DNA from: Flavobacteriales bacterium
GTDB taxonomy: Bacteria; Bacteroidota; Bacteroidia; Flavobacteriales_F; PHOS-HE28
Direction of reading: 5' to 3'
Length of the DNA: 64,000 nt
NCBI GenBank assembly: GCA_016718655.1
Contig: JADKCV010000018.1
Coordinates: 19,009-83,008 of the forward strand
The notes beneath the pieces are model-generated. The model saw nothing but the letters and a program-made list of their open reading frames with translations. It made no database searches and had not been told where the DNA came from. The position numbers and the translations under genes were made by a program. Below are positions 1 through 64,000 of the stretch, in pieces. Position 1 is the first letter of the stretch. Each line of letters opens with the position of its first letter.

Positions 1-264
1 CGCAATGTCCGAGTTGATCCAATCGATCTGGGTCAGCGGGTGTGTTTCGAGCGCGCTGTAATCCACCGTACACTTCCCTTCCATGCAACGCACCCAGGTC
101 AAGAGGAGGTTGAGGCCGGTGCCAAGACCCACTTCCAGGACATCTACATGCGACTTGCCGAGGTGTTCGAGACCGGCCTTGATGAAGACATGTGTGCTCT
201 CTTGCACCGCTCCATGGACACTGTGGTAGGTCGTATCCAGCAGGCCATGATGCAGCGTGAGTGA
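1..264 (+). CDS. 3' end of a hypothetical protein that starts before the window
   Basis: Frame 1 is open from base 1 (RNVRVDPIDLGQRVCFE...) to TGA at 262-264. No recognisable motif. Confidence 0.4.
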   Translation, partial: RNVRVDPIDLGQRVCFERAVIHRTLPFHATHPGQEEVEAGAKTHFQDIYMRLAEVFETGLDEDMCALLHRSMDTVVGRIQQAMMQRE

Positions 265-335
265 ACCGTCTCCGGTGCGCTGAGGGGTGAGCAGGACTCC
301 CTGATCGTCGGCCATGGGCCAAAATTAGAACGGCT

Positions 336-1639
336 TCATCGGGATCCCTCACGGGCACCGAACACCACTTCGTATACATCATCCTCGCCCTGCCCATCGG
401 CCCTCAACGAACTGAAATAGCCTTTTGTGCCATCGGCGGTCAGCACGAAGAACAGGTCATCATCGGGTGAATTGATGGGCCAGCCGAGGTTCTCCGGAGT
501 GGTCCATTGCCCGTTCACCAAACGCGACCGGAAGATGTCATAACCGCCGATCGTGTTGTGGCCCTTGCTGCTGAAATAGATGGTGCCACCATCAGGCCCC
601 ACGTAGATCCCATCCTCATCGAAGCGGGTGTTCACCGTCGGCCCGAGGTTCTCCGCCGGACCCCAACTCGTTGTGGCCTCGATCCAGGGAGCCCGAAAGA
701 TGTCCTGCCCGCCTACGTTGTCCGCAGCCCGATCGCTAACGAAATAGAGCCATCGGCCATCCGCGCTCGGCCACGCGGCAGATTCGTGGCCGGGCGTGTT
801 GACCGTTGGACCCAGCGCACGTGGTTCGGTCCAGTTGCCCGTGCGTTGTCGGGTCTCGAAGAGATCACCCGAACCGTCCACGTCCCGGTACACCATCAGG
901 GTACGGCCATCCGCCGACAAGCCCACGCTGGCGTCGTTCCCAGCGGTGTTCACCGGGTTGGGCAGGAGTTCCACCGCACCCCACCCTGCATCCTTGCGAG
1001 TGGTGCTGTAGATGTCCTCGAAATATTCACCAGTGGCCTTGTTCACCTTGCCGTTCGTAGGGGATGGGCGACGGGAGGTGAAGAGCAGTGTGGATCCATC
1101 GGCGGAGATGAGCGGTCCGTGGTCCGAACTACTGGAGTTGATGCCGGCACCCAGGTCGCGCACCACGACATCGGTCGGTGCGGCCATGATGGACTTGCCG
1201 TTCCGGCATTCACGGATGTGCCTATCGGCTTGCGCATAGAGCGGGTCCGGGTCCTGTGGCGAATGCACTCCACGGTGGTGCTCGAAGCTCGCGATGGCCT
1301 TGTCCCAATCAGCGTTCAATTGGAGGGCATATCCGACGAGGAAGTGTATCCGCGGTTGCTGGGGATCCAGATCGCGTGATCGTGTGAGATAAGGTAACGC
1401 CTTATGCCGCATGGGCCCATTGAGTTGACAGAGACCCATCCGCAGGTTCACCAACGCATCATCGGGCGCTAGGGCGACCGCCTCCTCATAAAGCGTTTCG
1501 GCCTGAACGTGTTGCACACCTCCCATCTGGGACAGCTTGTCGGCTTGCTTCAACAAGTCCTGCACACGCTTGAGCGTCCTGGGCCTGCCCGACGATGGGC
1601 GAAGGTCAAGGACAAGAGCACGAGCAATGATCGCAACAT
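336..1639 (-). CDS. TPR + PD40 (TolB-like beta-propeller) protein, probably exported; one apparent frameshift near the 5' end
   Basis: ORF 336-1565 has N-terminal TPR-like helices and repeated PD40 motifs (GPLISADGSTLLFTS, LSADGRTL, PSADGRWLYFVSDR, GGYDIF, INSPDDDLFF). A signal-peptide-like MLRSLLVLLSLTFA starts at ATG 1639 in a different frame. Confidence 0.75.
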
Positions 1640-1719
1640 GGGATGCAGGAACTTCGGTTATGCCAGCGGTGGTGTTGAAACGTCGACGGGCCTTTCCGAC
1701 CGGAAGCGGGCGCCGCCTC

Positions 1720-1727
1720 TAGCTTTG
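1720..1727 (+). promoter_or_regulatory. Bacteroidota sigma70 -7 box (TAGCTTTG)
   Basis: Exact TAnnTTTG match in the intergenic region 54 nt upstream of the M42 peptidase ATG. Confidence 0.5.
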
Positions 1728-1780
1728 CACCCGATCACGACCGCGTGACAAGATAAGCGGCACACGACCACACCTTGACC

Positions 1781-2880
1781 ATGGCCAAGAAGACCACACC
1801 GAAGTCCATCCTTACCACACGCTCCATGGAATTCCTGGAGCGCTACTTGAACAATCCCTCCCCACCGGTTTCGAGAGCGCAGGGCCAAAGTTGTGGCTGG
1901 ACTACGTTCGTCCTTATGTGGACGACCACATCGTGGACCCGTATGGGACCGTAGTGGGTGTCGTCAACCCTACTGCCAAGTACAAGGTGGTGATCGAGGC
2001 GCATGCCGATGAGATCAGCTGGTTCGTTCACTACATCACCAAGGATGGCTTCATCTATGTGCGCCGGAACGGTGGAAGCGACCACATCATCGCACCGAGC
2101 AAACGGGTGAACATCCACACGGACAAGGGTATCGTGAAGGCCGTGTTCGGATGGCCCGCCATCCACGTGCGGAACGGAAAGACGGAGATCACGCCCACGC
2201 TGGACAACATCTTCCTGGATTGCGGCTGCAACACCAAGGCCGAGGTGGAGAAGCTGGGCGTGCACGTGGGCTGTGTGATCACCTACGAGGACGAGTTCAT
2301 GGTGATGAACGAGCGCAACTTCGTGGGCCGTGCGTTGGACAACCGTATGGGCGGCTTCATGATCGCCGAAGTGGCGCGCCTGTTGAAGGAACAGAAGGTG
2401 AAACTGCCCTTCGGCCTCTACATCACGAACAGTGTGCAGGAGGAGGTGGGTCTGCGCGGCGCGGAGATGATCGTGGAACGTATCAAGCCAGATCTGGCGA
2501 TAGTGACCGACGTGACACACGACACGCAGACGCCGCTGATGAACAAGATCCAGAGCGGAGACATCGCATGCGGCAAGGGCCCCGTATTGAGCTACGCACC
2601 CGCCGTACACAACACCGTGCTGAAGCACATCGTGCGCACCGCGGAGAAGGAGAAGATCGAGTTCCAGCGCGCAGCACAGAGCCGCGCCACGGGCACCGAT
2701 ACCGATGCCTTCGCCTATGGTAGTGCCGGCGTACCGAGCGCCCTGATCAGCCTGCCGCTGCGATACATGCATACGACCGTGGAGACCGTGCACCGCGACG
2801 ATGTGGAGAGCGTCATCAAGCTCATCCTGGCCAGTGTGAAAGGCTTGAAGGCAGGCGCCGACATGCGGTACTTCAAGTGA
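1781..2880 (+). CDS. M42 family metallo-aminopeptidase (FrvX/endoglucanase-like); -1 homopolymer frameshift at ~1860-1863
   Basis: Motifs EAHADEI, GRALDNRMG, VQEEVGLRGA, TGTDTD, SLPLRYMHT. The N-terminus MAKKTTPKSILTTRSMEFLERYLNNPSP from ATG 1781 joins the 1891 ORF frame (TGFESAGQKLW) if the C4 run is C5. Confidence 0.9.
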
Positions 2881-2893
2881 TGCTGTAGCTGCC

Positions 2894-3535
2894 ATGCGCA
2901 TCATCGAGGACCCCAACACCCGTGAAGCGCTGCAATTCATGGCCCTCTCAGTGTCCGTGTTGGTGGTGATCGCACTGGTGATCGGCATGGCCGACAGATG
3001 GGTCCCGGAAGCACCATCCCGCGCGGTCGACCACGTCCTGATGCGTTATCGAGCGGGCTATATCCTCCGAGAACCGGGTATACTGGTCAGCGGAGCCTGG
3101 CCGCGGTTGGTGCGGCTCTGCTTCGCTGGGTGCACCGCGCTGATCATTGGCCTGGGCATCACGCTGCTACTACGCTTGGTGACACCCTTGCGGGACCAGG
3201 CGTGGCGCGTAGGACGTTGGACCCTTGGTGCCGCAGCGATCTGGGGGGTGATCGCGGTGCTCTTCCTTCCACCACGAAGCGCTTCAGCGATACCGAACGG
3301 TCTGCGCATCATCGAGCGTCCTGCTTTGTTCGGGCAATTGAGCCTACCGTTCCCCCAAGAAGTGGTGAACTGGGAACGGGGTACGATCGCGTCCATTCGC
3401 ACCTTGGAAGGGGGGGCGTTCGACACCCTGAGGATCTCCCCGATCAATGGCCCCGACCTTGACCTGTTGGTACCTGAGGATGCTTCCGGTGGCAATGCCT
3501 TCGTGGCCGCCGCGCTATACGACCACCTCCGCTGA
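2894..3535 (+). CDS. Hypothetical membrane protein (about 3 TM segments)
   Basis: 213-aa ORF with hydrophobic stretches, co-directional and tightly spaced with its neighbours. Confidence 0.6.
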   Translation: MRIIEDPNTREALQFMALSVSVLVVIALVIGMADRWVPEAPSRAVDHVLMRYRAGYILREPGILVSGAWPRLVRLCFAGCTALIIGLGITLLLRLVTPLRDQAWRVGRWTLGAAAIWGVIAVLFLPPRSASAIPNGLRIIERPALFGQLSLPFPQEVVNWERGTIASIRTLEGGAFDTLRISPINGPDLDLLVPEDASGGNAFVAAALYDHLR

Positions 3536-3539
3536 ACCG

Positions 3540-3990
3540 ATGCTCATAGCACGCTTGATCCCTTTGGAAGCCACCTACCCGTTGCGCCTCTTGGTGCTAC
3601 GTCCCGGAGGTGCCTTGGCGGACTGTCATTTCGAAAGCGATCTGGTGGATGGCGGGTTCCATGTCGGCACCTTCACTGGCGACGCCTGCATCGCTGTGGG
3701 ATCGTTCAGTCCTGAGGCGCATCCCTGAACTTCCGGCTGAACGCCCATATCGCTTGCGGGGCATGGCCACCCATCCGGACCACCAGGGGACCGGAGCGGG
3801 CAAGTCACTGATGCGAACTGCCATCACTGAGATCGAGGAACGCGGTGGCGATCGGTTGTGGTGCAATGCACGGGCGATCGCGGTGCCGTTCTATCTGCGG
3901 ATGGGGCTGCGGATCCACGGTGCATCGTTCGCGATACCAGGCATCGGCACCCACCATGTGATGCATCGCTCCTTCACCGGGGAAGGATAG
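3540..3990 (+). CDS. GNAT family N-acetyltransferase; +1 frameshift at ~3723-3725
   Basis: MLIARLIPLEATYPLRLLVLRPG... continues after deleting one C into ELPAERPYRLRGMATHPDHQGTGAG (acetyl-CoA motif A) and LWCNAR...FYLRMG. Confidence 0.85.
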
Positions 3991-3995
3991 CTTCG
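3988..3995 (+). promoter_or_regulatory. -7 box variant TAGCTTCG, 12 nt before the next ATG
   Basis: TAnnTTCG overlapping the GNAT stop codon; ATG at 4000. Confidence 0.4.
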
Positions 3996-3999
3996 TGCC

Positions 4000-5403
4000 A
4001 TGCCGCTCACACGCACCGACCGGCTGCTGGTCCTGGGACTGGTGGCCCTCAACCTCGCCCTGAAGCTGGCTTGGACCGGTGCCGCGGAGTTGGCCCATGA
4101 TGAGCCGTTCACGGTGTTCTGGTCCCAGCGCCCGCTCACCGAGCTCTGGGCCATGTTCCGCACGGAGAACAACCCGCCGCTGTACTTCTTCTTGATCAAG
4201 GTTTGGAGTTGGATCGTGCCCTTCGAGGCCGGTTGGCTTCGTGTTCCATCGGCCGTGGCCAGTTCCTTGGTCGTTTGGCCGCTTTTCTTGTTGGCCCATC
4301 GGTCCGGTGATCGCCGTGTGGCTGTTCTCGCCGCCATCCTGTTCACGTGCAGCAACCACCACTATGGCTTCGCACATGAGGTTCGCGCCTATGCCCTGTT
4401 CACCCTGCTCACCACCACCGGCATGTGGCTGCTCACACGCGCCATACAACGCCCGGAACAAGGTGTGAAGCTCATGCTGCACCTGTCCATGCTGAACGTG
4501 GTCCTGGTGTACACCCACTTCTTCGGCTGGCTGGTGGTGGGCCTTCAGGGCGTGATGGTGCTTTTGCTTCCCGAGATGCGCCACCTGCGGCGGGGCTTCG
4601 CTTTCGGTGCCGCGATGACCCTATGCTGGTTCCTGCCCTACGGCATCATATTCATGGAGCGGATGACGCAGAGCGTGGGCCAAGGCACTTGGTTGGAAGC
4701 TCCTGTGCCGGAGGAACTCTACAACATGATCTGGCGATGGAGCAATGCTCCCGTGTTGGCAGTGGGCTTCCTGGTGGTCATCGTCATTGCCTCCTTCCGG
4801 GACCGGTTGCGCAGCTTCGGACTCCGAATGGCCCTTATCTGGGCCTTTGTTCCGCTAGTGGGCATGTTCGCCGTCAGTTTCAGCATCCCCATCTTCCTGG
4901 ACCGGTACCTGGTGTACGCTGCGCCCGGGTTCGCATTGGCGGTGGCCTTCTCCATGCCGATCATCCTTCCCTCGGAACGGATACGGACCGCGGTAATGGC
5001 CTTCGCCGGGCTTGGCATGCTGGCCACCTTCATCCCATGGAACGTCACCGGTCCACATCCCGGTCGTGTGGTCCAAGTGGAGGAAGCCTGGTGTGAAGGG
5101 TCTTGTTCGGTGGAAGTGGTCCCTCGATGGTATTGGCTCACCTACCTGGCCACCAAGGATATCCGGTCCTTGCAGCAACCCACCTCCGAACACATGGCGT
5201 ACGCGAATGCCCTTGAGTGGCGGTCCGATGCAGCGGTAACCTCCGCTCCGACCGATACCCTTCAGGTGGCCGTGCTCATCGACGCTGGATCGGAACTGGT
5301 GGACCCTGAGCGGAACCGATACCGGGAACTCCGCGCCATCTACGGCCGGGTGGATTCCTTGGAGGCCGACCACAAGGTGTGGGTGTACCGTTTCAGGCGG
5401 TAA
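4000..5403 (+). CDS. GT-C fold integral membrane glycosyltransferase (GT39/PMT-like)
   Basis: Multi-TM 467 aa; first loop acidic motif HDEPFT, then ENNPPLY, LRVPSA, EVRAYAL and YTHFFG, typical of PMT_2-type transferases. Confidence 0.75.
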   Translation: MPLTRTDRLLVLGLVALNLALKLAWTGAAELAHDEPFTVFWSQRPLTELWAMFRTENNPPLYFFLIKVWSWIVPFEAGWLRVPSAVASSLVVWPLFLLAHRSGDRRVAVLAAILFTCSNHHYGFAHEVRAYALFTLLTTTGMWLLTRAIQRPEQGVKLMLHLSMLNVVLVYTHFFGWLVVGLQGVMVLLLPEMRHLRRGFAFGAAMTLCWFLPYGIIFMERMTQSVGQGTWLEAPVPEELYNMIWRWSNAPVLAVGFLVVIVIASFRDRLRSFGLRMALIWAFVPLVGMFAVSFSIPIFLDRYLVYAAPGFALAVAFSMPIILPSERIRTAVMAFAGLGMLATFIPWNVTGPHPGRVVQVEEAWCEGSCSVEVVPRWYWLTYLATKDIRSLQQPTSEHMAYANALEWRSDAAVTSAPTDTLQVAVLIDAGSELVDPERNRYRELRAIYGRVDSLEADHKVWVYRFRR

Positions 5404-5513
5404 GCGTCCAACGGTCCATCCCAACCGGCAACCGTCCATGGATCAGTGGACCACCGGATCGATCCAACGTGGACCTTTGCATGGAATTCCCAACCGAACA
5501 AACGTTCCAGCAC

Positions 5514-7466
5514 ATGAACCAACGACCGCTGTACACCACCGCGCTCTTCGCAGGCATCAGTCTGCTCACCGCATGCGGAAGCGGAGAACCGCCCAAGGAG
5601 TCCGAAGCTCCGGCAACTCCCCCTCCCACCTTGGCCATGAAGGACTTCTTCAAGAATCCGGAGAAGGCAGGCTTCCGCATCAGCCCGGATGGCCAGTACG
5701 TGAGCTACCGTGCACCATGGAACAACCGGATGAACATCTTCGTCCAGAAGATCGGCGAGCCCACTGCGACCCAGGTCACCCAGGACACCGTGCGCGACAT
5801 CGGCGGCTACTTCTGGAAGGGCGACCGCATCGTGTACAGCCGCGACATCAACGGGGATGAGAATTTCATCGTCTTCAGTGTGGGCATCAACGGCGCCGAT
5901 GCCAAGCCCCTGACCCCCATCAAAGGGGTGCGAGCCGGCACCTTGGACGACCTGCATAATATCCCGGGCATGGAGAAGCACATCATGGTGCAGATGAACC
6001 AGCGCGACCCCGGCATCTTCGACCCGTACCTGATCAACGTGGAAACAGGTGAGGCCAAGTCGTTGTATGACAACAAGGAGAGCTATGAGAGCTGGATGAC
6101 CGACCACAACGGTGTGATCCGCATCGCAACCCGCACCGAGGGGGTGACCAGCGTGTACTACCACCGCGCCAGTGACAAGGAGCCCTTCACCGAGTTCATG
6201 CGTACCGATTTCAAGGACAACTTCAGCCCGTTGTTCTTCACCTTCGACAACAAGAACCTTTACGCCAGCAGCAACCTCAACGGCCGCGACAAGAGCGCGA
6301 TCGTGGAGTACGACATGACCACCGGCAAGGAGGCGAAGGAATTGTTCGCCAATGCGGACAATGACGTGGACGGCTTGGACTACAGTCGCAAGCGCAAGGT
6401 GCTGACCATGGTCACTTGGACCGGGGCAAAGAGCGAGCGCCACTTCCTCGATGACATGACCAAGGCCATGTATTCGAAGATGGAAGCCAAGTTCCCTGGT
6501 TATGAGACCTGGATCTATGGCGAGGATGACACCGAAAGCAAGTTCATCGTGTGGGTGGGCAACGACCGGATGCCGGGCAAATACTACTCCTACGACGCCA
6601 CGGGGGATAAGGTGGAAGAACTCGCTACCCTCTACCCTTGGTTGAACGAGAACGATATGGCGGAGATGAAGCCCATCTCATACAAGAGCCGTGACGGGCT
6701 GACCATACATGGCTACCTGACCTTGCCGAAAGGCCGTGGTGAGAAAGCGCTTCCCGTGGTCATGATGGTCCATGGCGGACCGTGGGCCCGCGACCAGTGG
6801 GGATACGATCCGGAGGCGCAATTCCTGGCCAACCGGGGCTATGCCGTGTTGCAAGTCAACTTCCGGGGCAGCACGGGCTATGGCCGTGAGTTCTGGATGA
6901 AGAGTTTCAAGCAATGGGGTAAGACCATGCAGGACGACGTGACCGATGGTGTGGAGTGGCTGAAAGCCGAAGGAATTGCCGATCCCAAGCGCGTGGCGAT
7001 CTATGGAGGCAGCTACGGCGGTTACGCCACCTTGGCCGGCCTGGCCTTCACTCCGGACCTGTATGCTTGCGGCATCGATTACGTAGGAGTGAGCAACCTC
7101 TTCACGTTCCAGCGCACCATCCCCCCGTATTGGGGACCCTGGCGCGAGGTGTTGTATGAGCAGGTCGGACATCCTGAGAAGGATAGTCTGCTACTCGCTG
7201 CCGCTTCACCAGCCCTGCATGCGGACAGGATCAAGGCTCCACTGTTCATCGCGCAAGGTGCCAATGACCCGCGCGTAGTGAAGGACGAGAGCGACCAGAT
7301 GGTGGAAGCCCTCAAGAAGCTGGGGGTCACCGTGGATTACATGGTGAAGGACGACGAAGGCCACGGGTTCCGCAATGAGGAGAACCGCTTCGAGTTCTAT
7401 GCGGCCATGGAAAAGTTCCTCGATACCCATATCGGTTCCGGATACAAGGTCGAAGCGGCCAAGTAG
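5514..7466 (+). CDS. S9 family (prolyl oligopeptidase-like) peptidase, lipoprotein
   Basis: Lipobox LLTAC after MNQRP; VHGGP; nucleophile motif GGSYGG; GANDPRV (Asp); EGHGF (His). Confidence 0.92.
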   Translation: MNQRPLYTTALFAGISLLTACGSGEPPKESEAPATPPPTLAMKDFFKNPEKAGFRISPDGQYVSYRAPWNNRMNIFVQKIGEPTATQVTQDTVRDIGGYFWKGDRIVYSRDINGDENFIVFSVGINGADAKPLTPIKGVRAGTLDDLHNIPGMEKHIMVQMNQRDPGIFDPYLINVETGEAKSLYDNKESYESWMTDHNGVIRIATRTEGVTSVYYHRASDKEPFTEFMRTDFKDNFSPLFFTFDNKNLYASSNLNGRDKSAIVEYDMTTGKEAKELFANADNDVDGLDYSRKRKVLTMVTWTGAKSERHFLDDMTKAMYSKMEAKFPGYETWIYGEDDTESKFIVWVGNDRMPGKYYSYDATGDKVEELATLYPWLNENDMAEMKPISYKSRDGLTIHGYLTLPKGRGEKALPVVMMVHGGPWARDQWGYDPEAQFLANRGYAVLQVNFRGSTGYGREFWMKSFKQWGKTMQDDVTDGVEWLKAEGIADPKRVAIYGGSYGGYATLAGLAFTPDLYACGIDYVGVSNLFTFQRTIPPYWGPWREVLYEQVGHPEKDSLLLAAASPALHADRIKAPLFIAQGANDPRVVKDESDQMVEALKKLGVTVDYMVKDDEGHGFRNEENRFEFYAAMEKFLDTHIGSGYKVEAAK

Positions 7467-7492
7467 GTCGAAGTCGAAAATCCACTCCTCTG

Positions 7493-7524
7493 CGAACGGC
7501 GGCCCTTTCAACGGCCGCCGTTCG
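7493..7524 (+). terminator. GC-rich hairpin after the S9 peptidase
   Basis: 12-bp inverted repeat CGAACGGCGGCC / GGCCGCCGTTCG with an 8-nt loop; weak U-tract. Confidence 0.5.
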
Positions 7525-7665
7525 TCGTTCGAACCTCAGGCGCCGGAAAGCGTTCCTTGATCGTCTTGTGAACATAACGTTACGTCAGCCTCCCAAGAGA
7601 AGGCTTGTGAACGTCGATCGCTAGATGAAAGGCCCTGTGATCCAACGCACTATCTTTCCGGACCT

Positions 7666-10446
7666 GTGAACACCATGCGCCCGCTCCGAACCGTCCTCCG
7701 AACGCTCTTGCTTCCTGTTATCGTGGCCGGCCCTGGTCACCTTGGCGCCCAAGTGGTGGTGAACGAGGTGTGCGCCTCGAACCTGAACGATTACGCGGAC
7801 AACTACGGGGAGTTCGAGGACTGGTTCGAACTGTACAATGGTGGTGCCGCAGCAGTGGACATCAGCGGATGGTGGGTGAGCAACCGCGGCGGCAATCCGT
7901 TGAAGTGGCAGGTTCCCGCCGGAACAACCATCCCCGCGAATGGTTACCGCGTGTTCATTTGCAGCAAGCGCGACATCGTGGTAGGTGCCACCATACACAC
8001 GAGCTTCAACCTGAACCAAACGGACGAGGATCATGTGTTACTGAGCAACGCTGCGGGCACCGAAGTCGATGACTTCGAGTTCGTCCTTGGACAGCGCACC
8101 CAATTGGGTCACTCGCGTGGACGCACCACGGATGGCGCCGCTGCATGGAGCTTGTTCACCAACCCCACCCCGGGTGCATCGAACACGGGTGCATCCGCCA
8201 GCTATGCGGCACCACCCAACCTCTCACCCGCAGCGGGCTTCTACGCAGGCAGCCAGTCGATAACCATGACCGCGGTGGCAGGCGCCACCATCCGCTATAC
8301 CTTGGATGGTTCCGAGCCCACTGCCGCTTCGACACTCTACGCGGGGCCTGTGAACGTGAACACTACCACGGTGGTACGAGCTCTTGCTTTCGGGCCGGCC
8401 GGCACCCCTCCTAGCTTCACCACCACCAACTCCTACTTCATCAATAACGACCATACGGTTGCGGTGATCAGTATCGCCGGTAGCCAGTTGGATGATCTAC
8501 TGGGAGGGAATGGTGGTATCCAACCCTTCGGACACATGGAGTACTTCGGACCCGACGGGGTACTGCGCGATGAAGCGGTCGGTGAATTCAACGAACATGG
8601 TCAGGATAGTTGGGCCTATGCGCAGCGGGGCTTCGACTACATCGCGCGCGATCAGACCGGTTACAACGACGCCATTCGCTACCCGGTGTTCCGCACCAAG
8701 GACCGCGAGAAGTACCAGCGCTTGATCATCAAGGCTTCCGCAGGCGATAACTTCAATTTCGGGCCAGGTCAACCGGCGCACATTCGCGATGCCTACGTAC
8801 AGGCACTGAGCCAGACCGGTGGGCTGGCGGTGGACGAGCGGAGCTACGAACCTGCCGTACTGTATGTGAACGGGCAATACTGGGGTGTGTATGATGTGCG
8901 TGAGAAGGTCGATGACCATGACTTCACGAACTACTATTACGATCAGGACAAGTTCAACATCCAGATGCTCAAGACCTGGGGCGGGACCTGGTCCGAATAT
9001 GGCGGCGGGCAAGCCCAAGCGGACTGGGATGCATTGCGCACCTACATCAACAGCAACAACATGGGCGACCCCACCGCGTTCGCCTATGTCGATGAACAAT
9101 ACAACTGGCAGAGCCTGGTCGACTATTTCTGCCTGAACAGTTATACGGTCTGTGCGGACTGGTTGAACTGGAACACCGCATGGTGGCGTGGACGTAACCC
9201 CGATGGCGACAAGAAGAAGTGGCGCTACCTGTTATGGGATATGGATGCCACCTTCGGTCACTATACCAATTTCACCGGCATTCCGGATCAAACACCCACC
9301 GCCGACCCCTGCAATGCGGAGGAACTCGGGGACCCTGGAGGACAAGGACACACGGTCATCCTTCAGAAGCTCATCACCGAGAACGAGATGGTCCATGACT
9401 ATTACGTGAACCGCTACATCGATCTCGGAAACACCTTGTTCAGCTGTGATCATATGTTGCCCTTCCTGGACAGCTTGGTCGCGCTGATCCGGCCGGAAAT
9501 GCCCGGTCAAGTAGCGCGGTGGGGAGGCTCCATGGCTCAGTGGGAAGCGAACGTCCTGGTGCTGCGCAACTTCATCGAAGAGCGGTGTGTGCAAGTTCAG
9601 GACGGGATGGTCGATTGCTACGACCTGGAAGGTCCTTACCCAGTGGTCTTCAATGTGGATCCCCCCATGAGCGGGACCATCCAGATCAACTCCATTGCGC
9701 CGGAGACCTATCCGTTCAGCGGCCTCTACTACGGGGGCATCAATACCACGCTGGCGCCATTACCAGCAGAAGGCTGGATCTTCAGTCATTGGGAGGTGTT
9801 CAGCACCAACGCCGTACTACCCAGCCTGACGGACTCCTTGGTCACGGTCGACTTCCTCAGCGCGGATAGTGTGGTAGCGCATTTCGTTCCACCTACACGC
9901 TATGAGATCCTCTTGGATGTGGAACCCAGGAACAGCGCCAGTATCACCATCGGTGGGAACACCTACACCTCCTTCCCTACACTGATCACCGTTCCCGAAG
10001 GTGTGGACCTGGACTTCACGGTAGGCCCGAACATGTACTACGATTTCCTGCACTGGTTCGTGAAGAACACGGACTATCTACCTGCGGATAGTACCCAGCG
10101 ACAATTGACGGCACAGTGGTGGACCACCGATACCATCATCGCATACCTCAAGCCGCAGGACTACGTGTTCTACACCTCCAACGCCTTCAGCCCCAACGGG
10201 GACGGATACAATGACCTCTGGCACCCTGCTGTGAACGTGGTGGACCTGGCCACTTATGACCTGGCCATCTTCGATCGCTGGGGTGGAGTGATCTGGCAAG
10301 CCCCTGGACCATTCGATACCGGATGGGATGGTACCTCCAACGGTAAGGCCGTTCCCAATGGGGTCTATGGGTTCCGGGCATATATGTTCGACGCCATCAA
10401 GAAGGAGCCTTATGAACTCCATGGCCATGTGACCATCGTTCGCTAA
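7666..10446 (+). CDS. CotH kinase family protein with lamin-tail and FN3-associated domains and a T9SS type-B (gliding-motility-associated) CTD
   Basis: Signal peptide; VVVNEVCASN...DWFELYN (lamin-tail); IRYTLDGSEPT; YWGVYDVREK and WDMDATFG (CotH); C-terminal SNAFSPNGDGYND...IFDRWG...WDG...GHVTIVR. Confidence 0.85.
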   Translation: MNTMRPLRTVLRTLLLPVIVAGPGHLGAQVVVNEVCASNLNDYADNYGEFEDWFELYNGGAAAVDISGWWVSNRGGNPLKWQVPAGTTIPANGYRVFICSKRDIVVGATIHTSFNLNQTDEDHVLLSNAAGTEVDDFEFVLGQRTQLGHSRGRTTDGAAAWSLFTNPTPGASNTGASASYAAPPNLSPAAGFYAGSQSITMTAVAGATIRYTLDGSEPTAASTLYAGPVNVNTTTVVRALAFGPAGTPPSFTTTNSYFINNDHTVAVISIAGSQLDDLLGGNGGIQPFGHMEYFGPDGVLRDEAVGEFNEHGQDSWAYAQRGFDYIARDQTGYNDAIRYPVFRTKDREKYQRLIIKASAGDNFNFGPGQPAHIRDAYVQALSQTGGLAVDERSYEPAVLYVNGQYWGVYDVREKVDDHDFTNYYYDQDKFNIQMLKTWGGTWSEYGGGQAQADWDALRTYINSNNMGDPTAFAYVDEQYNWQSLVDYFCLNSYTVCADWLNWNTAWWRGRNPDGDKKKWRYLLWDMDATFGHYTNFTGIPDQTPTADPCNAEELGDPGGQGHTVILQKLITENEMVHDYYVNRYIDLGNTLFSCDHMLPFLDSLVALIRPEMPGQVARWGGSMAQWEANVLVLRNFIEERCVQVQDGMVDCYDLEGPYPVVFNVDPPMSGTIQINSIAPETYPFSGLYYGGINTTLAPLPAEGWIFSHWEVFSTNAVLPSLTDSLVTVDFLSADSVVAHFVPPTRYEILLDVEPRNSASITIGGNTYTSFPTLITVPEGVDLDFTVGPNMYYDFLHWFVKNTDYLPADSTQRQLTAQWWTTDTIIAYLKPQDYVFYTSNAFSPNGDGYNDLWHPAVNVVDLATYDLAIFDRWGGVIWQAPGPFDTGWDGTSNGKAVPNGVYGFRAYMFDAIKKEPYELHGHVTIVR

Positions 10447-10515
10447 GGCGATTGTCATCGAGGTGTCAGGTTTGTTTAATGTTCTGTCGAAAGGTCTGAA
10501 CAAAGAAGGGAGGCC

Positions 10516-10553
10516 TCTGTTGATAGCGTGTTGTCCAACACAAAATCAACAGA
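10516..10553 (+). promoter_or_regulatory. Stem-loop covering the translation-initiation region of the DUF4397 gene
   Basis: TCTGTTGAT(10516-24)/ATCAACAGA(10545-53) outer stem plus GTGTTG/CAACAC inner stem; ends 3 nt before ATG 10557. Confidence 0.4.
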
Positions 10554-10556
10554 CTC

Positions 10557-13013
10557 ATGACCCACAACCGACTCTCCTTTGCCCTTCTTGCGGCAGGCTC
10601 GTTGGCCAGCGCCACGGCCTGGTCACAAGCCCGCGTACAAGTCATCCACAACTGCGCCGATGCGGCTGCCGCTGTGGTGGACGTTTACATCAATGGTGGT
10701 GCCGAGCCAGCCATTGATGATTTCGCCTTCCGCACCGCAACTCCCTACATCGACCTGCCGGCAGGTGTGGACTTGGAGATCGGTATCGCACCGGGCACCA
10801 GCGCGGGCCCCCAGGACATCATCCCTGGCCTCACCTTCACCTACAACCTGGCTGATGGCGAGACCTACGTGCTGGTGGCCAATGGCATCGTGAGCCCAGT
10901 AGGGTACTCACCTGCCCCTGCTTTCGGCCTTGACGTGTTCGCCCCTGGACGTGAGGCTTCTGCTGTCGCCGGCAACGTGGACATCCTGGTCCTGCACGGC
11001 AGCACCGATGCCCCGACTGTTCAAGTAGCAGAGACCGCCGTGCTCGGTGGCGCCGTGGTGGTGCCTCCCTTCAGCTTCGGTGAGTTCAGCGCGGACTACC
11101 TCGAAGTACCTGCCGTGGACCTGACCTTGGAAGTGCAACTGCCCGATGGCACCCCCGTGGTAGCCTACGACGCACCGCTCGCCACCTTGGGCTTGGCCGA
11201 CGCTGCGATCGTCGCTGTGGCCTCTGGCTTCCTGGCCCCTGCCAACAATAGCAATGGTCCTGGCTTCGGTGTCTGGGTGGCCCTGCCTAGCGGCGGTCCC
11301 CTGGTACAACTTCCCTTGGCCACCGAGCCCAGCGCACGTGTGCAGATCATCCACAACAGTGCCGATGCGGCCGCTGCCGTGGTCGACATCTACATCAATG
11401 GAGGTGACGAGCCCGCTGTGAACGACTTCGCCTTCCGCACCGCAACCCCCTTCATCGACCTGCCCGCAGGTGTTGACCTGGAGATCGGTATCGCCCCTGG
11501 CACCAGCACCGGTCCTGAGGACATCATCGCTGCACTGAACACCACCGTCAACTTGGAAGATGGTGAGACCTACGTGGTCGTGGCCAACGGTATCGTGAGC
11601 CCAAGCGGATACAACCCTGCCCCTGCTTTCGGTCTGGACGTTTTCGCGCCCGGTCGTGAAGGAGCCAGCGTATCCGGCAATACGGACATCCTCGTGCTTC
11701 ACGGCAGCACTGATGCCCCTACCGTGCAAGTGGCAGAGACCGCAGTACTCGGTGGCGCCGCGGTGGTGCCCCCGTTCAGCTTCGGTGAGTTCAGCGCGGA
11801 TTATTTGGAAGTGCCTGCCGTGGACCTGACCCTTGAGGTGCAGTTGCCCGATGGTACCCCGGTGGTCGCTTACGATGCACCCCTCGCCACTTTGGGCCTG
11901 GCTGACGCAGCGCTCGTAGCCGTGGCCTCCGGCTTCTTGGCTCCTGCCAACAATAGCAACGGTCCTGCTTTCGGTATCTGGGTGGCCCTGCCAAGCGGTG
12001 GTCCCTTGGTAGAGCTGCCCTTGGCCACCGAGCCCAGCGCGCGCGTGCAGATCATCCATAACAGTGCCGATGCGGCCGCTGCAGTGGTTGACATCTACAT
12101 CAACGGTGGTGATGAACCTGCCGTGAACGACTTCGCATTCCGCACCTCCACCCCGTTCATCGACCTGCCCGCAGGTGTGGACCTGGAGATCGGTATCGCC
12201 CCTGGCACCAGCACCGGCCCCCTGGACATCATCACCGCGCTCAACACCACGGTGAACCTGGAAGATGGTGAGACCTACATCGTAGTGGCCAACGGTATCG
12301 TTAGCGCAACCGGCTACAACCCCGCTCCTGCGTTCGGCCTGGACATCTTCGCCCCCGGTCGCGAGGCTGCTGCCACAGCAGGCAACGTCGACATCCTTGT
12401 CCTGCATGGCAGCACCGATGCACCCACCGTGCAAGTGGCAGAGACCGCCGTGCTCGGTGGTGCCGTGGTGGTGCCTCCCTTCAGCTTCGGTGAATTCAGC
12501 GCCGACTACTTGGAAGTACCTGCTGTTGACCTGACCTTGGAAGTGCAATTGCCCGATGGTACCCCTGTGGTGGCCTATGATGCACCCCTCGCTGCCTTGG
12601 GCTTGGCGGATGCAGCACTCGTTGCGGTCGCTTCAGGCTTCCTTGCACCCGCGAACAATAGCAATGGTCCCGGTTTCGGTATCTGGGTTGCTTTGCCCAG
12701 CGGTGGCGCCATGTTGCCGCTCGACCTCGCTACGGGGATCGAAGAGTCCAGCTTCATCAGCAGCTTGACCGTCTTCCCGAATCCTGTGAATGACATGCTC
12801 TTCATCGACCTGAACAGCACGGAGAACGCGCAGGCTGAGATCCGGATCATGGATATGACCGGCCGCGAGGTCCGCAACCTGGCCAGCCGCAGCATCGCTG
12901 CCGGTGAGAGCCGTGTGGCAGTGGATGTGAGCGACCTGGACAATGGCAGCTACCTGGTGTCCATCCAGGGCAAGGGTACCAGCCGTTCCATTCCTGTGCA
13001 AGTGGTTCGATAA
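10557..13013 (+). CDS. DUF4397-repeat surface protein with a T9SS type-A CTD
   Basis: Signal peptide; three 235-aa repeats beginning ARVQ(V/I)IHN, each with LVLHGSTDAPTV; CTD VFPNPVND...DMTGREV...GSYLVSI. Confidence 0.8.
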   Translation: MTHNRLSFALLAAGSLASATAWSQARVQVIHNCADAAAAVVDVYINGGAEPAIDDFAFRTATPYIDLPAGVDLEIGIAPGTSAGPQDIIPGLTFTYNLADGETYVLVANGIVSPVGYSPAPAFGLDVFAPGREASAVAGNVDILVLHGSTDAPTVQVAETAVLGGAVVVPPFSFGEFSADYLEVPAVDLTLEVQLPDGTPVVAYDAPLATLGLADAAIVAVASGFLAPANNSNGPGFGVWVALPSGGPLVQLPLATEPSARVQIIHNSADAAAAVVDIYINGGDEPAVNDFAFRTATPFIDLPAGVDLEIGIAPGTSTGPEDIIAALNTTVNLEDGETYVVVANGIVSPSGYNPAPAFGLDVFAPGREGASVSGNTDILVLHGSTDAPTVQVAETAVLGGAAVVPPFSFGEFSADYLEVPAVDLTLEVQLPDGTPVVAYDAPLATLGLADAALVAVASGFLAPANNSNGPAFGIWVALPSGGPLVELPLATEPSARVQIIHNSADAAAAVVDIYINGGDEPAVNDFAFRTSTPFIDLPAGVDLEIGIAPGTSTGPLDIITALNTTVNLEDGETYIVVANGIVSATGYNPAPAFGLDIFAPGREAAATAGNVDILVLHGSTDAPTVQVAETAVLGGAVVVPPFSFGEFSADYLEVPAVDLTLEVQLPDGTPVVAYDAPLAALGLADAALVAVASGFLAPANNSNGPGFGIWVALPSGGAMLPLDLATGIEESSFISSLTVFPNPVNDMLFIDLNSTENAQAEIRIMDMTGREVRNLASRSIAAGESRVAVDVSDLDNGSYLVSIQGKGTSRSIPVQVVR
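10629..12740 (+). repeat. Intragenic tandem triplication with a 705-nt period
   Basis: Repeat units start at 10629, 11334 and 12039. The protein is near-identical between units and many nucleotide differences are synonymous. Confidence 0.95.
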
Positions 13014-13031
13014 GCCCATTCATCATCCTGT

Positions 13032-13066
13032 GAGGGGCCGCTCCTAAGGGGGCGGCCCTTCTTTTT
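13032..13066 (+). terminator. Intrinsic terminator
   Basis: GAGGGGCCGCTCC-TAAG-GGGGCGGCCCTTC stem-loop followed by TTTTT, downstream of the DUF4397 gene. Confidence 0.85.
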
Positions 13067-13149
13067 CTTCTCCTGGTGAACACTCTGTACATCATTGCGT
13101 TACACTGCATCGACCTGCTTCAAAAAGAGGTTTACTTTCGTCCGAGCAC

Positions 13150-14058
13150 ATGGGACCGTTCCTCACGCATTTTCAGATACGCGACCTGGAGGAGTTCTCC
13201 GGCGTGAAGGCCCATACCATACGGATGTGGGAGAAGCGTTACGGGTTATTGGAGCCGGAACGCAGCGACACCAACATCCGCTTCTATGGACTCGAACAGC
13301 TCAAGACGATCCTGAACGTTAGCTTCCTGAACCAGCATGGCCTGAAGATCTCAGTCATCGCAGCCATGAGCCTGGAAGAACGGGAGTTGAAGGTCCAGGA
13401 GCTTGCAGGCCAGCAAGGCACGGGCGGGGATGTGCTGAACACCTTGAAGATGGCCATGCTCGCCTTCGACGAGTTGTTGTTCATGCGCACCTCCAAGGCC
13501 TATGGCGACCGCCATGGGTTCCGAGCGTTGGTCGAAGAAGTGTACGTACCTCTGCTCGAGAACATCGGCGTGCTGTGGCAGACCAATGCCATCTGTCCAG
13601 CACAAGAGCACTTCGTGAGCAACATCATCCGCCACGAACTCATCGTGGCCACGCATGCCTTGGCACCGGCATCGGCCACCAAGCGCACCACCCACGTGCT
13701 GTACTTGCCTGCTGATGAGATCCACGAGTTGGGTCTCTTGTATCTGAACCACGTGATCCGCAACAAGGGTGAGCGGACCATCTACCTCGGCCAGAGTGTT
13801 CCCATGGAGGATCTACGTCAAGTGGCTGCACTGCATGGTGGTCCGCTGGTCTTCATCACCGTACTGATGGCCAATCCGGCCCCGGCGGATGTGCCTGCCT
13901 ACCTCCTGAAGCTGCGCGCCATGATCCCGGATGAACGGGTGAGCTTCTGGGTGACCGGGAGCCAACTGGCCCGTGTGGCGCCCATGGACGTTCCAACAGG
14001 AATGAACCTGTTCAAGAGCATGCGGGATGTCATCGCTGCCTTGGACGGCAGCAACTGA
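13150..14058 (+). CDS. MerR family regulator with a B12-binding domain (CarH/LitR-like)
   Basis: MerR HTH (TIRMWEKRYG); W-x9-EH motif (W 13576, EH 13606-13611); E-x-H-x-x-G cobalamin motif (EIHELG, 13717-13734); YLGQSVP. Confidence 0.88.
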   Translation: MGPFLTHFQIRDLEEFSGVKAHTIRMWEKRYGLLEPERSDTNIRFYGLEQLKTILNVSFLNQHGLKISVIAAMSLEERELKVQELAGQQGTGGDVLNTLKMAMLAFDELLFMRTSKAYGDRHGFRALVEEVYVPLLENIGVLWQTNAICPAQEHFVSNIIRHELIVATHALAPASATKRTTHVLYLPADEIHELGLLYLNHVIRNKGERTIYLGQSVPMEDLRQVAALHGGPLVFITVLMANPAPADVPAYLLKLRAMIPDERVSFWVTGSQLARVAPMDVPTGMNLFKSMRDVIAALDGSN

Positions 14059-14071
14059 CCTTCAAGGGCCT

Positions 14072-15479
14072 TCAGTCGGGAAACACCTTACCCGGGTTCA
14101 TGATCCCCAAAGGGTCCAGCGTGGCCTTGATCGCGCGCATCACAGCGAGCTGGGCCGGGTTGAAGGCGATATCCATGTATTCCCGTTGAACAAGGCCTAT
14201 ACCATGTTCACCGCTGAGCGTGCCCCCCAAGGAGACCGTCAATTGGAAGATCTCCCGGATGGCGTGGGTCAATTCGTGTTCCCAGTAGTGGTCCGAGAGG
14301 TCGCCTTTGATGATGTTGACGTGGAGGTTGCCATCACCCGCGTGCCCATAACACACCGACGAGAATCCATGCCGGGCACCGATCTCCTTCACCCCTTGCA
14401 ACAGTTTGGGTAGTTCGAACCGGGGGACCACGGTATCCTCTTCCTTGTAGACGCTGTGGGCCTTCACGCTCACCGGCACACTCCTGCGCAATCGCCATAG
14501 CGCATCCTTCTCTGAACTCGAAGCTCGCAAAGAGCACCTCACCTGCACCATGAGCCTCCACCACACCGAGGATGGTCTCGCACTCCTGCATGAGCACCTC
14601 CAAATGATCTCCATCCACCTCGATCAGCAGATATGCTGCGGGTCCGGTGGAAAGCTGCGTGGGAAGTCCATCGGTGAAGCGCATGGTCCAACCGATCGCG
14701 TCACGTTCCATGAATTCCATGGCACTTGGGGTGATCCCTGCCCGGAAGACCGCGCTTACCGCCTCACAGGCCTTGACCGCATCCGGGAAGGGCACCAGCA
14801 TCAACTGGGTGTGCTTGGGCAATGGTACGAGTTTGAGCACCGCGCGAGTGATGATGCCCAATGTCCCCTCACTACCCACCATCAGTCTCGTGAGATCATA
14901 GCCCGTGGCATTCTTCAGCGTATTGGCGCCGGTCCAGATCACCTCGCCATTGGGGAGCACGACTTCCAGGTTCAGGACGAAGTCGCGGGTGACCCCGTAC
15001 TTGACCGCGCGTGGCCCTCCTGCGTTCTCGGCAAGGTTCCCGCCAATGGTGCAACTGCCCTTGCTGGACGGATCGGGAGCGTAGTAGAGGCCTTTGGCTG
15101 CGACGGCGTCCTGTAGTACCTGTGTGATCACTCCGGGTTCCACTGTGACCTGCAGGTTCCGCTCATCGATGTCCAGTATCCGATCCATACGGTCCAATGC
15201 AAGCCCCACGCCACCGTGCACGGCAAGGGCACCGCCACTCAACCCCGTACGACCACCGATCGGCGTGATCGGGATGTGATGTGCGGCGCATAAGCGTACC
15301 ACGGCACTCACCTCGGCGGTATTCCGCGGTCTTACCACCACCTCCGGTGGGTGGTTCAGGTCCTCCGTCTCATCGTGGCCATATGCCGATCGCTGTTCCG
15401 TTGATGTCCAAACATCACCCGTGGGCACGGCATCCTTGAGTGCGGCTATGAATGCGCCGTCCACCTGCATTGCGATCAT
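14072..15479 (-). CDS. FAD-binding oxidoreductase (GlcD / D-2-hydroxyacid dehydrogenase-like); +1 frameshift at ~14521
   Basis: GGRTGLSGG, YAPDPSS, TIGGNLAENAGG, GSEGTLGII in the N-terminal ORF; GHAGDGNLH and SGEHGIG in the C-terminal ORF (14072-14614). Deleting one T joins GEVLFAS to SSEKDALW. Confidence 0.9.
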
Positions 15480-15483
15480 GACG

Positions 15484-15491
15484 CAAATGTA
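15484..15491 (-). promoter_or_regulatory. -7 box TACATTTG, 12 nt before ATG 15479
   Basis: Exact TAnnTTTG match on the minus strand. Confidence 0.6.
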
Positions 15492-15623
15492 CTTGTGCGC
15501 CTTGCCCAGGCAGGCGCGGCCACAAGAACCGATTTGGAGTTGACCCCGGCCCGGTGTAACTTCCCCCTATCCCACCCGGATGTCAGGTCTGGTAGAGCAG
15601 GAAGTGGTGGTCCCAAAGCCCCG

Positions 15624-17504
15624 ATGACCATGATACGACCGATCCTTTCCGTAGTGATGATGAGTTCCTTCGCCCTGAGCACAGTGGCGCAGAATGTGGC
15701 GATCAACGCGGATGGGGCCGCCCCTGCCGCATCCGCCTTGTTGGATATCGATGCTGGTGCACTGCCAGCCAATAACAAACGGGGGCTTCTGGTTCCCCGG
15801 CTTGCGCTTACCGCAGCCAACGTGGCCCTGCCGGTGGTAGCACCTGCCACATCATTGCTCATCTACAATACCGCCTCGGCAGGTGCTGGCGTGAATGCCG
15901 TTACACCTGGGTATTACCAATGGGACGGTGCACTATGGGTCCGCTTTGCGATGAGCACCGATGGCTGGAGTACCACCGGGAACGCCGGGACCGTTGCTGG
16001 CACCAACTTCATCGGCACTACCGATGCCCAGGATTGGGTGATCAAGACCGGTGGAAGCACAGCCGCGAACGAGCGTATGCGCGTGCTCTCTGCTGGCAAG
16101 GTGGTCGTGAACAACGTAGGGGTCGGCCCGTTCACCAACGATGTGTTCAGCGTCTATGCCACGGGAACCACCAACGGCACCACCACCAACACCGGTGCAC
16201 TTGGTACCCGCGCCATCAACGGCTACACGAGCACCGGTTACGGTGTTCAAGGAAGCACTTCGGGGACCACGGCAACGACGTTCGGTCTTTACGGTGCCCA
16301 GACGAGTGCAACGGGTGCGGTGAACGCCATACGTGGCGAGGCAACATCGGTGAACGGATTGGCCATCATAGGGATCAGTAACACCAGCGCAGGTGCGGTC
16401 CCCACTGCGACCAATGCGCGAGCGGTCATCGGCCAGGTGAATGGCACATTGGCCGGCACTGCGTTGGGTATCGGTGTACAAGGGCTCTTCGCCGCCACGG
16501 TCACCACAGGCGATGCCCGGGGCGTTCAAGGTGCATCACCATCGGACAATGGGATCGGTGTGGCGGGCTTTGCGACGAATACCTTGACCACGGGCTTTCC
16601 GGTGGGCGTATATGGGCAAGCTGCCAGCGGGACCGCGTTCGGGGTTGAAGGTGTGAACACCGCAGCGCAAGGCACCGGGCTCATAGCCACTGGCAACAAC
16701 ATCGCTGGCACCTACTTGGTGAACGGTAGTGGCGCAGCGTTCCGAGGCACTGGTACCGGCTTGGTGAGTTATGCGGCCACCGTGGCATCCGGGACCGGGG
16801 TCATCGGTGCGGGCAACGGGGCAGGTGCGAACACCTTGCTGGTAGGGTCAGGGGTGGCCGGATCGGGAGTGAATTTCGGGGTCTATGGTATCGCGTCGAG
16901 CAACGCGAACGGAACGGCCGGCGCACCGGTAAGGGCCGGTGGTTATTTCACCAGCGGGGCCGCTGCCCAAGCGTTCACCTACGTGGCCTGTTACGAGGGA
17001 GCGGGTGTACCTCGGAAGGTGATGGGGAACGGAACGGTGAACACCGTGGTGCAGGACGCGGCCGGGGACCACGTGCTCTTGAGCGCCCCTGAGGCTCCGG
17101 AGAACCTGTTCCAGGACTTCGGCTCCGCACGATTGGTGAATGGAAGGGCCCATATCGCCTTGGATCCCATATTGACCCGCAACATCCTGGTGAACGACCA
17201 ACATCCCCTACGGGTGTTCGTGCAGGTGCGCGGTGAATGCAATGGCGTGTACGTGACCCATGAGACATCAGCAGGTTTCGATGTGATCGAACTGGGTGGT
17301 GGCACTTCGAACACAGCGTTCCATTGGTCAGTCACCGCCAACAGGGCCAACGTGGTCCATCCGGATGGCACCACGTGGTCATTCGCAGAAGAGCGCTTCG
17401 CTCCCACCATCGGCCCCCAACCCGCACAGGAGTTGGAGTCGAAGGATCTCCCCAAGGACCATCCACGACGCTCCACAGAAGCTGGACCAGTGCTTGATCG
17501 ATGA
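15624..17504 (+). CDS. Secreted Gly/Ala/Thr-rich, tail-fibre/adhesin-like protein
   Basis: Signal peptide then QNVAINADGAAPAASALLDI...GLLVPRLAL; long region of G(V/L)xG repeats; C-terminal domain APEAPENLFQDFGSARLVNGRAHI...FDVIELGGGTSN. Confidence 0.65.
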   Translation: MTMIRPILSVVMMSSFALSTVAQNVAINADGAAPAASALLDIDAGALPANNKRGLLVPRLALTAANVALPVVAPATSLLIYNTASAGAGVNAVTPGYYQWDGALWVRFAMSTDGWSTTGNAGTVAGTNFIGTTDAQDWVIKTGGSTAANERMRVLSAGKVVVNNVGVGPFTNDVFSVYATGTTNGTTTNTGALGTRAINGYTSTGYGVQGSTSGTTATTFGLYGAQTSATGAVNAIRGEATSVNGLAIIGISNTSAGAVPTATNARAVIGQVNGTLAGTALGIGVQGLFAATVTTGDARGVQGASPSDNGIGVAGFATNTLTTGFPVGVYGQAASGTAFGVEGVNTAAQGTGLIATGNNIAGTYLVNGSGAAFRGTGTGLVSYAATVASGTGVIGAGNGAGANTLLVGSGVAGSGVNFGVYGIASSNANGTAGAPVRAGGYFTSGAAAQAFTYVACYEGAGVPRKVMGNGTVNTVVQDAAGDHVLLSAPEAPENLFQDFGSARLVNGRAHIALDPILTRNILVNDQHPLRVFVQVRGECNGVYVTHETSAGFDVIELGGGTSNTAFHWSVTANRANVVHPDGTTWSFAEERFAPTIGPQPAQELESKDLPKDHPRRSTEAGPVLDR

Positions 17505-17550
17505 TGGTGACGGAACGCACTTCGACATCGGCACTTGATCTCCGCGGAGT

Positions 17551-18378
17551 ATGACCACGGAGGAAGGGCACGGGCACACGCTTCGCTACCGCGTTCATCG
17601 CGTCATCTTCAGTTCTGACACGCCTGCCGGTCGACGCTTCGATGTGGTACTCCTGTGGCTCATCCTACTGAGCGTGGCGTTGGTCCTGTTGGAGAGCGTG
17701 GAGGAAGTGGAGGCCGAATGGGGTGTCTGGCTGCGTGGCGCCGAATGGGTCATCACGTGCTTGTTCAGCGTGGAATACCTCGTCCGGATCTGGTGTTCCC
17801 CACAGCCCATGCGCTATATCGCCGGATTCTATGGCATCATCGATCTACTGGCCATCCTGCCCAGCTTCCTGAACCTGCTGGTGCCCGGTCTGGGATCATT
17901 GGCGGTGGTCCGAGCACTTCGGTTGACCCGCGTGTTCCGAATACTCAACCTGTTCAACTATGTCCGGGAGGCACGCCTGTTGCTCTTGGCGTTGTTGGCC
18001 AGCCGTCATCGGATCATCGTGTTCATGCTGGCGGTCCTTGCACTGGTCACGGTATTCGGTGCCATCATGTTCGTGGTGGAATCCCCCGAGGCCGGGTTCA
18101 CGAGCATCCCACGGAGCATCTATTGGGCCATCGTCACGCTCACCACGGTCGGCTATGGGGATATCGCACCGGTGACCACGCTAGGTCAGGCCATCGCTTC
18201 GGCCATCATGATCCTTGGCTACGCCATCATCGCCATTCCCACGGGTATCGTGAGTGTGGAGGTGGCTCGCAGATCAAGGAAGAGCACCGAGCAGGTATGC
18301 GAACGATGCGGGCAGCCGGACCATTTGGCCGATGCCCGGTTCTGCCACCAATGCGGCAACAAGCTCGACTTGAAGTGA
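17551..18378 (+). CDS. Voltage-gated-type potassium channel (ion transporter) with a C-terminal zinc ribbon
   Basis: Selectivity filter TTVGYGD; S4-like RALRLTRVFR; CERC...CHQC. Confidence 0.92.
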   Translation: MTTEEGHGHTLRYRVHRVIFSSDTPAGRRFDVVLLWLILLSVALVLLESVEEVEAEWGVWLRGAEWVITCLFSVEYLVRIWCSPQPMRYIAGFYGIIDLLAILPSFLNLLVPGLGSLAVVRALRLTRVFRILNLFNYVREARLLLLALLASRHRIIVFMLAVLALVTVFGAIMFVVESPEAGFTSIPRSIYWAIVTLTTVGYGDIAPVTTLGQAIASAIMILGYAIIAIPTGIVSVEVARRSRKSTEQVCERCGQPDHLADARFCHQCGNKLDLK

Positions 18379-18388
18379 TCGGTACCGT

Positions 18389-21300
18389 TCAGTCGATCAG
18401 CGACACGTGACCCACGAAATCGCGGGCATCGCCATCGCGCTCCAGCAACACCTTCCAGACATAGGTGTCGATCACCGGCTCACGCCCGTTCACACGGCCA
18501 TCCCAACCTGCGTCCCGGTCGTTGCTTTGGAACACGACCTTCCCCCAGCGATCGAAAACGAGCAAGGTGAAATTCCAACCGACGAATCCGTTCAGTACGG
18601 GCAGGAAGTCATCGTTGCGCCCATCCGTGTTCGGCGTGAAGGCGTTGGGTGCGAAGATCAGCGGGTCGGCTGCCACACCTACGAAGGTCCGTACGGTATC
18701 CGGGCACCCGAAGGCATTGATCGCGATCAGTGTCACCGCATAGGTCCCACCATCGGCCGGGAACACGTGAATGGGGTCCGCCTCCATGTCCGTGGTACCA
18801 TCATTGAAGTCCCATACATAGCTCACAGCACCGGTGCTGAGGTTGCTGAACCGGACCGCATTCAGAACACTCACTAGCGTATCCGAAGTGAAGGCTGCCA
18901 CAGGCGTGGGGTTCACCACCACACCATCGATCAGTACGAGCGTATCGGAACAGGTGGTCGAAGCATTCGCGATGAGCGACACGGTATAGTCACCCGGCTG
19001 ATCATAGACGTGGAGGGGAGCAGGCACGGTGCTTTGTTCACCATCACCGAAGTTCCATCGGTAGGAATCAGCATTCACCGATAGATTGGCGAACGCGATG
19101 GGATAGCCCACACAGCCCGGTATCGGGTCCGCGGTGAACACGGCCACCGGTGTAGGATGTACCGTGAACGCCTCGAAGTGCTGATCCTCGCACCCATACT
19201 GGTTGGTCGCGGTCAGACCGATGACATACGTACCCACGGCATCGTAGGTGATGGAGGGCTGGTTCAGGATGGAGGTGGTGCCTTCCCCGAAACTCCAGGT
19301 ATACGACACCGCACCCGTGGTTGTGTTGCTGGTCTGAATGGTCACCGGGACGTAACAACTCTCTTCTTGGCTGAGACTGAACGCACTGGTGGGCAGTGGA
19401 TGAGCAACAACGGGTATGGACAGGGTATCCGTGCATCCGTTGAGGTTCTCCGCGACCAGCGTTACCACGTACGTACCTGCATCGGTGTACGTATGGACCG
19501 GTGCGAAGGCCCCGGAGGTGTTCCCATCGCCCAGGTCCCATTGGTGGAACTGCGCATTGGTACTGTTGTTCTGGAACTGCACCTCCAACGCGATGCAACC
19601 GTTATCCGGGTCGGCAGTGAATGCTGCCACCGGCGTTGCGTTCACCACCACTTGCATGCTTTCAGAGGCTGGACAACCGCTCAGCGCATCGGTGGCAGTA
19701 AGTACGACGGTGTATGATCCGCTGGAGCCATAGGCATGTACGGGGGCGCTCAAGGTGGAGGAAGCGCCATCGCCGAAGGCCCATAGCAGTCCGTTGGTAC
19801 CCGATGTTGTATTGGCGAAGGCGATCTCCTCACCGGCACATACCTCAAGCGGCGCTGCGGTGAACGACACTTCCGGATAGGGCAACACCGTGATCTCTGT
19901 CGTGTAGGTGTCGAACCCACATCCGAACGCACTGAGTGTGATGGAATACGTGCCCGCATCCACAAAGGTGTGGCTCAGGTCTTCTGCGATGCTGCCATTC
20001 CCGTCACCCAGATCCCAATAGAGTGCGGTATCGCCTGCGCTGAAGTTGGTCAGATCGACCGTGAGTGGTCCACAGCCCACGACCGGATCGGTATTGAAGA
20101 AGGCTGTGACCTCGTTGGGAACGACCCCGATCACTTGCTGGGCCGTATCGCTTCCACAACTGTTCGTCGCGATGAGTGTAACGGTGAAGAAGGTGGTCAC
20201 CGGTTCGTCCACCGCATAGACATGGATGACCGCTGGATCACTGGAAGTGGAGGTGGTACCATCACCGAAGTCCCATTGGAAGCCATCGGGCAATCCATAA
20301 CTCGCATTTCCGAAGGGAACGTCCGCGTACGCACAATGGAGGTTGACGTTGGGCCCGAACGACGCTGTTGGTGCGGGAAGTACGGTGACAGGCACCACCT
20401 CGGTGTCCGACCCACAGGTGTTGGTCACGGTCAAGCTCACCGGGTAGACGACCGCATCCATGGGGTCCACTGGGAAAATGAATGGAGCAGGGATGGTATC
20501 CAATGAAGCACCCAGCCCACCCATATCCCAGGCATAGGTCAGTCCATCGCCCACCGAGGCTTGTCCGAAGGTCACCTCCAAGGGCCCGCAACCGACCTCC
20601 ACATCGAGCACCGCATCTGCCACGGGAACATCGTGTACGGCGATGGTCGAATAGATGGTATCGGTACAACCCGCACCGGTACCCACCACCAAACGCACGG
20701 TGAACGTTCCGGTGTTCAAGTAACTATGCACGGCATCTGAAGTGTTCAGGGTCGTGCCATCGCCGAGGTCCCATTCCGACGATGAAGCTCCGGAACTCGT
20801 ATTCGTGAAGGACATCGGCACGCCTGAACAGGCCACAGGTCCATGGGTGAACGAGGCAACCGGTACCATATTCACCGAAGCGGTGACACCGGCGCTATTG
20901 GCACATCCGGTGATCGGGTCCGTGTAGGCATAGGAGATGTTGTGCACACCAAGTCCGGCCACGAGGGGATCGAAGCTGTCCGTGACCGCATCCACTCCAA
21001 CACCGCTCCAGATCCCTCCAGCAGGAGTGGCGCTTAGTGGCTGCATCCCGCCATCCAGACATACATCAAGATCACCTCCGGTGGTGATCGAAGGGAGAGC
21101 CTCCACCGCTATGGTCACTTGATCGATGAGCAGGCATGTACCACTTCCTACTGAATAGGTGACCGTGTAGGTACCTGGCAAGGAGGTGTCGAACGTGCCA
21201 TCCAAAGCCACCTGTGCTCCCGTCCACGTCCCTCCGACAGGAGTTCCTGTCAAAGCGACGTCACCGCTATTCACACACACCGAAGTATCGTTCCCAGCGA

Positions 21301-24300
21301 ATGCAGGGACAACCACCGGTACGATGTCCAATTGGATGGAAGCACTGTTCGTACATCCATTCGCATCGGTGTAGGTATACGTGAGCACATCGGACCCCAC
21401 GCCTGCAGGGGTGATGGATGCGTCCGGTGCGATGGGGATCCACGTGCTGGACCAATCGCCTCCGACCGGATCCCCGCCCAACTGGTACGCGATCGGCTGG
21501 TCGCATAGGGTGATGTCCCCCCCGATGTTCAACACAGGTAGTGGGTTCACCGTGGCAGTGAATTGTGCCGTACTTACACAGTTGGCGCCGTTGGTGTAGG
21601 TGTAGGTCAACACATTCCCGCCCAGGCCGGCAACCGCAGGGTCGAACTCCCACGGTGGTCCATTCACCCCGATACCGGTCCACGTCCCACCCACCGGCGT
21701 TGCGGTCAACAGTACGGGCGGAGCATCCACACAACGCTCCAGGTCAAGCGGTACGGTAAGCGCGGTCGACGGGACCACCTGTACGTTCACCTGATCACTG
21801 GTCGCACAGGTACCACTGCCATAATTGTAGGTGAGGGTGAACGTACCTGTGGATGCCGGAGTATAGGAACCGCCTGGACCCGCTCCTACCCAAGTGCCAC
21901 CCGGCGGTGCCTCGAACAAGTCGACAGGTACTGCACCTTGGCACAAGATGGTGTCAGTGCCTGCATCGGCGAACTCCGGTACGGATTGGACCGTTACCGG
22001 AAGCGTGGCCGTGCTCTGACATCCATTGCCATTGACATACGTGTAGGTCAGGACCACCACGCCCAAGTCACCCGGCACAGGAGTGAACACACCGGTGGCC
22101 GTTACGTTTGGACCGCTCCAAGCCCCCCCCGCAGGAGATGCCCCTTGAAGCGCGACGGGTATCGATTGGTCACAGAACGTGGGAGGAACGCCCGGATCGA
22201 GCGGTGTGGGTTGATAGACCGTTACCGTCACCGTGGCCGAACCAGGGCAGCCTCCCACGTTGCCTGATACCGTGTAGGTGGTGGTGACCGCAGGACTCGT
22301 GGTGAAGTTGGGACCCGATCCTACGAGTGTGGCACCGATGAACCATTGGTAATTCCCTGCTCCGTTCGCGGTGAATGTGGTGCTCTGACCATTGCACACC
22401 GCAGCACTGGATGGCGTTACGGTCACCAAGGGAGCGGGCGTTACAACGACGGTGACCGATGCTGGTGCGCTCTCGCATCCGTTGCTCACCGCCACCACCG
22501 TGTATGTCCCGGCGTTCGATGCGGAAGCACCGGGTATGGTGTGCGCAGCGGTATTGGCGATGATGGTGCCTGATGGATCGCGCCAGATGTAATTCACGCC
22601 TGGCGCACCCATGGCGGTGAGTGAGATCGTTTGGCCTTGGCAGACCGGACTGTTGCTCGATACGGTCGGGACGGTCGGAGCTGTGCCGATCGCCAAGTTG
22701 GCGTTGGAGGTGGCGCTGCCGCAGGCATTGGTGGCGGTCAACGAGACCGTAGGTGAACCGGCATTGGCGAAACAAATGGCGCCGGGTACCTGGTTCCCCG
22801 AAGATGCCGGCGCCCCTCCCGGAAAGGTCCATAACAAGGTGACCGGCGCACCACAGTCCTGCACCGAGGCGGTTGGGGACACACATTGGCCTGCACAGAT
22901 GCCAGAGAGCGGGGACACGGACACCTGTGGTGCCGCGTTCACGGTCACCACTTGGCTGATCGGCGGCACATTGCAACTGTTGATGGCGCGCAATTGGACG
23001 GTGTAGGTGCCGGGCTGATCGAACAGGAACGCGGGCTGGGATGCCGTGGACGAACTCGATGACGCGGGCCCGGTGGCACATGCGGCCGCGGAACCGCTCA
23101 TCGTCCACAAGTAGGTGGTGAGGCAGCTGTTGGGGCTTGTCGTACTGTTGATCGAGGTGGCGTTCAGCGGAACACAACCGGTGGTCGCACTTAGCGTGAA
23201 GGCGGGTATGGGTGGCTCTTCGATACAGATGGTGCGCGACAAGGTGTCTCCACCACAGGCATTCCCCGCGACGATGGATATCGTGTAGGTCCCGGCCTGA
23301 GCGAAATTCACACCCAGAACGGAACTGCCCGTGCTCCAAGAGCCGGGATCGTAGTTGCCGATTCCGAACCCATTGTCGTTGCCGAGCGTCCCGCTCACTG
23401 CGGACCAACCTGTGGCCGGTGTGATGCTCCACAGCAGTGCCGGGGTCACATCACAGCTATTGCCCAACACCTCATTGCCGGTGCTCGTACTGCTGAAGGT
23501 GATGGTACTGGCCACACAAGCCGTGTCGTTCGGGGAGATGGTGAAGTCGGCCTGTCCTGCAAGGCTCACCACGATGGGAAGGATGGTGCTTCCGCTGGTA
23601 CCGCAGGGGTTCTCCACCAGCATGTTGGCCGAGAAGCTGTTCTGGTAGGTGTTCACACCGTCGGTGCTGGTTGTGCCGCAACTGCCCACTGAAAAGGTGT
23701 GGGTGATCGACCCGGGTGGTGGGTGTGTGTAGATGACCGGCGCGGTCCCATCATTGAAGTTGATGGTGTAGATGGTTCCCGGCGTGTTGGTGTTCCAGCC
23801 TACGATGGGGAAGGTGAGTGTGATGGGGCCACACCCAGTGGTACTACCCGGGTTCACCAGGGCGCCAGCAGGGTTGGTCCCGACGAAAACGCGATACACC
23901 CGTGTGTCGTTGCAGCCGTTGGTCTGTGTCAGTGTGTAGTTGATCGTATGGATCCCTTGTGGGTAGGTATGGGACTGGCTCGGCCAACCTGGACCGGAGA
24001 ACACATCGACCGGTGTGCCATCACCCCAATTGATGGTATGGGTACTACCCGGTTGGGCCGCCCCCCCGAAGTCGAAAGCGAACAATGCCGTGGCATTGGG
24101 CGTGCACCGATAGAAGGTGGGAGATCCATTGAACACCGTGTATGCCGCGTTCGAACTGGTGATGGTGGCATCGGCATCAGGGAGCATCGTCAGGCTCACC
24201 ACATCCGAGGCCACACACCCATTGGCACCGGTCACGGTAAGGGTATAGGTGATGTCACTGTTCGCGGTGCAGACGGGATCGGCGATGTTCGGGTCGCTCA

Positions 24301-24505
24301 AGCCTGTAGCAGGAGTCCAGACCATATCGTACGGGGCTTGCCCTCCACCAGCAGATCCGCTCAACGTGAACGGACCACCGGCACAGATCGTATAGGTGGC
24401 CGCGCCAGCATTGGCGGTGCATTGGGCACGTGCATCGATGGTCATCCCCATCACCGATACCCCCAGCAAGAAGGTCAGAAGATCCCTATCGGTCCACATG
24501 GGCAC
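18389..24505 (-). CDS. Giant PKD/Ig-like repeat surface protein with a T9SS type-B CTD
   Basis: 2038 aa; many WDFGDG/WDLGDG PKD motifs and C...GC repeat units; CTD FAPNAFTPNTDGRND...FDRWG...GWDG...GHVSLID. The exact start is uncertain. Confidence 0.9.
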   Translation of the reverse strand: MPMWTDRDLLTFLLGVSVMGMTIDARAQCTANAGAATYTICAGGPFTLSGSAGGGQAPYDMVWTPATGLSDPNIADPVCTANSDITYTLTVTGANGCVASDVVSLTMLPDADATITSSNAAYTVFNGSPTFYRCTPNATALFAFDFGGAAQPGSTHTINWGDGTPVDVFSGPGWPSQSHTYPQGIHTINYTLTQTNGCNDTRVYRVFVGTNPAGALVNPGSTTGCGPITLTFPIVGWNTNTPGTIYTINFNDGTAPVIYTHPPPGSITHTFSVGSCGTTSTDGVNTYQNSFSANMLVENPCGTSGSTILPIVVSLAGQADFTISPNDTACVASTITFSSTSTGNEVLGNSCDVTPALLWSITPATGWSAVSGTLGNDNGFGIGNYDPGSWSTGSSVLGVNFAQAGTYTISIVAGNACGGDTLSRTICIEEPPIPAFTLSATTGCVPLNATSINSTTSPNSCLTTYLWTMSGSAAACATGPASSSSSTASQPAFLFDQPGTYTVQLRAINSCNVPPISQVVTVNAAPQVSVSPLSGICAGQCVSPTASVQDCGAPVTLLWTFPGGAPASSGNQVPGAICFANAGSPTVSLTATNACGSATSNANLAIGTAPTVPTVSSNSPVCQGQTISLTAMGAPGVNYIWRDPSGTIIANTAAHTIPGASASNAGTYTVVAVSNGCESAPASVTVVVTPAPLVTVTPSSAAVCNGQSTTFTANGAGNYQWFIGATLVGSGPNFTTSPAVTTTYTVSGNVGGCPGSATVTVTVYQPTPLDPGVPPTFCDQSIPVALQGASPAGGAWSGPNVTATGVFTPVPGDLGVVVLTYTYVNGNGCQSTATLPVTVQSVPEFADAGTDTILCQGAVPVDLFEAPPGGTWVGAGPGGSYTPASTGTFTLTYNYGSGTCATSDQVNVQVVPSTALTVPLDLERCVDAPPVLLTATPVGGTWTGIGVNGPPWEFDPAVAGLGGNVLTYTYTNGANCVSTAQFTATVNPLPVLNIGGDITLCDQPIAYQLGGDPVGGDWSSTWIPIAPDASITPAGVGSDVLTYTYTDANGCTNSASIQLDIVPVVVPAFAGNDTSVCVNSGDVALTGTPVGGTWTGAQVALDGTFDTSLPGTYTVTYSVGSGTCLLIDQVTIAVEALPSITTGGDLDVCLDGGMQPLSATPAGGIWSGVGVDAVTDSFDPLVAGLGVHNISYAYTDPITGCANSAGVTASVNMVPVASFTHGPVACSGVPMSFTNTSSGASSSEWDLGDGTTLNTSDAVHSYLNTGTFTVRLVVGTGAGCTDTIYSTIAVHDVPVADAVLDVEVGCGPLEVTFGQASVGDGLTYAWDMGGLGASLDTIPAPFIFPVDPMDAVVYPVSLTVTNTCGSDTEVVPVTVLPAPTASFGPNVNLHCAYADVPFGNASYGLPDGFQWDFGDGTTSTSSDPAVIHVYAVDEPVTTFFTVTLIATNSCGSDTAQQVIGVVPNEVTAFFNTDPVVGCGPLTVDLTNFSAGDTALYWDLGDGNGSIAEDLSHTFVDAGTYSITLSAFGCGFDTYTTEITVLPYPEVSFTAAPLEVCAGEEIAFANTTSGTNGLLWAFGDGASSTLSAPVHAYGSSGSYTVVLTATDALSGCPASESMQVVVNATPVAAFTADPDNGCIALEVQFQNNSTNAQFHQWDLGDGNTSGAFAPVHTYTDAGTYVVTLVAENLNGCTDTLSIPVVAHPLPTSAFSLSQEESCYVPVTIQTSNTTTGAVSYTWSFGEGTTSILNQPSITYDAVGTYVIGLTATNQYGCEDQHFEAFTVHPTPVAVFTADPIPGCVGYPIAFANLSVNADSYRWNFGDGEQSTVPAPLHVYDQPGDYTVSLIANASTTCSDTLVLIDGVVVNPTPVAAFTSDTLVSVLNAVRFSNLSTGAVSYVWDFNDGTTDMEADPIHVFPADGGTYAVTLIAINAFGCPDTVRTFVGVAADPLIFAPNAFTPNTDGRNDDFLPVLNGFVGWNFTLLVFDRWGKVVFQSNDRDAGWDGRVNGREPVIDTYVWKVLLERDGDARDFVGHVSLID

Positions 24506-24648
24506 ATCGCATCGGGTCGAAAGTAGGCCGTTGATCCAAGCACCGTCGCTCCTCCGCGGCCGGGATATCCACGCCCCCGATGTTCATGAACTCCCTTCAA
24601 GGGACGTGCCGTGCTCGTTGTTCGTTGCTTGCCGGATCCGGGAACGAC

Positions 24649-25311
24649 CTACCCTACCGATCGCGGATGCCCCAGAACTTCCATCACTTTATGGGCTACT
24701 TCCTGGGCTTGGGCATAGACCATGAAATGACCACCCCCTTTCACTGTAACGGCATCCTTGATGGAGGACAGGGGCATCAGGTGGTCCTTATCTCCGTGGA
24801 TGTGCGTCAGGGGCCCCACTGGTGCCTGAGGTCCTTGCCATTCCAAGCATGCCGCGATCTGGATACGGAGTTGCTCCAGCGGATGAAGTTCCATGAAGCG
24901 GTCGAGCAATTCCACTTCCTCGGGCTTTTCCACCCCCATTTGCCAGCGCATTATGGGCATGGAACGCTTCATGAACGTCTTGTTCAACACCCGTTCAGGA
25001 TGGGTGCCGCGCAGAAGCTTCAGGTGCGGTGGCATTTCGTGCGCCCCCTTCCAGCTCGAAATGATGATCACCTGCTGTGGATGAGTGATGCTGGCCAACT
25101 CCTGGGCCACCATGCCGCCCATGCTCACCCCCAGCAACGCGTGTGGACGGGTCGCGTCCACTTGCCCCGCCAAGGCACGCGCGAAGTCGGATAGCGTGCT
25201 TCCTGGCGGCATTTCTGGCCAATCCAACTTCACCATCCGGTGACCTGGCAACTGCAACCGATCGAACAAGCGATGGTCGGCGCCCAAGCCCGGGATCAGG
25301 TACACGTCCAT
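24649..25311 (-). CDS. Alpha/beta hydrolase
   Basis: MDVYLIPGLGAD; nucleophile GVSMGG; IHGDKD; GGGHF. Confidence 0.88.
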   Translation of the reverse strand: MDVYLIPGLGADHRLFDRLQLPGHRMVKLDWPEMPPGSTLSDFARALAGQVDATRPHALLGVSMGGMVAQELASITHPQQVIIISSWKGAHEMPPHLKLLRGTHPERVLNKTFMKRSMPIMRWQMGVEKPEEVELLDRFMELHPLEQLRIQIAACLEWQGPQAPVGPLTHIHGDKDHLMPLSSIKDAVTVKGGGHFMVYAQAQEVAHKVMEVLGHPRSVG

Positions 25312-25355
25312 GGTACAAAGGTCCGAAGCAGGACCACGCCACGGAAGTGGGACCC

Positions 25356-26897
25356 TCACTCCACCTCCACCACCCGCACGAAGTCCAGCGCCGCTTCCAT
25401 GGGTGTGTGCATCAACACATCGCGTTGCACGAAGGGCACCCGCTCGCGGAAGGCCGTGACGAAGGACTCGAGCAGCGCGGAACTGTGCAACGGGCGACGG
25501 AACTCCAAGGCTTGTGCGGCGGTGAAGAGCTCGATGGCGAGGATGCGCTCCACGTCGTGGACCACCTGCCAGGTCTTGATGGCGGCAGCGGCACCCATGC
25601 TCACATGGTCCTCCTGACCATTGCTGCTGTCGATGGTATCCACACTGTTGGGCATGCAGCGCTGCTTGTTGGCGCTCACCAGCGAGGCCGCCGTGTACTG
25701 CGGGATCATGAAGCCGCTGTTGAGGCCGGGTTCGGCCACCAGGAAGGCGGGCAAGCCGCGCTGGCCGCCGATGAGCTTGTAGGTGCGCCGTTCACTGATG
25801 CTGCCCAACTCGGCCACCGCGATGGCCAGGAAGTCCAGGGCCAAAGCCAGCGGCTGTCCATGGAAGTTGCCTGCGCTGATCACCAGGTCCTCGTCATCGA
25901 ACACCGTAGGGTTGTCCGTCACCGATTCCAATTCGCGCTCCACCACCCGCTCCACATAGGCGATGGCATCGCGTGATGCACCATGTACCTGGGGGATGCA
26001 GCGGAACGAATAGGGGTCCTGAACGTGTTCCTTCCTCCGCTTGATCAGCGCGCTGCCCTTGAGCAGTTCGCGGAAATGCCCAGCCACCACGGCCTGCCCC
26101 GGATGTGGGCGCACGGCGTGTACCGAGGGATGGAAGGGTTCGATCCGCCCGTCATAAGCATCGAGCGAAACGGCACCGATGATATCCGCGAGCTTGGCCA
26201 GCCGCGTGGCCTTCAGGGCCAACAGCGCAGCATAGGCGTTCATGAACTGGGTGCCATTGAGCAGCGCCAGTCCTTCCTTGGGACCGAGCTCAAGCGGCTT
26301 CCATCCCAGCTTTTTCAAGGCTTGCGAGCTGGTCATGCGCTTGCCGGCCAGCACCACTTCACCAAGACCAAGTATGGGCAGCGTCAAATGGGCCAAGGGC
26401 GCCAGGTCCCCGGAGGCACCCAGTGAGCCACGCTCGTAGACCACCGGGAGCATGTCCGCATTGTACATGTCCACCATGCGCTGTACCGTGGGTAGGGCCA
26501 CCGCGCTGTGTCCGAAGGCCATGTTCTGCACCTTCAGCACCAGCATGGCCCGCACGATCTCGGCTGTAACAGGGTCACCGCTGCCGCATGCATGGCTCAT
26601 CACCAGGTTGGTCTGAAGCTGGGCGAGGTCCTTCTTCGCGATGGAGGTGTTGTACAGGGATCCGAAGCCGGTGTTCACACCGTAGATGGGTGCATCGCTC
26701 TGCTTCAGGCGATCGGTCAAGTAGGCGTGGCTGCGCTTCACCGCGGTTATCGCTTCCGGTGCAAGGGCGAGGGGTGTGCGGCTGCTGAGGAGGTGGGCCA
26801 ACTCAGCGAGTTCAAGGCCGACGGTTCCGATGGGGTGTGTCGGGGAGGGAAATTTCCCGCCCTTGTTCAAGGCCTTGCTGCGCTTAGTGGATGCCAT
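25356..26897 (-). CDS. hutH: Histidine ammonia-lyase
   Basis: YGVNTGFG, MIO-forming GASGDLAPL, KEGLALLNGT, QDPYSFRC, SAGNFHGQPLA, QEDHVSMG. Confidence 0.95.
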   Translation of the reverse strand: MASTKRSKALNKGGKFPSPTHPIGTVGLELAELAHLLSSRTPLALAPEAITAVKRSHAYLTDRLKQSDAPIYGVNTGFGSLYNTSIAKKDLAQLQTNLVMSHACGSGDPVTAEIVRAMLVLKVQNMAFGHSAVALPTVQRMVDMYNADMLPVVYERGSLGASGDLAPLAHLTLPILGLGEVVLAGKRMTSSQALKKLGWKPLELGPKEGLALLNGTQFMNAYAALLALKATRLAKLADIIGAVSLDAYDGRIEPFHPSVHAVRPHPGQAVVAGHFRELLKGSALIKRRKEHVQDPYSFRCIPQVHGASRDAIAYVERVVERELESVTDNPTVFDDEDLVISAGNFHGQPLALALDFLAIAVAELGSISERRTYKLIGGQRGLPAFLVAEPGLNSGFMIPQYTAASLVSANKQRCMPNSVDTIDSSNGQEDHVSMGAAAAIKTWQVVHDVERILAIELFTAAQALEFRRPLHSSALLESFVTAFRERVPFVQRDVLMHTPMEAALDFVRVVEVE

Positions 26898-28217
26898 GGA
26901 TGAGTTCGTCTTGTTTGATCGCCTTCTGTTCACCTGTCCGCATGTCCTTCACTGTCACGATGCCCTGCTTCAGCTCGTTCTCGCCGATGATCGCCACGTA
27001 GGGGATGCCCTTGTCGTCCGCGTACTTGAACTGTTTGGCCATCTTCACTTGGTCAGGATAGAGCTCGGCAGCGATGCCCGCTTCGCGCACCTGGCGCAGC
27101 AGTTTCAGGCAATGCATGGCCTCCGCTTCCCCGAAATTGGCGAAGAGCAACTTGGTGCTTCCACCGAGCTCCGCTGGGAACTTGTTCGTCTCCAACAGAA
27201 CATCGTAGATGCGGTCCGCTCCGAAGCTGATGCCCACACCACTCATATTCTTCAGACCGAAGATGCCGGTGAGATCATCATACCGGCCACCTCCACAGAT
27301 ACTGCTCTGTAACGTGCCTACGCGTGCTTTCACTTCGAAGATGGCACCGGTGTAGTAGTCGAGACCGCGGGCCAGGTCGGGTCGAATTCACTAGTGCGCA
27401 CTTCAACGCTACCCACCACGTCGAAGGTGAAGGATAGGTCCTTCAGGCCTTGTTGCGCGGTTGAATGAAGACCAACCACTTCTCCAACACCGGGCGTTGG
27501 TCGCTCCAGGTTCCTTTCAGATCGAACAAGGGAGCAATGCCTTTGATCGCATTCTCCGAAACGCCCTTCGTGCGCATCTCCTCCTCCACTTTCTCGCGCC
27601 CGATCTTGTCCAGCTTATCGATCGCCGTTACGATGTCGACCACCTTGTCCGGCTGCCCGCACACTTCGGCTATGCCACTCAGCACCTTACGGTCGTTGAT
27701 CTTCACCACCACCTGAAGTCCGAGCGCGGTGAAGACATCATCAAAGAGCTGAACGAGTTCCACTTCACTGAACAAGCTCGTGCTGCCGATCACATCCGCA
27801 TCGCACTGGTAGAACTCGCGATACCTCCCTTTCTGCGGACGATCCGCGCGCCACACCGGCTGGATCTGATAGCGCTTGAAGGGAAAAGCGATCTCGTTCT
27901 GATGCTGAACGACATAACGCGCGAAGGGAACAGTGAGGTCATAACGAAGGGCTTCACTCCGCAAAACCCTTACTGAGGTCCTCCAAGGCACGGTCGAGTT
28001 CGGCACCGCGCTTCAGCACCTTGAAGATCAACCGATCCCCCTCCTCGCCATACTTGCCGGTCAGCGTGTCCAAGTTCTCCATGGCCGGTGTTTCCAGCGG
28101 CAGGAAGCCGTACTTCTGGAACACCTGTTCGATGGTGCTGAAGATGTACTTGCGGCGCAGCATCTCCACCGGGGAGAAATCGCGGGTGCCTTTGGGGATG
28201 GAGGGCTTCTGTGCCAT
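26884..28217 (-). CDS. hisS: Histidine--tRNA ligase; three apparent frameshifts (~27958, ~27470, ~27374)
   Basis: Segments in different frames: PKGTRDF...[14 protein letters not shown]; [13 protein letters not shown]...[22 protein letters not shown]; [10 protein letters not shown]; GGGRYDDL...GISFGADRI; anticodon domain KQFKYAD...KDMRTGEQ. Confidence 0.93.
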
Positions 28218-28241
28218 GGGCCGCGAAAGTACGGGACGCGT

Positions 28242-29285
28242 TCAGGACGAGGCGCCCAATTGCGCGTGCACCAACGGGCCCACCTGGGTGCCGTACAATT
28301 CGATGCTCCGCATCATCTTCTCATGCGGCAAGGTCCCAGCGCTGTACTTCAGATCGAAGCGGGCCAGACCCAAGGCCTTTGCGGCGCGCACGATCTTGGC
28401 AGCCACGGTCGCGGGTGCACCCACACACAACGCACCACTGGGACCGGCCATCTGCTCGAAGGCTTGTCGGGTCAATGGCGGCCATCCGCGCTCCTTCCCG
28501 ATCCGCCCATGCATGGCCTGGAAATGGGGCCAGAGGTCCTCCTTGGCCTGTTCATCGGTTTCCGCCACGTACCCAGGCGAATGCACGCCAATGGGAAGCA
28601 TCGCTCGACCGGCTGCCCCCAAGGCCCGCTTGTAGAGGTCCACGAAGGGTACGAAAGCCAGGTGATCACCGCCGATGACCGCCAACATCAGGGGAAGACC
28701 GTATTGCGCGGCCCGCACCACACTTTGCGGAGTGCCACCCACGGCCACCCAGGTGCGCAAGTGCCCGCTTTCGGTGGGCGGATAGACCCGTTGGTCTTTC
28801 AAGCCTGCGCGGGTTCCACCGCTCCATGTGGTGGGGCCTTCCTTCAACAATTCAACGAAGAGGTCCAGGCGTTCCTCGAAGAGTTGCTCATACTGTTCCA
28901 GCTTGAAGCCGAAGAGCGGGAATGACTCGGTGAACGAGCCCCGACCGATGATCACCTCCGCACGGCCGTTGGACAGCGCATCCAGTGTGGAGAAACGCTG
29001 GAAGACCCGCACGGGATCATCGGAACTGAGCACGGTGACGGCGCTACCCAAGCGGATCTGCTTCGTCCGCGTGGCGATGGCTGCCAGCACCACTTCCGGC
29101 GCGGAAACGGCGAAGTCGTCGCGGTGGTGTTCGCCCACCCCGAAGAAGCTGAGGCCCACCTGATCCGCGAGTTCGGCTTCGGCCACGAGGTTGCGGAGCA
29201 CTTGGGCGTGGTGGAGCGGCTTGCCGGATGCATCCACCGTGACATCACCGAAAGTGTCGAGGCCGAGTTCGAGGGATGGGGACAT
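28242..29285 (-). CDS. LLM class flavin-dependent oxidoreductase (luciferase-like)
   Basis: GLDTFGD, GVGEHHR, LGSAVTVLSSDDPVRV, GRGSFTESFPLFG, VGGTPQS. Confidence 0.92.
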   Translation of the reverse strand: MSPSLELGLDTFGDVTVDASGKPLHHAQVLRNLVAEAELADQVGLSFFGVGEHHRDDFAVSAPEVVLAAIATRTKQIRLGSAVTVLSSDDPVRVFQRFSTLDALSNGRAEVIIGRGSFTESFPLFGFKLEQYEQLFEERLDLFVELLKEGPTTWSGGTRAGLKDQRVYPPTESGHLRTWVAVGGTPQSVVRAAQYGLPLMLAVIGGDHLAFVPFVDLYKRALGAAGRAMLPIGVHSPGYVAETDEQAKEDLWPHFQAMHGRIGKERGWPPLTRQAFEQMAGPSGALCVGAPATVAAKIVRAAKALGLARFDLKYSAGTLPHEKMMRSIELYGTQVGPLVHAQLGASS

Positions 29286-29570
29286 GAGCAGCAGTTGAAG
29301 GCGCGAAGCTACCCTCTCCTGGACGCCATGCCTTGGATCATACCCCTTGAAAACAGTGGGACCGCCCAGGCTAAGCCCAAGGGCGGTCCACCGTCCAGAA
29401 CGTATCCACCTTGCGGCGGACCTTCGCTCGGCACAAGGATAGGACCTGATGGGGGCTCCAGGCACCGGAACAGTCCCCCTTCCGCGTCCGTTCTATACAG
29501 GTCCGGCGATGTGACCCACTACCTTTCGGAACGCTTTTCGCTTGAACCCGTGCAACTAGACCCGCACCCT

Positions 29571-30320
29571 ATGCCAGCCTTTGTAATGCGTCTCCGATCC
29601 GTGCTGGTGGCAATGACGATCGTGATCATGATCCCGGTCACCGCCCAGTCCCTCACGTATGGCGAATGGCAGGCGCGTTCGGCAAAGGATGCACGCCTTC
29701 TGCCCGGGTTCAAGGGACATCAGTTGACACCGGCACAGAAGGCCAGTAACCTGGAATTGGTGCGAAAGGTGTTGGAGGTGGGGACCGACCGACGGACCTC
29801 ATCGGATCATTTGGTCGGACTTGGACGCCAGCACTTGGTGGAGGGCGATCTGGTAAGTGCCATGTACCGGTTCAACCACGCCTGGTTGGTGGACAGTACG
29901 AACGCGTCGGGTTATCACGGCTTCGGGCTCTTCTTCCTGGCCATGGACAGAAAGACGCAGGCTGTAACGCAATTCGCTTTGGGATTGGAACGCGACAGCA
30001 CCCACGTGCCGCTGCTCCGTGACATGGCGAGCACCCTTCTTGCCGGGCAATATGAGTTGCGTTCCGAAAAGCCCGAAAAAGCGGATACCATGACCGGGAC
30101 GGCGGTCGCCCTCTTGAAGCGGGCACATGCACGAGCACCGGAGGACGCTGCGGTACTGATGAAGTTGACCGTGTGCCACGCCATACTCAGGGAATGCGAG
30201 GGCGCCCGAGCGTGGATGGCACTGTACGTGGCCTCAGGAGACAAGACCGACCTGTTGGCCACCAAGGCCTTGATGGACCGGGAATGTCCCCTGCTTGAGG
30301 CGCCAGGTATGGCTCGATAG
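29571..30320 (+). CDS. Secreted TPR protein (paralogue A)
   Basis: Signal peptide; QSLTYGEWQ...RLLP; SAMYRFNHAWLVDSTN; helical repeats. Confidence 0.75.
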   Translation: MPAFVMRLRSVLVAMTIVIMIPVTAQSLTYGEWQARSAKDARLLPGFKGHQLTPAQKASNLELVRKVLEVGTDRRTSSDHLVGLGRQHLVEGDLVSAMYRFNHAWLVDSTNASGYHGFGLFFLAMDRKTQAVTQFALGLERDSTHVPLLRDMASTLLAGQYELRSEKPEKADTMTGTAVALLKRAHARAPEDAAVLMKLTVCHAILRECEGARAWMALYVASGDKTDLLATKALMDRECPLLEAPGMAR

Positions 30321-30379
30321 ACCATGGTCCATGGTCATCCGGCCCGGAAGTGCGACCTTCGCGGTCCGAAACCGGGACC

Positions 30380-30823
30380 ATGAAGAAGATCATCGACAGT
30401 CGTAGACTGCTGGGGGCCACCGCGAAGAGCGACCTGAACGAGCTCTCCAAGCTGTACAAGACGTTGATGAAGACCCATCACCCCGACCGGTTCACCGACG
30501 AAGCGGAGCGCCTGAACGCAGAGGAGACGAGCAAGCACGTGATCGAAGCCTATCATTTCCTGGTGAGCATCTCCACGGAGACCCATGCCAAGAACGAGGA
30601 GGAGTATGAGCGCACGATCAGCACCTCCCCCATCAAGGACTGGCACTACAAGGCGCAGACCCTGCATGTGACCTTCGGCGATGGTAGCATCCATGAGTAC
30701 TTCAGCGTACCGAGCAACGTGTACAACAAGTTCATCAATACGGACGCGAACCCGCGATTCGCTCGTCGACACATATTCAACAGCTTCACCCGCCGACGCA
30801 TCAGTGGTCCCACTGCCGCTTGA
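30380..30823 (+). CDS. J-domain (HPD) + KTSC domain protein
   Basis: LYKTLMKTHHPDRF (J-domain HPD); C-terminal WHY..QTLHVTFGDGSIHEYFSVPSNVYNKF (KTSC-like). Confidence 0.85.
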   Translation: MKKIIDSRRLLGATAKSDLNELSKLYKTLMKTHHPDRFTDEAERLNAEETSKHVIEAYHFLVSISTETHAKNEEEYERTISTSPIKDWHYKAQTLHVTFGDGSIHEYFSVPSNVYNKFINTDANPRFARRHIFNSFTRRRISGPTAA

Positions 30824-30869
30824 TCTTCCGGCATCATCCTTGCCTGCACCCGCGCAAACACCGCTGACG

Positions 30870-31577
30870 ATGAGAACGCTGCACGTTGCTTTGATCGCCC
30901 TCTTCGCCCTCACCACCCAGGCCCAGACCCTTTCCTTCCCCGAATGGCAACTCCGTTCGGAGCAGGATCCTCTGTTGAAGCCACGTAGTAGTGCGTACCA
31001 GAACACCGAAGCGTTGCGTGACGAGGTGGTAAGCCTGCGCAGAACACTGCAATCCAAGGGACTGACGGTGAAACAGGCCTCCGACAGTGTGGTCGCCATG
31101 GGCTTCGTGGCACTGTTGAAGACCGACCATGTGAAGGCCCTGCGCCTGTTCAACCAGGCCTATGCCATCATGCCCGAGAACAGCGAAGCCTACCGGGGCT
31201 TCGGGGGCGTGTTCGAATCCATGGAGCGTCCGCTCGAAGCACATGAACAGTTCCGCGCCGGTTTGGCCTTGGATACCACCAACGCCAAGCTTTACCGCGA
31301 TGAAGCCTTGCTCCTGATGGAGGACCGGTATGCCTTCCTTCAGGACGAGCGTCCGCGGCAGGCCGACCAGTGCTTGGATGGTGCTTACAAGCATTTCAAC
31401 AAAGCCTATGCGCTCGACCCGACCGACAACACCACGACCTATTTCATGTTCGTGACGAACCTGTTGCGGATGAACTGCGTGAAGGCCTGGGAATACCATG
31501 ATCTGGCCGTGGCTCAGAACGGTCGCTCCATCGAAGAGCAGTACCGGCTTATGCTGAACGAGTCCTGCAAGCGCTGA
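30870..31577 (+). CDS. Secreted TPR protein (paralogue B)
   Basis: Signal peptide; QTLSFPEWQ...LLKP; ALRLFNQAYAIMPEN; aligns over its full length with paralogue A. Confidence 0.75.
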   Translation: MRTLHVALIALFALTTQAQTLSFPEWQLRSEQDPLLKPRSSAYQNTEALRDEVVSLRRTLQSKGLTVKQASDSVVAMGFVALLKTDHVKALRLFNQAYAIMPENSEAYRGFGGVFESMERPLEAHEQFRAGLALDTTNAKLYRDEALLLMEDRYAFLQDERPRQADQCLDGAYKHFNKAYALDPTDNTTTYFMFVTNLLRMNCVKAWEYHDLAVAQNGRSIEEQYRLMLNESCKR

Positions 31578-31617
31578 GCGGATGATATGGTGTAGCTTGG
31601 GCGGACCCAGGAACACC

Positions 31618-33528
31618 ATGCGGAACATCTCCTCACTCCTATCGCTCCTAGCGATCCCGGTTCTGACCGCGCAGACCCCTTGTGTGAACGGCTTCGCCGG
31701 TCCTTACGCGTGCCAGAACGTGGACCTTCTGGCCACCATGAGCCTGGCGCAGCTGGGGACAGCGACCAATGTGGCCGACTTGTGGGGTTGGACGGATCCA
31801 TTGACCGGCACGGAGTACGCCATTGTGGGTGGTCGCACCGGTACTTCGTTCGTGGACCTGAGCGTACCCACGGCACCGGTCCTCATCGGCTTCCTTCCAG
31901 CGCACAACGGTGTGTCGTCACTTTGGCGCGACGTGGACACACATGGCAACTGGTGCTTCGTAGGCAGCGAAGCTGCAGGACACGGTATGCAGGTGTTCGA
32001 CCTTACCAGACTGCGCACCGTGACCACTCCACCAGCCACCTTCACGGAGGATGCCCACTACGCGGGCTTCGGCAACAGCCATACCATCTTCGCGGACAAG
32101 ACGGAACCTTATGTATACGCGGTAGGTGCGAACGTTTTCAGCGGTGGGCTCATCGTGGTGAACGTGAGCAACCCGTTGGCCCCCACCTTGGCAGGCACTT
32201 TCACCAGCGAAGGCTACATCCACGAGAACGCCGTGTTCGATTATCAAGGGCCGGATACCGAGCATGTTGGCAAACGGATCAGCTTCAATTTCCACATCAA
32301 CGCCAATGACCGGGTGACCATCACCGATGTGACCGACAAGACGGACATCACCCTGATCGCCACTACGCCGGTCTATCAGGTAAGAAGCCTTTGCCACCAA
32401 GGCTGGCTCACCGAGGACCACCGTTTCCTGCTCATGAACGATGAGGGCGATGAGCAGAGCGGCAACTACAACACGCGCACGCACATCTTCAATGTGGAGA
32501 ACCTGGATGTACCGGTCTATGTGGGCTTCTTCAGCGGGCCCAACCCCAGCTACGACCATAACCTGTACACGCACCAGGGCTTGGTGTGGGAGGCCAACTA
32601 TACCAGCGGACTACATGTCCTGGACCCCACGGATATTGCAACGGGTAACCTGACGCTGGTGGCCTCCTTCGACAACTACACGGCCAACAACGGACGATCG
32701 TATAACGGAGCGTGGGGCAACTACCCCTATTTCGCCAGTGGCATCGTGATCGTGAGCAGCTTTGGTGAAGGGCTGTTCGTGCTGCGGCCGAAGCTCTCGC
32801 TCCACGTGAAGGCCATGCTCGACGGGCCGTACGTGCCAGGCGAGGACAGGATGCATGACTCGTTGCGTGTGAACGGCCTGATCCCGCTGACCGAACCCTA
32901 CACCGGGCTGGGCTATGCACATGTGCTTGGCGGCGGAGAAAGCACTTCGGCCACGGTGCTGTCCGCCACGGGTCCCAACGCCATTGTGGATTGGGTGGTG
33001 GTGGAACTACGCGATGCCCTGGACCCCACCATCGTTCGGGGCACACGGAGCGCCTTGGTCCAGCGGGATGGGGATATCGTGGGGACGGATGGCACCTCGG
33101 CCGTACAATTCGACCTGGCTGTGAAGGACTACCACATCGCGGTCCGGCACCGGAACCACTTGGGTGTGATGACCGCAGCTGCCGTGCGCGTGAGCGTGGC
33201 ACCAAAGCACTACGACCTGAGCAATGGCAGCATGGCGCTCTTCGGGACGGAGCCATCACGGAGCGTGGGCTCCCGGAACGTGCTTTGGAGCGGCAACACC
33301 TTGGTCGACGACATCCTACGATACAGTGGCAGCACCAACGACCGCGACCCCATACTCGCTCGCGTGGGAGGCGCGGTACCCACGGCCACCAGTGCGGGTT
33401 ATCTTCCGGAGGACGTGAACATGGATGGTAAAGTGCGTTATGTAGGTGCCTCCAATGATCGGGACCCCATCCTCTTCAACATCGGTGGTGTGGTGCCCAC
33501 CCAGACCCGGACGGAGCAATTGCCCTAG
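31618..33528 (+). CDS. Choice-of-anchor B (LVIVD-repeat propeller) protein with a dockerin-like C-terminal region
   Basis: CQNVDLLA, DLWGWTDP..GTEYAI, HQGWLTED...DEGDE, DHNLY, GAWGNYPYF; C-terminal twin motifs ending NDRDPIL. Confidence 0.82.
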   Translation: MRNISSLLSLLAIPVLTAQTPCVNGFAGPYACQNVDLLATMSLAQLGTATNVADLWGWTDPLTGTEYAIVGGRTGTSFVDLSVPTAPVLIGFLPAHNGVSSLWRDVDTHGNWCFVGSEAAGHGMQVFDLTRLRTVTTPPATFTEDAHYAGFGNSHTIFADKTEPYVYAVGANVFSGGLIVVNVSNPLAPTLAGTFTSEGYIHENAVFDYQGPDTEHVGKRISFNFHINANDRVTITDVTDKTDITLIATTPVYQVRSLCHQGWLTEDHRFLLMNDEGDEQSGNYNTRTHIFNVENLDVPVYVGFFSGPNPSYDHNLYTHQGLVWEANYTSGLHVLDPTDIATGNLTLVASFDNYTANNGRSYNGAWGNYPYFASGIVIVSSFGEGLFVLRPKLSLHVKAMLDGPYVPGEDRMHDSLRVNGLIPLTEPYTGLGYAHVLGGGESTSATVLSATGPNAIVDWVVVELRDALDPTIVRGTRSALVQRDGDIVGTDGTSAVQFDLAVKDYHIAVRHRNHLGVMTAAAVRVSVAPKHYDLSNGSMALFGTEPSRSVGSRNVLWSGNTLVDDILRYSGSTNDRDPILARVGGAVPTATSAGYLPEDVNMDGKVRYVGASNDRDPILFNIGGVVPTQTRTEQLP

Positions 33529-33539
33529 GCCACACCAGG

Positions 33540-33575
33540 AACGCAAAAGCCCGGCCGAGGCCGGGCTTTTGCGTT
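33540..33575. terminator. Bidirectional intrinsic terminator
   Basis: Perfect 17-bp inverted repeat AACGCAAAAGCCCGGCC-GA-GGCCGGGCTTTTGCGTT between convergent genes. Confidence 0.9.
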
Positions 33576-33589
33576 GAGGACCTCCCTGA

Positions 33590-33709
33590 TCAGGAGGCCT
33601 TCTCGGTCTTTGTGACCTCTTGCTTCGCAGCTGCAGCAGCTTTGAGGCGGGCGATCTTGCGGGTTGCGTTGCGCTTGCGGTTGGCTTGCGCTTGTGGGTC
33701 CTGTGCCAT
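33590..33709 (-). CDS. Small basic protein, 39 aa (MAQDPQAQANRKRNATRKIARLKAAAAAKQEVTKTEKAS)
   Basis: Own -7 box (TACCTTCG 33737-33730), A-rich leader (CCAAGGAAAC-ATG), and the terminator 15 nt past the stop. Confidence 0.65.
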   Translation of the reverse strand: MAQDPQAQANRKRNATRKIARLKAAAAAKQEVTKTEKAS

Positions 33710-33729
33710 GTTTCCTTGGAATTGAGCGG

Positions 33730-33737
33730 CGAAGGTA
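33730..33737 (-). promoter_or_regulatory. -7 box variant TACCTTCG for the small protein
   Basis: TAnnTTCG ending 21 nt upstream of ATG 33709. Confidence 0.55.
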
Positions 33738-34065
33738 GGGGTTTCCGGTTTGAATCGTTCGTTCTGAGCCGCGCTGCACCGAAAGCATGCACGAACATCC
33801 CCTAGCGGACCACGGACCGAATGAGCGTATGCCCCATCAGCGATGCCTGGGGTTGGTAAGGGCCTTCCGACCACGGACCTACAACCCGACCTGGAAAGGT
33901 GATCGTTCGAGCGTGCTTCCGAAGCCCCCATTACCGGTTCTTTGGATACGGATGGGAAGAGTCGCACTCACCGCCCCCAAGCCACCGGTGGAATGGGCCA
34001 TAGCGCACCTGGAAAAAGGTCATACGGCACGGTGGACCGAGCACTTGGAACAGGCATCATTGATA

Positions 34066-34100
34066 TGAGTTTTTTAAAGTTGTACTTTAGATTCCTCAAA
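34066..34100 (+). repeat. Left 35-bp AT-rich imperfect palindrome (inverted copy of the 35293-35327 site)
   Basis: TGAGTTTTTTAAAGTTGTACTTTAGATTCCTCAAA matches the reverse complement of the right site at 31/35 positions; ends 8 nt before the ATPase ATG. Confidence 0.9.
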
Positions 34101-34108
34101 GTCATACC

Positions 34109-35275
34109 ATGCGCCACATCGACCGCGAACTGGCTCCCGTGCTCGTGAAAGCAGCTCGGGGTTTCCCGGCCATTGTACTCACCGGGCCACGCCGGGCGGG
34201 CAAGACCGTGCTGTTGCGCAAGCTGTTCCCCAAGGCTTCCTATACCCTGCTCGAGGATCCCGATGTGATCGCGCGGCTGCGATCGGACCCACAGGGCTTT
34301 CTGGATGGATTGCCCTTGCCAGCGGTCCTGGATGAAGTGCAGAACGTACCGGAACTGCTGAACTACATCCGATCGCGCATCGATGCGAAGCCGCGGCGCA
34401 CGGGGCAGTGGTTCATCACGGGCTCGCAAGAAGCACCCTTGATGCGCGGCGTGACCGAGAGCATGGCGGGCCGCGCGGCCATCCTGCACCTTTACCCCTT
34501 GTCCACGACGGAATCTTCCAAAGTGGACATCCTGCACGGTGGCTACCCGGAAGCCGTGGCCCGCCCCAAGAGCGCATCGCTCTGGTTCAGTTCCTACGTG
34601 CAGACCTATTTGGAGCGCGATGTGCGAGCGGTGACCAACGTGCGCGACCTGGCAACCTTCCGGCGGTTCATGGCCTTACTGGCCACTCGGCACGGGCAGA
34701 TCCTGAACCGCAGCGAGTTCGCGGGACCATTGGGGGTGAGCGTACCGACCATCAACCAATGGCTCGGCGTGTTGGAGACCACCCAGCAGCTCATCATCGT
34801 ACCTCCGTTCTACGACAACCTGGGCAAGCGCCTCACCAAGTCGCCGAAGATCTACTTCACCGACAGTGGGCTGGCGTGCCATCTGCTGGGAATCAACACT
34901 AAGGCGGAACTGGAACGGTCGCCCTTTCTGGGGGCCTTGTTCGAGGGCTACGTGGCCGCGGAGATCGTGAAACGGCAGGTGAACGCTGGTGAGCGTCGCG
35001 AACTGTACCACTTCCGCGACGAGCAAGGACTGGAGGTGGACTTCCTAGTGCCCGGCCGCAACGGTGCCCTTACGTTGATCGAGTGCAAAGCCACCCGATC
35101 GCCCTTCCCGGCCATGGCAGCGAACCTGGTCAAGCTGAAGAACGACCTCGCCCGGAAACAAAAGACACGCACCCAGGTTGACGCCATCCTGCTTCACCGC
35201 AAGGGAACGAAGTCCACTTCCCGGGCGCTGATACCAGGGGTTCTGGCGATGTCACTGGAACGCTGGCTCGGGTGA
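34109..35275 (+). CDS. AAA_14 ATPase + DUF4143 (PD-(D/E)xK-like) protein, COG1373-type
   Basis: Walker A GPRRAGKT; Walker B LDEVQ; ITGSQ; ESMAGR; GGYPE; YVQTYLERDVR; KSPKIYFTDSGL; GALFEGYV; LYHFRD..EVDF...IECK. Confidence 0.92.
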   Translation: MRHIDRELAPVLVKAARGFPAIVLTGPRRAGKTVLLRKLFPKASYTLLEDPDVIARLRSDPQGFLDGLPLPAVLDEVQNVPELLNYIRSRIDAKPRRTGQWFITGSQEAPLMRGVTESMAGRAAILHLYPLSTTESSKVDILHGGYPEAVARPKSASLWFSSYVQTYLERDVRAVTNVRDLATFRRFMALLATRHGQILNRSEFAGPLGVSVPTINQWLGVLETTQQLIIVPPFYDNLGKRLTKSPKIYFTDSGLACHLLGINTKAELERSPFLGALFEGYVAAEIVKRQVNAGERRELYHFRDEQGLEVDFLVPGRNGALTLIECKATRSPFPAMAANLVKLKNDLARKQKTRTQVDAILLHRKGTKSTSRALIPGVLAMSLERWLG

Positions 35276-35288
35276 TCGGACCGGGCTA

Positions 35289-35333
35289 AATATTTGAGTA
35301 TTTTAAAGTACAACTTTAAAATACTCAAATATT
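35289..35333. repeat. Right AT-rich perfect palindrome (21-bp arms, 3-nt centre)
   Basis: AATATTTGAGTATTTTAAAGT-ACA-ACTTTAAAATACTCAAATATT, starting 13 nt after the ATPase stop. Confidence 0.92.
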
Positions 35334-35347
35334 ATCACCTTACGTTC

Positions 35348-35384
35348 TTGCAGAAAGCCCAGCTGATCACCGGGCTTTCTGCAA
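35348..35384 (-). terminator. Intrinsic terminator, probably of ettA and possibly bidirectional
   Basis: 13-bp inverted repeat TTGCAGAAAGCCC / GGGCTTTCTGCAA. Confidence 0.75.
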
Positions 35385-35401
35385 CTTGACAAGGCGGTGG
35401 A

Positions 35402-37093
35402 TCACCCCCGCACCAGCTTCTTGTACTTCAGCCTATGCGGAATGATATCCCCCACACGCTTCTTGTAGTTCTCCTCGTATTCGCTGAAGCCGCCTTCGAA
35501 CCAGTACACCTTGCTGTCGCCCTCGAAGGCGAGGATGTGGGTGCAGACGCGGTCCATGAACCAACGGTCGTGGCTGATGATTACGGCACAGCCGCTGTAG
35601 TCCTCGATGGCCTCCTCCAGCGCGCGGAGCGTGTTCACGTCCAGGTCGTTGGTGGGTTCGTCAAGCAGTAGCACGTTGCTGCCCTGTTTGAGGGTCATGG
35701 CCAGGTGCAGGCGGTTGCGCTCGCCACCGGAGAGCACACCCACCTTCTTGTTCTGGTCGGTTCCGGTGAAGTTGAAGCGGGCCAGGTAGGCGCGGCTGTT
35801 CACCAAGGTGCCACCGATGGCCATGTTCTCCAAGCCACCGCTCACCACTTCGTACACGGACTTTTCTGCCAGTAGTTCCTTGTGGCTCTGGTCGACGTAC
35901 GCCAACTGCACGGTATCACCCAGGTTGATGGTACCTGAATCCGGCTTCTCCTCGCCCATGACCATGCGGAACAGGGTGGTCTTACCTGCACCGTTGGGGC
36001 CGATGATCCCCACAATGCCTGCGGGCGGCAAGCTGAACGTCAGGTCTTCGAAGAGCACGCGATCACCGAAGGCCTTGGTCACACCCTTGAACTCGATGAC
36101 CTTATCTCCCAAGCGCTGTCCGTTGGGAATGTAGATCTCGAGCTTGGCCTCCTTCTCCTTCACACTCTCGCTCTGCATCTTCTCGTAATTCTCGAGTCGG
36201 GCCTTGCTCTTGGTGCGGCGGGCCTTGGCGTTGCTGCGCACCCACTCCAACTCCTGCTTCAAGATGCGGTTGCGCTTGCTCTCCACTTTCTCCTCCAGCG
36301 ACAATCGGGCGGTCTTCTGCTCGAGCCAGTTGGTATAATTGCCCTTGTAGGGGATGCCCTCGCCGCGGTCCAGTTCCAGGATCCATCCGGCCACATTGTC
36401 CAGGAAGTAACGGTCGTGGGTGATGGCGATGACGGTACCCTTGTAATCCGCGAGGTGGTGCTCCAACCAGGCCACGCTCTCGGCGTCCAAGTGGTTGGTG
36501 GGTTCGTCCAGCAGCAGGATGTCGGGGGCTTGTAGCAGCAGGCGGCAGAGGGCCACACGGCGGCGCTCACCACCGGACAGGACATTGATCTTGGCATCCG
36601 GCTCAGGGCAGCGCAATGCATCCATGGCGATGTCCAACTTCTGGTCGATGTTCCAGGCATCAGCGGCCTCGATCTTGTCCTGCAACACCCCTTGACGCGC
36701 GATGAGCTTGTCCATCTTATCGGGGTCGTTGAGGATATCCTCGTCGGCGAACTTGTTGTTCACGTCCTCGTACTCCTTCAACAGGTCCATGATCGGTTGC
36801 ACGCCTTCGCGCACGATGTCGATCACGGTCTTGGTCTCGTCCAGGTCAGGCTCCTGCTCCAGGTGGCCGATGGAATAGCCGGGGCTCAGGTGCACATCGC
36901 CATCGAAGTTCTTGTCCTTGCCGGCGATGATGCGCATCAGCGTGGACTTACCCGATCCGTTGAGACCGAGTATCCCGATCTTGGCCCCGTAGTAGAACCC
37001 GAGGTAGATATCGTTGAGGATCTTCTTTCCGGAAGGCAGGGTCTTGCCCACCTTCACCATATTGAAGATTATCTGACGTCCTTCTTCTGCCAT
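35402..37093 (-). CDS. ettA: Energy-dependent translational throttle protein EttA (ABC-F)
   Basis: Two ABC cassettes: GLNGSGKSTL / LSGGERRR / LLDEPTNHLD and GPNGAGKTTL / LSGGERNR / LLDEPTNDLD; FYYGAKIG; linker WVRSNAKAR. Confidence 0.95.
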   Translation of the reverse strand: MAEEGRQIIFNMVKVGKTLPSGKKILNDIYLGFYYGAKIGILGLNGSGKSTLMRIIAGKDKNFDGDVHLSPGYSIGHLEQEPDLDETKTVIDIVREGVQPIMDLLKEYEDVNNKFADEDILNDPDKMDKLIARQGVLQDKIEAADAWNIDQKLDIAMDALRCPEPDAKINVLSGGERRRVALCRLLLQAPDILLLDEPTNHLDAESVAWLEHHLADYKGTVIAITHDRYFLDNVAGWILELDRGEGIPYKGNYTNWLEQKTARLSLEEKVESKRNRILKQELEWVRSNAKARRTKSKARLENYEKMQSESVKEKEAKLEIYIPNGQRLGDKVIEFKGVTKAFGDRVLFEDLTFSLPPAGIVGIIGPNGAGKTTLFRMVMGEEKPDSGTINLGDTVQLAYVDQSHKELLAEKSVYEVVSGGLENMAIGGTLVNSRAYLARFNFTGTDQNKKVGVLSGGERNRLHLAMTLKQGSNVLLLDEPTNDLDVNTLRALEEAIEDYSGCAVIISHDRWFMDRVCTHILAFEGDSKVYWFEGGFSEYEENYKKRVGDIIPHRLKYKKLVRG

Positions 37094-37260
37094 GGTCGTT
37101 GCGTTGGCACCGGTCTGTGGAGAGCGGCGGCGATTGAGAATGCTGCCAGGTTGGTCCGGCAGGTGCAGCCACCCTGTTCCGGGCCGCGAAGATCGCGCTT
37201 CGCGGTGGATGTTGCACCACGTTTGAAGGAACGACGGTGGATCCCGTCCCGCAAGGTACC

Positions 37261-37635
37261 TTAGCGGGTCACCACATCCATGGAGATGATGCTGTCCACC
37301 ACGAACTTGCTATGGCCCCGCCACGGTAAAGCGGCCACGTATTCGCGGTAGTGCAGGTTGAACTGGTTACCACTGTTGGCCATGAGCTGCTCGGCCACGT
37401 TGGGGTCGCTCACCGAGAAGAGGAACTCGAAGCTTTGGAAGGTGCCGGCCTGGCTGCGCACACCGGTCTGGATCATCTTGCCCTCATAGGTCTTGAAGAG
37501 CACGCCCTTGTGCACCACGTAGTTCAGCTCACCCGCCTTGGCGCCGGTGCCAAATACCCAGTAGTAGCGGAAGTAGCCAACCCCGCCAAGCACCAGAACA
37601 AGGATGAGGATGATCTTCCAAAGGTGTTGGCGCAT
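37261..37635 (-). CDS. Conserved small Bacteroidota membrane-anchored hypothetical protein
   Basis: N-terminal TM helix, then G.KAGEL...HKGVLFKTYEG and LHYRE...LPWRG.S.FVVDSI. Confidence 0.7.
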   Translation of the reverse strand: MRQHLWKIILILVLVLGGVGYFRYYWVFGTGAKAGELNYVVHKGVLFKTYEGKMIQTGVRSQAGTFQSFEFLFSVSDPNVAEQLMANSGNQFNLHYREYVAALPWRGHSKFVVDSIISMDVVTR

Positions 37636-37727
37636 GGCTGTAGGCTTGATGCGCCGAAGATAGGCCGCCTCGACCTCCTCCCACCTGCCGCCGCTCATCC
37701 CGAAGATCTAACCGTCCATCACTTCAA

Positions 37728-37770
37728 GGTACTTTGTCTTGCATAGTACCAACCCATGCCCGTATGTTTG
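37728..37770 (+). promoter_or_regulatory. padR promoter (-33 TTG 37739-41, -7 TATGTTTG 37763-70) overlapped by palindrome GGTACT-N11-AGTACC
   Basis: 21-nt spacing between the -33 and -7 boxes; the 37728-37750 palindrome covers the -33 box. Confidence 0.65.
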
Positions 37771-37797
37771 CATCGTCAAGTACTAGATACGAACCCC

Positions 37798-38136
37798 ATG
37801 AACGTCGAGAACACCAAAGCGCAGATGCGGAAGGGGGTATTGGAGTACTGCATCCTGAGCATCCTGGCACAGGGAGAGCTGTATCCATCGGACATCATCA
37901 GCAAGCTGAAGGAGGCGAAGCTGATCGTGGTGGAAGGCACGCTGTACCCCCTGCTGACCCGGTTGAAGGATGCAGGCCTCCTCACCTACCGCTGGGAGGA
38001 ATCGCGTAGCGGCCCACCCCGCAAATACTACAAGCTCACCACCGTGGGCGATAAGTTCCTCACCGAGCTCGACCAGACCTGGGACGAGCTGAGCCAAGCC
38101 GTCAAGAAGACCACCCGGAAGAACGTACAACGATGA
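37798..38136 (+). CDS. PadR family transcriptional regulator
   Basis: QMRKGVLEYCIL, EGTLYPLLTRL, WEESRSGPPRKYY. Confidence 0.95.
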   Translation: MNVENTKAQMRKGVLEYCILSILAQGELYPSDIISKLKEAKLIVVEGTLYPLLTRLKDAGLLTYRWEESRSGPPRKYYKLTTVGDKFLTELDQTWDELSQAVKKTTRKNVQR

Positions 38137-39932
38137 AAAAGACCCTCACAGCCAACATCAGCGGAACGGTGTTCCACATCGAGGAGGACGCCTATGATCG
38201 CTTGCACCGCTACCTGAACACCATCCGCTCCCAATTCACGGGCACGGACGGTCGGGAGGAGATCATGGCCGACATCGAATCGCGTATCGCGGAGCTCTTC
38301 ACGGAGCGTTTGGACGGCCGTCGCCAGGTGGTCTCCATCGACGATGTGGAGCACGTCATCGGCATCATGGGCCAACCCGAGGACTACATGATGGGCGAAA
38401 ACGCCGGAGGCGAGCAGCGAAGCACCGGAAGCGAACGGTCGGACAAAGGCCCCAATTGGACCATGGGCGAGGCCGGCCGTCGCAGCGGTAAGCGCTTGTT
38501 CCGCGATCCGGAGGATAAGTGGGTGGGCGGTGTATTGGGCGGTGTGGGAGCCTACTTCAACATCGACCCGTTGATCCTGCGCCTCATCTACCTCGTGTTC
38601 CTGTTCCTGGGCTTCGGTTTCATCCTGTACTTGATCCTCTGGATCGTGGTGCCCAAGGCCGATTCCGCAGCGGACATGCTACAGATGCGCGGAGAGCCGG
38701 TGACGGTCGATAACATCAAGCGAATGTTCGAGGAAGGTGCCGAGCGTTTCCAGCAAGGCTCACGTACCGTGGCCAACGAGGCCGAGGAGATGGGTCGCCG
38801 CTGGAGCCAAAGTGGCCAGAAATGGGGTCAGGGCGCCGGGCGCGATCTGGAGGACGGTATCAAGCGACTGCTCTCGGTGATCGGCAAGGTCATCGGCGTG
38901 GCCTTCCTGGTGGTCGGTTCCATCATCACCGTCGGCATGCTGGGCGCATTGATCGGTGGCGGCACCATCACTTACGACAACCTCACCGGCCTCGGCACCA
39001 CCAGCTTGTTCGATCTCGGTGCCGTGGTGTTCGACCACACGTCGCAAGCCATGTGGTTCATCACTTCCATCCTACTGCTCGTCATCATTCCGACCATTGG
39101 CCTGATCATCGGTGGGTTACGACTGGTCACAGGTGCCAAAGCTCCGCAGTGGACGGGGTGGGTACTATCCATCGGCTGGACCGTGGCGCTCATCGTGGCG
39201 TTGATCATCGGATCCAAAGTGGGTAACGACTTCAGCAGCGACCAGACCACGGTGGACGAGGTGCCACTGATGCAGCCCACGGGCGAGACCCTCTTCCTGG
39301 ACATCCACGACATGCGCGGCAACGGTGGCGACTGGTCGGTGAAGTACGACGATGGCCGCGTGGACTGGGATATGGACGGCCTGAAGCTGACAGCGGACAG
39401 CATCCATGGTGCATGGGCCGACCTGGACGTGGTGCAGAGCCCGGACAGCCTCTACCACCTTATGGTGGAGCGCCGCGCCAATGGCCGCACGGACAAGATG
39501 GCGCTGGCACGTGCCTCGCACACGGCCTTCACCTACCTGCAGGAGGATTCGCTCGTGCGTTTCTCACCCTGGGTGGACATGCCCAAGGCGGACAAGCTGC
39601 GCGCCCAATCCGTGAAGTTCGTGATACAGGTGCCCGTGGGTAAGGCGGTCCATTTCAAGGGCGGCACGGGCCTGCTGTTGGACGATGTGGACAATGTGAG
39701 CAACACCTGGGACCAGGACATGGTGGGCCGCACCTGGACCATGACCCGTTTCGGATTGAACGACAAGGTGCGCCCGGAAGAAGTAGACAACGAGGTGATC
39801 TCACCTGCGGACCAACCCGGTACCGCACCGCAAGTACCATCTGAAGCACCGGAACCACGCCCCACCACGGTGGACATACGTACGACAGCCACGCTGCCCA
39901 ACCTGCTGGACATGCTGGTGCCCCGAAGCTGA
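38133..39932 (+). CDS. PspC domain-containing envelope-stress protein (Bacteroidota type)
   Basis: ATGA overlap with padR; MKKTLTANISG...DIESRIAELF; KRLFRDPEDKWVGGVLGG (PspC); TM hairpins; C-terminal beta-rich domain. Confidence 0.9.
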   Translation: MKKTLTANISGTVFHIEEDAYDRLHRYLNTIRSQFTGTDGREEIMADIESRIAELFTERLDGRRQVVSIDDVEHVIGIMGQPEDYMMGENAGGEQRSTGSERSDKGPNWTMGEAGRRSGKRLFRDPEDKWVGGVLGGVGAYFNIDPLILRLIYLVFLFLGFGFILYLILWIVVPKADSAADMLQMRGEPVTVDNIKRMFEEGAERFQQGSRTVANEAEEMGRRWSQSGQKWGQGAGRDLEDGIKRLLSVIGKVIGVAFLVVGSIITVGMLGALIGGGTITYDNLTGLGTTSLFDLGAVVFDHTSQAMWFITSILLLVIIPTIGLIIGGLRLVTGAKAPQWTGWVLSIGWTVALIVALIIGSKVGNDFSSDQTTVDEVPLMQPTGETLFLDIHDMRGNGGDWSVKYDDGRVDWDMDGLKLTADSIHGAWADLDVVQSPDSLYHLMVERRANGRTDKMALARASHTAFTYLQEDSLVRFSPWVDMPKADKLRAQSVKFVIQVPVGKAVHFKGGTGLLLDDVDNVSNTWDQDMVGRTWTMTRFGLNDKVRPEEVDNEVISPADQPGTAPQVPSEAPEPRPTTVDIRTTATLPNLLDMLVPRS

Positions 39933-40111
39933 ACCTTGCCGCTCCGCACGGCTGGCGCAACGAGGGATGCGACCTGCCGCCAGACGCCCTGCGTCCCCGC
40001 CGAAAGGAGGGTCGCGGGGCGGCAATGTTCGGGGGAGTTGGATCGGTTCCGCGCACGCCACGACCTCTACCTTCGCACTTCACGCTCATTCGACCCTGTA
40101 CCACCACTCCC

Positions 40112-41152
40112 ATGACCAAAGCCGCCAAGATCAAGGCCTTCAACCCCAACGACCCCGCCTCGGCAGACGCCGGTATCTACGGGTTGCCCTTCACCGCTGC
40201 TGAGTGCGATATCGTGCTGGTGCCGGTGCCGTGGGAAGTGACCACCAGCTACGGCGGGGGTACGTCACTGGGGCCTGATGCCATCCTGGAGGCCAGTTTC
40301 CAGGTGGATCTTTTCAATCCCGAATTCCCGGAGCTGTGGAAACGTGGGATACACATGGATGAGCTGCCCGAAGCGCTGCTGGAACAGAGCAAGGCCTTGA
40401 AGAAGGAAGCCAAGCACGTGATCGACCTGCTTGTGAACGGAGGCGATGCGAAGAAGAAGGCCAAGGCCGATAAGGCCCTCGCCCGCATCAACGCCGAATG
40501 TGCGGTGATGAACGATTGGGTGGAGCAGCGTTGCGCCTATTGGCTCGACCAAGGCAAGTTGGTGGGGCTGGTGGGAGGCGACCACAGCACCCCGCTGGGG
40601 TTCTTCCGCGCGCAAGCCGCCCGGCACAAGAAGTTCGGCATTCTGCACATCGACGCCCACCTCGATCTGCGCATCGCCTACGAAGGCTTCACCTACAGCC
40701 ACGCTAGTATCCTCTACAACACGCTGCCGCTGAAGTCGGTGGAGCGCATTGTGAGCGTGGGTATCCGCGACTTCTGCGAGCAGGAGAACGACCTCATCGT
40801 GAAGCATCCGTACCGCTTGAAGGTGGTGCGCAGCGCGGACATCCGTCGGCAGCAATACGGCGGTATCACCTGGAAGGAGCAGTGCGATGCCATCATCGAT
40901 GCATTGCCGGAGAAGGTCCACATCACCTTCGACATCGACGGCCTCGACCCGACGTTGTGTCCGAACACGGGAACACCCGTACCGGGCGGCTTCCAGTTCG
41001 AGGAGGCCACCTACCTGCTCTCGCGCTTGGCCGCCAAGCGCACCGTCATCGGCTTCGACCTGGTGGAGGTGTCGCCCGGCAAGGATGAGTGGGACGCCAA
41101 CGTGGGTGCGCGCCTGCTGTTCCACTTGTGCGGTGTGTTGGCCAAGCGCTGA
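40112..41152 (+). CDS. Agmatinase family ureohydrolase
   Basis: VPWEVTTSYGGGT..GP, GGDHS, HIDAHLD, FTYSHAS, TFDIDGLDP...TGTPVPGG, FDLVEV. Confidence 0.92.
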   Translation: MTKAAKIKAFNPNDPASADAGIYGLPFTAAECDIVLVPVPWEVTTSYGGGTSLGPDAILEASFQVDLFNPEFPELWKRGIHMDELPEALLEQSKALKKEAKHVIDLLVNGGDAKKKAKADKALARINAECAVMNDWVEQRCAYWLDQGKLVGLVGGDHSTPLGFFRAQAARHKKFGILHIDAHLDLRIAYEGFTYSHASILYNTLPLKSVERIVSVGIRDFCEQENDLIVKHPYRLKVVRSADIRRQQYGGITWKEQCDAIIDALPEKVHITFDIDGLDPTLCPNTGTPVPGGFQFEEATYLLSRLAAKRTVIGFDLVEVSPGKDEWDANVGARLLFHLCGVLAKR

Positions 41153-41166
41153 TCCAAGGTCCCTCC

Positions 41167-41951
41167 ATGGTCAAGGCCTTGCTCCGTCGCCTGCTCGATG
41201 AACGGCAGCGGTACCTGCTGGGCCGGCGCTGGGTGGACCTGCGCACGTGGCTTTTCCGATCGGACCTGACGGCACTTGCGCGGTTCTATGGCACCGACAA
41301 ATGGGGGCGGCATTTCTACACGCCGCACTACCAGCAGCACTTCGCACCGTTCCGTAAGCGCCCCATTACCCTGTTGGAGATCGGCGGGGGCGGATGCGAT
41401 CCGCGCAACGGGGACACAGCCTGCGCATGTGGAAACGCTACTTCCCGAAGGGCTCCATCGTTTCGTTGGACATCCAGGAGAAGTCGTGGTTGGAGGAGCC
41501 CCGCATCCGCATCCATCGCGGCAGCCAAGTGGACCTGCCGTTCCTGGACAGCGTCCTCGCCGAGCACGGCGCACCGGACCTGATCATCGACGATGGCAGC
41601 CACATCAACGCGCACATCATCACCACCTTCAAGCACCTGTTCCCCCGCTTGAAGGAGGGGGGCTACTACGTGATCGAGGACACCCAGACCTCCTATTGGC
41701 CCGAATTCGGTGGTGATAGCCAGGACCTGCACAGCGCGCCCACGGCCATGAACCACTTCAAGGCCCTCGTGGACGGCATGAACCATGCGGAATACCGCGT
41801 GCCAGGCTACTCGCCCTCCTACTGTGACCGGCACATCGTGGCCATGCACTTCTACCACAACCTCATCTTCATTCGCGGAAGAAGGAGGAGGGGGTTCGAA
41901 CTGAACAATTGGCCCGGCCAGCTTGAATGCCTCCCAGGCGCAAGCCATTGA
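41167..41951 (+). CDS. Class I SAM-dependent methyltransferase (MycE/TylE sugar O-methyltransferase-like); -1 frameshift at ~41410-41413
   Basis: YGTDKWG.HFY, LLEIG.GG, then (G4 to G5) GHSLRMWKRYFP, DLIIDDGSH, GGYYVIEDTQTSYW. The 3' end may also be affected. Confidence 0.8.
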
Positions 41952-42351
41952 AGCCCCCGAGGCGGACTACCTCTACGTGGATACCTCGCGCATCGCCGGT
42001 GCAGGCCTCGGGCTCTTCACCGCGATCCCTATCCATCGCGGTGAGGTGGTGGCTGTGTATACCGGTGAACGGTTCTCGAGAAAAGAGGCACGTCTTCGTG
42101 CAATACGCGGGGAGGATTCCTACTTCGTGACCTTGATGGGCGGCGACACCCTCGACAGCATGCATAGTGACTGCTTCGCCAAGTATGCCAATGATGTGGA
42201 AGGTCCCGCCACCTCACTCCTGCGGAATAATTCAGTGATCACACTGGATGGATCCGGAAGGCCCTGTGTGATGGCCACGCGCCGGATCCCAGCGGGCGGT
42301 GAAGTGTATGTGGCCTACGGCAAGCCCTATTGGGCCCAGCGCATGGTATAG
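41923..42351 (+). CDS. Bacterial SET-domain protein-lysine methyltransferase-like protein
   Basis: SRIAGAGLGLF (motif I), FAKYAND, ATRRIPAGGEVYVAYG..YW. Confidence 0.88.
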   Translation: MNASQAQAIEAPEADYLYVDTSRIAGAGLGLFTAIPIHRGEVVAVYTGERFSRKEARLRAIRGEDSYFVTLMGGDTLDSMHSDCFAKYANDVEGPATSLLRNNSVITLDGSGRPCVMATRRIPAGGEVYVAYGKPYWAQRMV

Positions 42352-42358
42352 TTCAGGC

Positions 42359-43131
42359 TCAGCGGGCTTCCCATGCTTGGCGCAATGCACCCAGGAAGGC
42401 ATCGCTCTGCTGTGCGCCGCTCACTGCGAACTTGCGATCGAGCGCGAAGAAGGGCACGCCGCGAACGCCCAACTGCCGGGCCTCCGCCTCATCCTTGCGT
42501 ACTGCATCAGTGAACGCAATGGTCGTGAGCATTTCCGCCACAGCAGCCCCATCCAGGCCCACCTCACTAGCCAGACGGATGAGCGTAGGAACATCGGCAA
42601 GTGGGCGCCCTCCGTGAAATAGGCCTTGAACAGCCGCTCTTTCATTGCATTACCCTTCGCCACGGTCTTGGCGTATTGCAACACACGGTGCGCATCGAAG
42701 CTGCTGCCGATCACCGCCTTGTCCATGGCGTACTCCAAGCCGACCGTGCGAGCACGGTCCACCACACCCTGCACGCGCGCTTGGGCATCGGCGCGCGTAC
42801 CACCGTACTTGGCCACGAGCATGCCGTACATGTCGTGTTCACTGCGGGGCGGTGCTTCGGGGTCCAGTTCGAAGCTGCGCCATACCACTTCCACGCTGTC
42901 GCGATGCTCGAACTCCGCCAAGGCCCGCTCGAACTCGCGCTTACCGATGTAGCAGAACGGGCATACCACATCACTCCAGATCTCGACCTTCAGCGTGTTC
43001 TTCGTGTTCAAAGGATCCGTTGGCATGGCGTTAGATGGTGCTTGGGCAGGTGCAGGTGAACGCGCGCAACCCAGTACCAGAACTGCGGCCAACATAGCGA
43101 AATGCCATGGACTTCGCGGAGGGGAAGGCAT
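42359..43131 (-). CDS. DsbA family oxidoreductase (FrnE-like), probably a lipoprotein; -1 frameshift at ~42598
   Basis: LVLGC lipobox; EIWSDVVCPFCYIGKR; WRSFELDP; SFDAHR; after the shift GVRGVPFF...VSGAQ. Confidence 0.88.
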
Positions 43132-43135
43132 GCGA

Positions 43136-43143
43136 CAAATGTA
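43136..43143 (-). promoter_or_regulatory. -7 box TACATTTG, 12 nt before ATG 43131
   Basis: Exact TAnnTTTG match. Confidence 0.6.
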
Positions 43144-43246
43144 ACTCGGTGCGTTGCCTACGTGCTGGTCCAACAGTCCCCTTTTGATGAAAAGCAGGGT
43201 GATACCGTATGGTGTTCGGATGGTCTTCCTTGCTTTACGTCCGAAC

Positions 43247-44671
43247 ATGTCAGCCATTCGACACCTGCTCTGGTACACGTTCCTGTTCGGGGCTGCGTTA
43301 CACGCTACCGGACAGTCGACCTGGCGGGCAGATGGCTTGCTGCGGACCTGGCCAGTGCAACAGGCCATGGAACGAACAATTAACCGGCCGCAGGGTGGCG
43401 TCATATCCGCCCTGGACACCCGCGACCTGGCCCGGACGTTGCGCGCTGGACATCCGGACCTGCCGGTATTCGCGGATAGCGCTGTGACCCGACTTGTGGA
43501 AGGCTATGGACAGGAACACCGCGAACACCTGCGGGTGATGCTCGGTGTGTTCGCTACGTATGAGCCGTTCCTGGAAGCCCAAGTGCGTGCTGCCGGACTA
43601 CCGGAAGAAGTGAAATACCTGCCATTGGCCCTGTCCGGCATGAACCCGCTGGCCGCATCTCCAAGTGGTGGCGCCGGGCCCTGGCGCTTGACCCGTTCAG
43701 TGGCAGTGCGGTACGGCTTGGTAGTGAACAACGGTATCGACGAGCGCTATGACATCCGATCAAGCACGTTCGCAGCCATGAACCATGCCCGCGACTTGCA
43801 GCAACAATATCCGACGCTGGAATTGGCCCTCATCGCGTTCGCCTGTGGACCGGCCAACCTCACACGTGCACGGCAACGCAGCGGTGGCGCTACCGGTATG
43901 CAAGCCCTTCACCCGCATATGGACCTGCCGGAGCAGGACATTCTGCCCACCTGGATGGCAATGATGTATCTGGCGGAAGAGGCATCCACGCTCGGCATCA
44001 GGCCATTCATTCCGGGATCGGCCGAGCCGGTGGATACCGTACGGACCACTCGTGCTTGGCGCTTGGCCGGGATCGAGGAGGCATTGGGAATACCGGCTGC
44101 ACAATTGCGTTGGTTGAACCCTGTGATCTGTGGGACCCATGTGCCTGCTTACCATGCCCTCTTGTTACCGGAAGGCGGTCGCGCGCGGTTCGAAGCCATG
44201 ACAGACAGCTTGATCAGCCACGAAGCAGCGGAACGCGAGCAAGTGGCCACGCTGACCACTGGAAGTGATGAGGTACAGCGGTTACCGGATGGGCGCGAAG
44301 CGACCTACCATCGGGTGAGGCCAGGCGACCAGCTCGGTAGGATCGCTTCACGCTACGGTGTGGGCTTATCAGAGTTGAAGGCGTGGAACCAATTGAAGAA
44401 CGATCATATCGAAGTGGGTGAACTCCTCACCGTCTACGTGACCACCGGTGTGCGCGAGCGAACCGAGGGAACCGCTGGGGAAGATGATCGCGATGTGGCG
44501 ACAAAACAAGGGACGAAGGACCCGACATTCGCATGGTATACCGTGAAGCGCGGGGATTCCCTCTATTCCATCGCCAAACGGCACAGCGGTGTGAATGCCG
44601 ATGACCTGATGCGCCTGAACAACATCGGCCCGAACATCAAGGCTGGGCAGCGCATCAAGATCCCCAAGTGA
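43247..44671 (+). CDS. MltD-like lytic transglycosylase/LysM protein with a degenerate active site
   Basis: Signal peptide; SLT-like segment GLPEEVKYLPLALS...DERYDIRSSTFAA; two LysM domains (YHRVRPGDQLGRIA, WYTVKRGDSLYSIA). Confidence 0.85.
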   Translation: MSAIRHLLWYTFLFGAALHATGQSTWRADGLLRTWPVQQAMERTINRPQGGVISALDTRDLARTLRAGHPDLPVFADSAVTRLVEGYGQEHREHLRVMLGVFATYEPFLEAQVRAAGLPEEVKYLPLALSGMNPLAASPSGGAGPWRLTRSVAVRYGLVVNNGIDERYDIRSSTFAAMNHARDLQQQYPTLELALIAFACGPANLTRARQRSGGATGMQALHPHMDLPEQDILPTWMAMMYLAEEASTLGIRPFIPGSAEPVDTVRTTRAWRLAGIEEALGIPAAQLRWLNPVICGTHVPAYHALLLPEGGRARFEAMTDSLISHEAAEREQVATLTTGSDEVQRLPDGREATYHRVRPGDQLGRIASRYGVGLSELKAWNQLKNDHIEVGELLTVYVTTGVRERTEGTAGEDDRDVATKQGTKDPTFAWYTVKRGDSLYSIAKRHSGVNADDLMRLNNIGPNIKAGQRIKIPK

Positions 44672-46149
44672 GCATGCGGCCGGCACACACGTTACTCTTT
44701 CTGCTCCTGGTCCTTGGCACGTTGAGTGTGTTGGGGTTGCTCTGGCCGGTCGCCGGTGTGGAGGTCGCTGGAACGGTCATCCGCATGCCTTCTCCACGCA
44801 CCTTGTTCGTTCAAGATGCAGCAACCGTTGTGGACATCAGCGCGATCGAAGCCCTGAAGACCGATAGCCTACCGGGTATGGACAGCACATCCGTAGCGCT
44901 GGACACCGTTCCGACCGGACGTCCCTTCGTACTCGATACGAGTGCACTCCCCCCGCTCCAGGAACGCATCGCATTGCACTATCCCAACGGGGATCGCTCG
45001 GTCTTGTACGGCCTGTTCGATGCCTTGCGCAACGCGGGTTCCGGCGCGGCCCGGGTACGTGTGCTGCACTACGGTGATTCCCAGATCGAAGGGGACCGGA
45101 TCACCTCGTACATCCGGCACAAGTTGCAATCGCAGTTCGGTGGTCAGGGACCGGGGTTGGTATCGGTGGCGGACATCACGCCGTTCTTCAGTGTGGAGCG
45201 TATCCTTTCGGATAATTGGCAGCGCTACAGTGTGATGGGCCGCAAGCCCCGCGGCCTTCACCACGACCGTTTTGGTGCACTGGGGTCGTTCAGCCGCTTC
45301 ACCCCCATCCTGCCCGATAGCGTAGGTCCGGACACGATCATCCACAACGCGTCGTTGCTGCTTCGTCCGGAGCCACGGGCTTATGGCAAGGCACGTACAT
45401 ACGACAGGTGTCGGCTCTTCCTGGGTTGGCATCGGGGTCCGCTCACGATCGAGGTCCTGCATGAAGGCACAACGGTCTCGACCGAGGAGGTACCTCCCCA
45501 GGCGAACCTCATCATGAAGGAATGGCCTGTGCCTGCGGGCTCCGGCACGTTGGAGATCCGCTTCACCGGTGCCGACAGCCCGGATGTTTTCGGTGTATCG
45601 CTGGAAGGCCGACAAGGCGTGACCGTGGACAACCTCGCAATGCGCGGAGGTGCTGGCTACGAGTTCGGTCGAATGGACCAGGACCTGCTGCGCGGCATGT
45701 ATGGGGCACTTTCGCCGGACCTGTTGATCCTACAATTCGGCGGCAACGTACTGCCCAACATCACCAGCGCCGATCAGGCCGAACGTTATGGAAGCTTCTT
45801 CGGCGGGCAGATCGCGCGATTCAAACGGATGATACCCGGCGTCGCGGTCATCGTCATCGGTCCCAGTGATATGAGCGTGAAAGAGGGTGAGTACTTCGTG
45901 ACCCGCCCGTTCCTGGAGGAGGTGAACGCCGCCATGAAGCGCAACACCTTGGCCCAGGGCGCGGTGTTCTGGGACATGTACGCCGCGATGGGTGGACGCA
46001 ACAGCATGGTCAGCTGGGTGGAGGCCGATCCTCCCTTGGCCGCTACGGACTACACGCACTTCAGCCCACAGGGTGCGCGCAAGGTGGGCGAACTGTTCTG
46101 GACGGCGTTCATCAACGACCTGGCGGCCTATCACAAGCAGCACCCATGA
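44668..46149 (+). CDS. SGNH/GDSL family protein (PatB/Ape-like O-acetyltransferase or esterase)
   Basis: N-terminal anchor; VLHYGDSQIEGD; ILQFGGN; DYTHF (DxxH); GTGA overlap with the upstream stop. Confidence 0.85.
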   Translation: MSMRPAHTLLFLLLVLGTLSVLGLLWPVAGVEVAGTVIRMPSPRTLFVQDAATVVDISAIEALKTDSLPGMDSTSVALDTVPTGRPFVLDTSALPPLQERIALHYPNGDRSVLYGLFDALRNAGSGAARVRVLHYGDSQIEGDRITSYIRHKLQSQFGGQGPGLVSVADITPFFSVERILSDNWQRYSVMGRKPRGLHHDRFGALGSFSRFTPILPDSVGPDTIIHNASLLLRPEPRAYGKARTYDRCRLFLGWHRGPLTIEVLHEGTTVSTEEVPPQANLIMKEWPVPAGSGTLEIRFTGADSPDVFGVSLEGRQGVTVDNLAMRGGAGYEFGRMDQDLLRGMYGALSPDLLILQFGGNVLPNITSADQAERYGSFFGGQIARFKRMIPGVAVIVIGPSDMSVKEGEYFVTRPFLEEVNAAMKRNTLAQGAVFWDMYAAMGGRNSMVSWVEADPPLAATDYTHFSPQGARKVGELFWTAFINDLAAYHKQHP

Positions 46150-47417
46150 AACGCAGCCGTTCCCACTTCTTTCGGCGCACACCTGCCATGCCTGCCGCCC
46201 TGCTCCTTGTGTGCATACAGGGCGCATGCGCACAGGAGGACATGGCCCGCTTGAAGGACCTGCCATTCATCGGCCATGGGTCCAACCGCATCGAATTACG
46301 CGGCGACAGTGCGGATTGGAAAGGCCTTCACGCGAAGCTGGATCGCCTGCAATTCCAAGGCGAAGGACGTATCGACATCCTACATATCGGCGGTTCTCAC
46401 GTTCAGGCGGACATGTGGAGCATGCAGATGCGGCATCGGGCGCAGACCATGGCCCCTGGGCTGAGGGGTGCGCGGGGCTTCATCTTTCCATACGCCATGG
46501 CCAAGAGCAACAATCCCTATTGGTACGAACCGATATTCACGGGGGCTTGGACCGCAGTGCGCAACGTCAACCGTGCGGACAGCAGTAGCCTGGGTCTTGC
46601 CGGAATATCGGTCACCACACGGGACAGTGTGGCCGACCTACGCGTGAGCTTCCGTGGTGAGGTCTACCCAGGGTACACCTTCAACCGGGCCACCGTCCTG
46701 CATCGGATGGACAGCAGCATGACCGTGGCCGCTTGGACACGCGATAGCACCGTACGCATCACCACCACGACCGACACTGCTGCCTGGACGACCACCTTCC
46801 ACTTCGATCGGTACTTGGATACGCTGAACCTGCGCTTCACCCGGACCGACAGTGCTCACGCCCTCTTCACCCTGCATGGCCTTGTGCTCGACAGCGACGA
46901 CCCTGGGATGGTCCTGCATGCGAGCGGGGTCAATGGGGCCAGCACCACCAGTTGGCTGCGATGCCAGCGCTTCACGCAGGACATGCGCCTCATCACGCCC
47001 GACCTCGCGATCCTTTCCATTGGCATCAACGATGCACATGATCCGGACTTCGATGCCGATCGGTTCAAGCGCAACTACCGGGAGCTGATCACCCGCATCA
47101 AAGAAGCCTCACCGGACGCAGCGATCCTGCTCACCACCAATACGGATAGTTACATGAAGCGCAAGGTGCCCAACCGCAATGCCGAGGTCGTGCGTCGGGT
47201 CATGCAGGAGCTATCGACCGAGACCGGTGCGGGGGTGTGGGACGCTCTGGGGGTGATGGGTGGTGTGGGCGCCATCAAGCAATGGGAAGCCGTGGGCCTT
47301 GCCAAGCGCGATCGCATCCATATGACGCGGGAAGGCTATGCCTTGCTCGGCGACCTGCTCATGGACGCGTGGATGGACCTCTACGATGCGCACCTCAAGC
47401 GCCTTGCTCATCGGTGA
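46146..47417 (+). CDS. Second SGNH/GDSL family protein
   Basis: ILHIGGSHVQAD; GVNGA; SIGINDA; DRIHM (DxxH); ATGA overlap. Confidence 0.85.
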   Translation: MKRSRSHFFRRTPAMPAALLLVCIQGACAQEDMARLKDLPFIGHGSNRIELRGDSADWKGLHAKLDRLQFQGEGRIDILHIGGSHVQADMWSMQMRHRAQTMAPGLRGARGFIFPYAMAKSNNPYWYEPIFTGAWTAVRNVNRADSSSLGLAGISVTTRDSVADLRVSFRGEVYPGYTFNRATVLHRMDSSMTVAAWTRDSTVRITTTTDTAAWTTTFHFDRYLDTLNLRFTRTDSAHALFTLHGLVLDSDDPGMVLHASGVNGASTTSWLRCQRFTQDMRLITPDLAILSIGINDAHDPDFDADRFKRNYRELITRIKEASPDAAILLTTNTDSYMKRKVPNRNAEVVRRVMQELSTETGAGVWDALGVMGGVGAIKQWEAVGLAKRDRIHMTREGYALLGDLLMDAWMDLYDAHLKRLAHR

Positions 47418-47429
47418 TCACAAGCGAAC

Positions 47430-49100
47430 ATGGACCTGTTCACCTCACTGGACCTTGGAAGCATCATCGGTTACGATCCGCGTGATCCGATCATCTTCAC
47501 CCGCGGCTTCTTCTGGGCTTTCTTCGCTGTTGTCCTTGCGGTGTTCGCGATGGTCTACCGGAGTCACGGACCACGGAGCTTGTGGCTCTTTGCTGTGAGC
47601 CTCTTCTTCTATTGGAAGACAAGTGGACTGTTCGTAGGTCTGCTCCTCTTTTCGATCGTTCTCGACCATCGTCTCGCGCTGTGGAGCGGAGCCACGGTGG
47701 ATCGTCGGCGCAAGCAACTGCTTCTGGCCTTGAGCGTAACGGTCAACCTTTCCATCCTACTCTACTTCAAGTATGCCACGTTCGTGGTGGAGAACCTGAA
47801 CGCCCTACTAGGCACCACCTTCGAGCCGGTGAACCTCCTTGCCCGTTGGGCCAATGCAGCATGGGATGCGCACTTCGTGGAGAACAAGATCCTGCTGCCG
47901 GTGGGCATCAGCTTCTACACCTTCCAATGCATGAGCTACGCCATCGATGTGTATCGAGGCGATCTTCGACCGGTGCGGAGGCTGGTGGATTTCGGCTTCT
48001 ACGTGAGCTTCTTCCCACAGCTTGTGGCTGGACCGATCGTGCGCGCTTCGGAATTCATCCCTCAGATCGAACGGCCTTACGCCTTGACCCGTGTGCAGTT
48101 CGGTCTGGCCGTGTTCTGGATCCTGAATGGAATGTTGAAGAAGATGGTCATCGGTGACCACATCGCGGTGAACTTCATCGACCGGGTGTTCGCCGACCCC
48201 CTGCGCTACACGGGCTTCGAGACCATGATGGCCCTGTTCGGCTATTCACTGCAGGTCTATGCCGACTTCAGTGGATACACGGATGTGGCGATCGGGGTGG
48301 CCCTCTTGATGGGGTTCACACTCACCAAGAACTTCAACAGCCCCTACAAGGCGACCAACGTGGGCGAGTTCTGGAAGCGCTGGCACATGAGCTTGAGCAC
48401 GTGGTTGCGTGACTACCTCTACATCCCCATGGGCGGCAACCGCAGTGGTTCGCTATTCTCCTGGATCATGCTGGGCATCATCGGAGCTGCGGTCATCCTG
48501 CTCACAGGCTGGTGGTGGTTGCCGGTGGTCTACTTGTCCGTGGTGGCCATGGTCACCGTACTGGCCAAGGTTGCGCCCGGCACACACGGCTTCATCACCA
48601 CCAACACCAACCTGATGATCACCATGCTCATCGGAGGCCTGTGGCATGGAGCCAGTTGGCTGTTCGTCATCTGGGGTGGCCTCAATGGTTTGGGCCTGGT
48701 GGTGTACAAACTTTGGAAACGCATCAGCCCTTGGGAGCATACACACCATTGGCTGGCCCATGCTTGGAAGGTCCTGATCACCTTCACGTTCATCACCTTC
48801 ACGCGGATCTGGTTCCGCAGTGATTCGCTTACCACCGCGGAACACATCCTTCATCAATTGGGAGGACCGTTCGGATGGGATGTCATCGGCGATGTGATCG
48901 TGGGCTTCAGGACCGTATTCACGTTGATGTGTCTTGGTATGATCATCCATTGGTTGCCCGAACGCTGGAAGGAGCGTTACCGCAACTGGTTCGCGGGTCT
49001 GCCGTTGTGGGCCATGGGCCTGTTCTGTGTGCTGGCCGTGGTCCTCATCCACCAAACAGTGACTGCGGACATGGTGCCCTTCATCTACTTCCAGTTCTGA
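47430..49100 (+). CDS. MBOAT family O-acyltransferase (AlgI/PatA-like)
   Basis: LPVGISFYTFQ, SFFPQLVAGPI, YADFSGYTD, NFNSPY, FWKRWHMSLSTWLRDYLYIP, GLWHG, FIYFQF. Confidence 0.95.
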   Translation: MDLFTSLDLGSIIGYDPRDPIIFTRGFFWAFFAVVLAVFAMVYRSHGPRSLWLFAVSLFFYWKTSGLFVGLLLFSIVLDHRLALWSGATVDRRRKQLLLALSVTVNLSILLYFKYATFVVENLNALLGTTFEPVNLLARWANAAWDAHFVENKILLPVGISFYTFQCMSYAIDVYRGDLRPVRRLVDFGFYVSFFPQLVAGPIVRASEFIPQIERPYALTRVQFGLAVFWILNGMLKKMVIGDHIAVNFIDRVFADPLRYTGFETMMALFGYSLQVYADFSGYTDVAIGVALLMGFTLTKNFNSPYKATNVGEFWKRWHMSLSTWLRDYLYIPMGGNRSGSLFSWIMLGIIGAAVILLTGWWWLPVVYLSVVAMVTVLAKVAPGTHGFITTNTNLMITMLIGGLWHGASWLFVIWGGLNGLGLVVYKLWKRISPWEHTHHWLAHAWKVLITFTFITFTRIWFRSDSLTTAEHILHQLGGPFGWDVIGDVIVGFRTVFTLMCLGMIIHWLPERWKERYRNWFAGLPLWAMGLFCVLAVVLIHQTVTADMVPFIYFQF

Positions 49101-49114
49101 GGACCTCTTCGTGA

Positions 49115-51094
49115 TCACTTACGCACCGGCGGGAAGAAGAACACCCACGGGTGCCGTTTGAAGTGTTGCCAAGCTGCACCTGCGATGGGCATCACCTCAC
49201 CAAAGGCAACACCCCGTGAGCGGAGTGCAAGGACCATGGAAAGACCGAAGCTGACCAGGAAATTGAACAGCCCGATGAGCCCGATACCCAATACCGGAAC
49301 GATGACCATGGCCGGGGTTACGTGCCAGTCCATCCCCACCAATCCCAACCCAAGGTTGCCTGCAGCGAAAGTGATATGCCTGATGTCCAGTGGTAGTCCG
49401 AAAAAAGCCCCGACCATGCCCACGGAGCCCATGAACACCGCGAACCAGAAATTGCTGATGATGCCCCCTGCATTGGCTTCATAGTATGCTGCCAGCGCTT
49501 GACGCCGCTTTGCGGGTAGAAGCAATTTGAGCACCGGATGAGCGGCGATGCGTTGGGGCACCCGGGCATGCTTGGACCGATTGGAGACGCTGCCTGCGAT
49601 GATACCGGAGAGGAACAGGAATACCCCGGCCAAGGCAGCATGCGGGATCGCCAGTGACCGGAAGGGGTCCAGTTCATGGATCATTTTCCCGGCTTTATGC
49701 GCGAAAAGCTCGGGGCCGAAAAGCGTATTCCATCCATACGCAAGACCAACCGCGACCGGAAAAGCCATCACCACGTTCCCCACAAAGGCGATGAATTGGG
49801 ATCGCCACACCCGGGCCAATAGGTCGACAAGGGCCGCATAACGTTCCGCAGAAGGTGCCTGCCGACCTTCGTCGAGCGTGGCAGCGATGGTGGCCGCGGT
49901 CATGGCCGGTTGTTTGGTGGCCAATGTGAGATGCAACAGGTAGATCCCGATGAAGGCCCATGCGTAGTTCAAGCTGTACAGCATGGCATGGCCAAAGGGA
50001 CTGGCCTCCAGTGTACCTGCCCACGCTTTGAGAACACATGCCAAGGCCACCAACGCCCCCCCACCCAAGGCCGTCCGCAACATGTGTCCGTATTCACCGG
50101 AGGTGGAGGTGATGTAGTGCTCTCCCGCACGACCGGCATGGCCAGTGATCTCGCGGGCCACGACCTGTGTGGACCGGTCGATGAACCCGAGCACATGCGT
50201 ACTACCTGCACTGAGCCTGACCAACTCACGGAGGAGCTGGACCTGTTTGCTGCGCTGAGCGCGGTCGGGATCGATCACCAGCAAGCCCAATACCTGCTCC
50301 ATTCGGTCCAGTAGCCGCTCCAGGATGATCAGTTGTTGGTTCGCCGAGAAGCCCATGCCGAGTTGCTCGGTATTGGCATAGGCCCGTTCGATGAACGTTC
50401 TGCATTGGCCCAGTAGGAGCAACACATGGCGATAGCCTTCGTCCTGATGATCACGAGAGCGTTCGCCCAACCGCACACGCGCGATGTGATCATCCATCTC
50501 ATCGGCCAAGGCAACGAACGGATTGTCGAGGTTCTCATAGGTGGGTACCATCCGCATGACCTCATCCTCGAATGCCTTACCCGCTGCACGCAGACCCAGT
50601 ACTTGCAAGGCAAAGACGAGCTCCTCCACGTGCCAGCGAATGGAACCTTCATCGTTCAACAGCTCCAAAAGGTCCAGCAGCCGCACCAGGTCCTGTTCAT
50701 CCAAGCAATCCACCCATTCCGCATCCCGCTCACGGAAGAACACGTTCACCAGGAGGTGATCGCTGGTACCTTCCTCGGGCTGCGGCGGTAGTACCTTGTA
50801 AACCAAGCGCCGCTTCAACTCCCGCCAGAAAGCACCGCCAGGAATACCCGCATCGGTGAAGGTGCGGTGGAACCGCATTCCGGAGGTGAGCCTTCGCAGG
50901 TAGTCGGCTAGCCCGGCCCGAAGGCCTTGATCCTGCTCCAAAAGAGCGATCAAGTGCTTCACGCGTGCGGATGCATCTTGCGGTCGACGGGAGGAGGGCC
51001 GTATGGCCTCGACCAATTCTGCAAGCAGATCGATATCGTGGCCTTGGTGCCGGGCGATGGCAAGCAGCACATCGAGCAAGTGTGAATGGGCCAT
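49115..51094 (-). CDS. Gcr/'site-specific recombinase' family integral membrane protein
   Basis: LVYKVLP, GEHYIT, SLNYA, LATKQPAMTAA, RSQFIAFVGNV, GLPLDIRHITF; multi-TM C-terminal half. Confidence 0.85.
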   Translation of the reverse strand: MAHSHLLDVLLAIARHQGHDIDLLAELVEAIRPSSRRPQDASARVKHLIALLEQDQGLRAGLADYLRRLTSGMRFHRTFTDAGIPGGAFWRELKRRLVYKVLPPQPEEGTSDHLLVNVFFRERDAEWVDCLDEQDLVRLLDLLELLNDEGSIRWHVEELVFALQVLGLRAAGKAFEDEVMRMVPTYENLDNPFVALADEMDDHIARVRLGERSRDHQDEGYRHVLLLLGQCRTFIERAYANTEQLGMGFSANQQLIILERLLDRMEQVLGLLVIDPDRAQRSKQVQLLRELVRLSAGSTHVLGFIDRSTQVVAREITGHAGRAGEHYITSTSGEYGHMLRTALGGGALVALACVLKAWAGTLEASPFGHAMLYSLNYAWAFIGIYLLHLTLATKQPAMTAATIAATLDEGRQAPSAERYAALVDLLARVWRSQFIAFVGNVVMAFPVAVGLAYGWNTLFGPELFAHKAGKMIHELDPFRSLAIPHAALAGVFLFLSGIIAGSVSNRSKHARVPQRIAAHPVLKLLLPAKRRQALAAYYEANAGGIISNFWFAVFMGSVGMVGAFFGLPLDIRHITFAAGNLGLGLVGMDWHVTPAMVIVPVLGIGLIGLFNFLVSFGLSMVLALRSRGVAFGEVMPIAGAAWQHFKRHPWVFFFPPVRK

Positions 51095-51192
51095 GGGGGG
51101 AAGTTAGGTCCGCTTACTTCACCGAACTGCGTTGATCAACTTCCATCGGTCGCGTTCACACGTCGGAGCAGAGCGCGAACTTCGCCACCGCA

Positions 51193-52263
51193 ATGGCAAC
51201 TCACCTCGTAACCGGCGGCTGCGGATTCGTTGGCCGCAACATGGTCCAGCGACTCTTCAACACCACCGCTGACCGGATCCTGGTCATCGACGACCTCAGC
51301 GTAGGCACCCACCCCGATACCTGGGCGCCTTGGAAGTGCAATGGCGTGGACCGGGGCCTCACTGTGTACGGCGATGGGCGTGTGCTCTTCCTACAGGCGG
51401 ATCTGCGCGACGTGCTTCGCGAACTGAACAAGGATGCTGGCTACTTCAACAAGCAGTACGGTCTGGACGTCACGAACTTCCGCGACATCTTCCACTTCGC
51501 GGCCATCGTTGGCGGTCGCAGCAAGATCGACGGCGATCCCATGCTGGTGGCGCAGGACCTCAGCATCGATGCGGAGCTCTTCCTCTACGTGTGCCGCCAC
51601 AAGCCACACCGCTTCCTCTACCCCAGCAGCAGCGCCGCCTACCCCATCGACCTGCAGACCGAGAGCAACACCCTCAAGTTGAAGGAGAGCGACATCGACT
51701 TCAAGAAGATGGGCGAGCCCGACATGACCTACGGCTGGAGCAAGCTCACGGGCGAGTTCCTGGCCAAGATCGCGGCCAGCCACTACGGCGTGCATGTCAC
51801 CTGCATCCGCCCCTTCAGCGGGTATGGCGAGGACCAGGACCTCTCCTACCCCGTGCCCGCCATCGCCGCGCGTGCCGCCAAGAAGGAGAACCCCTTCGAG
51901 GTCTGGGGCACCGGCAAACAGGGCCGCGACTTCGTCCACATCGACGACGTGCTCGACCTCACGCTCCTTGCCATGGACAAGATCAGCGACGGCAGGGCCA
52001 TCAATATCGGCATGGGCAGGCTCACCAGCTTCCTGGAACTGATCGAGGTATTCACCGGCTTCGCGGGATACAAACCCACCATCAAACCCTTGCTCGACAA
52101 ACCTGTTGGTGTACACAGCCGCTACTGCGACATGACCTGGGTGGAGGAGAACCTCGGGTGGAAGGCGAAGATCAGTATCGAGGAAGGGATGCGCCGGGTG
52201 TATGAGGCGGCGTTGAAGAAGAGGAGGCCGGGTGCCGGCCCGGGCAGACGGACCTGGACATGA
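51193..52263 (+). CDS. NAD-dependent epimerase/dehydratase (extended SDR, nucleotide-sugar)
   Basis: VTGGCGFVG, FHFAA, PSSSAAY, YGWSK (YxxxK), WGTGKQGRDF. Confidence 0.92.
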   Translation: MATHLVTGGCGFVGRNMVQRLFNTTADRILVIDDLSVGTHPDTWAPWKCNGVDRGLTVYGDGRVLFLQADLRDVLRELNKDAGYFNKQYGLDVTNFRDIFHFAAIVGGRSKIDGDPMLVAQDLSIDAELFLYVCRHKPHRFLYPSSSAAYPIDLQTESNTLKLKESDIDFKKMGEPDMTYGWSKLTGEFLAKIAASHYGVHVTCIRPFSGYGEDQDLSYPVPAIAARAAKKENPFEVWGTGKQGRDFVHIDDVLDLTLLAMDKISDGRAINIGMGRLTSFLELIEVFTGFAGYKPTIKPLLDKPVGVHSRYCDMTWVEENLGWKAKISIEEGMRRVYEAALKKRRPGAGPGRRTWT

Positions 52264-52369
52264 CGCTTCGTGTCGTTCGAGAACAGGCCTCCTGAAGCGC
52301 TGATCGAACAGCTTGTGGACGATGGTTTTCAACCGCATTTCATGAAATCGCCGTGCTCTGTAGAAGAAG

Positions 52370-53656
52370 ATGAGTAACCCCCACATCATCTGCTTCGGCC
52401 CAGGCCCCAAATTCAAGGGCGGCATAGCGCAGTACAACACCGCGTTGGCGCGTGCGCTGAAGGATGAAGGGGCACAGGTCACCATCGTCAGCTGGACGCA
52501 ACAGTACCCGGCGATCATCCCACGCGAATTCGTGGACAAGGCCAGCCGCAGCGACTTCCTGGAGGGCTATGACATCCCGGTGAAGTACCTCACCAACTGG
52601 AACGACCCGCGCACCTGGGGCGCCACCGCGAAGGCCATTGCCGCGCTGAAGCCGGACAAGGTCATCATCCAGTGGTACAACCCCACGCAGGGCATTCCGC
52701 TGAACAGCATCGCCAACTACCTGCGCAAACACACGAAAGCAGAGATCCTCTTCGACCTGCACTTCGTGGCCGCCAAAGAGCAGAGCAGCCTGGACGCACG
52801 GCTCACCCGCTTGGCGCTTCGGCACGGGCACAGCTTCATCGTTCACGCTTACAAGACAGCGGAGGAACTGAAAGCACTATTCGCTGGGGAGGAATTCAAC
52901 TTGACGTTGGATGGCGCGCGGGGAATACGGGCGCGAGATCTCGCGCCCCAACGCGCCATTCTGAAACTCTACCACCCCATCTACACCCTCTTCAAACCCG
53001 ACCCCTCCTTCGACAAAGAGGCTTGGAAAGCACAGCACCACTTGCGAAAACACGTCTTCCTCTTCTTCGGCTTCATCCGCAAATACAAGGGGTTGCATTA
53101 CTGCATCGAAGCTTTTGCGGAACTCGCCAAGCAGCGCGACGATGTGAGCCTGATGATCGTGGGTGAACGCTTCTGGCAAACGGTGGACCAGAGCAAGCTG
53201 AGCACCAAGTTGAAGAACGCGGTCTTCGGCACGGTGAAGAAGCTCTTCCTGAAAAAGGCCGACGACGAGCGCGACTACGATCCGTTGGCGATGATCGCCC
53301 AATTGGGTCTACAAAACAGAACACTCGTGGTGGATCGCTTCATCCCGAACGAGGAGGTGCCGCCCTACTTCCAAGCGGCGGACACCATCGTCCTCTTCTA
53401 CGAGACCGCTACGCCCAGCGGGGTCGAGAGCCTCAGCTACAACTTCAAGTTGCCCGCCGTTGCCACACGGGTGGGGCACTTCCCTGAGACCATCACCGAT
53501 GGCTTCAACGGCTACCTCGCCGAACCGAAGAACATCGCCGACATGGTGCGCGTGATGAACGCGAGCATTGATCGGCCGATCCCGCGAGAGAACGTGGTGG
53601 AAGCCACCAAGAACATGAGCTGGGCGAATTATGCGAAGGCAGTGTTGATGGGTTGA
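52370..53656 (+). CDS. Glycosyltransferase family 4 (GT-B)
   Basis: GGIAQY, LFFGFIRKYKG, FIPNEEV..YFQAAD, PSGV, VATRVG, GFNGYL. Confidence 0.9.
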   Translation: MSNPHIICFGPGPKFKGGIAQYNTALARALKDEGAQVTIVSWTQQYPAIIPREFVDKASRSDFLEGYDIPVKYLTNWNDPRTWGATAKAIAALKPDKVIIQWYNPTQGIPLNSIANYLRKHTKAEILFDLHFVAAKEQSSLDARLTRLALRHGHSFIVHAYKTAEELKALFAGEEFNLTLDGARGIRARDLAPQRAILKLYHPIYTLFKPDPSFDKEAWKAQHHLRKHVFLFFGFIRKYKGLHYCIEAFAELAKQRDDVSLMIVGERFWQTVDQSKLSTKLKNAVFGTVKKLFLKKADDERDYDPLAMIAQLGLQNRTLVVDRFIPNEEVPPYFQAADTIVLFYETATPSGVESLSYNFKLPAVATRVGHFPETITDGFNGYLAEPKNIADMVRVMNASIDRPIPRENVVEATKNMSWANYAKAVLMG

Positions 53657-53738
53657 ACCAGTGCGGCGCAACGACGCCACATGGATGAAGCGGAAGTATG
53701 GAGGCCTTGTGTTGAGATCATCTTGCGTAGCTTTCGGT

Positions 53739-54272
53739 ATGAACACCATGCTACGCCCCGTCGCACTTTCAGTTCTCGGCATGCAGGGATTATTGATCTC
53801 TGCGCAGGAGATCGAGTTCGATCAAGGCAACTGGCGATCACAGGGAGCTGAATATCAAAGGCGCTTGATCACTGTTTTGCAGAACGAAGAACGGGTCGAC
53901 ACGATGTACACGGAGGATCTGAGCACTGGTGAACTGGAAATGGTCGTCGAACGACATCCCTTGGCCCGGTATGAATACTTCACGGTCAATGATCCTGTTC
54001 CTGCCCTGCGTCGAAGGATCGATATTCGTCAGCAGGAGATCTCTGATACCACTTACGTAGAAAGGATCGAGGGTGGCGAAATGGTCATGGTTGTTCAAAG
54101 GATCATCAAGGACATCCCCAACGGCACGTATCAGGAGTTCTACCCCAATGGTATGATCCGCATCACAGGCGCGTTGGATGGTTACAAGCCCGACGGCACG
54201 CTGAAAAAGACGGGCACGTGGATGGAATGGGATGCCGCTGGGAACGTCATCCGCGAGGAACACTACCCGTAG
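53739..54272 (+). CDS. Secreted hypothetical protein with MORN-variant-like C-terminal repeats
   Basis: Signal-like N-terminus; PNGTYQEFYPNG...G...KKTGTWMEWDAAGNVIREEHY. Confidence 0.65.
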   Translation: MNTMLRPVALSVLGMQGLLISAQEIEFDQGNWRSQGAEYQRRLITVLQNEERVDTMYTEDLSTGELEMVVERHPLARYEYFTVNDPVPALRRRIDIRQQEISDTTYVERIEGGEMVMVVQRIIKDIPNGTYQEFYPNGMIRITGALDGYKPDGTLKKTGTWMEWDAAGNVIREEHYP

Positions 54273-54275
54273 ACC

Positions 54276-54956
54276 CTACTCGATCGTCACCGTACCGCGC
54301 GCCTCCACCTCCCAAATGCGCCGTCCACCAGCGGAACCGTCGGACTGCTGGATGCTCATGGTCTTTGTGCGTGTGAGGTAGAGATCTGCCGTGCCCGTGG
54401 TGAGGTTGGTGAAGAGCGAGACGGGCAGTTGAATGCTCTGGGTGCCCATGACGGAGACGTTCACTTGGGAGCTGCTGGTGCTGCCCTGTTTCAGTTCGGC
54501 GCTCACGGTCTCCCCGCTTTCCAAGGGCCTGCCGGACCAGAACACCTGCCCTCCGTTCAATTGGGAAAGGACCACGCCGTTGGGTACGTTGATGTCGTTG
54601 GTATCCGCCCGCGAGATGGTGTTCAGGAAGGTGCCGCCCCCTTCCTTGGTGTAGCGGAACACGCCGTCCACCCTGCCTTCCGTGCTCCAGCGGTAGAAGT
54701 AATTATCCAGCTCGGTATACGTGGTGTGGGCCGCGTTGTTGAAGGTGATGGAGGAGCCGCCGGTCAGTTGAAGGTGCATTCCCAGGCTGCTGCTCTTGCG
54801 GAAGGTGGCATAGGCCCTCGTCCGGTTGTCGGGCTTGTCGTAAAGCACCTTCAGGTCCTGGTACACCGGCGTGGAGACAGGCAGGTCGTCACTCTCCTCC
54901 TTGGCACAGGCGGTAAGCAGCAGTAGTGGGGCCAACACGGCAATGCGGGTACGCAT
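54276..54956 (-). CDS. Hypothetical lipoprotein
   Basis: MRTRIAVLAPLLLLTAC lipobox; beta-rich body. Confidence 0.7.
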   Translation of the reverse strand: MRTRIAVLAPLLLLTACAKEESDDLPVSTPVYQDLKVLYDKPDNRTRAYATFRKSSSLGMHLQLTGGSSITFNNAAHTTYTELDNYFYRWSTEGRVDGVFRYTKEGGGTFLNTISRADTNDINVPNGVVLSQLNGGQVFWSGRPLESGETVSAELKQGSTSSSQVNVSVMGTQSIQLPVSLFTNLTTGTADLYLTRTKTMSIQQSDGSAGGRRIWEVEARGTVTIE

Positions 54957-55167
54957 GGTGAACGGGTCTTGGTGTGAACCGCAGGCAACAAGTGTACCGA
55001 TCCGCACTCCATCCCCGGCACAGGGCTACTCGGCGGGAAACCAAGGGCTTCCATCGACGTAGAACACCATCGCATGAGAATGATCGTTAGCTTCACGACC
55101 CCGCTGACGTCCTGCGAACTGGAACCTCGCATAAAGGGACGGTAGTGGAATAACCTGCTACGGAACA

Positions 55168-55821
55168 ATGGTGAACCCACCAATGCTCTTGGTCTTCCTT
55201 TTGTCCTGGCTCTTCGCTGGGGATCCCGGTGTCGCGCCCATGCCGGCACCTCTTCCCGGGTTGGCCGAGGATGCCACGCGTTCGGAAGCCATGGAGCTTT
55301 ACCACGATGTGGGACTGGCCGGAGAGGTGGCCTCTGAAGTGTTCGTGAAAGCCTACGCCCGTATCAGTGGCATGGCTCCGGCCCGCATGCTGGCCATCGC
55401 GGACATGACCCAACCCAGCACGTCCAAGCGACTGTACATCATCGACCTGGACCGGAAGACCTTGGTGCTTCGTACTTGGGTGGCTCACGGACAGGGCACC
55501 GGTGAACTGATGGCCCGGCATTTCAGCAATTCCCATGGCTCGCACCAGACCAGCCTCGGCCTGTACCGTGTTGGGGCCGAGATCGTGAGCCCCAAGCATG
55601 GCCCGGCATTATTGCTTCATGGATTGGACAAAGGCACCAACGACCAGGCATTGGCCCGCGAGGTGATCATGCACGGTGCGGACTACGTTAGTACGACGTT
55701 CATCGCCCAACATGGCCGCTTGGGCCGCAGTTGGGGTTGCCCTGCCGTGAGCCGCGACCAGATGGCCCGCATGATCGAATTGCTCGCCGATGGCGGCCTG
55801 CTCTACGTGCACGGGAACTGA
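55168..55821 (+). CDS. Murein L,D-transpeptidase catalytic-domain family protein (YkuD_2-like)
   Basis: IADMTQPSTSKRLY, WVAHG.GTG, FSNSHGSHQTSLG, MHGADYV, GRSWGCPAV. Confidence 0.9.
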   Translation: MVNPPMLLVFLLSWLFAGDPGVAPMPAPLPGLAEDATRSEAMELYHDVGLAGEVASEVFVKAYARISGMAPARMLAIADMTQPSTSKRLYIIDLDRKTLVLRTWVAHGQGTGELMARHFSNSHGSHQTSLGLYRVGAEIVSPKHGPALLLHGLDKGTNDQALAREVIMHGADYVSTTFIAQHGRLGRSWGCPAVSRDQMARMIELLADGGLLYVHGN

Positions 55822-55851
55822 TCCGCACGAAGACCGCACCTTTGTGGTCCC

Positions 55852-57510
55852 ATGTTCCGTCCCCTTCCTCTCCTCGTGGTCCTGTTGATCGGCGCCACCG
55901 CTTGTACAACTGTGGACGTGCCTGCGGATACCAAGGACCTGGAGGAAAAGACCAAGGACATCAGCGCGGTATTCGAATCGAAGGAGGCCTACAGCGTCCT
56001 CCGGCTGGACAGTTCGGATATAGAAGCCTTCCTGGACAACTTCCCGAGCTATCGCACGGACACGGTCGGTATTCGTAATTTCTACCATCGTCGTAAATAC
56101 CAATACGCATGGTTCGTCAACGACTCCTTGTCCCAATCGGCACTGGCCTTCTTCGATCTCGTGAATAGTGCCGATACGGCCTTCGCGGCAGTGCGTGCCC
56201 TGCGGGACCGGATGCGTGAACTGTTGCAGACCACCAAGGCGGATGGCCGGAACATCGCACTCTGCGACAGTTGCCAACTGCACCTCGAACTCGCGCTCAC
56301 GGCCCAATTCTTCGGGTTCGCAGACAAGAAGTATGGCGGGGTGGTAGGCAAGGACCTTCGCGAGCTCGACTGGTTCATCCCGCGTCGAAAGAAGGATGTT
56401 TCCCGACTGATCGATTCCCTCGCTGCGGGTCACATGGACCTTTCGCCGTGGGAGCCCGTGCATCCCCAGTACCGCTCGCTCAAATCCCAGCTTCGCCACT
56501 ATCACCTGTTGGACAGTCTTTCCGACTGGACACCGATCAGCCTTGGAGAATTGCGGAAGCTGGAACCGGGCCAGCGCAATGTCATCGTACCCGACCTACG
56601 GCAACGTCTACTGTTGTTGGGCGACCTCACCACCACCGGCGACACCCTTTACCTGAACAGTAAGGACTACGACAGCACCCTGGTCCTTGCCGTGCAGCGC
56701 TTCCAAGAGCGGCACGGCCTTCACCCGGATGGCGTGGTGGGCAAGGGTGTGGTGGCAGCCATGAACGTGCCCCCGAGCGAGCGATTGCGCACCCTGTTGG
56801 TGAACATGGAACGACTTCGATGGGTACAGGAGGAGTATGCCCCGGATCAGGTCCTGGTGAACATCCCGGAGTTCCGGATGCACGTCTTCGAAGAAGGCCA
56901 CGAAGTATTGAGCATGGACGTGGTCGTGGGTACAGTGGCCACGCGTACCGTGATCTTCAGCGATTCCCTATCACAGATCGTTTTCAGCCCCATATGGACC
57001 ATTCCCCAGAGCATCGTCCAAGGCGAGATCCTGCCATCCATGGCGCGCGACCCCAACTACCTGCGGAAGAAGAACATGGAGAAGATCGGTGGAAGCACGA
57101 CGAACCCGATCATCCGCCAACGACCGGGTGCTGGCAATGCCTTGGGTCGGGTGAAGTTCCTTTTCCCCAATAGCTACAGCATCTACTTCCACGATACCCC
57201 GAGCAAGGGAGGGTTCGCTCGCGAACAGCGCGCATTCAGTCACGGCTGCATCCGATTGAGCCAGCCGGCTGCACTCGCCGAATACCTGCTGCGCAACGAC
57301 ACCACATGGACACCGACGAAGATCAAGGAGGCCATGTTCAGTGAGCAGGAGAAATATGTGCGACTGCCGAAGAAGAGGCCCGTCACCATCGGTTACTTCA
57401 CGAGCTGGGTGGACGAAAAGGGTGCTTTGCATTTCAGGGAGGATGTCTACGGTCACGATGCCCGCCTGGCCAACGAGCTCTTCGACGAGCCGAGCCCCCT
57501 ACCCTTGTGA
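55852..57510 (+). CDS. L,D-transpeptidase, YcbB/LdtD-like lipoprotein with a peptidoglycan-binding domain
   Basis: GATAC lipobox; AVQRFQERHGL.PDG; NMERLRW; VNIPEF; NALGRVKFLFPN; FHDTP...AFSHGCIRL. Confidence 0.92.
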   Translation: MFRPLPLLVVLLIGATACTTVDVPADTKDLEEKTKDISAVFESKEAYSVLRLDSSDIEAFLDNFPSYRTDTVGIRNFYHRRKYQYAWFVNDSLSQSALAFFDLVNSADTAFAAVRALRDRMRELLQTTKADGRNIALCDSCQLHLELALTAQFFGFADKKYGGVVGKDLRELDWFIPRRKKDVSRLIDSLAAGHMDLSPWEPVHPQYRSLKSQLRHYHLLDSLSDWTPISLGELRKLEPGQRNVIVPDLRQRLLLLGDLTTTGDTLYLNSKDYDSTLVLAVQRFQERHGLHPDGVVGKGVVAAMNVPPSERLRTLLVNMERLRWVQEEYAPDQVLVNIPEFRMHVFEEGHEVLSMDVVVGTVATRTVIFSDSLSQIVFSPIWTIPQSIVQGEILPSMARDPNYLRKKNMEKIGGSTTNPIIRQRPGAGNALGRVKFLFPNSYSIYFHDTPSKGGFAREQRAFSHGCIRLSQPAALAEYLLRNDTTWTPTKIKEAMFSEQEKYVRLPKKRPVTIGYFTSWVDEKGALHFREDVYGHDARLANELFDEPSPLPL

Positions 57511-57543
57511 TCGTCCGACCCGATCTTGAGCGGCAACACCGAC

Positions 57544-58962
57544 ATGCGATCACTACACCGCCCCATCGCATTGCTTGCCGATATCCGCTTCTGGGTGCTG
57601 GTTTTGGTACTGGTGCGCCTGATCGGTATCACCAACCCTCCCCTGGAGACGGCCCATCATTGGCGTCAGACCACCGTGGCGATGGTGGCTCGCAATTACC
57701 ACGAGCACGGGATCGATCTGATGTATCCACGGGTGGACATGGCCGGCGAACGTAGCGGGATCACGGGCATGGAAGTGCCTCTGTTATCAGCGGCCATCGC
57801 GGTCATCAGTGGGCCGTTCGGCTATGCACACTGGTACGGCCGGATCATCGCATTACTCCTTTGTAGTGCGGGTCTGTTGGCCTATCACAGCCTGGTCCGG
57901 AAGTATTTCTCGGACGAGACCGCGTTTTACTCCACCCTCGTCTTGGGCGTATCGTTATGGTTCAGCTACGGGCGCAAGATCATGCCGGATGTACCGAGCA
58001 CTTCGCTCGTCCTGATCGGTCTGGCGTTCGCGGCGAAGGCCTTGCAGGGAGGACGGATCCGTTTGCTTGGACCAGCTGCTGCGTTTTGCATGGCATTGGG
58101 TACGGCGATGAAGCTACCTTCCGGCTACCTGATGGTACTGCTTCCCGCGATGGTCCTTTTTTCCCCTGCCACCAAGCGTGACCGCTGGATCCTGATGGGG
58201 TTGGTGTGCCTGTTCCAGTTGCCGGTGCTCTGGTGGTATTTCAGCTGGGCACCTCACTTGGATGAACTCGGTGGCTATACCCATTTCTTCATGGGGAACG
58301 GTATCGGCAAGGGGCTTCAGGAACTACTGCACGCTCCGATACGGGTGCTCGACAACTTCTACTTCGATGCATTGCGTTTCTCCGGTGCCGCCCTTGCAGT
58401 GGCAGGACTGGTGATGGCCTTTGCGCGCCGTGAACGTGTCCTCCTGATGATCGTGATGCTGGTCTCGCTCTCCTTCTTCTTCGTCATGCTCAAGGCAGGT
58501 GCCGCCTTTTGGAAGCATGCGTACTATGTGGTACCATTCATACCCCTATTGGCCCTTTTGGCGGGCAGCGCCCTTGTACGCGTTTCGAATTGGCGCTGGC
58601 GAGTTGCCCTCCTGGTCCTGGTAGCCACCGAAGGCCTTGCGAACCAATGGCAGGACCTGAGGATCTCCCCCACCCAAGCACCGCTTTTGAACTTGGAAGC
58701 CGCGTTGGACCAGCTGGGCGACCGGGGAGACCTGATCATCGTGAACAGTGGCTCCATTCCGACACCGCTCTATTTCGCACACCGAAAGGGATGGACATGC
58801 TACCGTGATGATCTGGCCCGAGTGGGCTACATCGATTCGCTCACCTCATTGGGGGCTGTGTGGTTGGTCCAGGTCCGTAAGGGATATGAAACGAACGTAC
58901 CGATCATGGCTCCGGCAGCAGTGATCACCGAGGATTATGCGATATTCCGTGTTCGGCCTTGA
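57544..58962 (+). CDS. GT-C fold (ArnT/GT39-like) membrane glycosyltransferase
   Basis: HHWRQTTVAMVARNY, MEVPL, YGRKIMPDV; multi-TM. Confidence 0.8.
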   Translation: MRSLHRPIALLADIRFWVLVLVLVRLIGITNPPLETAHHWRQTTVAMVARNYHEHGIDLMYPRVDMAGERSGITGMEVPLLSAAIAVISGPFGYAHWYGRIIALLLCSAGLLAYHSLVRKYFSDETAFYSTLVLGVSLWFSYGRKIMPDVPSTSLVLIGLAFAAKALQGGRIRLLGPAAAFCMALGTAMKLPSGYLMVLLPAMVLFSPATKRDRWILMGLVCLFQLPVLWWYFSWAPHLDELGGYTHFFMGNGIGKGLQELLHAPIRVLDNFYFDALRFSGAALAVAGLVMAFARRERVLLMIVMLVSLSFFFVMLKAGAAFWKHAYYVVPFIPLLALLAGSALVRVSNWRWRVALLVLVATEGLANQWQDLRISPTQAPLLNLEAALDQLGDRGDLIIVNSGSIPTPLYFAHRKGWTCYRDDLARVGYIDSLTSLGAVWLVQVRKGYETNVPIMAPAAVITEDYAIFRVRP

Positions 58963-60363
58963 TCACTGCGTCGCGGGCAATATGGACACCCGGATCTCGT
59001 CCGCCTTCAGGTAGCGCACCAGTGATCGGTTCGTCCAATGTTCAGGGTCGGTGTTCAATTCGAGGACCTTCAATGCCACCGCGGTACCGGGTTGTCTATC
59101 GAACCGTATGTCCGTAACGCGCTGAACGTGGGCATCCTCAATGGCGCGGTAGCGCATCGTCCATGCGCGGTCATTGGCTGCAGCGGCGCCCATCAGGAGA
59201 TCGGATGCCACGCGTCCGTCATTGCCTCCAACGAGCAAGGCCAGTACAAGACCGATCACTGGCGCGATGATCGCACGTCGCGAAGTTGGAAGCCGGTACC
59301 TCCCTGGCCGCAAGACCTGTTGTTCGATCGCCATGACCAGAATGACCCAGAGTGGCAGGAACACGGACCACCCGACGTTGACCGTTCGATGTTGACCGAG
59401 CATACCCGTGGCCCAATACGGAAGTACCATGCACATGGCCACAGCCAGGAAAATGACAAACGCAACGGTATACCAACGCCATGGAACCATGGGCGCACGC
59501 TCCGACCTTCGCAACAAGGCCAATACCACGATAGTTGCCAAAGTGATAGCAGGCGACAACACCCACGAAAGCAGGAACCGTCCGGTCTGAAGTACGGTCA
59601 TCCATAGGGTGAACAACACATCGCCGCCAGCCGTGAACTGCGCAGCCCGCGCTGCATTACCCGGCGCCAGGAAAGTGATCATCGCGGCGCTTATGTACAA
59701 CAACATCAGGATGGACAACGGTACGGGTATGTCACGGCATTTTCTCTTATGGTCAATGACGAACGCCACTGTTCCCATGAGCACCAAGGCGAGATGCACC
59801 TCGTTGCTCCACATGATCCAAACACCCAGCAGGGCTGCAAGCAAATACCATCGTGCTTGTCCCTGAGCATGTGTATCATAACGCAGGCGAATGGACACAG
59901 CCGCCAGGTGGACCAGCAGGATCTGTGGTAGGGTATACGTGACCGTGCCCGTGTACCAGTACAAGCCTTCCGTAAGGTCGGGCAAGGTGTTCAACCATAG
60001 CGTGGTGAAGCCCAGCGCAGCGGGTAGGCCCCATTGCCGCTGCACTCCCAAAGGCTGAAGCGCTCGGAACAGTGCCACCCATGCCGTGACCATGCCAACG
60101 ATCCAAACCGCAGGCAAGCAACGGTAGAGCACCAACCCGTCGTCGAGACCCAACACCAGCGGCCCACGCAGGACCAATAAGTTGCTCGCTACACGACCGT
60201 TCCAGCCAACGTATTCCTGAAACAAACGTTCGAGCAAGGGCAGGTCGAAGGCCGTGTACGCATAGGACCAGTCATCCGCATAGGGATGCATGTACACGCC
60301 GAGTACGACAAAGCGGGCAAAGCCCAGGATCATAAGGAGGTCGATCAGCGGCCGGGCGCGCAT
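58963..60363 (-). CDS. Multi-TM membrane protein, DUF6056/GT-C-like
   Basis: HPYADDWSY, WNGR, YWYTGTVTY, WSNE, APGNAAR. Confidence 0.7.
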   Translation of the reverse strand: MRARPLIDLLMILGFARFVVLGVYMHPYADDWSYAYTAFDLPLLERLFQEYVGWNGRVASNLLVLRGPLVLGLDDGLVLYRCLPAVWIVGMVTAWVALFRALQPLGVQRQWGLPAALGFTTLWLNTLPDLTEGLYWYTGTVTYTLPQILLVHLAAVSIRLRYDTHAQGQARWYLLAALLGVWIMWSNEVHLALVLMGTVAFVIDHKRKCRDIPVPLSILMLLYISAAMITFLAPGNAARAAQFTAGGDVLFTLWMTVLQTGRFLLSWVLSPAITLATIVVLALLRRSERAPMVPWRWYTVAFVIFLAVAMCMVLPYWATGMLGQHRTVNVGWSVFLPLWVILVMAIEQQVLRPGRYRLPTSRRAIIAPVIGLVLALLVGGNDGRVASDLLMGAAAANDRAWTMRYRAIEDAHVQRVTDIRFDRQPGTAVALKVLELNTDPEHWTNRSLVRYLKADEIRVSILPATQ

Positions 60364-60379
60364 CCGGTCCCGTTCCTGG

Positions 60380-61336
60380 TCACCAGCCAAGGCGCTGCTT
60401 GACGCGATAACTGTTCCGATCCGAACTGTTGCGGCTCACCAGTTCAGCCACGAAGCCCACCGTGAACAACTGCACCCCGATGACCATGGCGACCAAAGCC
60501 ACATAGAACAAGGCCTGATCGGATACCAAGGGAGCCGGTTCATGCCAAAGGAACAGGTGAAGCAACTTACTGACCAGCAGCCAGGCCACCGCACCCATAC
60601 CGAACACGAACATCATGGTACCCAGGCCACCGAAGAAATGCATGGGCTTCTTCCCGAAACGGAAGATGAACGTGATGGTAAGCAGGTCCAGGAACCCGTT
60701 GATGAAGCGGTCGAAACCGAACTTGGTCCTACCGTACTTCCGGGCGTGGTGCTTCACCACCTTCTCGCCGATGTTCCGGAACCCCTCCTTCTTGGCGATG
60801 AAAGGGATATACCGGTGCATTTCGCCGAACACCTCGATACTCTTCACCACCTCACTGCGATAGGCCTTCAGGCCGCAATTGAAGTCGTGCAAGTGTACAC
60901 CGCTCACCCGCCGGGTGGTCCAGTTGAAGAGCTTGGTGGGCAAGGTCTTGGTGATGGGGTCGTAGCGTTTCTTCTTCCAACCGCTCACCAGATCGAACCC
61001 TCCCTGGTCGATCATGCGATAAAGCTCGGGAAGTTCATCCGGATCATCCTGAAGGTCGGCATCCATGGTGATGACCACCCTACCTTTTGCAGCACGGAAG
61101 CCTTCGTTCAAAGCTGGGCTCTTGCCGTAATTGCGCCCGAAGCGGATCCCTTTGACACGATCATCGGCCTTGGCCAGTCGCTCGATCGCCTGCCATGAAC
61201 CATCGGTGCTGCCATCGTCGATGAAGATCACCTCATAGTGCACCGCCATAACGCCAAGTACGCCATGGAGACGGTCCGCCAGGATCGGCAACGACTCATG
61301 CTCGTTCAATAAGGGAACGACGATGCTCACGTCCAT
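60380..61336 (-). CDS. GT2 polyprenol-phosphate glycosyltransferase (ArnC/DPM1-like)
   Basis: SIVVPLLNE, IDDGSTDGS, RNYGKSPAL, TMDADLQDDP, HDFNCGLKAYR, GEMHRYIP; C-terminal TM pair. Confidence 0.93.
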   Translation of the reverse strand: MDVSIVVPLLNEHESLPILADRLHGVLGVMAVHYEVIFIDDGSTDGSWQAIERLAKADDRVKGIRFGRNYGKSPALNEGFRAAKGRVVITMDADLQDDPDELPELYRMIDQGGFDLVSGWKKKRYDPITKTLPTKLFNWTTRRVSGVHLHDFNCGLKAYRSEVVKSIEVFGEMHRYIPFIAKKEGFRNIGEKVVKHHARKYGRTKFGFDRFINGFLDLLTITFIFRFGKKPMHFFGGLGTMMFVFGMGAVAWLLVSKLLHLFLWHEPAPLVSDQALFYVALVAMVIGVQLFTVGFVAELVSRNSSDRNSYRVKQRLGW

Positions 61337-61381
61337 GCTGCAAGGATAAGCAGGGATGATCGAAGGATCGAGCGATCGTCC

Positions 61382-61389
61382 TACCTTTG
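61382..61389 (+). promoter_or_regulatory. -7 box TACCTTTG of the SRP RNA
   Basis: Exact TAnnTTTG match ending 3 nt before the RNA's closing helix. Confidence 0.75.
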
Positions 61390-61392
61390 TGC

Positions 61393-61490
61393 GGGGCAAG
61401 TCCTGTACGACCAGCTCCCGCTGAATCCCCCAGGTCCGGAAGGAAGCAAGGGTAGGCGGTTGTAGCGGTGCGATGCGGGTCGCTTGCCCC
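61393..61490 (+). ncRNA. ffs: Signal recognition particle 4.5S RNA
   Basis: Domain IV core CAGGTCCGGAAGGAAGCAAG with a GGAA tetraloop; ends pair (GGGGCAAG / CTTGCCCC); followed by a T7 tract at 61493-61499. Confidence 0.9.
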
Positions 61491-61702
61491 ACTTTTTTTG
61501 CCCGTATTGAACGAATCGCGGTCATGTTCCAAGCCCCATTGATCCGGTCCCGTACCCGAATTCCAAGGCGCTAAGCTGCCGCCGATCATCGAGGGGGATC
61601 AAGGTTGTTCTTCCTGAGGTCGCACCCATCCTGCCATGGATCATAGCCCGTTCGTTCATCAGGGCCCTGATCCAAACCACGATCAGCCTTTCCGGTTCGC
61701 AC

Positions 61703-61710
61703 TAGCTTTG
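61703..61710 (+). promoter_or_regulatory. -7 box TAGCTTTG, 12 nt before the alkB ATG
   Basis: Exact TAnnTTTG match; ATG at 61715. Confidence 0.6.
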
Positions 61711-61714
61711 GGCA

Positions 61715-62833
61715 ATGTCCACCGTTGCGATCCGCTCCTTACCAGCGCTCCGTCGGCACATCCGCTTCCGGGCCCTGCGTTATTCGATCACCCTGACCGC
61801 CCCCGCGCTAGCGATCGCGGGACTGCTGCTTCCTGGCTGGTGGACGTGGGCCACGGTATTCTATGCCTTCGGGGTGATCCCGCTGTTGGAACTACTGATC
61901 CCTGCGGACAAGTACAATTTGAGCAAGGAAGAAGGAACGGCCGCTTTGGAAGACCCCCTGTTCGATAGGCTGCTTCATGCCATCGTTCCCATCCAATGGG
62001 GTATTCTCATCCTATTCCTGTTCCAAGTGGATCGGACCGGTCTTGCCCTTTGGGAAGTGGCCGGGAGGATCCTGAGCATGGGCATCCTATGCGGGATCCA
62101 TGGGATCAACGTGGCGCATGAATTGGGCCACCGCGTCAGGCGCTGGGAGCGGGATCTTGCGCGTGCCTTGTTGCTCACGAGCCTTTACATGCACTTCATA
62201 ATCGAACACAACCGGGGCCACCACCGCCGCGTGGCCACACCCGACGATCCTGCCTCGGCACGGTTTGGCGAATGGCTGCCCCTGTTCTGGTTGCGCAGCG
62301 GTATCCTCAGCTTCATCAGTGCATGGCACATCGAGGCTGACCGTATGCGTAAGGAAGGTCACAAACCTTATGGATGGCGCAACGAAATGCTCCAGGCCTT
62401 GTTCTGGCAAGGCGCGCTCGTGCTTGTGATCGGTGTGGTGTTCAATGTCAAGGTCATGACCGCATTCCTACTGGCAGCGTTCGCGGGTATGATCCTGCTG
62501 GAAACGGTGAACTATATCGAGCATTATGGCCTACAGCGCGCGCGTTCGAACCAAGGGGGATATGTCCGGGTGCAGCATGTCCATTCATGGAACAGCGACC
62601 ACGTCATGGGGCGTCTTATGCTCTTCGAACTCTCCCGGCATAGTGACCACCACTGGAAGGCCAGTCGCAAATACCAGGTCCTGGATAGCCATGCGGATGC
62701 ACCACAATTGCCCACCGGTTACCCGGGCATGATGTTATTGAGCGCGATCCCACCCTTGTTCTTCGCCGTGATGCATCCCCGATTGAAGCGGATGTACGAA
62801 CAGTACGACACGCTCGTCGGTCCGGTCCGATAA
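61715..62833 (+). CDS. alkB: Alkane 1-monooxygenase (membrane non-haem di-iron)
   Basis: His boxes HELGH, EHNRGHH, NYIEHYG (HYG motif), LSRHSDHH; VATPDDPASAR; PQLPTGYPGM. Confidence 0.9.
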   Translation: MSTVAIRSLPALRRHIRFRALRYSITLTAPALAIAGLLLPGWWTWATVFYAFGVIPLLELLIPADKYNLSKEEGTAALEDPLFDRLLHAIVPIQWGILILFLFQVDRTGLALWEVAGRILSMGILCGIHGINVAHELGHRVRRWERDLARALLLTSLYMHFIIEHNRGHHRRVATPDDPASARFGEWLPLFWLRSGILSFISAWHIEADRMRKEGHKPYGWRNEMLQALFWQGALVLVIGVVFNVKVMTAFLLAAFAGMILLETVNYIEHYGLQRARSNQGGYVRVQHVHSWNSDHVMGRLMLFELSRHSDHHWKASRKYQVLDSHADAPQLPTGYPGMMLLSAIPPLFFAVMHPRLKRMYEQYDTLVGPVR

Positions 62834-62916
62834 CTTTGGTGCACGCTCCGGCACCCGGTTTGCTTCGTCGATAACCAGAAACGGCTCATCAACGTAGAAC
62901 CGGCGTCCATCGAATC

Positions 62917-64000
62917 ATGAATAGTACGGAGGAGACCGTTCAGGACCGTGCCGTTCCATCGGCCGTGAAGAGACTGATCACCGAACTGGTGCATCGTTTC
63001 GGGCGTAAGCGTATCGACCTGTTGACAGCCCGTTCATCGAGCAGGGCTGAACTTTCCAGCGGTGCGGTGGACTTCCGCGCAGAGACCGCTCATGTGCGTC
63101 GATCCGACTGGACCATTGACCCGTTACCCGATGCCCTGATGGAGCGCCGGGTGGAGCTCATTGGCGGCGCGCACCGATCCGAGCTCATCAATGGGTTGAA
63201 CGCAGGGGCCAAGACGTACATCGCCGACCTCTGGAACTTCACACCGAACGACACCTGGAACATCCTGCGGGCCCATCGGAGCTTGGAGCGTGCCGCAAAA
63301 TTGGAACTGGCCTACTTGGACACCGAAGAGGGCCGCGTGCGGGTGAACCCGAACACCGCTACCCGACTGATGGTGGTACCTCGGCCCCTTTTCGCGTTGG
63401 AAAGTGTCCTCATGTTGGACGATGAACCGGTGCCCGCCGCATTCTTCGACCTGGCCATGCTGGTGCATAACTGCGCGGCCAGTTGGGCCGCCAAGCAAGG
63501 TGGGATCTACCTCTACTTGCGCGACGTGCACGGTCATCTGGAAGCCCGGTTATGGGAGCAGGTGTTCGACCTGCTGGAAGAACTGTCCGATCTGCCAAGG
63601 GGAACCATCCGCGCCACTGTGATGATCGACAGTATCACAGGAGCACTCGAGGCCGATGAGATCCTGTTCGAACTGATGCACCACGCTGCCGGCCTGAGCG
63701 TGCACCCGCAAGGTTATGCGGCGGACCATGTCGCACTGTTCCATGGAACGGACCGCCCGGTACTACCCGACCGGGAGACCATCTTCCTGAACGCCCCTAT
63801 GTTGCGTGCGTTGAGCCTTCGCATCATCGGCGTTTGCCACCGGCGCGGGTGCCACGCCATCGGAGCACCCAGTTTCGTGCTTCCACCCTTGGTAAGGGAA
63901 AGGATGAAAGCCAGTTACTTGGAGATGCTCGGAGACAAGGAACGCGAAGCTGTGGATGGTTTCGACGGTACCATCGTGGTTGATGGTGATACGGTCAATC
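62917..64000 (+). CDS. Malate synthase A (AceB) homologue with a degenerate active site; runs off the window end
   Basis: Uninterrupted frame from ATG 62917 (not in the ORF track). It follows AceB landmarks: ELVHRF..KR..LL.AR, DF..ET..VR..DW, RRVE, LPRGTIRAT, LPDR, CHRRG, DKEREA..GFDGT. Confidence 0.85.
   Translation, partial: MNSTEETVQDRAVPSAVKRLITELVHRFGRKRIDLLTARSSSRAELSSGAVDFRAETAHVRRSDWTIDPLPDALMERRVELIGGAHRSELINGLNAGAKTYIADLWNFTPNDTWNILRAHRSLERAAKLELAYLDTEEGRVRVNPNTATRLMVVPRPLFALESVLMLDDEPVPAAFFDLAMLVHNCAASWAAKQGGIYLYLRDVHGHLEARLWEQVFDLLEELSDLPRGTIRATVMIDSITGALEADEILFELMHHAAGLSVHPQGYAADHVALFHGTDRPVLPDRETIFLNAPMLRALSLRIIGVCHRRGCHAIGAPSFVLPPLVRERMKASYLEMLGDKEREAVDGFDGTIVVDGDTVN

Follow-up and report, generated by a model that had tools for sequence, protein, structure and literature searches.

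A malate-synthase-like gene downstream of alkB

The window, the whole 64,000-nucleotide stretch of DNA that we analysed, ends inside a gene for a malate-synthase-like (MS-like) protein. Its open frame of 361 codons starts at an ATG at position 62917, the first ATG past an in-frame stop 15 codons upstream, and continues to the window end. A promoter-like element and an alkB gene precede it on the same strand.

61715 to 62833, forward strand: alkB (alkane 1-monooxygenase; PF00487), directly upstream of the MS-like gene
62873 to 62899, forward strand: promoter-like element AACC-N17-CGTAGAA, ending 17 nt ahead of the ATG
62917 to 64000, forward strand: MS-like gene, first 361 codons of a malate-synthase-A-like protein of about 509 amino acids, with the 3' part beyond the window end

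The encoded fragment matched the Pfam family PF01274 MS_TIM-barrel (E = 1.5e-38, 132.7 bits), as did a near-identical full-length protein, P0001 (145.3 bits), both above the gathering threshold of 26.4 bits. P0001 differs from the window copy at residue 263 alone, and the C-terminal third of the protein, which lies beyond the window end, was read from it. The top PDB sequence matches were two solved malate synthases A (MSAs), 3cux (E = 1.8e-58) and 3cuz (E = 1.4e-50), and the alignment spans residues 14–355 without frame breaks; the visible codons do follow AceB free of stops and shifts, as a preceding sequence-only reading of this DNA had stated. Scores against the TIGR01344 equivalog were 300.7 bits for full-length P0001, 313 bits for P0115, 202 bits for P0125 and 257.5 bits for the window fragment, so that the family attains about half of the curated cut-off of 594.5 bits and does not reach it. 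Its members are labelled 'malate synthase' at JGI and 'hypothetical protein' at NCBI.

We compared an AF2 model of P0001 (pLDDT 93.6, pTM 0.93) with 3cux and 3cuz using Foldseek, which gave TM values of 0.91–0.93 and an rmsd of 1.9–2.2 Å. In the predicted structure, the N-terminal clasp, the TIM barrel and the C-terminal plug are all retained, in agreement with the initial description of the protein as homologous to MSA and intact in its scaffold.

Active-site motifs are altered across the family

Malate synthase requires Mg for its mechanism, together with an Arg that stabilises the enolate and the oxyanion (PMC3832036), and the annotation of E. coli AceB, P08997, gives Arg166 and Asp447 as catalytic (PMC11347633). 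The window segments that correspond to the active site, together with a family-specific Arg on strand beta4, are as follows.

63226 to 63237, forward strand: D104-L-W106-N107, the remodelled ADFED second shell after strand beta2 (Asp kept, Glu to Trp, Asp to Asn)
63376 to 63384, forward strand: V154-P-R156 at the end of strand beta3 (Arg166 of E. coli AceB to Val; Arg168 corresponds to R156)
63520 to 63522, forward strand: R202, last residue of strand beta4, a family-specific invariant Arg (strand end from DSSP)
63628 to 63630, forward strand: D238, immediately past strand beta5 (Mg ligand Glu250 of E. coli AceB to Asp)
63691 to 63729, forward strand: G259-L-S-V-H263-P-Q-G-Y-A-A-D270-H271, the remodelled GLNCGRWDY after strand beta6 (Asp278 to Gly266)

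The ADFED motif reads ADLWN at 63223–63237, and amongst the 120 listed orthologues its Asp is present in 120, its Trp in 118 and its Asn in 118. At the position of Arg166 the family varies among the small residues V, A or T, while the second Arg of RxRG (E. coli Arg168) is invariant as Arg156. Glu250, which is E in 100% of canonical MSAs, is replaced by D in 120/120 orthologues, and the position of the Mg ligand Asp278 holds Gly or Ala, within a segment where GLNCGRWDY has become GLSVHPQGY in the window (63691–63717). Further changes relative to E. coli affect E119/D120 (to W/N), R276 (to Pro), W277 (to Gln) and W365 (to Ile or Leu). DGTW[VI]AHP, which forms the acetyl-pocket wall, reads DGTIVVDG in the window, and across the family this segment is variable and lacks the Trp. 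The apparatus with which malate synthase handles glyoxylate, Mg and the enolate has been dismantled in the MS-like family.

Aligning the family and checking coordinates placed every motif change quoted in the sequence-only reading exactly where it had been reported, and confirmed that Arg166, Asp278 (a Mg ligand) and the acids of the ADFED second shell have been replaced. The changes are common to 120 orthologues and are thus due neither to chance nor to sequencing error, and the structural motifs said to persist (LPRGTI, LPDR, CHRRG and DGT) are indeed unchanged in the window.

Newly invariant residues crowd the catalytic face

The family keeps 41 of 79 canonical invariant positions, including Asp447, Asp117, Arg168, DEIL, LPDR, CHxRG and the WxW after the base. 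The catalytic base itself (E. coli Asp447) corresponds to Asp432 in P0001 and is Asp in 120/120 orthologues, in the motif GGRxHDRSS; R429, H431, R433 and S435 are each found in 120/120 of the listed orthologues as well. The substituted positions W106, N107 and P264, together with R202, D238, D263, Q265, D270, H271, R429, H431, R433 and S435, rank among the most conserved of the family, and those from R202 onward are polar residues that lie at C-terminal strand ends and around the base. Near-invariance extends to D263 (118/120), Q265 (120/120), D270 (120/120) and His271. All 122 family members have Arg at 202, a position that is Pro in 90% of canonical MSAs. R202 sits on the strand end adjacent to that of the lost Arg166 and D263 on the same strand end as the lost Asp278, and R202 may be a stand-in for the missing Arg.

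The catalytic face of the barrel holds 17 of the 40 family-specific invariants where 3.3 would be expected, a roughly five-fold enrichment (P = 3e-10). We take this crowding of invariant replacements to mean that selection acts on the rebuilt pocket. The earlier proposal of selection for the fold was therefore right as to selection, but the fold alone does not account for the pattern, and its fallback suggestion of new chemistry, or else specific ligand binding, is favoured over a dead scaffold.

Distribution, selection and the window allele

Conserved full-length orthologues of about 508 aa, which the sequence-only reading had proposed to look for, were found in at least 112 species-level genomes, all of them MAGs of Flavobacteriales or Bacteroidota. 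The 120 listed orthologues share 55–88% identity and measure about 505–510 aa, and a bit-score gap (360 for the family versus 243 for all other MS-like proteins) sets them apart. The MS-like gene is under strong purifying selection: dN/dS was 0.04–0.14 in pairs with dS of 0.03–0.66, pairs with saturated or codon-bias-distorted dS being left out, and none of 79 full-length copies carries an internal stop, which upholds the view that the gene is selected and not decaying. These observations are best explained by a functional gene, inherited vertically, of a distinct MSA-fold subfamily confined to uncultured Flavobacteriales, with its 5' two-thirds in the window. Two MAG copies, L075 and L079, appear frameshifted.

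The window copy departs from its relatives at one conserved position. Codon 63703–63705 is CAC and encodes His263 in GLSVHPQGY, where 118/120 relatives have Asp. This His is peculiar to the window; a contig 99.4% identical to it has Asp, and the two differ by seven synonymous changes and one non-synonymous change. Because the Asp at 263 is otherwise conserved, the His may impair the window copy.

A DUF551 partner, alkB and a putative ECF-sigma promoter

Across 84 related loci, a DUF551 gene of about 90 aa lies 20–150 nt downstream of the MS-like gene on the same strand in 83, and its subfamily has an equally narrow distribution. Its product scored 28–31 bits against Pfam PF04448 (threshold 22), and an AF2 model shows a confidently predicted small beta-rich domain, for which no significant match was found among PDB folds (best E = 0.76); comparison with phage DUF551 models yielded weak matches (TM 0.5–0.64). 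The alkB product of the window matched the AlkB structure 8f6t (E = 2.3e-70) and has the His motifs. Adjacency of alkB to the MS-like gene holds in 39/84 loci, including the deepest branch, L085, and the Fitch root state is 'present'; we infer that it is ancestral for the family and was later lost at about half of the loci. A convergent FKBP isomerase gene occurs in 77/84 loci, possibly as plain synteny. Taken together, the neighbouring DUF551, FKBP isomerase and alkB genes point to no pathway.

The window and the 6–10 kb around the 84 loci yielded neither a second malate synthase (tblastn with E. coli AceB) nor the isocitrate lyase signature K[KR]CGH[LMQR] or any other glyoxylate-cycle gene. 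The suggestion that the partner is a neighbouring canonical aceB or aceA accordingly fell away, the conserved neighbour being DUF551. Purine-catabolism genes (allantoicase, uricase) were absent among the called neighbours of loci L001–L004 and L085–L087. A defence or phage module was also considered and rejected: PADLOC returned no match for the MS-like protein, the DUF551 partner or AlkB, and the locus shows synteny and vertical inheritance. The PHROGs matches were solely to DUF551-like families without assigned function.

The strict pattern AACC-N17-CGTAGAA occurs just once in the 64-kb window when both strands are counted. Related loci totalling 2.02 Mb contain it 37 times, with about 31 of these occurrences at the equivalent spot upstream of the MS-like start. 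Promoters of ECF sigma factors have AAC in the −35 and CGT in the −10 element, 16–18 nt apart and near the start codon, and the element at 62873–62899 resembles this pattern, making it a putative ECF-sigma promoter. The Bacteroidetes housekeeping promoter TAnnTTTG was rejected as the conserved signal, being present upstream in just 12/62 loci.

Interpretation

We favour the reading, at a probability of roughly 0.55, that the MS-like protein is a neofunctionalised MSA-fold enzyme, neither a malate synthase nor a dead scaffold. The new polar residues would form a substrate site where the malate synthase site used to lie, possibly together with a new metal site, and there the protein would perform acid/base chemistry like that of a lyase, an aldolase or a hydrolase, acting on an anionic substrate that is not glyoxylate plus acetyl-CoA. 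It may act jointly with the DUF551 product encoded just downstream, and if an ECF-sigma-type promoter of their own drives both genes, expression would be conditional, for instance under stress. The ancestral place behind alkB hints at a tie to alkane or lipid oxidation products. A more specific version, in which an obligate MS-like and DUF551 enzyme catalyses a reaction new to the MS fold, is induced by an ECF sigma factor and was at first linked to AlkB-dependent oxidation of alkanes or lipids, is a tentative proposal that we would not expect to hold in full.

Alternatively, the protein may be a true pseudoenzyme that keeps the MSA fold and a pocket for a ligand or partner, without turnover. 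Its role would then be to sense a ligand, for example an acyl-CoA or an organic acid, or to regulate or scaffold another protein, perhaps the DUF551 product; we think the pseudoenzyme reading rather unlikely, though it deserves to be taken seriously. It predicts exactly the loss of an enolate-stabilising Arg and a metal ligand that is seen here, where Arg166, Asp278, Glu119 and Asp120 are lost and W277 and R276 replaced, and the variability of the Arg166 position (V, A, T) fits a relaxed catalytic site. The failure to reach the TIGR01344 cut-off and the obligate pairing with a small DUF551 protein also agree with it, and a non-catalytic ligand sensor equally predicts a conserved polar pocket. 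However, the catalytic base Asp never varies, with newly invariant His and Arg beside it in GGRxHDRSS, and the family-specific invariants are mostly charged and sit at strand ends, the classical catalytic positions of TIM barrels. The sole characterised divergent MS-like family, moreover, proved to be an enzyme (PMC10120013). What stands of the original label 'pseudoenzyme' is thus the loss of the ancestral-reaction residues Arg166 and Asp278; an invariant base, a Glu250 that has become an invariant Asp and replacements that are themselves invariant tell against the remainder.

A different possibility, which we regard as improbable, is that the protein is still a malate synthase, or a Claisen-type condenser of an acyl-CoA with a 2-oxoacid, whose functional groups have moved, with Arg202 at the end of beta4 for Arg166 at the end of beta3, Asp263 for Asp278 and Asp238 for Glu250, and with the base Asp432 as before. 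All four functional groups do exist as invariant residues on the same or neighbouring strand ends, the many new invariant Arg and Lys could bind CoA phosphates, and assimilating acetyl-CoA would make sense next to alkB. Yet the second-shell acids that hold Mg-bound waters have become Trp and Asn, the acetyl-pocket wall DGTW[VI]AHP is variable and without its Trp, and the window and the 84 loci contain no isocitrate lyase motif or glyoxylate-cycle gene. As for the notion of an ordinary aceB that is decaying into a pseudogene or was garbled by an assembly or frameshift error, the unique D263H of the window and the two frameshifted-looking MAG copies are what could be cited in its favour; the open frame, the seven synonymous changes against one non-synonymous change relative to the 99.4% identical contig, the low dN/dS and the identical motif changes in more than 100 genomes effectively refute it.

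If the MS-like family were counted as malate synthase, a glyoxylate shunt would wrongly be ascribed to these Flavobacteriales, which are abundant in wastewater and fresh water. If the neofunctionalised-enzyme reading is true, this would be a second independent repurposing of the malate synthase scaffold, after the eukaryotic ureidoglycolate lyase (UGL), and one in which the metal/glyoxylate half was rebuilt and not the CoA half, a natural experiment in TIM-barrel active-site migration. The strict pairing offers a handle on DUF551, a widespread phage-associated domain lacking known function, and the ECF-like promoter and ancestral alkB adjacency point to testable expression conditions. Were the two-component enzyme to prove real, it would provide a third function of the MS fold, after malate synthase and UGL, and the first biochemical role for DUF551.

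Comparison with known systems

Malate synthase A (AceB, EC 2.3.3.9, TIGR01344, 3CUZ/3CUX) is of similar length, shares 28–30% identity with the MS-like family and has the same three-part fold. The MS-like family differs from it in the replacement of Arg166, Asp278, Glu119, Asp120, Arg276, Trp277 and Trp365 and the shortening of Glu250 to Asp, and also in its 40 family-specific invariants, its DUF551 pairing, its ECF-like promoter and the lack of aceA nearby. Malate synthase G (GlcB) and the CitE/malyl-CoA lyase superfamily follow a TIM-barrel logic of a Glu/Asp-bound Mg, an Arg and an Asp base (PMC3832036). Malate synthase G provides the next fold matches, with TM of about 0.75 at 11–13% identity, but the MS-like family lacks both its large insertion and the catalytic residues that define the superfamily. 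Relatives of the partner in DUF551 (PF04448) are phage and prophage proteins, such as E. coli YfdS and the C-terminal domain of Ea22 V2, whereas the partner is chromosomal, vertically inherited in one clade, marked by a conserved insertion and placed behind the MS-like gene. We know of no DUF551 protein with a known biochemical function.

Our search of the literature found no described counterpart of the MS-like family, in keeping with the remark in the sequence-only reading that no malate-synthase pseudoenzyme was known to have been described. The closest precedent lies in the eukaryotic MS-like proteins, such as D. rerio MSL, which act as ureidoglycolate lyases and show no malate synthase activity (Dembech et al. 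2023, PMC10120013). Both are MSA-fold proteins annotated as 'malate synthase', and Arg276 and Trp365 are substituted in both; in UGL itself, malate synthase activity gave way to another function (PMC10120013). UGL is, however, confined to eukaryotes, peroxisomal and tied to purine catabolism genes (PMC10120013), none of which is true of the MS-like family. Set against the published description of UGL, the glyoxylate site diverges too, as Arg166, Glu250, Asp278, Glu119 and Asp120 also differ. UGL keeps the equivalents of Arg166, Glu250 and Asp278 and loses the acetyl-CoA site (PMC10120013), whereas in the MS-like family it is the glyoxylate/Mg site that has been rebuilt.

An intact malate synthase A-like gene with altered active-site motifs

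The malate synthase-like (MS-like) gene at the window end is uninterrupted, and 62917 is the first ATG past an in-frame stop 15 codons upstream. Its product matches the Pfam malate synthase TIM barrel (PF01274, E = 1.5e-38), and its closest solved relatives are two malate synthase A (MSA) structures, 3cux (E = 1.8e-58) and 3cuz (E = 1.4e-50), both colinear with residues 14-355. Residue numbering was checked against E. coli AceB, whose annotated catalytic residues are Arg166 and Asp447 (PMC11347633; mechanism reviewed in PMC3832036). Alignment to the MSA structures and a coordinate check confirmed all of the substitutions listed by the sequence-only reading:

62917 to window end, + strand: MS-like ORF, 361 codons
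63223-63237, + strand: canonical ADFED reads ADLWN
63376, + strand: canonical Arg166 is Val154
63628, + strand: canonical Glu250 is Asp238
63691-63717, + strand: canonical GLNCGRWDY reads GLSVHPQGY
Same ORF, + strand: canonical DGTW[VI]AHP reads DGTIVVDG

A protein search recovered a full-length protein of 509 aa, P0001, differing from the window product at one residue only, and at least 120 orthologues among the matches listed (55-88% identity, about 505-510 aa). Nearly all carry the NCBI label "MAG: hypothetical protein [Flavobacteriales bacterium]" or the JGI label "malate synthase"; the label "hypothetical protein" arises because full-length members score about 300 bits against TIGR01344, below its equivalog cut-off of 594.5 bits. 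Scanning one genome per GTDB species yielded 112 loci with the gene, the best 80 of which all lie in Flavobacteriales or Bacteroidota MAGs; activated sludge and lakes are the source of many. When 1.84 billion representatives clustered at 50% identity were searched exhaustively with HMMER, the family comprised about five full-length clusters (666 to 360 bits), set off by a score gap from all other MS-like proteins (at most 243 bits, 32-35% identity).

Separately, among about 128 full-length nearest MS-like representatives (50%-identity representatives P0127-P0269), only 62 keep Arg166, Glu250, Asp278 and Asp447 together, and non-canonical combinations of differing kinds occur in many other lineages (e.g., P0127, P0131, P0133, P0138 and P0157), which suggests, at the level of sequence, that malate-synthase-fold proteins are more diverse than has been explored.

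A conserved fold with a rebuilt pocket

We modeled the MS-like protein with AlphaFold2 from a family alignment of 77 sequences (pLDDT 93.6, pTM 0.93). Foldseek overlaid the model on 3cux and 3cuz with TM 0.91-0.93 and an rmsd of about 2 Å, bearing out the intact scaffold read from sequence; the next matches were malate synthase G structures (TM about 0.75).

Active-site patterns were drawn from a 120-sequence alignment and by setting 122 family members against 62 canonical representatives at 50% identity. The family keeps 41 of the 79 positions at which canonical MSAs are at least 85% conserved, among them Asp117, Arg168 and Asp447, the catalytic base (family Asp432, 120/120). Arg166 has been lost, its position varying between V, A and T; Glu250 is Asp in all 120 orthologues, and Asp278 is Gly or Ala; Glu119/Asp120 have become Trp/Asn, Arg276 Pro, Trp277 Gln, and Trp365 Ile or Leu. 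Read from these alignments, the active site does not show the pattern of relaxation. Forty family-specific invariants (at least 95% conserved in the family but shared by fewer than 20% of canonical MSAs) include W106, N107, P157, R202, D238, D263, P264, Q265, D270, H271, R429, H431, R433, S434 and S435. With the catalytic face defined as the last residue of each barrel strand plus the next three (DSSP strand ends from the model) and the base-carrying loop, this face carries 17 of the 40 against 3.3 expected (hypergeometric P = 3e-10). Arg202 lies at the end of strand β4, neighbouring β3 where Arg166 stood, and Asp263 at the end of β6, three residues ahead of the lost Asp278.

Competing readings of function

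We favour a neofunctionalised enzyme, at a probability of roughly 0.55, because the pocket is rebuilt and most constrained while the general base is retained. The evidence points to a protein that stays functional although its ancestral malate synthase chemistry is dismantled: the Arg that stabilises the enolate, one of the Mg ligands and the second shell that holds the waters are lost, the general base is kept, and no part of the molecule is more constrained than the rebuilt pocket. The result would be an MSA-fold enzyme acting on a probably anionic substrate, jointly with a small DUF551 protein encoded downstream.

The sequence-only reading preferred a pseudoenzyme or ligand sensor. Its claim of replaced catalytic residues stands, Arg166 and Asp278 being lost, but the step to a pseudoenzyme is not supported as it was put, the general base being kept and the pocket rebuilt; we regard that account as possible and distinctly less probable than a new enzyme. 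A Claisen-type condensing enzyme with relocated catalytic groups seems more doubtful still. Decay or artefact is effectively excluded, as the sequence-only reading had argued: Nei-Gojobori dN/dS is 0.04-0.14 among orthologue pairs restricted to unsaturated dS (0.03-0.66), and 79 full-length copies contain no internal stops. The copies of two MAGs (L075, 2556-3889; L079, 5968-7330) align as two pieces in different frames; these are apparent frameshifts, for which long-read indel errors are a possible cause.

Returning to the favoured enzyme, residue 263 sets this copy apart, being His (CAC, 63703-63705) in the window and Asp (GAC) in 118 of 120 relatives, among them the 99.4% identical contig L004. 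The two ORFs differ at eight nucleotides; seven differences are synonymous and the eighth is His263. Either a base-call error or genuine variation at a putative pocket or metal residue could account for this; a real allele would possibly be impaired or altered in metal preference.

Gene neighbourhood and upstream element

Neighbours were counted in 84 loci and located in the window and related loci:

57526-58962, + strand: 478-aa ORF with no Pfam or NCBIfam match
58963-60390, − strand: DUF6056 membrane protein gene
60380-61525, − strand: family-2 glycosyltransferase gene
Directly upstream of the MS-like gene, same strand: alkB, alkane 1-monooxygenase (39/84 loci)
62873-62899: AACC-N17-CGTAGAA, last base seventeen nucleotides ahead of the ATG
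20-150 nt downstream, same strand: DUF551 gene, ~90 aa (83/84 loci, the 84th cut)
Beyond the DUF551 gene, convergent: FKBP isomerase gene (77/84 loci)
Partner copies in related loci: L001 11567-11857; L002 13073-13354; L003 11575-11853; L004 1938-2183, just past the window end

The DUF551 partner scores 28-31 bits against PF04448 (threshold 22), with near-invariant Cys22, His67 and His84 and many invariant Gly, Trp and Phe. Modelled with confidence (pLDDT 89.8), it is beta-rich and matches no fold in the PDB. The partner subfamily comprises only 124 clusters, all about 90 aa, none fused to other domains, in the same narrow range of taxa as the MS-like gene. AlkB is identified by 8f6t (E = 2.3e-70) and has all its His motifs. 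The most divergent family member, P0125 (locus L085, 6832-9539; 40% identity), has alkB directly upstream and no DUF551 gene downstream, so the DUF551 pairing may be the younger; a convergent M1 peptidase gene there overlaps the end of the MS-like gene. Fitch parsimony on a neighbour-joining tree rooted on L085 infers that alkB already adjoined the MS-like gene in the ancestor and that about 12 changes followed. The three genes at 57526-61525 separate an L,D-transpeptidase gene from alkB, and in the closely related L001 the glycosyltransferase gene adjoins the MS-like gene without alkB. The canonical aceB/aceA raised as possible neighbours are not next door, neither a second malate synthase nor an isocitrate lyase signature being found in the window or any locus searched. 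PADLOC gave no matches at the MS-like locus, and PHROGs matched only DUF551-like families of unknown function.

ECF-sigma promoters carry "AAC" at −35 and "CGT" at −10, and we take AACC-N17-CGTAGAA to be an ECF-sigma-like promoter pattern. Its strict form occurs once in the 64-kb window, both strands counted, and 37 times in 2.02 Mb of related loci, about 31 of these sharing the position upstream of the MS-like gene. In most related loci the motif lies about 35-50 nt ahead of the MS-like start, and 45 of 80 loci contain a looser form (0.03 expected). The hexamers GTAGAA and CGTAGA are enriched 11-12-fold in these upstream regions, other loci carry the variant GAAAC[AT]-N~17-GCGTAATAT, and the Bacteroidetes housekeeping −7 motif TAnnTTTG appears in only 12 of 62 loci. 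The element suggests that the MS-like/DUF551 pair would form its own, conditionally expressed transcription unit, even with alkB upstream, probably under stress control. A direct repeat of TCGTCGA, spaced about 21 nt, overlaps the −35 region in loci such as L023, L015, L013, L080 and L084 (degenerate in the window: TCATCAA at 62864-62872 and 62886-62893); it could be a regulator's operator, instead of or besides a promoter element.

Relation to known malate synthase-fold proteins

Literature searches yielded no account of this bacterial family and, consistent with the sequence-only reading, no described malate synthase pseudoenzyme. The closest characterised relatives are canonical MSA and the eukaryotic MS-like ureidoglycolate lyase, which has lost the CoA site but retains the glyoxylate site (PMC10120013). 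The lyase is a precedent for repurposing the malate synthase fold; however, the bacterial family differs from it in taxonomic range and gene context, and remodels the glyoxylate/Mg site itself.
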